Shown here in pieces: positions 1 to 64,000 of a stretch of 64,000 nucleotides of DNA. The notes under the pieces were generated by a model that saw nothing but the letters and a program-made list of their open reading frames with translations, ran no database searches and was not told where the DNA came from. Every line of letters starts with the position of its first letter. The stretch's first letter is position 1. The position numbers and the translations under genes are program-made. Source of the DNA: Camelus dromedarius (Eukaryota); NCBI RefSeq assembly GCF_036321535.1, contig NC_087436.1, positions 21,144,001 through 21,208,000 of the forward strand, read 5' to 3'.

Positions 1-14
1 ACCAGGCCATTACA

Positions 15-16
<2 letters not shown>

Positions 17-91
<75 letters not shown>

Positions 92-120
92 CATTAAAAA
101 TTGTAATAATAATAATAATA
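17..120 (+). repeat. (AAT)n microsatellite, interrupted
   Basis: Pure AAT run 17-90, short interruption, AAT resumes to 120. Confidence 0.95.
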
Positions 121-121
121 A

Positions 122-209
122 AGGGGTGCAGAACTCAGTGGTAGAGCATGTGCTTAGCATTCTTGAGGTCCTGGGTTCAATCCCCAGTACCTCCATTAAA
201 ATAAAAAAC
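122..209 (+). mobile_element. tRNA-derived SINE (camelid Vic-1-like)
   Basis: A-box-like CTCAGTGGTAGAGC, B-box GGTTCAATCCCC, A-rich tail; same consensus as copies at 9385, 16214, 42253. Confidence 0.8.
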
Positions 210-212
210 ATT

Positions 213-430
213 GGGGAGAGTTTGATATTTGCAAATATTAACTACTATATATAAAAATAGATTTTAAAAATTTCTTCTGTATAGCACAGGGGACTATATT
301 CAATATCTTGAAATAACCTTTAATGAAAATATGTGTGTGTGTGTATATATATATATATGACTGAGACATTGTACAGTACACCAGGGATTGACACATTGTA
401 ACTGACTGTACTTCAATTAAAAAAAAATTA
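213..430 (+). mobile_element. L1 3' UTR fragment
   Basis: Matches the 3' end of the L1 at 13421-13990 (ACTACTATATATAAAA..TATAGCACAGGG..GACT(G/A)TACTTCAAT) followed by an A tail. Confidence 0.8.
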
Positions 431-2064
431 AAAGGCCAGGGAGTATGGTCACTATGATGATACCTGTCAAGAAAGACCTTTCCTGCTGCTCTTGCGTCTC
501 CTCCCTCTTTCCTGCGCCAAGCTTGAAGGTATCAGAAACATCCATGAGCAACATTGGGAAGATGGAATGAAAGTTCTGAGTCAGAAGAGAAGATGACCCC
601 ATCCTTCTCTGAGTGCGGACCTCTCACCTGCGGTGCACCTGAGGCGAGCAACTAGCAGGTGTGACCAGTCACCATAGTTAGTGATGCAAAGTGTCCGAGG
701 AGCACAGGGTAAGGGATGACTAACCTCTTGAAGGAAGTATGGATGGCTTCCCAGAGCACGTCACTCTTACTCAAGGTCTTACAGAATGGGGAGAAGTGTG
801 TGAAACTGGCACATTGAACAGAGAGTTCCAGCTTAGAGAACACAACCAGCCAAGATGGAGGCCAAGATGACTCCAAGACGGAACCGAGAACCACACGCTG
901 TCCTGGATGCATGTGAGCTGTTCAGTGTCACTAGGACACAGAACACAGTGTCAGGTGTGGTACCTGAGAACTCCAGAAAAAAACAGACTCGGGTCAGATC
1001 ATGAGAGCTTTTGTATACCGTGGTAAAACTTTTAGTAAAACTCTCCACAACATTAAGGGATCTATTTTAAAAATATATCCTGAGCAAATAATACCTATTA
1101 AATTTGATTTCTACCTTCCAAAATTTAAATGTAATTCTGACGTGCTTCTCTGTTGTGTTCTACTTGCAAAAGTGTCATCTCTCTAATGTGGATTTTCTCT
1201 CTACTGTGTCAGGGATCATTCCTCTGTGGTGAAGCTGCTTTCCTGGGGTTTACCTTGTTGTTGTTGTTTTTTTTTCTGCCTCTGGATTTCACAGTCCAAA
1301 AAAAATGGTCATTTCAAAACCTTTTTCGTGGCAGTACATCCAGTGTTACAGCTAAACCTTGTGCTGTGAAAGGTCAGCTAAGTCCATAGGCTGCTTTTTG
1401 GAATGTGGAGAAGCGGATGGATGGGTATATCTGCTTGGCCAAATCTTGGCTTTTCCTCCCATTGGAAGCTGTGTTCCTCTCTCCCACCCACCCTCAGAGC
1501 CTGTTGCCCACACTGGCTTCCTTCAGCCTTCTCTTTCTAGGGGGACCTTCTTTACTTCTGGGGGTAGCATTTCCAGCATCTCAGCTGATAGGATACCTCA
1601 GATTTCTGTCTATCTTTGTGATAAGCAAATATTAGGGGAAAGGGCACGGCAGTCCCTGGATTCAGAACCCTGGCTGGACTGTCCCTTAACACAAAGAGCA
1701 CTTCTCTCCTGAGAAAAAGCCTCCTAAATTCATCGCCGTCTTTTCCTCAACAGCAGCTGACTTGCCTGACTGATGGCTAGTTGGCCAGTTTTCCCCAACT
1801 GAGAAATTTCTTTGTGCAGTGGCGACCTCTTAAAGGAGAACAATGAGTGGAATTCTAACTAACTTTATCACACTACACATCCTGGAATCAAAGTTATGGC
1901 GTGAGACTCCTTGACGTGTTTTTTTTCCCCTGTGTTTTGTTTGTTTCTCCTCGAGCCTGTGGGATCTGTCAGGTCTGATGATTGTGACAAACATCCAGGG
2001 CCGAAGGAGACAGGGGGCCTGGGAGGCTGAAGCATTCTTAGTTTGTCCTTTGGTGTCTCCCTAG

Positions 2065-2214
2065 AGCCTGCCCTGCACTTTGGGGATGCTGAGTATCACG
2101 TCTATGGAAGTGCTGGCTCCGTGGAGGTGTGTGTCTGGAGGACGGGCACTGACCTTTCCCCAGTGTCCTCTGTCACCGTGCGGTCCAGGAAGACAGAGCC
2201 TGCATCAGCAGAAG
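2065..2214 (+). CDS. FREM3: FREM3 penultimate coding exon (Calx-beta domain N-half)
   Basis: TAG acceptor, GTGAGA donor, 150 nt phase 1-1; (E)[53 protein letters not shown]3 is the known convergent neighbour of SMARCA5. Confidence 0.93.
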
Positions 2215-5200
2215 GTGAGAGGGATGTTTAAATAAAGTAAGCTACAAAGAGAATAGGGTACAACACGGGGATTGTAGCCAATATTTTATGATAGATACAA
2301 ATGGAGTATAACCTTTAAAAAAAAAAAGAAATATGTTTAAAAGATATTAAGGAAAAAAATAGCTCTCATTTTTTTAAAGCATGTAAGCAGTTGGGTGAGT
2401 CCTCAAAGGGAAAAGGAAACAAATAAAAGCAGCTGATTTGAAAATGGGGGTAAAAAATGTACAATTACCCAGATGTGCGTCTAGGGCGAAGTCCCATCCG
2501 TCAAGTGTAGCATGCCAAGTCTGTGTCAGTGGGCTCTGATTTAAAGTTTCTCCCACCTGAGCACAGAGAATGACTTCTGCTGTTTATAAAATAAAGAGAA
2601 TATTCAAACAGTAGCCTTTACAATTTATTTGTTAACCACTTGCTTGTCATGGGCCCAAATTAATTTTCCAGAGTTGAGAATATTTGTAGATACTGTAAGC
2701 AGATCAGAAACACTATTTCAGACCAAGGCACACTGGGATGGCTGAGCAGGTCCCAGCTCCTGGGAGAATCCAGGCATCTTTTAACCCTGGAAGGGTAGGA
2801 GGGTTTCCCTCCTGATTCTTGGGCATTTTTCTTGGCTTCAAGCATCATGTCCTCACATCTCACTCACTGTACCTTTCTTGATATAGAAAATCAAGGTCTG
2901 GTTGGCAGTGGGGCTAAATGGTTCTGAATACCACTTCCTCTGGTGAGCCTGTCAGCTGCTTTACCAGGAAAACACACACAGACACACACACACACACACA
3001 CACAGAGTAGGATTCAGCAGGAAGAGAAAAGGAAATTTCCATCTACATTGTCCCTCACATTTTCTCATTTGCCAACAGAGACATTGTAGTCTCCTGGGAT
3101 ATGGAAGGTGAGCCTAGCTCAGGACTAACATCATATAGATCCAAGACACACGAGAGTATTTTAAGATAGAAACTAAAATAAAAGCACAAATCCTGCAAAT
3201 AAAATTCAGCAATCTAAAAACCTACACTAAGTGACAAGACACAAAGAGAAAATTTATCAATGAAAATGTGAACCCAGTTTCAGCATGTATGCAGAAATGG
3301 TCAAGGAAACTAAAGACAACTGGTTAGGTTTCCAGCCCAGAGCTTGCCCTTGGGAGAATTAACATGTAATACCACTTCATTGAGGGTGTTCCATCATGTT
3401 GTACGTGACACCAGTGATGGTCCTTAAGAGTTCTTTTGTTGTTATTGTTTTGCTTTTTTTTTTTTTTTTTTTGCTTTCCTTCCTTCCTTTTTTTCTTTTG
3501 TTTTCTTAATTTTCTTTCTTTATTAAAATTTTTTTTTAATTTTTAATTTTTAAAATTCAAGTCTTTATTTTTAAATTTTTAGTTATTTATTATTTATTTT
3601 TATTTTATTTATTTATTTATCATTTTCTTAATTTTCAGACAGAGCTGTTTCTCACTTTGTAAGGATTTGTGGAAACAAAAGAGAATAGACCAACTGGCTC
3701 ACTGGACTTTTTTGTTTACGGTGGAGGAAAAAAATTAAAATTTATTTAGATAAATCCCCTTGCATACAAATAATGACGCTCCTGCTGGCTCTCAGGTAGG
3801 GATGGATTAATAATCCATGCTCGAGGTGGTGATTTGTGGGTTTAAACAGGAGACACGCAGAGGTAGCAGTTTAGACTTGGTTATCAGTAGAATCTAGTAA
3901 ATACTTGACGTCTGCTCAGGTGGGTTAGTTAACAATAATAATTATGTGTCTGCATTTATAATATATCATTATTTATTACATAAATGATAATTATAATTTC
4001 TGTGCACTGAATGCCTACTGTTTGCCAGAGTCTGTGCTAACATCTTTGCTATATTATCTCTGATCTTCACAACAACCTTGTAAAGTAGCAAAAATTATCC
4101 CCATTTTGCAATTAAAGAAATTGAGACTCAAACAGATGAAACCACTTGTACAAGTAAGCACTGGAATTAAGATCTGAACCAAAGTGCATAGGATCCCAAG
4201 CCCTCTTTCCCTTACTCTCCTGCCTTGGTAATTTTCACGATAATCTCATTTTGTTTTTTCTTAATGTAATTATTTAATGGCTTTAAAAATTTTTATCCAA
4301 CTCCAAACTTATAGCAAAGTAACAAATACAGTACAAACATTTTTTTTTCCTGAACCCTTGAGAGTAGGTTGACAGTCAACCTGGAACCATCTCTTCAAAC
4401 ACTCAGAATGCAATTCCTACGAAGACATTCTCCTCTATAACCACAACACAAGCATAAAATCAGGAAATTAACCCATACGTTACCACAATCTAATCTTCAG
4501 ACCTCATTCAAATTCCACCAGGTGTTCCCCCAAATCATTCTTTATAGCAAAAACAAAACAAAACAAAAACAAAACAAAACAAAACAAAAAAAAACAGTAC
4601 AGTGTTACCCATTGTATTTAATTGTCAAGTCATTTAGTTTTCTTCCATCTGGAGCAGATCCTTGCCTTTCCAAGACTTTCATGACTTTGATATTTTTCAA
4701 GATTACAAACCAGTTTTGTAAAATGTCCCCCGTTTTGGGCTTGTCTGATGTTTGAGCAGGAATGTCCCAGAGATGATACTGTGTTCTCATTGCATTCTAT
4801 TCAATGGCACAGTTTCAATTTATCCAACTACTGATGCTGTTAACTTTGATCACTTGGTCAAGGTGATATCTGCCAGGTTTTTTTACTATGAAGTCACTTT
4901 TCTTCTTGCAGTTAATACATCTCTTATGGAGACATACCTTGACACAATGTAAATACGCTGTTTCTCCATTTATTTATATCACTCAGGGTTTCCTATTTTA
5001 TTCTATTGATTAGAATTTGTCATTACTTTTGATGATTTTTAAAATAAGTAGCAAATGGGGCTATACGATCAGGTGAGCCAGCTTGCAAAATGATTAATAA
5101 CCCAGAAAATGGCAGCAACTTCACGGCTGATAAAATGGAGTGGAATGTTGTAAAGGTAAACCAGATTATCTGGCAAAGATGAACGAGTGAAACCTAATCA

Positions 5201-5550
5201 AAAGTCATGATCATCATCTTAACCATTCCAAATAAAAAAGAGAAGTTCTTCCACTACAAATTGAAGTTGCCTTCAGAGAGCCTTCAGTCTGTTGGTGGGA
5301 TTTTGGTGGAAGCGCTCAGAAGGTGATGGCTTGCACTGGTGAGGATGGCACATGGTCACAGATGCGTGGCTATTGTGGCATTTGGTAGAATATGGAAATT
5401 TCCCCTTTCTGGGGATCAAGTCCACAGAATATGATTCTGAGAGTGCTGTGTACATAGGAGAATGATTCAGACCTTCCATTTTTTTCTCTGAAGGAAAACT
5501 TATGACGGTGAATCCTACAGTCTCACTCTTGGCTTTTCCTTTCCCACTAG

Positions 5551-5792
5551 CTGGAATAGACTACGTTGGCATCAGCCGAAATCTGAATTTTGCTCCAGGA
5601 GTGCACATGCAGATATTCCGAGTGACAATCCTTGAAGACCTGGGAGAGCCCATCTTGGAGGGTCCAGAGAGGTTTGAATTATTTCTCGAGATGCCTATAG
5701 GTGCGGTGCTTGGAGAACCAAATAAAACCACCATTTTCATCAGTGACATCATCACTGACCGTAAACAAAGTGCTTGTCATTCCCTTGAGTGA
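5551..5792 (+). CDS. FREM3: FREM3 last coding exon (Calx-beta C-half plus short tail, TGA stop)
   Basis: Pyrimidine tract + TAG acceptor; (A)[79 protein letters not shown], resembling the recalled human FREM3 end (..TDCKQSACSSFD). Confidence 0.93.
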
Positions 5793-6074
5793 AAGACTTC
5801 AAGGGAGAAGAAAGAGCCAAAACATGTCCCCTAATAACACAGTTTCTAGATCTTAGCAGTTCTGGGATATCAATGATACTGTACTGTCGTTTGTGTTATA
5901 TCTATTCTGGTGATATGTGCAAATATAGTTTATGTAACTGTACAAATATATATATATACACACACACACACAGAGAAAGTATTGAACCCAGAAATGATCA
6001 ATTAGTCTGTGCTCTTTGTGTTTTTCCATTTTCTTTTACTTTGTTACTAAGGCCAGTGAACCCCACTGTCATCA

Positions 6075-6080
6075 ATTAAA
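6075..6080 (+). terminator. Candidate FREM3 polyadenylation signal (ATTAAA; alternative AATAAA at 6326-6331)
   Basis: Hexamer about 280 nt after the stop with a T-rich tract at about 6109-6114; usage cannot be shown from sequence. Confidence 0.4.
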
Positions 6081-7840
6081 TCAACAGTTAAAAACAAAAG
6101 GATGGACCTTTTTTCGCTGATTGATGCTGGACAGAAAGCACTCTTCAACTATAGATATACCACCATCCTCTTTCAGTTTCCTTACTGACATTTGCAGATA
6201 AGCCTAAATCTCCTTTTTTCCAATTGCTCGATCTTCCTCCACTACAAGCCTTAATCGGAGCCACTTAGAAGGGAAATCCTTTCATCGACTCTCTCTTCTC
6301 TTGCAAACTCCTTTTTAAAGAGGATAATAAATGAGAAAGTGATAAAAATGCAAGTACCACAAGGGAGAACAAGGAAAAGTTGAAGAGTTGTATAATCCCC
6401 AAACTGCCCAATTATTTCTTTACTCATTTTAAGTGGACAGTGTCATTAACCATGAATACATTTCAGCTAATACTACGTAAATTAGAGTTTTCAAAATATT
6501 TTGAAATATTTTGAAAACCACATCTTTGTGCCCCATCATTATATTTTAGGCATTTCTTGTAAAAAACATTTTTAAATTTGTATTTTAGACATGACTTAAC
6601 CTGTTCTCAAGCCAACATAGCACGTGATAAAAACCGTTTCAAGAAGCCAGTTCCTGAAATATGGAGCAGGAGATAAGAAGGCTGTTGACATCCACGGGGT
6701 TTGCATGTAGAGGTAAAGAAGTCTTCTCTCGCATCAGCCCAAGTTTTGCTTCATTCGTGGACAACATCACCTTCCCCCACCAGAGAGGAGACCTTTCCAA
6801 ACTACTTCCCATCTCTTCACCTCATGTCTCCCTCTGTAAAATGAGAGTTTGCACTCCATTTCTGTTAAGATCCCTTCCAATTCTAATTCCTGTCTGGGCA
6901 AATATCTACTAACAGAAAGTCACGCTCCCTTGTCTTGCATTTTGTCTGACTACTAGGATCAAATGTCTTTTAAACTCAATTATATTCAACAAACATTTTT
7001 GGGGGGCTTCTCCAACACGTCAGAGAGATATGGACTCTTCATAAATGTTTAAAGAAGAAGGAGGAGGAGGAGGAAAGGAGAAAGGAGAAGAAATAATGAG
7101 AAAACTACGTCCTGGCCAGGATGATTCTCAGATTCATCCAACAGATCCTACAGATGTCCTGACTCAGTTCCCAAATGAAACATCCATCTTGACCTCTCCA
7201 ATGAGTACTTCCATGCCCAGGAGAAGTTCACATCATCAGCCTTGTATTTAAAAAAAAAAAAAAAAGCCATGGAGAATTCTATTTTGCACCTGAAATTAAT
7301 CCCAGTCTTTCAATGTTTTGCAGAAAATCACTCTTTTTCTTGTTCTGTCTTTTGTTAAGGAATTACGTTCAGATAAATGCAGTGTTTCCATCTTTTTTTC
7401 TGGGTGATGTTCGCCACAGTGCTTTCTAAGAAGTCAGCCTGTTCCACTCCCAGTTTCCTCCCAGTAACTCATGCCAGGGTAGCAAAACTAAGTTTTTTAG
7501 GCTTCTCGGATAAAACCTAGGGTATTCTAGATACCACCTGTGGTGTACTCAGCAGCTGGGTAATGAAAGTGATGTAATGGCTTAAAAGAGAGAAAAATGG
7601 CTCATTTCCTACCAAGAATGGAATTACATACTATGGAAAATTGGGCTCATTTTCCGTCCTTGTGTATTCTTCCCCAATGTTAACATTTTTATGGAGAAAA
7701 ATATATATACTTTTTTTCTCACTTAATATTTTAGTTTTCTTAGGGATTTGGAAGGCATAATGGAGATGTACCAGGTGCTCCATGCAGTCATTGTCACTGT
7801 GTAAACTCTAAATGGAAAGGCGTTGTACTTTTCATTCCGG

Positions 7841-8036
7841 TACCAGGGCCCAATTTAAGGAGCCCACATACAGGGTGAATGAAAAGGACAGGCAGCTAAG
7901 GGCAGTCATTTCCCGGAGCGGAGACGTCAGTCACGGGTCCTCACCCACCACCACACCCGCCAGGGCTCAGCCTAGGTGACCATGGGCTACGAGGGGCAGC
8001 CCAACACTGATGACTCCACAGTCAGTCTTCTGCCAG
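7841..8036 (+). pseudogene. FREM3: FREM3 relic exon (FREM2-like Calx-beta 4 N-half)
   Basis: QFKEPTYRVNEKDRQLRAVISRSGDVSHGSS/HTRQGSA*VTMGYEGQPNTDDSTVSLLP vs FREM2 [62 protein letters not shown]; frameshift, TAG at 7973, acceptor CGG, donor GAAAGC. Confidence 0.9.
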
Positions 8037-8708
8037 GAAAGCATCCTACAATGTATTTGTCTTTAGGCACCACCACATTGCTCCTCCTAGCCTTACTTAT
8101 AATAACGAATCATTATAAGCAACCTAAACGTCCAATACTTAGGAAACAGTTAACTGAATTATGAGCCATCCACTTGATAGCATGGGATGGATTCTAGATT
8201 ATCAGTGATCGCATTGCTATTGCAGTCCTTAAGAAAGACTAAAAGGACATCCCTCCAGCAGATAAGAACTTTGTGTTAGAGTAATGAGATCATTGGCCAT
8301 TTTTTCTCCCCAAACTTACTCTATAGTTATATTGATAAATATATGTGTTCAGTAGCAAGTTGTTTACACCAGAAATTGATACAACATTGTAAACTGACTA
8401 TACTTCAATTTTAAACAGAACAAATATAGCAACTTCCTGCTATGTATGAAATTAAGGAGATTAAACAGGTTGTAATGACCTCTCGCTATTATATTATCAC
8501 AACTTGTGACAGAATTACAACATTAAGTCTGACTCTAAAAAAATAAGCCAGACGCCAAGAGGTATATGCAGGTCACCAAAACTAAGTACAGGAGAAATGA
8601 AAAGAGAAAAGAAGGGTAAGTGGAGTTCAGAAGCTGGGCCTCACCAAATGTATCTCTAAACATAGTGAGGTAGGAACAAAGGAAACGAAACAAACAGAAT
8701 TTGGCAGG

Positions 8709-9181
8709 TGTAGTAGGCTGAGTAACGCCCCCAGAGAATTCAGGTCCTAATTCATGGAACTGTGAATTCTACCTTCTATGGGAGAAGCATGTTTGCAAGT
8801 GGGATTAAGCTAAGGATCTTGGGGTGGAAAGACATTCCTAGATGAGACCTAACTGTATTGACAAGCGTCCTCATGTGAGGGAACTGGTGGTGACACGTGG
8901 AAGAGGAAGAGGCGAGGTGACCGCAGAAGCAGAGATTGGAGGGACAAGCCATGGGAGGCCGGCAGCCCCCTGAGTCTGGCAGAAGCAAGAAATGAATTCT
9001 CCTCAACAGCCCCCTTGAAGGAGTGCAGCCCCACCCCAAATCCCCACTGCGATTTTGTCCCAAGGATGCTCGTTTCAGACTCCTGGCCTCCCGAAGAGAG
9101 GCTATGGGAGAGGAAACATCTGCTGTTTAAGCCATCAAGACCATGGTAATTGGTTACAGCAGCCACGGGAAACTCGTACCA
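8709..9181 (+). mobile_element. MaLR solo LTR (MLT1-like)
   Basis: TG start, GGGATTAAGCTAAGGATCTT, GGCAGAAGCAAGAAATGAATTCTCC, TGCTGTTTAAGCCA..GGTAATTGGTTACAGCAGC end motifs typical of MLT1. Confidence 0.8.
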
Positions 9182-9384
9182 CCGGCAGTTAGAGATCAGC
9201 AGAGCTGCAGATGTTGGCAGAGACAGCAAATGAAGAAAACTAGAAAACCCACTCAGAGAAGCCAGGCAGAGCCCGGCACTCAGTGATCTTTGTACACAAA
9301 CTCAAGGCCCAGACCTGAAGACATGACTCGGTTCATCTTCCCAAGGTGACCCTTGGCAGGCAGCTTTAACATATACCATGTCAT

Positions 9385-9556
9385 GGGGGTGGGTATGGCT
9401 CAGTGGTAGAGTGCATGGTTAGCATGCACGAGGTCCTGGGTTCAATCCCCAGTTCCTCCATCTAAATAAATAAATAAACATAATTACCTCCCCTTCCCCC
9501 ACAAAAAAATAGGGAAGGAAAATTTAAATTTTATGCACACACACACACACACACAC
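9385..9556 (+). mobile_element. tRNA-derived SINE (Vic-1-like) with extended tail and (CA)n
   Basis: A and B boxes; flanked by ACCATGTCATG / ACCATGACATG target-site duplication. Confidence 0.85.
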
Positions 9557-10070
9557 ACCATGACATGAAAGCAGTATGAATTCCAACCTCAGCTGCAGTT
9601 AAGCTGTATTTAGAAAGAAGCCGTACTGGTCCAGTGTGAAGAATCCTAGTAACCTTAGTATTAAAAAATCCAGTGATTTCAAGACTGTAGAACAAGACTC
9701 CGAATTTGGAGCATGATGGAAGGAAAAAATATATGTACATTTCTCTCTATAGATGTAGGTCCTCCTCTAGGTGTCCCTCCGTAAGTTGAATTAATAATAA
9801 TCACTCATTCACCGATTTCACTTATTTTCTTTTTCTTTCTTTCTTTTTTTCTTTTTGGTTGAGATGTAACTGACACATAACCATTACATTGGTTTCAGGT
9901 GCACAATGTAATGATTCGATATGTGTATTTATTGCAAAATGGTCACCATACTAAGTCTAGTTAACCAGCCTTACTTCTTGACCTGAGGTTCGGCTGTTAT
10001 CTGAAAGACCAGCACTTCCGACAGCTTCGCTCTTGGCATTGTGGCACGTCTTGACACTATGATATGCCAG

Positions 10071-10239
10071 CTGAGAAGCAGAAAACACCCATGTGGTAAA
10101 TTTCGTGGACGATGCAATTTATGAAAAAGATGAAGAGTTCACAGCCTTTTATTTGACTCTCAGAAAAGAAGCACCACCTTGGGAGCTGCAGTTGGGGACC
10201 CCAGTGAGGCCCTGGTCAGGATGGAGGATGAAGAAGACA
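10071..10239 (+). pseudogene. FREM3: FREM3 relic exon (Calx-beta 4 C-half)
   Basis: EKQK/HVVNFVDDAIYEKDEEF/LLFDSQKRSTTLGAAVGDPSEALVRMEDEED vs FREM2 [54 protein letters not shown]; two frameshifts, donor GGGAG. Confidence 0.85.
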
Positions 10240-10566
10240 GGGAGATTTTAGTTACTTTCTACTTTCAGGGCTGGTAGGAAATACCAAAGTCAGGAGCTAG
10301 AAATTCACAAATTAAAGAGGTGTTGATCAACACATGTTCTAAGTCTAGATATAAGAATTAAGTTGCACATACCCTGCCTGAAGATGGAGAAACTATTTTA
10401 TAGAGCCATTATTAACCGTTTTTCCCACATGAGATTTTTTTCCTACACAATTTGAGAATCCACTAGTTCTCTAAACATGACCGTAGGAATGTCTCTATAG
10501 GCATGCATTGTCCAAATTGTAAATGGAATCATAACTTGGAGCAGAACTTAATTAACCCTATTACAC

Positions 10567-10636
10567 TCCATTGTGAGGGTTCACACAAAGGACAGCTCAG
10601 CCGCTTCTGGGGGAAACCACAGTCCTGTGTCTAAAG
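10567..10636 (+). pseudogene. FREM3: FREM3 relic exon, 3' part only (Calx-beta 5)
   Basis: [23 protein letters not shown] vs FREM2 [23 protein letters not shown]; 5' part absent, donor CTGGGG. Confidence 0.85.
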
Positions 10637-11289
10637 CTGGGGTCACCAGAAATCACGCCCAATGGGGATGGTGTTGTCTTTGCGTCCCATTCCTTCCACT
10701 GTGCATTTGTTAGCAGCAGTGCTAATGACCAGTATTTTTTTTTTCATAAAGAGGCATTAAGTGTAAAAATGTGAAAAGAAACGTAGGTCTGTGTTTGGAT
10801 TATTTTCATGTTGCATCTATAATGATCTAGCGTGGAGACACATTGTGAAATCTGTAAGCAGACAGGGCATCTTGGAGGTTTTGAAATGCCAGGCAGAAGG
10901 CACGTTCACAAGAGGAATGTGCGAGGATCCTTGCGCTGGCTCAGTAGATGAACGCGTAGGCAGAAAGTGGCAGATGAAAGACGTGTTACTATGTGGGCAA
11001 GACAGTAAGCCTTTTAGAGAAAGATTCCCCACACCACACTGAGAGGACCAAAGTCTCAGATCGCATGAGGAAAGGATGTCGTCCCCCTGCGTGTCCTGAG
11101 AGGCTGTCTGTCTCATCTGCCACTGAGGTCAATACCCCAAATGCTGGAGGTCCCCAGGCACTTTATAGGAGGGCCTCAAGAACTGGGGAAAAGCTATTGA
11201 AATGAGAAGAGAAATGGTGTGCTGCCTTAGGAAATGAGAAGAAACAATTTCAGGATTTTCACTCAGCGAAGACCAAACCAGCAGCAAGA

Positions 11290-11900
11290 TGTCCATTCAT
11301 TCAGAGAATACTGTTGGGGAACCCTTTATACCCGAGATGTTTTTTAGGCCCTAGGAATAAAGCAGCAAATAAAGGTGAAGCTTTCAAGCTGAGGAAGAAA
11401 ACGAAACAGAATCAATAAACTTGTACTATTGGCAAGGAGCATAAAAGCTGTAAAGAGGGAAAAGGGTGAGTAAGGGGATGCAGAATGATCGCGGGGAGGA
11501 AGGGGTTAGCTATGTGGGGAGAGAGGATGGCATTTGAGCAGAGACCGGCCTGGAGGTGGAGTGAGCAGGAGGTCTGAGGGACTGTGCACCAGGCAGAGGA
11601 ACCAGGTGGCCAGAGGCAGGTCACGAGAGCAGCAGGGAGGCACATCTTTGTGAGTCAAGAGGGGACCCATGGACCTTCCCCAAGTAGAAGAGAACCCAAT
11701 GGGAGGTAGTGAGCAGTCAGTGAGCAGTGAGGGTGACATTGCCTGCCTGGTCCCTCAGATGCTGCGGAGAGATGAGGGTGGTCAAAAGCAGACTGGTTAA
11801 GAGGCTACTGCAGGAGGTGAGGCAAGAGATGGCTGGACTAGTCAGAGGAGGCTGGTGAGGAGTGGGGGTTTCTGAATAAGCTCTGTGGGGAGAGGTGATG
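11290..11900 (-). mobile_element. L2 fragment (approximate bounds)
   Basis: CATTCATTCA.., GCATTTGAGCAGAGACC, CTGGTTAAGAGGCTACTGCAG..GGCAAGAGATGG motifs characteristic of L2. Confidence 0.6.
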
Positions 11901-12214
11901 GTGATAGATGGTGATGGATGGGTTCCTGGAGCATCTTCTAAACCTGCATCAGGAAGGTCGACTGTGTCCTCTCACAAGGTCTCCCTGAATATCCCTGTTA
12001 GAGATGATCAGCCTGAGTGGGTAATGGATTTGACCTAGAATTGGCATTTTTATTTGAGAAAATTCCCATCTTTTCCTAAAACCAAAATTTAGCTACTTTT
12101 AAGTCAAATACACATTGTTTCTCAAATATGCTATAATCTCGTGGGCAAGCCATATTTTTTATCCAAGCTAGAATGCTGAGTAAAGAAGTTTCTTCATCCC
12201 TTACAATCTTTCAG

Positions 12215-12326
12215 ATGTCACATTCCTGGAAGGAGACACTGAACATTTTGTTGGAGTTGAGATCTTTTATGATGAGCTGAGGGAAATGGGAGAAGCCCTG
12301 ACAGTTTACTTAAAACCAAATGACAG
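12215..12326 (+). pseudogene. FREM3: FREM3 relic exon (Calx-beta 5 C-half)
   Basis: TTTCAG acceptor; (D)VTFLEGDTEHFVGVEIFYDELREMGEALTVYLKPND vs FREM2 [37 protein letters not shown]; frame open, 3' end shortened. Confidence 0.9.
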
Positions 12327-12384
12327 GTGATTATCATTTCAATCAATTATAAGGCAAGTGCCCTAATCTTTGCAACTTTTATTA

Positions 12385-12965
12385 TTTTATAATTTAGTGA
12401 AATATAATTAACATATTGTACAATTCACCCATTTATAGTACAGTTTTCAGTGGTTTTAGATATATTCAGTGAGTTGTGCAACCATCACACAAATTTTAAA
12501 ACAATTTCATCACCCCATAAGGAAAGCCCATACCCATTTACAGTTATTCCTCATTTCTTCCCAGCCACCCCCCTGCCCCCAGACTTAGGTGACCACTAAT
12601 CTATTTTGTATCTCTAGAGATTTGAGTATTCTGGAGCCTTCTTATAAATGAAATCATACAATATAGATTTCATATGTGACTGACTTCTTTCATTTAGCAT
12701 AATGTTTTCAAGGTTTATCTACGTTGTAGCACATATCAGTACTTCATTCCTTTTATGGCTAAATAATATTCCATTTTATGGCTATACCGTGTTATTTATT
12801 CAGTAGTTGATGTTTGGGTTGTTTCTACTTTGGGGCTATTATGAATAATGCTGCTGTGTACAAGTTTTTGCATGGACGTATGTTTTCATTCCTCTTGAGT
12901 AGATACCTGGAGAGAAATTACGAGATCATATGAGAGCTCTATGGCTAACATTTTGAGGAACTGTC
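12385..12965 (-). mobile_element. Old L1 (L1M-type) 3' fragment
   Basis: CAATTCACCCATTTA..GAGTTGTGCAACCATCAC..CATTTAGCATAATGTTTTCAAGG..TTGAGGAACTG antisense L1M motifs. Confidence 0.8.
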
Positions 12966-13420
12966 TCACACATAACCTTTTAACTTTTGCAGTTCTGGTA
13001 ATCATGTATGGTCAATGGACATTAACTTTTGAGGGCATTTCCCAACTCTTGAATCCTCTATAATTAAGTGGCTCCTTGTGTCTTTTCAATGGAAAAACTT
13101 GCATGTGAGTATCCCCTGGTTTTCAGACATCACATTTGTAATGGTAAACCAGGAATTTGAGTTCAAAATTGTAACCAAAAGAAATTCTACCAGTATTTTG
13201 TGTTAAGAATATTTTGTTATGTTGCCTTCCTTTCAAAATTGGTGATTCATGTGGTTTCTCTCTATTAACCAAAAGTTTAATTAATTAAAACTGTTCTTAA
13301 CCCGTCTCTAGAGATTTAGAAGTTTACTTATTGTTTTTAACTATTGTTTGATCTATTTGTTCTTTAAATTTTAAAATGCATGAAAAAATATTTTACTGAT
13401 GTAAAAAAATTAATGCTGTG

Positions 13421-13990
13421 ACTATCTACAATAGCCAAGACATGGAAACAATCTAAATGTCTGTTGACAGATGACTGGATAAAGAACTTGTGGTATAGTT
13501 ATACAATGGAATACTACTCAGCCATAAAAATAATAAAATAATGCCATTTGCAGCAACATGGATGGACCTGGAGAATGACATTTTAAGTTAAGTAAGCCAG
13601 AAGGAGAAAGAAAAATACCACATGATATCACATGTATGTGGAATATAAAAAAAAAAAGAAAAGACAAACAAACTTATTTACAAAACAGAAACAGATTCAC
13701 AGACATAGAAAATAAACTTTTACAGTTACCAGGAGGGAAGTGGATGGGAAGGGATAAGTTGGGAGTTCAAGATTTGCAGATACTAACTACTATATATAAA
13801 ATAGATAAACAACAAGCTCATACTGTATAGCACAGGGAACTATATTCAATATCTTGCAGTAACTTGTGAAAGAGAATATCAGAATGAATATATGTATGTT
13901 TATGTGTGACTGAAGCATTGTGCTGTACACCAGAAATTGACACAACACTGTAAACTGACTATACTTCAATAAAAATATATATTAAAAAAA
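13421..13990 (+). mobile_element. 5'-truncated L1 (ORF2 end + 3' UTR)
   Basis: ACAATAGCCAAGACATGGAA..GGAATACTACTCAGCCATAAAA; A tail; TGCTGTG on both flanks. Confidence 0.9.
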
Positions 13991-14299
13991 TGAGTGCTGT
14001 GGACGTGACAGTGCTGTAAGAAGATGAGATTGGCATGCTCCACATTGTGCATCTTCCCTTACTGTGGATATTAATAGTACCTGCATAAACGATTTGACAC
14101 AGATCACGTATTCTAATTTCCTATAACATCTTCAGTAAAAGAAAAAGTGATTTTGTATCATGTAACTCTTTTTATGTCTATCACCCAACACCAGACCTAA
14201 CACAAAGGAAGGTCCGAAGACCATGAGTAAATGGGCAAATAAATTGATGACTCCAAGTGTGTGATCAAAGTGCTATCCTGCCAAAAGGAATTTTTCTCA

Positions 14300-14750
14300 G
14301 GCCAGGGTCGCAGCGGGAAAGCAACGGCACACTCAAAAGTGTGCACCTGAAGAGTATGTGATGAGGGTGCTACTGCAGAGGTGCAGGCAAGATTAAAGGA
14401 GCCAAGAGGGGCAAAGAAGCACCGAGGGACCAGCGGGAGTCAGGAGCCATTACCACCACGAGGCCTGAAAAGGCAAGGACAGAGCTCTGTGACCAGAATC
14501 TGGGAAGGACAATGGCTGGAACCCTGTGGAGAAAAGAGCCACCCAGTAGACACTGTAGGTGCGAGCCAGCCAGAGGAGGTGGTGTCCTGAGCTCTCTGCT
14601 CTCCTCTGGCATCTCCCATTGGCCAGGCCCAACAGGAAGCCAGATGGAGGGGAGCCCAGGTGTCCTGGCTCACTGGGGTCACCTTCCGGGACATGAGAGA
14701 AGCAGGGACGATAGATCTGGAGGAGATGGACAGAAAATAACCAACTCACA
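14300..14750. mobile_element. Probable old ERVL/MaLR-type LTR
   Basis: GC-richer island with LTR-like motifs (CAGGGTC..GGCACACTCAAA, CTCCCATTGGCCAGGCCCAACAGGAAGCCAGA); family not resolved. Confidence 0.45.
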
Positions 14751-15056
14751 AGTGAACTGGATGGACAACCTCTTCAGGACCTGTGGGCCTCTGACTCTGC
14801 AGAAGCTCAGGTGATCGACATTACGAGGACATTACGAGGTAGGAATTCTGCATCTGGCTCTGAAAATCAAAGGGACAAATGATGTAATAAAAGAAGGATG
14901 ATGGGTTCTTCGATTGGTACAGTCACTTCAGGATCGTCAGTAAACATCCCAGAGCAGAACACTGGTACAATTTAATAAAAAATATAGCAACACACTAGGG
15001 CCACATTTTGCCCATTTTGCTGTTTTTGAAGTCACACTTGTGTGTCTCTGTTTCAG

Positions 15057-15211
15057 GTAGCCAAAGCCATTGTGTACATTGAAAAAACAGTGTCAGAGAT
15101 GTCACCGTTCCAGCTCTGCCCGAAGTGGTGTCTCCACTCACGTACGATAGCATACCTGCTACCAAAAACAACAGAAGCCCTCCCACTGGTTTCGCACTTG
15201 CGTGTGTGACG
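15057..15211 (+). pseudogene. FREM3: FREM3 relic exon
   Basis: TTTCAG acceptor; VAKAIVYIEK/SVRDVTVPALPEVVSPLTYDSIPATKNNRSPPTGFALACVT vs FREM2 [53 protein letters not shown]; frameshift in an A6 run; donor GCAGGA. Confidence 0.9.
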
Positions 15212-15777
15212 GCAGGACACATTTTTTTCAGTCCTCTGCTCAACCCCAGCACGCATCAGCCCTCAGCATGTTCACTTGCCCTCCCAGCCAACAGGCACCA
15301 CAGCTCTGGCGTAGACAAAATCTGTCAGCCTCTTGGCCTAGGCTACCCTGATTTTTCTATAATCAGAAATCCTTTAGGGCTCGATTCCTTTCAAACCTCT
15401 GACCTTGGTGTCCCCTGGCATTTCAAGCTGTGGATACTGATTCTTCCCAAATGGAAGTAGGGGTGTTTCCCAGCAGGCAGCTGACTGTGACAGGCATGTG
15501 TCAAACCAGATCAAAACGGAAACAAGGCATCTCTTCCTCAAGCGTTAGTGATACGCGTTTGAAACATTTTAATGAAAACAAATCTGGTATGGGGTGAAAC
15601 AGAAAATGTGCCTTGCTAAGACAAGCCACAAACTTTAACCACATTTTGCTCAGCATCCCAGGGTGACGTGTGTTCAGTCTTTTGGCGGTCAGAGCTGCTG
15701 TCAGTAGAAACGTTTGGTCCACACAGACATGAACTAAAACAGTGCATCTCTTGCCCCCATTTTTGGTCTCATTTTAG

Positions 15778-16041
15778 GCTTGTAATCCCAAATCCTCCAA
15801 CTATGAGAAGATAGGAGCCATCTGCTCGACTGAGAGCACTGGTGACACCCTGACCCTCTGGATCCAGGCTCCCGGCAGCAGGGACGGGGTTGCCAGCCCC
15901 ATGCAGGAAGTGGACGGACTTCAATACTTTCTTCATGGACACGAAATCCATCACACGCAATCCCATCTGTTTCCAAGCCATCACTGCCAGTGGTGATGTG
16001 GGACTTGAGCTGCTGAGTCCAGTTGTCAGACAAAGAGGATG
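15778..16041 (+). pseudogene. FREM3: FREM3 relic exon
   Basis: TTTTAG acceptor, GTGAGT donor; ACNPKSSNYEKIGAICSTESTGDTLTLWIQAPGSRDGVASPMQEVD/FNTFFMDTKSITRNPICFQ-AITASGDVGLELLSPVV vs FREM2 [66 protein letters not shown]; GGAC duplication and deletions. Confidence 0.92.
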
Positions 16042-16213
16042 GTGAGTGAACGTCTCCCAAAAGGAACTCCCTTGGCACGAGGGCTCCTTAATGACAAGAG
16101 AAACTTACTGCTCAAACCTACAGAGGTTGGTCCATGTCACCTTCATTCTTCATCACTGAAATAATATAACATCTGATTTATGTAAATAAATTTATGTAAA
16201 ATATCTAAGAGCA

Positions 16214-16320
16214 GGGAGAGGGTATAGCTCAGTGGTAGAGCGCATGCTTACCATGCACGAGGCCCTGAGTTCAATCCCCAGTACCTCCACTGAAAAAAAA
16301 TAAAACAAACAAACAAAAAT
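16214..16320 (+). mobile_element. tRNA-derived SINE (Vic-1-like)
   Basis: GGGTATAGCTCAGTGGTAGAGCGCATGCTT..GAGTTCAATCCCCAGTACCTCCA + A tail; TATCTAAG on both flanks. Confidence 0.88.
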
Positions 16321-17983
16321 AAGTATCTAAGCGTATATTAAACTAGATTTGGGGAGATGGATTTTCTTAAGCATACACTTTGCATTTTATTGTATTGTAA
16401 TAACAAGAGACAGATGGAAGATAGATTTTTTTTTAACTTTCCAAAAGTTTCCAAAATGTTATAGATTTTGTAAACTGGTCCCTACAGCCGCATGAAAAGG
16501 AACGTATAATAATAAGTTCTTGCATTTATTTTGAGTTCACCATCAGCCAGGAACTGTGGTAAGTGCTTCCCACACCTTTTCATTTCGTCCTCACACATTT
16601 CCTGTCTGGCTTGTATTACTAACTTCAGGTGAAAGAACTGTTTTACAGGTAATGGAACTAAGGTTCCAAGATGTTAGAGGGTTTGTCCAAGCTCATGAGT
16701 CAAGATCGCAACTCACTGTGATTCTACAGGTCAAGTTGTCCAGTTCATTCTGTGCCTCCTCACTGTACTGCACGGAAATAAAAACCAGATGTAATCATGC
16801 CCCCAAGTGCTGTGAGATCTGTGTCACCAGACAGTTTTTAAAGATGATCAATATTGCCCTTCCAGTGTCAGGATCAACATATTTCTAATGTCTGCTTTAA
16901 TAGAAAGCATTTTATATATATATATATATATTACACATAATATATCTATATGAGAGATTATTTCAGATTGTACAAGTATTTACAATTGAATTAAGTTCTT
17001 TAACTCAAGCAGACACAATGCTGCCAGGAATATATTGACCGAGGAGGAGCCTTGAAAGCCACAGCTCTTGCACCTGTTACAGGGAGTGTTAAACCGAAGG
17101 AAGAGCCACTTTCTGGCCACACAGCGTGTGCCTGGTGTCAGCCTGTGAGGCTTTCTCTAAGATGGAACACTCCTGAGACAGTGTGTGTAAGGGCCCAATA
17201 TCCGATTACCAGCTCGCCATTATCTTCCTTCCAGTGTTCACGTTCATGGCAGGGGATGCCCTAAAGCCCTTGTTGCCATAGATACAGCAGGACTGATCCT
17301 GGGATGGAAATTTTTTGATCACGCTGCACATCTTGGGGGAGCTCCCTTTTGGAATATGTTCTATTACTTACAGGCATGAACTCATTTGGAAGAATAGAGA
17401 GCTACCTCCAAAAGGAGGTAACCCTAAGTAAAACTGGGGTTGGACAACACTAGTGCATCTGGCCCATGCTGCCTGAAGCCTTAGGAACACACTGGCCCTG
17501 GAGTGGCAACATCTTTGCTCCTGCCTGGAGATACCCAGCATCTAGCTTTCCCAGTGTTTTAAACTATGTCCCCAATACGTCTCATTAGAAAGTGAATTAT
17601 GACAAAGCTGTGAAATAAAGGTTTATATCTCTAGTTTGTAAAAGAAAAAAAAAAACCCCAAACAAAAAGATAAACAAACAAAAAACCAAACTAGAGCCAT
17701 GTAACAATTTGGGGCCCTAATAAATGTTGGTGCCCTGCGTCCAGACACCCCTTCGTCAGCTCTCCCCAGCCGGCTGGTCATTGGAGACCCTTAGTGTTCC
17801 TGAGTTTCCCCTTCTTTTTTAAGCCAGTCTGAATAAGAACGGATCAGTTACGTGTGCGTGTGTTTATATAAAATCAACAAATACGAAATCATTTCACTAA
17901 ACTTCTGTTTGTGTGCTTATGATTTTCTGTGTCCACAGTCATATCGTCCAAGGACTAGAAGAAACTCCAATCCGAGGGTCAGC

Positions 17984-18437
17984 TGATAACCCAGCAGGAC
18001 CCTGTGGGGCCTTCCCAAGACAGATTCCTCACACGTACCTTCTGCTGCAGCTGCTCTGTGAAGCACCCAGATAACAGTATCCCGTGCATTTTTCCTGAGT
18101 TTTTCAGATACTGAAAACCACCACCAAATGGAAGAAATTAACTACTTGGTGATGGTAAGCACAGAGCCCCAGAACTTCTGGCCCCTTAGGATTGATCCCA
18201 TCAATCAATCAGGGAACTGTGCACAGCTGATCACATCCCTGGGCTGCCCCTCCCTCAGCCAGCCTTGAAAAGGCTCAGCTGAAACCCTTCCCGGAGTTTG
18301 AGGGATTTCTGGGTAGGAGCCGCCATGCGTTCTCCTTGCTGGGCCCAGCAGTAAACCTTTCTCTGCTCCAAACCCTGGCGTTTTGGTGTTTTTTGACCTC
18401 ACTGTCTCTCAGGCACACAAACGTGCATTTGGTAACA
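17984..18437 (+). mobile_element. ERV1-like 5' LTR
   Basis: TG..CA termini (TGATAACC..GGTAACA), AGTAAA poly(A)-like signal near 18350, followed directly by a PBS-like TTTGGAGAAGACGGCCTGGAG. Confidence 0.75.
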
Positions 18438-21400
18438 ATTTTGGAGAAGACGGCCTGGAGTCTGTGCCCACAGCAGGTCAGTCCTGGTCAGGGGCAGCCC
18501 TTCCGTGGGTCCCAGCAGCGGCCGGAGCTCACTTGGCTCTGGGAACCTGGAGGGACCCTCTCCGACAGGCCAGGTGCCGGCTGCCCCAGCACAAGGCTGT
18601 TTGGAACTGAGACACATCGGAGCTGCGGTCCACGGTCAGTGTCACCTGAGGGTGAGTGACTCCAGCTTGCTCAGGCTGGGAATTCTTTCTATCCATCTGG
18701 GTTCATTCCATGGTGGGAAGTGAGCCGCTCGGGGCTCATTGAGAGCCACCCTGGGTCTGTTCTCTTTCAAGAACTGGGGCAATCTGTTTGGAGGTCTCCG
18801 TCTGGGAGTGGAAGTGGAATTTTTAGACTACACCTCCTCTGTGCAACCGTAGCTTATTCGTTGTTTGTGTTTTCACGTGTATCATTTTGGGGTGAGCCAC
18901 TCTGGCTTGCTGCAGGCTGGGAAAATTCAACCTGTGCCACCTGGGCTCCTTCCCTTCAGGGAAGTGCGCCATTCTGGGCTCACTGGGAGCCGCTCTGGGT
19001 CCATTCTCGTTGGGAGCCAGGCCATCCTGGACGCCTCTGTCTAAGAGTGGAAGTGGAATTTTTAGAGTGCACCTCGTCTGATCTTTTGTTGTTTGTATGT
19101 GTGTATGTATCAGTACTTGCGCTGGCCAGTTAAGACATCGTTGGTAACAGGGCTCACGTGTGACAGACACCAGTTTATTCTTCCCTACTGCGTTGGTTGG
19201 GATTTTCCCATGCTAGCCTTGTTCTTTCATTCAGCTTCATCTCTGATGGGGCGCTGGTTGGGGTTTACCCCTTTTGAATTGATGGGGTATTGGTTGGGAA
19301 TCCCCCTTTTGGAGCTAGAGAACTGTGACCCCAGAGACTGTTTTGGATCGTTGTTTGCTTGACATTCGATAACATTAGCTGTGAATAATTAAGTATGGAT
19401 GATCAGGGCTCTGTTCCATTTTAGAGTCCTCCTAGGGCAAATTTTGCAAAACTAGATCTTCAGCTATGCTCCCATAAATGAAAGAGATATTTTTTATTGT
19501 AACACTGTGTGGGCTCAGTACCCCTGAGATCTGAAGAACAATGGTCCCTAATGTCTCTGCTCTTACATCAAAGTGGGCCTTTCGCAGTTTGGCTTTTATC
19601 TTGGGGGTGAGGGTGGGCGGCTGGTGTGTGTGTTTGTGAAGGTGTACCTGAGTCCAAATCCTGTTCTTGTCGTGGTTTTGCGGAAATTGAGGCATGTGAA
19701 TGTGAGCGAATGATATATACATGTTACTGTCTATTACTGTTAGTTGTTTAAACCGAAGTGGATATATGGGAACTGGAAAAAAAGAAAATCCCTGAAAATA
19801 GCCAAAACGGTTGGGTTTTGTAAAAGCAGTTAGAGGAGGACTCTGCACTTCTTTTCTGTGCCTTTGAAATGTAGATGATCTTCCTGGGCTCTCAAGGGAA
19901 GAAAGAGGATTTGTTTGTTTTTTAACTCAAATGGAAAACCTGTGAGATCTCTGGTTCTGTCTTTACATAAGAAAATTGACTTGTGGATGAGCTTTATTTA
20001 ATTGACTTAAAAGTAAGTGCTTACAAATTAAATACTTCTAAGTATAAAAGAGCTAGAATTTCGGGTTCATGTGATCTGGGAAATGTTCAATACTGAACTG
20101 ATATCTTTAATAAGCTAGCTTAAGCTTATCGGTATAATCAATACAGATGTGTCTTTTATTGTACCTACGTTGACAGAAGGTCAATAAGTTCATGTCATTT
20201 CTGTTGCAGAGTTTGTCAGCAGAAAGAAAAAATTAACTTGGTATGATGAAATTCTTATAAGTAAATTAAATGCAAACGAGGTAAAGAGCTTTTGAGTGAA
20301 CTCTTTGGCAATGATTATGTTTTAGGAATGTCTGCTTAAAAATGATTCTCTCCAGATATTTGGTGACTTAAAATTTTAGAGTTGTGTGAAATTAAGTTAA
20401 ATGATGGAAGTTACTGAATAGTTGAATAGCTAGGTCATTTCCCAAACAAAATTAAGATACTGAAACATTCACTAGAGATTGGGATTTGCGGGAACTGAGG
20501 ATTCTAAATTAACTATGTAATTGAAGCTAGGAAAATGGGGAAACATTTCAGTGTGCAGTAGGAAAGTAGGATGTGGGTTTTGAGTAAAAAAAAATGGTAT
20601 GAGAAATGGAATTGCATTTTGTTAAGGGAAAAAGTGACTTGGTCTTGGAGCTGATTGTTTCTAGATGGGGGGAAAAAAAATAAGGGACAGACTAATATGG
20701 ATACAGAAAGCTGTGGAAAGTTTGAAGAAAGGGAGCCCTGAAAAGGGAGTTCTGTGCATGGCCTGGCTGAGATTAGATTAAATTTAATTCGGATTTTGTT
20801 ATTAAAATAGGCTGCTGCAGGTCTGGATTCGCCTCCTCTCTGCTGAGAGAACAAGGTTACTTAGAATGCTTCTGATAACAAATGGTGTGAAAATTTTTGA
20901 TACTTTTGACAAACTTCCTATCAAATTCTAATGAAAGTCCTTTTGACTTCAGCTAACTTCGGGATGCCTCAGGGGCCCCGAGACATCTCAGAGAAAACTA
21001 TTACACTAACTAGGACTGGTTGGTATGTTGAGTTGCATGTGAAACATTGGCAAATAAGCCTCCTCAAATTATATGGTATGGATAAATGTTGGGGTTTATA
21101 TATATATTTTATTGAAGTATAGTCAGTTTACAATGTGTCAGCTTCTGGTGTACAGCATAGTACTTCAGTCATACATGAACATACATATATTCATTTTTAT
21201 ATTCTTTTTCACCATAAGTTACTAGAAGATTTTGAATATAGTTCTCTGTACTACACAGTATGAACTTGTTTATTTATTTTATATATATAGTATCTACAAA
21301 TCTCGAACTCCTAATTTATCCCTTCCCACCCCATTCCCCTCTCTGGTAACCGTAAGTTTGTTTTGTATATTTGTGAGTCTGTTTCTGTTTTATAAAAAAG

Positions 21401-24400
21401 TTCATTTATCTTCTCTTTTTTAGATTCCACATATAAGTGATAGCATATGGTTTCTTTCTCTTTCTGGCTTACTTCACTTAGAATGATGATCTCCAGGTCC
21501 ATCCGTGTTGCTGCAAATGGCATTATTTTATTCTTTTTTATGGCTGAGTAGTATTCCATTGTATAAATATACCATAGCTTCTTTGTCCAGTCATCTGTCT
21601 ATGAACATTTAGGTTGCTTCCATGTCTTAGCTATTGTAAATAGGGCTACTATGAATATTGAGGTGCATGTATCTTTTTGAATTAAGGTTCCCTCTGGATA
21701 TAAGCCCAGGAGTGGGATTGCTGGATCATATGGTAAGTCTATTTTTAGTCTTTTGAGGGGTCTCCATACTGTTTTCCATAACAGCTGCACCAAACTACAT
21801 TCCCACCAGCAGTGCAGGAGGGCTCCCTTTTCTCCACACCCTCTCCAGCATTTGTCATTTGTGGACTTTTTAATGATGGCCATTCTGACTGCTGTGAGGT
21901 GATAATCTCATTGTAGTTTTGATTTGTATTTCTCTGATAATTAGTGATAGTGAGCATTTTTTCATTTGCCTATTTGGCCATTTGTATGTCTTCATTGGAG
22001 AATTGCTTGTTTAGGTCTTCTGCCTTTTTTGTTTGGGGTATTTGGTTTTTTGTTATTAAGTTGTATGAGCTGTTTATATATTCTTGAAATTAAGCCCTTG
22101 TCAGTCTCATCTTTTGCAAGTATTTTCTCCCATTCCATAGGTTGTCTTTTTGTTTTGCTTATGGTTTCCTTTGCGGTGCAGAAGCTTATCAGTTTAATTA
22201 GGTCCCATTTGTTAATTTTTGCTTTTATTTCTATTGCCTGGGTAGACTGCCCTAGGAGAACGTTGCTGAGATTTATGTCAGAGAATGTTTTGCCTGTTTT
22301 CTTCAAGAGGTTATAGTGTCTTGTCTTATGTTTAAGTCTTTAAGCCATTTTGAGTTTATTTTTGTGTAGGGTGTGAGATAGTGTTCTAACTTCATTGATT
22401 CACATGCAGCTGCCCAGTTTTCCCAACACCGTTTGCTGAAGAGACTGTCTTTACTCCAGTGTATGCTCTTGCCTTCTTTGTCAAATATTAACTGACCAAA
22501 AGTTTGTGGGTTTATTTCTGGGCTCTCTATTCTGTTCCATTGATCCATATGTCTGTTTTTGTACCAATACCATGCTGTTTTGATTACTGTAGCTCTGTAG
22601 CATTGTCTGAAGCCTGGGAGGGTTATTCCTCCAGCTTCATTCTTTTTCTTCAGTATTGCTTTGACAATTCTGGGTCTTCAGTGATTCCATATAAATTTTA
22701 GATATTTGTTCTAGTCCTGTGGGAAAATGTCCTGGGTAAGTTGATAGGGATCACATGAAACCTGTAGATTGCTTTGGGTAGTATAGCCATTTTAATAATA
22801 TTCTTCCAATCCAAGAACATGAGATATCTTTCCATTTCTTTAAGTCATCTTCAATTTCCTTAGCGTTTTGTCATTCTCCGCGTATCAATCTTCCACTTCC
22901 TCGTTCAGATTTATTCCTAAATATTTAATTTTTTTGGATGCAATTTTAAGAGGGATTGTTTCTTTATTTTCCTTTTCTGATACTTCATTGTTAGTGTAAG
23001 GGAATGCAACTGACTTCTGTATGTTAATCTTGTATCCTGCTACCTTACTGAATTCTTTTATCAGCTCTCTTAGTTTTTGCATGGAGCCTTTAGGGTTTTC
23101 TATATATAGTATAATGTCATCCACATATAATGACAATTTTACCTCTTCTCTTCCAATTTGGATCCCTTTTATTTGTTTTTCTTGTCTAATTAGTATGGCT
23201 AGGACTGGACTTCCAATACTATATTGAATAGAAGTGGTGAGAGTGGGCATCCTTGTCTTGTTCCAGATTTTAATGGGAAGGCTTTCAACTTTTCACCATT
23301 GAGTACTACGCTGGCTGTAGGTTTGTCATAAACAGGTTTTATTATGTTGCAATATGTTCCCTCTATACTCACTTTGGTGAGACTTTTTACTTTAGATGGG
23401 TGTTGAATTTTATCAAGTGCTTTTTCTGCACCTGTTGAGATGATCATGTGATTTTTGTCCTTTTCTCTTGTTGATGTGGTGTATCAGGTTGATTGATTTG
23501 AGTATGTTGAACCATCCTTGTGTCCCTGGGATAAACTCAACTTGATCATGGTGTATAATCTTTTTATGTGCTGTTGGATTCTGTTTGCTAATATTTTGTT
23601 GAGGATTTTTCCATCTATGTTCATCAGCGATATTGGCCTATAGTTCTTTTTTTTTTTTTTTTGGTAGTGTCTTTGTCTGGCTTTGGTATCAGGGTGATGG
23701 TGGCTTCACAGAATGAATTTGGGAGTGTTCCCTCCTCTTCAATCTTTTCGAAGGGTTTGAGAAGGATCAGAATGAGAAGAGCTCTTCTTTGCATGTTTGA
23801 TAGAATTTTCCAGTGAAGCCGTCTGGTCCTGGACTTTTGTTTGCAAGGAGGTTTTTTATTGCTGATTCTATTTCATTTCTAGTAATTGGTCTGTTCAAAT
23901 GATGTTTCTTCTTGATACAGTTTTGGTGGACTGTATGTTTCTAGAAACTTGTCCATTTCTTCTAAGTTGTCCAATTTATTGCCATATAGTTGTTCATAGT
24001 ATTCTCTTATGATTTTTTGTTCTTCTGTGGTGTTGGTTTTAATTTATCCATTTTCATTTCTTACTTGTGCCCTCTCTCTCTTCTTGGTGAACTTGCATAA
24101 ATGTTGTTAATATGAACATTCTAGAAGTCACATAAAGTTCCTGAAGTTTAGATATGTCCTGGTATAATGCTGTCAGTCATAATTCTAGTTGTTATCTTGA
24201 AATGTTGTAAGTCACAGCAACTTGAATAAGCTTCTTTGTCAAAAAACAATTGTAATCAGATCTTTTACCTTGCCTTTTTGGGTCTTTTGGTCATTCATAG
24301 ACAGTTAAGCTGATGCTTTGCAGGACCACTTCATCTTCAGGTGGATTTGTAAAAGTGACTTTTTGACAAGTACAGGCTTCTTTTTAATCATACTTGCTCA

Positions 24401-24520
24401 GCTGGTAGGATATTTGAGAAGTCTAAGGAAAAACTCTAATTTCGTGGAAGTGTTGGTCAAAGGGACTGATTGCATAGGACTGAGTGAACTGATGAATGTG
24501 GCTGTGATTTTTTGGTTGTC
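18438..24520 (+). mobile_element. Degenerate ERV1-like internal region (interrupted by L1; no 3' LTR seen; right bound approximate)
   Basis: Leader, then gag matrix-like remnant about 19420-19555 (LGQILQN*..IFYCNTVWAQYP..EEQW), then AT-rich non-coding internal sequence that resumes after the L1. Confidence 0.65.
21092..24096 (-). mobile_element. 5'-truncated L1, about 3.0 kb, disrupted ORF2 (RT and C-terminal region) + 3' UTR
   Basis: Minus-strand ORF fragments [72 protein letters not shown]; 10-bp TSD ATAAATGTTG at 21082-21091 and 24097-24106. Confidence 0.97.
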
Positions 24521-24580
24521 TGAAGTATGGCTGGCTCTGTATCATATGTCATCCGTAGTCTTCCTTTTCCCTCCGCTCAG

Positions 24581-24670
24581 ACTCCCTGTCTCCACCCAGC
24601 ATGCACATCAAAGAGGAAGGCAGGATGGTGGTCAGCTGCAGGACAGAGGGTGGCTGGCCATGTCTCCCCT
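24581..24670 (+). pseudogene. FREM3: FREM3 relic exon
   Basis: Pyrimidine tract + CAG; SLSPPSMHIKEEGRMVVSCRTE vs FREM2 [22 protein letters not shown]; 3' part frameshifted or deleted. Confidence 0.8.
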
Positions 24671-24927
24671 GAGCCTTGCTGCTAGGCAACAGCACTGCCT
24701 CACCCAAAGAAGTCACCAATCTGCGTGAGATCGCAGAAGCTTTGAGAAAAATTCAAGCATTGGCTGCCGAGAAATACCAGTGGTCTGTAAGAGCAGTACA
24801 CATTCCTCACTGGGTTTCTCCAGGGTTTTTGAAACAAGATCATGTCTGATGAGTGATGGTTCACTGCAGCTGAGCTCTGGAAAGATGCTGCCATTGCCTA
24901 TAATCTGTCCTCTCCCCAGCTGCCCAG

Positions 24928-25055
24928 GTGCCTCTCCCTCCTCTCAGGGGATGGCTGCAGACCACCCTAATGCCTCCCTTACATGGAGCCTCTTGAGGAA
25001 GGAACCCACCTTCCATCAACCAGCACAGCACTGGTGTTTCATCTCAGATTTCACA
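24928..25055 (+). pseudogene. FREM3: FREM3 relic exon, frame and both splice sites intact
   Basis: CAG acceptor, GTGAGT donor; ASPSSQGMAADHPNASLTWSLLRKEPTFHQPAQHWCFISDFT vs FREM2 [43 protein letters not shown]. Confidence 0.88.
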
Positions 25056-25917
25056 GTGAGTTCAATTTTCTGGACAGGATTTAAGTTTGGGATGAAAAAG
25101 AAGTTTCTATCATTAACAAGAATGGCATTCAAATCCTCAGTTATTCTGTGACTGAGGAAGAATAAAGAAAAACTTGTGAATAGTCCCATGATTAGACAAA
25201 TCGGGAATTCACAGCAGTTGAAGATGAAGAAATAATTTCTACTTGTCTCCATTTCTCCAATATATCCAGTCTATACCCATATAAGCTCCCTTGGGTTATA
25301 AGCTAAGCAGTATCAAAAAAGAGAATACTCTATAGTAAGAAAAATATATGCATAATCTAATTTTTGGCAAGTACTATTAATAAATCCTTTTTTTTTAAAA
25401 TCAGTCTGTTATTTAGCTTGTTTAAATTACAAAGCCTCCAGTTTTAACTAAATTCTGAGAGACTTTCTTTTTACTGAAGATACATGACACACAGTGTTAA
25501 AGGCTGGTGTCCTAGAGATAAGACACACACACTGTGGATGTTGTAGAATCAGAGGCAACCATCTAGATCCCTCAGTCCTCTCATAACCTCATCATCCGAA
25601 GATAAAATCTGTCATCAGAGCTGGGTACCTCTCCAGACACAAGGGATCCCCAGCAATAACAAAGAGTCAAGACCCAGAGTTGCCAGTCTTGACTTGGGCA
25701 GAGAAGGTGAGGTAAGTTCACTTCTGAAGCATTGCCCTGCCCACTATGCCTACCGATAAACTATTCCACTTCTTTATTTTGCCAATTAGAATCATTATCA
25801 CTGCTCTCTTTTTATCTTGCTCCACTATCGTTTCTTACAACTTAGACTCTTCTGATAATCACTGTCAAGTTAAGGCTGCAAAAAGCTATTTAATTATTCT
25901 AGTAAAAACCTTAACAG

Positions 25918-26042
25918 ATCTGAGACTACTCTGGGATGTACCCAGAAGTTAATTTCATGTAAGCCACCAAGAATACATTTTACTCATCATCTGTCACCTG
26001 CAGGATCCCATCACCTTTGGCTTTGATATCAGGTTCCAACAG
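25918..26042 (+). pseudogene. FREM3: FREM3 relic exon
   Basis: CAG acceptor, GTAAGG donor; I*DYSGMY/KLISC/HQEY../SVTC/DPITFGFDIRFQQ vs FREM2 [45 protein letters not shown]; TGA at 25921 where R is expected; several frameshifts. Confidence 0.9.
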
Positions 26043-27246
26043 GTAAGGATGTTTTTGGTCACAGCTATGGATTTTAAGGTTTTCACTTGGTTAAAACATA
26101 CTTTCTAGCATGCCTTTAGTTTGGCTTTATCAGTTCATGTTGGTTTATCAATTCACTATACTTGTTTAAATCTCCTCCTTTAACCCCTGTATTTTCAGGA
26201 ATGTCTCACCACACACATGTTCTACACAAAAACCTCTGCTTTGAAATACAGCACATCATTGCAGAGATTTTTTTTTAAGTCTAAAAAGGGGTAGAAAAAG
26301 GAAATGTTTCTTTTTTTCACTCGATTTTTTTCTGGAAAGCCAGAGTGGTATTTTATAATGCTTTGCAAAGTTGAGACTCAGAAACGGACCTAAGCCTAAG
26401 ATAGCTTAAATAATTAAATGCAGATCAGTTCAAATGAGTGTCCTGTATTAAATTAATATTCAAAGTACTCTATGCCTAAGAGCTGCTTCTCTCAACCTCA
26501 CAAAGGACTTAGAAATATAGTATTTGGGTCACTGTTAAAAGTATATAATCCAGGACACATTCAGTTGGAGTATGCCAGATGGTTTCCAGAACGATTTTTG
26601 ATCATTTATAATAGCTGCCAGCACTGTATTTTGTCAGATGTACAATTAAGCAACAGTGCTTAATTAGCATTTTAATATTTAAGGCTTTGGAGTAAACTTA
26701 ATAATGCAAGAGCGGGTAAATAATGATGAGTGTCTGAGAAAAAACTAATTTATGGCTTGTTTTCTCTACTTATTTCGGAATAATTCAATTTTGAAGACTA
26801 GCTAAAAAAAAATTTGGTTTGAGTAACCACGGATAATCCATATCACTCTTTTACTCAAAACCCTTCATTTGCCTATCACTCAGAATGAAAACATAGACTC
26901 CCACCACAGCCTTCTCCACCCTAAATGACCTGGCCTCTGTCTTTTTGAAGCTTCAACTCACTCTTCATTCCTTTTTAGCCACAAAGGTCTAGCTTTGTTT
27001 CTGAACAATTCTGTCCTCCTCTGCCCTGCCAGTCTTCACACTTGGCTGTTGTCTTCACCTGAAGACTTTACCCAATTCCTTGCACAAAGCTCACTGCCTC
27101 ACTTCCATTTATGTCTCTGCTTCAGTGGACCCTCTTCAGAAAACATCCTGTCCACGATAGTCCTTGTCATCCCTCATTCTCCAGCCCTTTTAACCCTGCT
27201 TTCTTTTCCTCAGTGGCACTTGCCACTTCTTGAAGGTGCTACATAT

Positions 27247-27465
27247 CAGTGCTTCTCAGCAATGAGGGATGATTTTACCCCACCTCCACCCCCCCAGGGG
27301 ACATTCAGCAATGCCTGGAGACATTTTTGGTTGTCACAGTAGGAGTGTTACTGGCATGTAGTTGGGAGACGCCAGAGATGCTGCTGAACATCCTACAGGG
27401 CACGAGACAGGCCCCCACAATAAATACCTGGTCCAAATGTCAATAGAACTGATATTGAGAAATTC
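27247..27465. mobile_element. MER20 DNA transposon (hAT) within L2-like sequence
   Basis: CAGTGCTTCTCA..GGGACATT..CTGGAGACATTTTTGGTTGTCAC..GATGCTGCTGAACATCCTACA..CCAAATGTCAATAG..TTGAGAAA. Confidence 0.85.
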
Positions 27466-28044
27466 TTTTATACACTGATCATTTGTCTCCCCAAAAGCAA
27501 TACAAAGTCCATGGGAGAGAGAACCATGTGTCTTGCTCACTTACTCCCACAGCCTAGCTTTCTATACATGCATCTTAAAAGGAGTTCAAATCCACAATGC
27601 TTTCCAAAATTTTATACCAAACATTTGTAGAGTCTTTCTCACTGTTGTCTCCAATGACTAGGAAGATACCTTTGATCTTTTATAGATACTCGGCAAATCC
27701 TGGATCAGAGTGGAAATGCTAGTGTTCACACTTGGGAGGGTCTTAATCTTAAATAAGTTATATTCTCCAATATGCACATATTTATTAATATATAATATAT
27801 ATTCTTTACAACTGGAACTAGGAATTCTCCGAATACTTAACATGGTGATGTCGATTGTGTCTTTAAAGCATAGTGTGGTTGAATCTGTCACTTCCACAGT
27901 GTCGCCTGGCACCTCGGATCATGTAACTTTATGTCTGAGAGTAAAGTATCTATCTTGCTTACAAATTCGTTTCATATTTATAAATTTTATTTCGAATTCT
28001 CTGGTTTTTATTACACATCTGTCCCTCTTCCTCCCACCTATTAG

Positions 28045-28158
28045 GTCAATGACCCAGTTGCAGCTGAATTCAGTCCCAATACCCAGATGTTTCTCTTCTC
28101 CACAGAGGAGACGTGGTCCATGGGCTTTGAGAAGGGACTGAGGTGATCTTTTCCAAAG
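28045..28158 (+). pseudogene. FREM3: FREM3 relic exon
   Basis: TAG acceptor, GTAAAA donor; [37 protein letters not shown] vs FREM2 [42 protein letters not shown]; deletion + frameshift. Confidence 0.92.
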
Positions 28159-28184
28159 GTAAAAGCCCTTCTATATCTCAGGTA

Positions 28185-28770
<586 letters not shown>

Positions 28771-28859
28771 ACAATTCACATTGTAACAATAGCCTCCAAC
28801 TTTTCTCCTCCGTATCATTTCTCATACTCTGAAAACTTCCCCAAAGCAGATTTCAGCAT

Positions 28860-29010
28860 GCCTGAAGAATCACCTGGAGTGCCTAAGACATAAAGTACAG
28901 GGCCCCTCCCCCAGATTCCGATTCATTAGAATGGAGTATGATCTGAGCATCTATAATTTTAACAAGCTCCCAAGTGCAGCCACTGCTGCCGGCCCTCGGA
29001 CCACAGGCTG
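28860..29010. mobile_element. MER5-like hAT element
   Basis: GAATCACCTGGAG..CCCCAGATTCCGATTCA..TTTTAACAAGCTCCC..CTCGGACCACA; a second shorter copy at about 29262-29400. Confidence 0.75.
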
Positions 29011-31493
29011 CTCCAATATAACTGAGATGTAGAGTGACTTAAGTGTTAGTATATTAAAACTCACCAGAGAAACCCCTGCTAAAACTATCTGCATATCCAA
29101 AATTCAAGATAAAAGCACTTTCTCTATGATAGTATTAAATCATCTTCCTCACACCTAAACTAAAAGAAAAAAATTCATGTTATCCTGATGATGTCATGTT
29201 AGTATGACGGTATCTTAAATTAAAGTGTCATTTTACTTTGCTGTGGTAAAATGTGTTTAAAGCAGTGCTCTGCAATTTTTTCTGTGCCATTGAATCACCT
29301 CTGAGGGTCTTATTAAAATGCAGATTCTAACAGTAGGTCTGGCAAGATGCCTTAGATTCTGCATTCTTAACAAGCTCCCAGGTAAAGGTTTTAGAGTGCA
29401 TAGCTCACTGTGTCCAAAGGTTACTGTGATCTCAGTTTTCAAAATACATCAGACTCAGGGTGGTAACTTTTTTCGAATGAAACTTGCAGTGCTGAGTGAT
29501 CTCTGAGACACAAGCAGAAAAGTGGTTTCAGAGAGAGGTGTACATGGTGAGGACAGGAGCACGCTACCCCGACTGCTTCTGCTGTCAGGGTTCACCCGTG
29601 AGTAGGGACTGCTTAAATGTAGGCAGAGATTGTAAAACTCGGCTCTGCCAATCTGAGTGTGAGGCCTTTGCTCTAGAGTTCTGGCTCCAGATACGCTGAT
29701 GTAGGTTACGTTTTCATTTTTACAAAGAACTTGTTCCTTCCTTGAAAATGGTCATAGGAATCACAGCTATGTTCTCTGCCTGAAGCAAGGGCATTATTTT
29801 ACAGGTGATTCAGCCTCTTCATGTTTCCAGCATGAGCCTGCCTATTGAATTCCCCTAGAGAAACACTGCCTAGTGTCAAGGGCTGGTGGCTTCTCAGAAA
29901 TGGGACGGATAAATGTTCCTTAAAATGTAGTAACACCTGAACCTGTCTACCACACTAAGGACATACAGATCTTTAAAAAACAGTAATTTCTAAAATACAT
30001 AAACACAGAATCAAATATTGTAAAGCATAATCGTACCTGAGAAAAATAATTACTTGAAACCACCAACAGATTGGTAGGTTAATTGGTTAAAGTGTTAAAT
30101 AGTAAAAACGGGTCAATATATTAGTATTTATCATATATGTCCCACAACTAGACACTGAGAATCCTACAGAGAAGACCAACATTTAGAGATCCACAAATGC
30201 CACTATCCTAAATTAGAGCTGTTTAGTTCAGATTTCCTAAACAAATTATTAACACTTTAACACATCATAATATGCATATGTAAGCAATGCTGTAAAATTA
30301 AGCACACTTTGTCTATTATATGAATTTGAAATACCCTAAAATTTTTAAATGTTTGCTATTGGAAAAATTGTTTTTCCTCCAAAGTTACATTAATGTTTAA
30401 AATATTGAGGTTGAAATTAATGGTTACGTTTTATGTTTTACCTGTTTATCTTCCCAATAGAATATAGTCTTCCCCAACAGAAATTTAATAGGGAGAGCCT
30501 TACTCAATTAACTCCTATCTGAACTATTCTGGCTAACAGATGACTGTGACCCCGATCACCTATGTGAATACCCAGCCTCTTCTAGGTTAGCTTTAAGCAC
30601 CATTCGTCCCACCTTATAAGGCTTCCTTTTCCTCAACTGGAAATTGCATTCCAACTCTGAGTCTGCTCTATCACCAGCTCCTCTTTTAAAACAGTTTGTT
30701 TGAGCTCAGTTATCATTTTTCCTTCCCTTAACTAGCAGTATGAAAACCTGGCTTTACTTTATTCTAGATAAACATACAATACGATTTTCTAATTAACTCA
30801 TGAAACAGAAATGTCTCACACATTGGCTAAACCAGAATGCTCAATTTGGATATTGGTTTTTTTAATGCTTTTTCTTTGAGTGTTTCCCTTCACATGCTCC
30901 TGTGTCACTTGAGCTCTGAAGCGCTGGCACTGAGTTCCCTCAGATGTCTACTCTCCACCTCCTCCTCCTCTCACCTCAACAACAGCCCTCAACACAGTAG
31001 TAGGCTGTTTTTCTGCCTCTTGAAAACACCACTTCTTTTGTGACCTCTGTAGGTTTTCTTCAGTCCTTAGTTTCCCAATTATTTCTTCCACAATAAGGCA
31101 CCATGGACAAAGTAACCATTCTTCAAATTTTGCATTCATTAGGATCCATAATTGTTATTTTAAGAATCCAAAGTTATAAAGGAGTCAATTTGGGAGAAGC
31201 ACAAAGCAAAGGCTACTCCACCAACTGCCATAAGCACTGTATTCTGCTTGACACAGGGCAGCAACCCCACTTTTTAAAAGCAAGCAGCATCAGAACCACT
31301 ACAGAAATCAGCGTTATAAATAAAAATCCCAACCAGGTGTGGGCAGAGGAAAGCAGCTGGGAAGTTTTGGAGGAAGAAATCTAATTAGGAAAGGGAAAAA
31401 GATAAACATCCTAAGGAAAAAAGGGAATAAAAATTAAGAGAGAAAATTAAAGAAATGGGAAGAAAAGACCACTTAAGGATTATAAAAGTTATA

Positions 31494-31517
31494 TTTATTC
31501 ACGATGCTACATTTATT
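31494..31517 (-). terminator. Distal SMARCA5 polyadenylation signals (two AATAAA)
   Basis: TTTATT at 31494-31499 and 31512-31517 on plus, followed on minus by a long U-rich tract (plus-strand A-rich 31390-31465). Confidence 0.65.
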
Positions 31518-32673
31518 GCATTCCCTTAGAAAAATGGAGAACTGTTTATGTACCCAATTTGCACATATAAAACTTTATACAAATTATGTGTAGCACATAA
31601 AGGCCTCTGGTACAGCTAAAATCCTGACACTACAATTTGGGTAATCCTGCTTCAGGGTCTCCAGTTTATCAAGTCTGTCCATAGAAAATAAAAACTGGAA
31701 TTATAGTCAGTCTTGCTGCTCACACTTAGAAATTATTTTAAATATAATAAAATAAAATTTTCAATTACTCTGAAACCCAAAAAAGGTAAACGGAGGGAAT
31801 ACATTTTGTTACCAATCTCAATTTAACAGTATGACAAATTTACACCTTATTTTGGCTGGGTCTTTTTTAAAAAAGAAAATCGCCTTAGTTTTAACATTAT
31901 CTTTCTAAGTTGTGGCTGCTTCAAGAAGGTAAGTCGTTAAAATATTTACCAAACAATTAAAAAATAATAATAATATTCCTTTTACAAAATGGTACAACAA
32001 CACCTTAAGGAACCAGAAAATACTAAGTGTCTTTGGCTATACAACTAACAGGCCATTCTTCCAAAGAGAATAGGGCATATTCACCTCAGAACCAACTACA
32101 GAAACAGAAAGCATAACAGAAATATGCATAGAATTTAATGAGAGTTTGTCTTGCCTTTTTCCCATTCTACCCATATAATAAGCAAGGAGAATGCAATGCA
32201 CACAATCTTCCCAGGTGAGACTCAATAGCACTACAAAGATACCCAAACTTCTGCAAAGGCAAAGTGAATTAAAACAATTACACAGCTAAGTGACGACTGA
32301 AGGGACAAATGTTATTTGCAATTTTTTTAACTTGTTTGCTTCTTTTCAAGCCTACAAGTGTAGAAATTATAGCTGATAAACAAAAGGTCACAATCTTCAC
32401 AAATGGAACTATAATAGAAAAATAAATCAAATGAAACATTTATTAATAAATGAAGCCTATTTTATTACTTCAAGTGTTAATGATAAAAAAATTTCAGCAC
32501 AGCTGTTGCATTTAAAAAAGTGAAACTACATACTATGTTTCTAGCTCGGTAAACAGATGGACCTGCTGTCTCTGAATGACATGACAATTGAGCATTGTAC
32601 AGTACATCTCATGAAGACCCGTAAATTAAAGAACTACTGGTTTAAAGTTAGTGATTATGAAACAAATACATAT

Positions 32674-61413
<28,740 letters not shown>

Positions 61414-63499
61414 CTGGTAGGAGGGAAAAACCAAGGATTGTTCTTCAAGAATACTTGACACATCATTATTAGACTGATTTCTGTCAAAACACATTCTAAG
61501 TAATACACTTCTGTCTCAAATTTCCTAAATACTTAAATGGCTGTCATTTAACCTGATAGGAAACCTTGATGAAAAATACCAGATGATAATTTATTTAAGC
61601 CCAATATGTAAACTGTGTGGCTATTGCCAAGATTGAAACACAAGATTATTATCTACATCATCCTAGAACAAAATTACTTTCAGCAATTCGGTTTCTTTTC
61701 CTAATCAAAAATTATAAGCCAAATTAAATAGTATAAAATATGAAGAAAATACATTCCATTTTAATCATAAAATTGCAGTGTCTACTGCACTACTATACAA
61801 ATGTACACCTGGAAAGTGGCCTTAGTCACCCTGATTCCCATCTTCTGGAATATTAAAAAATTCACCATGCAGCCTAAATTGAATGACCTTTAACTACAAT
61901 CTAATTCTCTAGTTGGTAATAAATGTGTTATTCTTGCAAATTTATTCACCTTGACATTCAAAAATGCCACAAACAACAAAAAACAACTACATTGCAAAGT
62001 TCCACTCATCCATTAAAAGAACAATGTAAGAACTGTTGGTAAAAGTGTAATTTTCATCAATGATATTCAAATCTGTGCTTGGCAATATATACTACAATAA
62101 AGTTATCTGTGATTAAAAAGGTGGGGGGAAAGGGGCTGGTATAGCACATGAATTAAGAGGCCAAATGACCCAAATTCAAGTCTAACTTCACTGCTAAGAC
62201 CTTTAGGCACCTGTGGAACTTAAAGCTCATCACAAAAATCTCAGGTCTCCACAAGTAAAAAAACGACAAAGCCATCTACCTAGCCTACTTTACAAAATGG
62301 TACTGGGATAGATACCATGAAAAATCAAATACATCTTTAAAAAGTAAGATGTGCTTTCCAACAGCAGTCATTATTTCTTTCATAGTTAAAAAAAAAAAAA
62401 GGTTTGGATTTCAGGACTCTTGAAGTCCTATGATTACTGGTATATAGTGTACCTACCTATCAGTCTTGTCAATAGTGAGAGATGAGGATGAATGAAAGAC
62501 AGGCCCCATCCACAATGTCAAAAAGATCACAGTAATAAACAAAAAATGAGATTGCTCCCCTGACCTATCAGCACCACAAGCAAAAAGGAAAAATTAACTT
62601 CATACATAGAAAAGCTAGCTAATATTTCTAGGAAAATGGGCTTTGTCAGAAAATAAAAGATTTTGGAAAAATCCACCTTAAATTCTACTTTCAAACAAGA
62701 AAAGGGCATTAAAATTTTTTTCAACCATGAAACAGACTGTCAGATATATTACATATGCGTGCTCAAATCTAGTTTTTAACCAGGGAACCTCAATGATTTC
62801 TGAATTCAGTTAAAAGAGAACAGACTAAAGTAAGGTACGTTTCTTTGAAAAGAACAAAGTCACACTATAATGTGAAGAAAAAAACCAGAATCTAGTCAGT
62901 GAAAAGATTGATAAAAAGTAAAAGTACCGATATTCCTCTACCGAGAAGGTAAAACTAACTCATTCGTCAATAAATGAAATTGTCAGACATCTTTTTTTAA
63001 GAATATGACAGGGCAAAATATGTGGGAAAAGGGTCAGCTTCAGAGCCAGACCTGGGTTCTATTACAGGTTCTGCTTACCAGAAGACTCAATTTCCTCATC
63101 TGGCAAAACAAAACAAAACAAAACACCACTAACTTCATTTGTTACTTGTTATAACCTGACTATTCATAATTAAACTTTAATTCCACTTCAACTTGAAAAT
63201 GGCACCTGAAAACCAAAATACTTAATTTAGACTTTAAATTATTCTGCTTTCTGGTATTTCTGTAACACCTCTAATGAAACTTTGGTTACTTCAAAATTTG
63301 AGTAACAGCCCCTTTTGAGAAGCTGAGGAAAACTACGGACAGAAATTTGCAGAGAATTGCGTATTAACATACAATTGCGTATTAACATACAATTGCTTTC
63401 AGCGTCAGATTTTCAAACCCACTTAAACCAGGAAGCAGGAATCCAAGTTAACCATAGTAATGGAAAGAACCATTTAAAACCTTAAGGAAAAGAAAATAG

Positions 63500-64000
63500 G
63501 CAAAAGTAGATGTGAATCGGAAACAAATCTCGTCACTGAAAACGACAGAATATCAGATGTCTTATTCTATCAAAACCTACCCTCTCCTGAAAGTTCTCAC
63601 AAAAACTAGTAACATGTTACTTCACCCTAAGTTAGACCGTTGGTACCCAAATAAAACTATTATACGCCGAATGCTTCAACGGGAAACTGCGCTACCATTT
63701 CCTTACTGTGTTAATTCTGCATCAACGTTCATTTTTAGAGCAGTACTACCTTCACTCAGTCTATCCAAGGATGGAAAAATCCCAGAAATCTTTGGACTTC
63801 GACTATAAAATATCTTAAAACAGATCGAAGGCCAAGAATAAAATCTGGAAGGAGCAAGCAATCACTTTGTTCCCAGACATCGCAAAGCCTTCCTTGGAGC
63901 GCACCCAAGAGACCCGCCTGGCAGTTCCCCAATCTTTCCACCCTCGCAGGACTGTCACCACCCCCTGGCCGGCTAACCCCAGCCCAGTAGGCAAGCAGGC
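63500..64000. promoter_or_regulatory. Shore of the SMARCA5 promoter CpG island (intron 1)
   Basis: CpG density and GC content rise steadily towards the window edge, where exon 1 is expected just outside. Confidence 0.55.

Follow-up and report, generated by a model that had tools for sequence, protein, structure and literature searches.

Placental FREM3 is about one third short, and this locus raises the question of how the protein came to end where it does and what became of the missing part. We analysed a window of 64,000 nucleotides of dromedary DNA, i.e., the whole stretch of which a piece is given above, whose plus strand carries the 3' end of FREM3; the peptide encoded by the last exon is identical to camel FREM3 entries. 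The RNA runs past an old splice donor into a former intron, and the lost membrane-anchor part consists of decayed exons. We hold this overall anatomy, comprising the position of the donor, the read-through tail and the dead exons downstream, to be practically certain.

Identity of the camel gene

Camel FREM3 has eight exons and no stop codon, as determined by tblastn of the protein P0254 against 140 kb of upstream DNA together with the window, in which the individual exons matched at 94-100%. 'Low quality' labels had hinted at a pseudogene, a possibility ruled out by the eight exons without a stop. Orthology to FREM3 is supported by twelve Cadherin_3 (CSPG) repeats together with three Calx-beta stretches found with Pfam, and by a tree of 25 proteins in which all 17 sequences labelled FREM3 separated from the 6 rows labelled FREM2 (100/100), with the marsupial sequence grouping with placental FREM3. 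By the same Pfam count, opossum FREM3 has five Calx-beta stretches. The membrane segment and the C-terminal xSEV PDZ-binding end are absent from both camel and human FREM3. Judged from these domains, the placental product is predicted to be secreted and to lack Calx-beta 4-5, the conserved region at the C-terminus, the membrane segment and the xSEV PDZ motif.

In the same tree, the branches of placental FREM3 far exceed those of FREM2 in length (0.36 for rat FREM3, 0.11 for gerbil FREM2), which suggests that selection has relaxed on the retained part as well. P0181, a bird protein that bears the label FREM2, groups with reptile FREM3 and ends in SSEV; it is probably a mislabelled full-length bird FREM3. 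The Marmota monax model P0139 ends in FREM2-like residues and looks like FREM2 or a chimeric prediction. At the other end of the window, a gene of the SNF2 family of remodellers occupies 31500-64000 on the minus strand and converges on the region of the relic exons, its last coding piece lying near 32674 (open reading frames from ~32.7 kb). These minus-strand chromatin remodeller reading frames are presumably SMARCA5.

Table 1 Coordinates of FREM3 features in the window. A slash in a donor sequence marks the exon-intron border.
Feature	Position	Strand	Remarks
FREM3 exon 7	2065..2214	+	coding, first half of third Calx-beta; normal donor AAG/GTGAGA
Ancestral exon 8	5551..5760	+	210 nt, phase 1-1, finishes third Calx-beta (Pfam profile positions 52-117 of 119)
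Dead ancestral donor	5758..5766	+	ACC/GTAAAC, GT at 5761-5762, +5A, +6C
Read-through tail	5760..5792	+	codons 5760-5789 and TGA 5790-5792, former intron 8
Candidate poly(A) signal ATTAAA	6075..6080	+	short U run downstream
Candidate poly(A) signal AATAAA	6326..6331	+	A-rich, U-poor downstream
Relic exon 9	7841..8036	+	acceptor changed AG>GG and donor GT>GA; frameshifts and one stop
Relic exon 10	10071..10239	+	acceptor kept, one frameshift, donor GT lost
Relic exon 11	10402..10636	+	clear over 10567-10635, 5' border uncertain; GT of the donor lost
Relic exon 12	12215..12324	+	acceptor kept, last seven codons unaligned
Relic exon 13	15057..15211	+	acceptor kept, frameshift, donor GT>GC
Relic exon 14	15778..16027	+	acceptor kept, frameshift and deletions
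Relic exon 18	24581..24648	+	5' part
Relic exon 19	24918..25055	+	open frame, donor ACA/GTGAGT kept, 5' limit approximate
Relic exon 20	25918..26042	+	two frameshifts, both splice sites kept
Relic exon 21	28045..28158	+	carries a frameshift and a deletion, retains AG and GT; final relic recovered

The last exon of FREM3 runs through an ancestral splice donor

At its 3' end, FREM3 reads ACT GAC C/GTAAAC, the frame running on across the donor through ten codons to a stop. Searching the camel genome with this exon returned two matches, the exon itself and FREM2. Exon 8 of FREM2 in the same genome (L003) measures 210 nt in phase 1-1, ends in GAT T/GTGAGT and is followed by an exon reading LPKMQFK; FREM3 5551-5760 is of equal length and 67% identical to it. 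A fish Frem locus (L014) carries a donor at the same codon (GAC T/GTAAGT), and reading through that donor yields C-K-stop, the two residues with which the usual placental tail begins. A metagenome scan gave one locus, a fish. According to Pfam, the FREM3 donor falls on a domain boundary, as the third Calx-beta ends there.

The preliminary description had stated that similarity to FREM2 stops at the GT at 5761 in phase 1 and that the tail is former intron read through an ancestral donor. Both statements are borne out by the 210-nt exon 8 of the two paralogues and by the phase-1 intron present at this codon in FREM2 as well as in fish. The tail itself is unlike FREM2 exon 9, being identical to its start at 7 of 32 nt, which rules out that it represents coding sequence of the outgroup.

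Remains of the lost exons lie downstream

Ten of the 16 lost exons (9-14 and 18-21, FREM2 numbering) align in order between 7841 and 28158, with scores of 168-302 vs 67-104 for controls when FREM2 exons were used as DNA queries. Per-exon HMMs gave 14-50 bits for the relics vs at most 3 bits for controls. In tblastn searches with 14 of 15 full-length FREM3 C-termini, those that could be anchored, the output held no reversed-control or minus-strand match. FREM2 similarity had been proposed to resume at 7841 with an LPKMQFK-like sequence; relic 9 does begin at that position and reaches an alignment score of 268 vs 82-96 for reversed and opposite-strand controls, with a 1-nt gap four bases in. In total, the relics carry 7 frameshifts, 1 stop and lost splice sites; with the relics disabled in this way and 6 of the 16 exons not found, no functional spliced long FREM3 isoform was recognized in camel.

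Neither DNA alignment nor per-exon HMMs found exons 15-17 and 22-24 in 5000-40000, and exons 22-24, with the membrane segment, left no trace between relic 21 and SMARCA5. Exon 24 diverges fast and may be undetectable. A gene model of the black rhinoceros (P0343) holds relics 16 and 19; with its exon-16 relic as query, no FREM3-side match was obtained genome-wide in camel. Rhinoceros relic 16, absent in camel, is open for 111 codons with 19 of 69 invariant residues changed, and the rhinoceros relics look better preserved.

The gap left by exons 15-17, from relic 14 to relic 18, contains pieces of open reading frame on the minus strand (21599-23292), which we take to resemble LINE-1 ORF2. A perfect (CA)60 microsatellite is located at 28540-28660, just 3' of the last relic exon.

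The ancestral donor has decayed

We compared the dead donor with 23 used donors, 16 from FREM2 and 7 from FREM3 (the latter taken as the best GT near each exon end), and with 157 intronic decoy GTs. Its pairing with U1 comprises 4 of 9 matches at -1.9 kcal/mol vs -4.5 to -13.8 kcal/mol for the used donors, and its matrix score is -2.1 vs 2.9-11.8 (small own-genome leave-one-out matrix), so that it ranks last of 24 by either measure; 57% of the decoys score as high. The earlier suggestion that the donor is now weak is upheld by both scores, which are of decoy grade, and its +5A is common to mouse, where the donor ACT/GTGAAG can be read from a published RT-PCR reverse primer (PMC7004800). Donor DNA was available for these two placentals, camel and mouse.

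Among the used donors, 22 of 23 have +5G, including all five without -1G. The exon side of the FREM3 donor has no match to U1, and positions +5 and +6 are now A and C. Because of this missing match, the donor leaned on +5G and +6T, and in its ancestral form it belongs to the type that, without -1G, depends on +5G. A donor that is dead at present gives no date for its death. In alpaca, hyenas, tarsier and star-nosed mole the tail starts with H or Y, which shows that even the GT has been lost there, by independent decay. An ab initio cat model (P0244) still splices this donor to relics 9 and 13, and, given that the model joins the donor to relic 9, the FREM3 splice sites may be usable in cat.

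Possible polyadenylation in the former intron

The candidate poly(A) signals at 6075 and 6326 named in the preliminary description are both present, with no other canonical hexamer from the stop to relic 9, but their spacing is not beyond chance, as a hexamer occurs within 300 nt of a random point of the window in 48% of cases and within 550 nt in 67%. A search for a transposon origin of the signals, which was weak and skipped common words, matched 5980-6480 to itself only. In the best three RNA or guessed-RNA runs, shares of 0.62, 0.57 and 0.56 of the words of 5500-6400 were present, with 0.21 expected if transcripts end at the donor, 0.60 if they end near 6100 and 0.88 if near 6350. These shares hint at an end at the first signal, 6075.

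The tail is present in mRNA of mouse, since an RT-PCR reverse primer that lies in it amplified oligo-dT skin cDNA (PMC7004800). This primer translates to TNCEEECV, equal to the rat C-terminus; the forward primer could not be placed. FREM3 exon 8 thereby has three of the marks of a composite terminal exon, i.e., a donor homologous to used donors, a weak 5' splice site and an in-frame stop in the retained intron.

The short form is common to the sampled placentals

Homologues were taken from the best 120 of 452 and the best 120 of 1954 matches, plus cluster members; the lists are without xenarthrans, elephants, bats, pigs, whales and monotremes. Among the matches listed, FREM3 entries of fishes, amphibians, reptiles and marsupials that include exon 8 go on into L/V-P-K/R. 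All 10 marsupial models listed are long (2980-3188 aa), and 9 of them have the hydrophobic segment and the xSEV end, the model of the devil being incomplete. The placental tips, drawn from Afrotheria, Euarchontoglires and Laurasiatheria, are short in 38 of 38 cases, most of these C-termini being gene models. Taken over the 262 fetched proteins with a match to exon 8, 135 continue and 127 are short, the latter being placental with the exception of three unnamed fragments and one partial fish model.

One shared old event had been proposed from the resemblance of the camel tail to the human tail, given as CKQSACSSFD, a sequence that proved correct (P0211). The truncation is old and shared, as seen from the long marsupial and short placental proteins sampled and from relic residues common to camel and rhinoceros. 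The likeness of the tails is by itself no proof of a single event, because orthologous intron DNA would be alike anyway.

The tail evolves close to neutrality

Nineteen tips have a tail of ten residues, for which parsimony requires 28 changes, i.e., 2.8 per site, compared to 1.35 per site in the rest of exon 8 and 1.27 over the protein as a whole; among ten-residue windows, 1% are as variable as the tail. Neutral simulation gave 31.4±5.1 changes (P 0.28, with branch lengths assumed or interpolated). In the other 19 of the 38 tips the tail is lost, shortened or replaced: caniform carnivores and rabbit stop before it, squirrels stop at it, and tails of 3-7 residues are found in tarsier, lorises, beaver, rat, sirenians and afroinsectiphilians. 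When the frameshift in a mink model is corrected, the now non-coding tail is 8/10 identical to human, within the 6-9 of coding tails. The idea of some constraint on the new tail is not borne out by the number of changes or by the mink copy.

Tail length behaves differently, in that 1 of 28 boreoeutherian tips exceeds ten residues vs ~9-10 in simulations (P 0.003-0.02, five tips stopping upstream excluded). This bias against longer tails is the one sign of selection, though gene-model bias could contribute to it. Overall, the tail appears to be a near-neutral by-product, with selection at most keeping its length short.

Some lineages have endings of their own. All caniform RefSeq models (P0138, P0078, P0141, P0013) end in IND-x-I and so have in common a second truncation, which falls two codons short of the old donor. 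Tarsier, loris, beaver, sirenian and murid tails (P0005, P0037, P0150, P0151, P0206) end in CL, FL or CV, as from shifts into one short frame; the other shifted frame, giving a long tail, is hardly seen in these lineages.

Timing of the loss

The relics differ at 68 of 459 sites and the still-coding exon 8 at 2 of 62; the count took the first two positions of codons whose residue is conserved in at least 90% of 16 full-length FREM3. Neutral decay of FREM2 exons, simulated through the same pipeline, gave divergences of 0.052, 0.150, 0.216 and 0.333 at distances of 0, 0.10, 0.20 and 0.43. With the baseline allowed for, release from selection lies ~0.12-0.18 substitutions per site back, an estimate that counts detectable exons alone and is thus biased young, and that uses assumed branch lengths. 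As neutral distances, ~0.20 was assumed between camel and the placental root and ~0.43 between camel and the marsupial split. A release as early as the marsupial split gave 0.33 in the simulation, far above the relic divergence; release was late, about the base of the placental crown, at or slightly after it. The relic age is somewhat below the 0.20 assumed to the placental root, which counts against loss on the stem.

Relic 19 of camel and rhinoceros has three changes in common, L>A (requiring two base changes), V>A and Q>H, all absent from the 16 full-length FREM3 and from FREM2, and these shared residues favour decay on a common stem. Of the 13 changes that camel has in 51 invariant columns, cat shares only 2, which fits common-stem and separate decay alike. 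Where relics 9 and 13 are in frame, they showed no lesion common to these two species.

How the truncation may have arisen

We lean, with somewhat better than even confidence, toward a course of events that began with the donor. The ancestral FREM3 would have been a 24-exon, FREM2-like membrane protein, of which exon 8 would have turned into a composite last exon late on the placental stem, near the base of the crown. Loss of +5G would have made splicing fail at the exon 8 donor, a poly(A) signal of the former intron, more probably that at 6075, would have directed cleavage of the RNA, and a stable mRNA without downstream junctions would have resulted. The change may have been tolerated because three whole Calx-beta remain and FREM2 would cover the membrane-bound role.

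Polyadenylation may instead have come first, as for sFLT1 or secreted IgM, with a short secreted isoform beside the long one in the ancestor, a long form that became dispensable and a donor that decayed later. The ancestral donor without -1G in FREM2 and fish suits this order, as a weak 5' splice site favours composite sites according to the available text of PMC10651852; so do the cut at a domain boundary, the C still found as first tail residue in most lineages, which is compatible with a kept GT, and the youth of the relics relative to the long placental stem. We nonetheless consider it rather unlikely, given that no non-placental short isoform ending at exon 8 is annotated among the fetched proteins with an exon-8 match, that camel and mouse have the +5A in common and that the tail lacks the sequence constraint which the end of a long-used functional isoform might show. 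An improbable order, in our judgment, is one opened by a deletion or nonsense change within exons 9-24, e.g., loss of exons 22-24 with the membrane segment, which would have killed the long mRNA and left read-through with intronic polyadenylation as a rescue. Without a terminal exon the spliced form could not have ended properly, and exons 22-24 are traceless up to SMARCA5; yet the fast-diverging exon 24 may have escaped detection, deletions also occurred late, as exon 16 is gone from camel and open in the rhinoceros model, and relics 9 and 13 of camel and cat have no lesion in common.

It is very unlikely that the long form persisted into the radiation of placentals and that several superorders lost it independently, the tails being alike through the orthologous intron only. 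All placental tips are short, the three relic-19 residues are shared by camel and rhinoceros, and the +5A occurs in both halves of the boreoeutherians. The relic divergence, which does not exceed the assumed distance to the placental root, would agree with parallel loss, as would the few changes common to camel and cat and the 1 stop seen vs 5 simulated, but the estimate uses detectable exons alone and assumed branch lengths.

Relation to known systems and meaning

FREM3 is a new case of a known process, a fixed read-through truncation that is real and well supported. The IgM heavy chain is made in secreted and membrane forms by a regulated switch, and its tailpiece is functional and conserved. 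As in secreted IgM, a composite terminal exon provides FREM3 with a short intron-derived tail in place of membrane exons; unlike the functional, conserved and regulated IgM tailpiece, the FREM3 tail evolves neutrally. Soluble FLT1 arises by polyadenylation in intron 13, as the available text of PMC2926593 describes, and in this case too the RNA of a membrane-protein exon continues past the donor into the intron, where polyadenylation yields a secreted product that has no membrane segment. Whereas sFLT1 is, in that text, a regulated alternative beside an intact receptor, the short form of placental FREM3 is fixed and its downstream exons are dead. With composite intronic poly(A) sites, as presented in the available part of PMC10651852, FREM3 shares a weak 5' splice site, a candidate poly(A) site close by and no splicing between them; those sites lie in living introns, in contrast to the FREM3 intron, which lacks a working downstream exon and whose poly(A) site is a candidate.

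Zebrafish Frem3 has the domain structure of Frem2, is partly redundant with Frem2a and enhances frem2a loss, according to the accessible text of PMC2855323. FREM2 and zebrafish Frem3 share exon 8 and its intron phase with placental FREM3 and keep five Calx-beta, the membrane segment and the Grip1/2-binding C-terminal motif, all of which placental FREM3 is without. Mouse FREM3 has an NV domain along with twelve CSPG repeats plus three Calx-beta, and its knockout is normal (PMC7004800); it localises independently of the Fras1/Frem1/Frem2 complex (PMC10095167, available text). These mouse papers (PMC7004800, PMC10095167) describe the short protein, and their available texts contain no account of its origin or date, of relic exons or of the long marsupial form.

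Among the openly searchable papers listed, none was found on the origin of the FREM3 truncation, the relics or the timing. The short FREM3 protein was already known; the mechanism, relics and timing are apparently new within the literature searched. The mammalian truncation may already be treated by Gautier et al. 2008, on the zebrafish fras1/frem genes.

The locus offers a dated, exon-by-exon record of a membrane protein turned into a secreted one by fixing intron read-through. As the general mechanism is known, the surprise is moderate. The case also illustrates that a tail common to placentals need not be under selection.

Tentatively, early placentals may have made both long membrane-bound and short secreted FREM3, the long form staying under selection to about the placental radiation before it was dropped. 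Marsupials would then keep in the Fraser complex a GRIP-binding backup for FREM2 that placentals lack; hence mutation of FREM2 alone would cause Fraser syndrome in people and mice, and in zebrafish frem2a, frem2b and frem3 would have to be removed together. The truncation joins three separate published facts, namely that zebrafish Frem3 backs up Frem2, that mouse FREM3 localises without the Fraser complex and that the knockout is normal. It leads to the prediction that long opossum FREM3 should bind GRIP1 and rescue Frem2 loss, and that short FREM3 should not.
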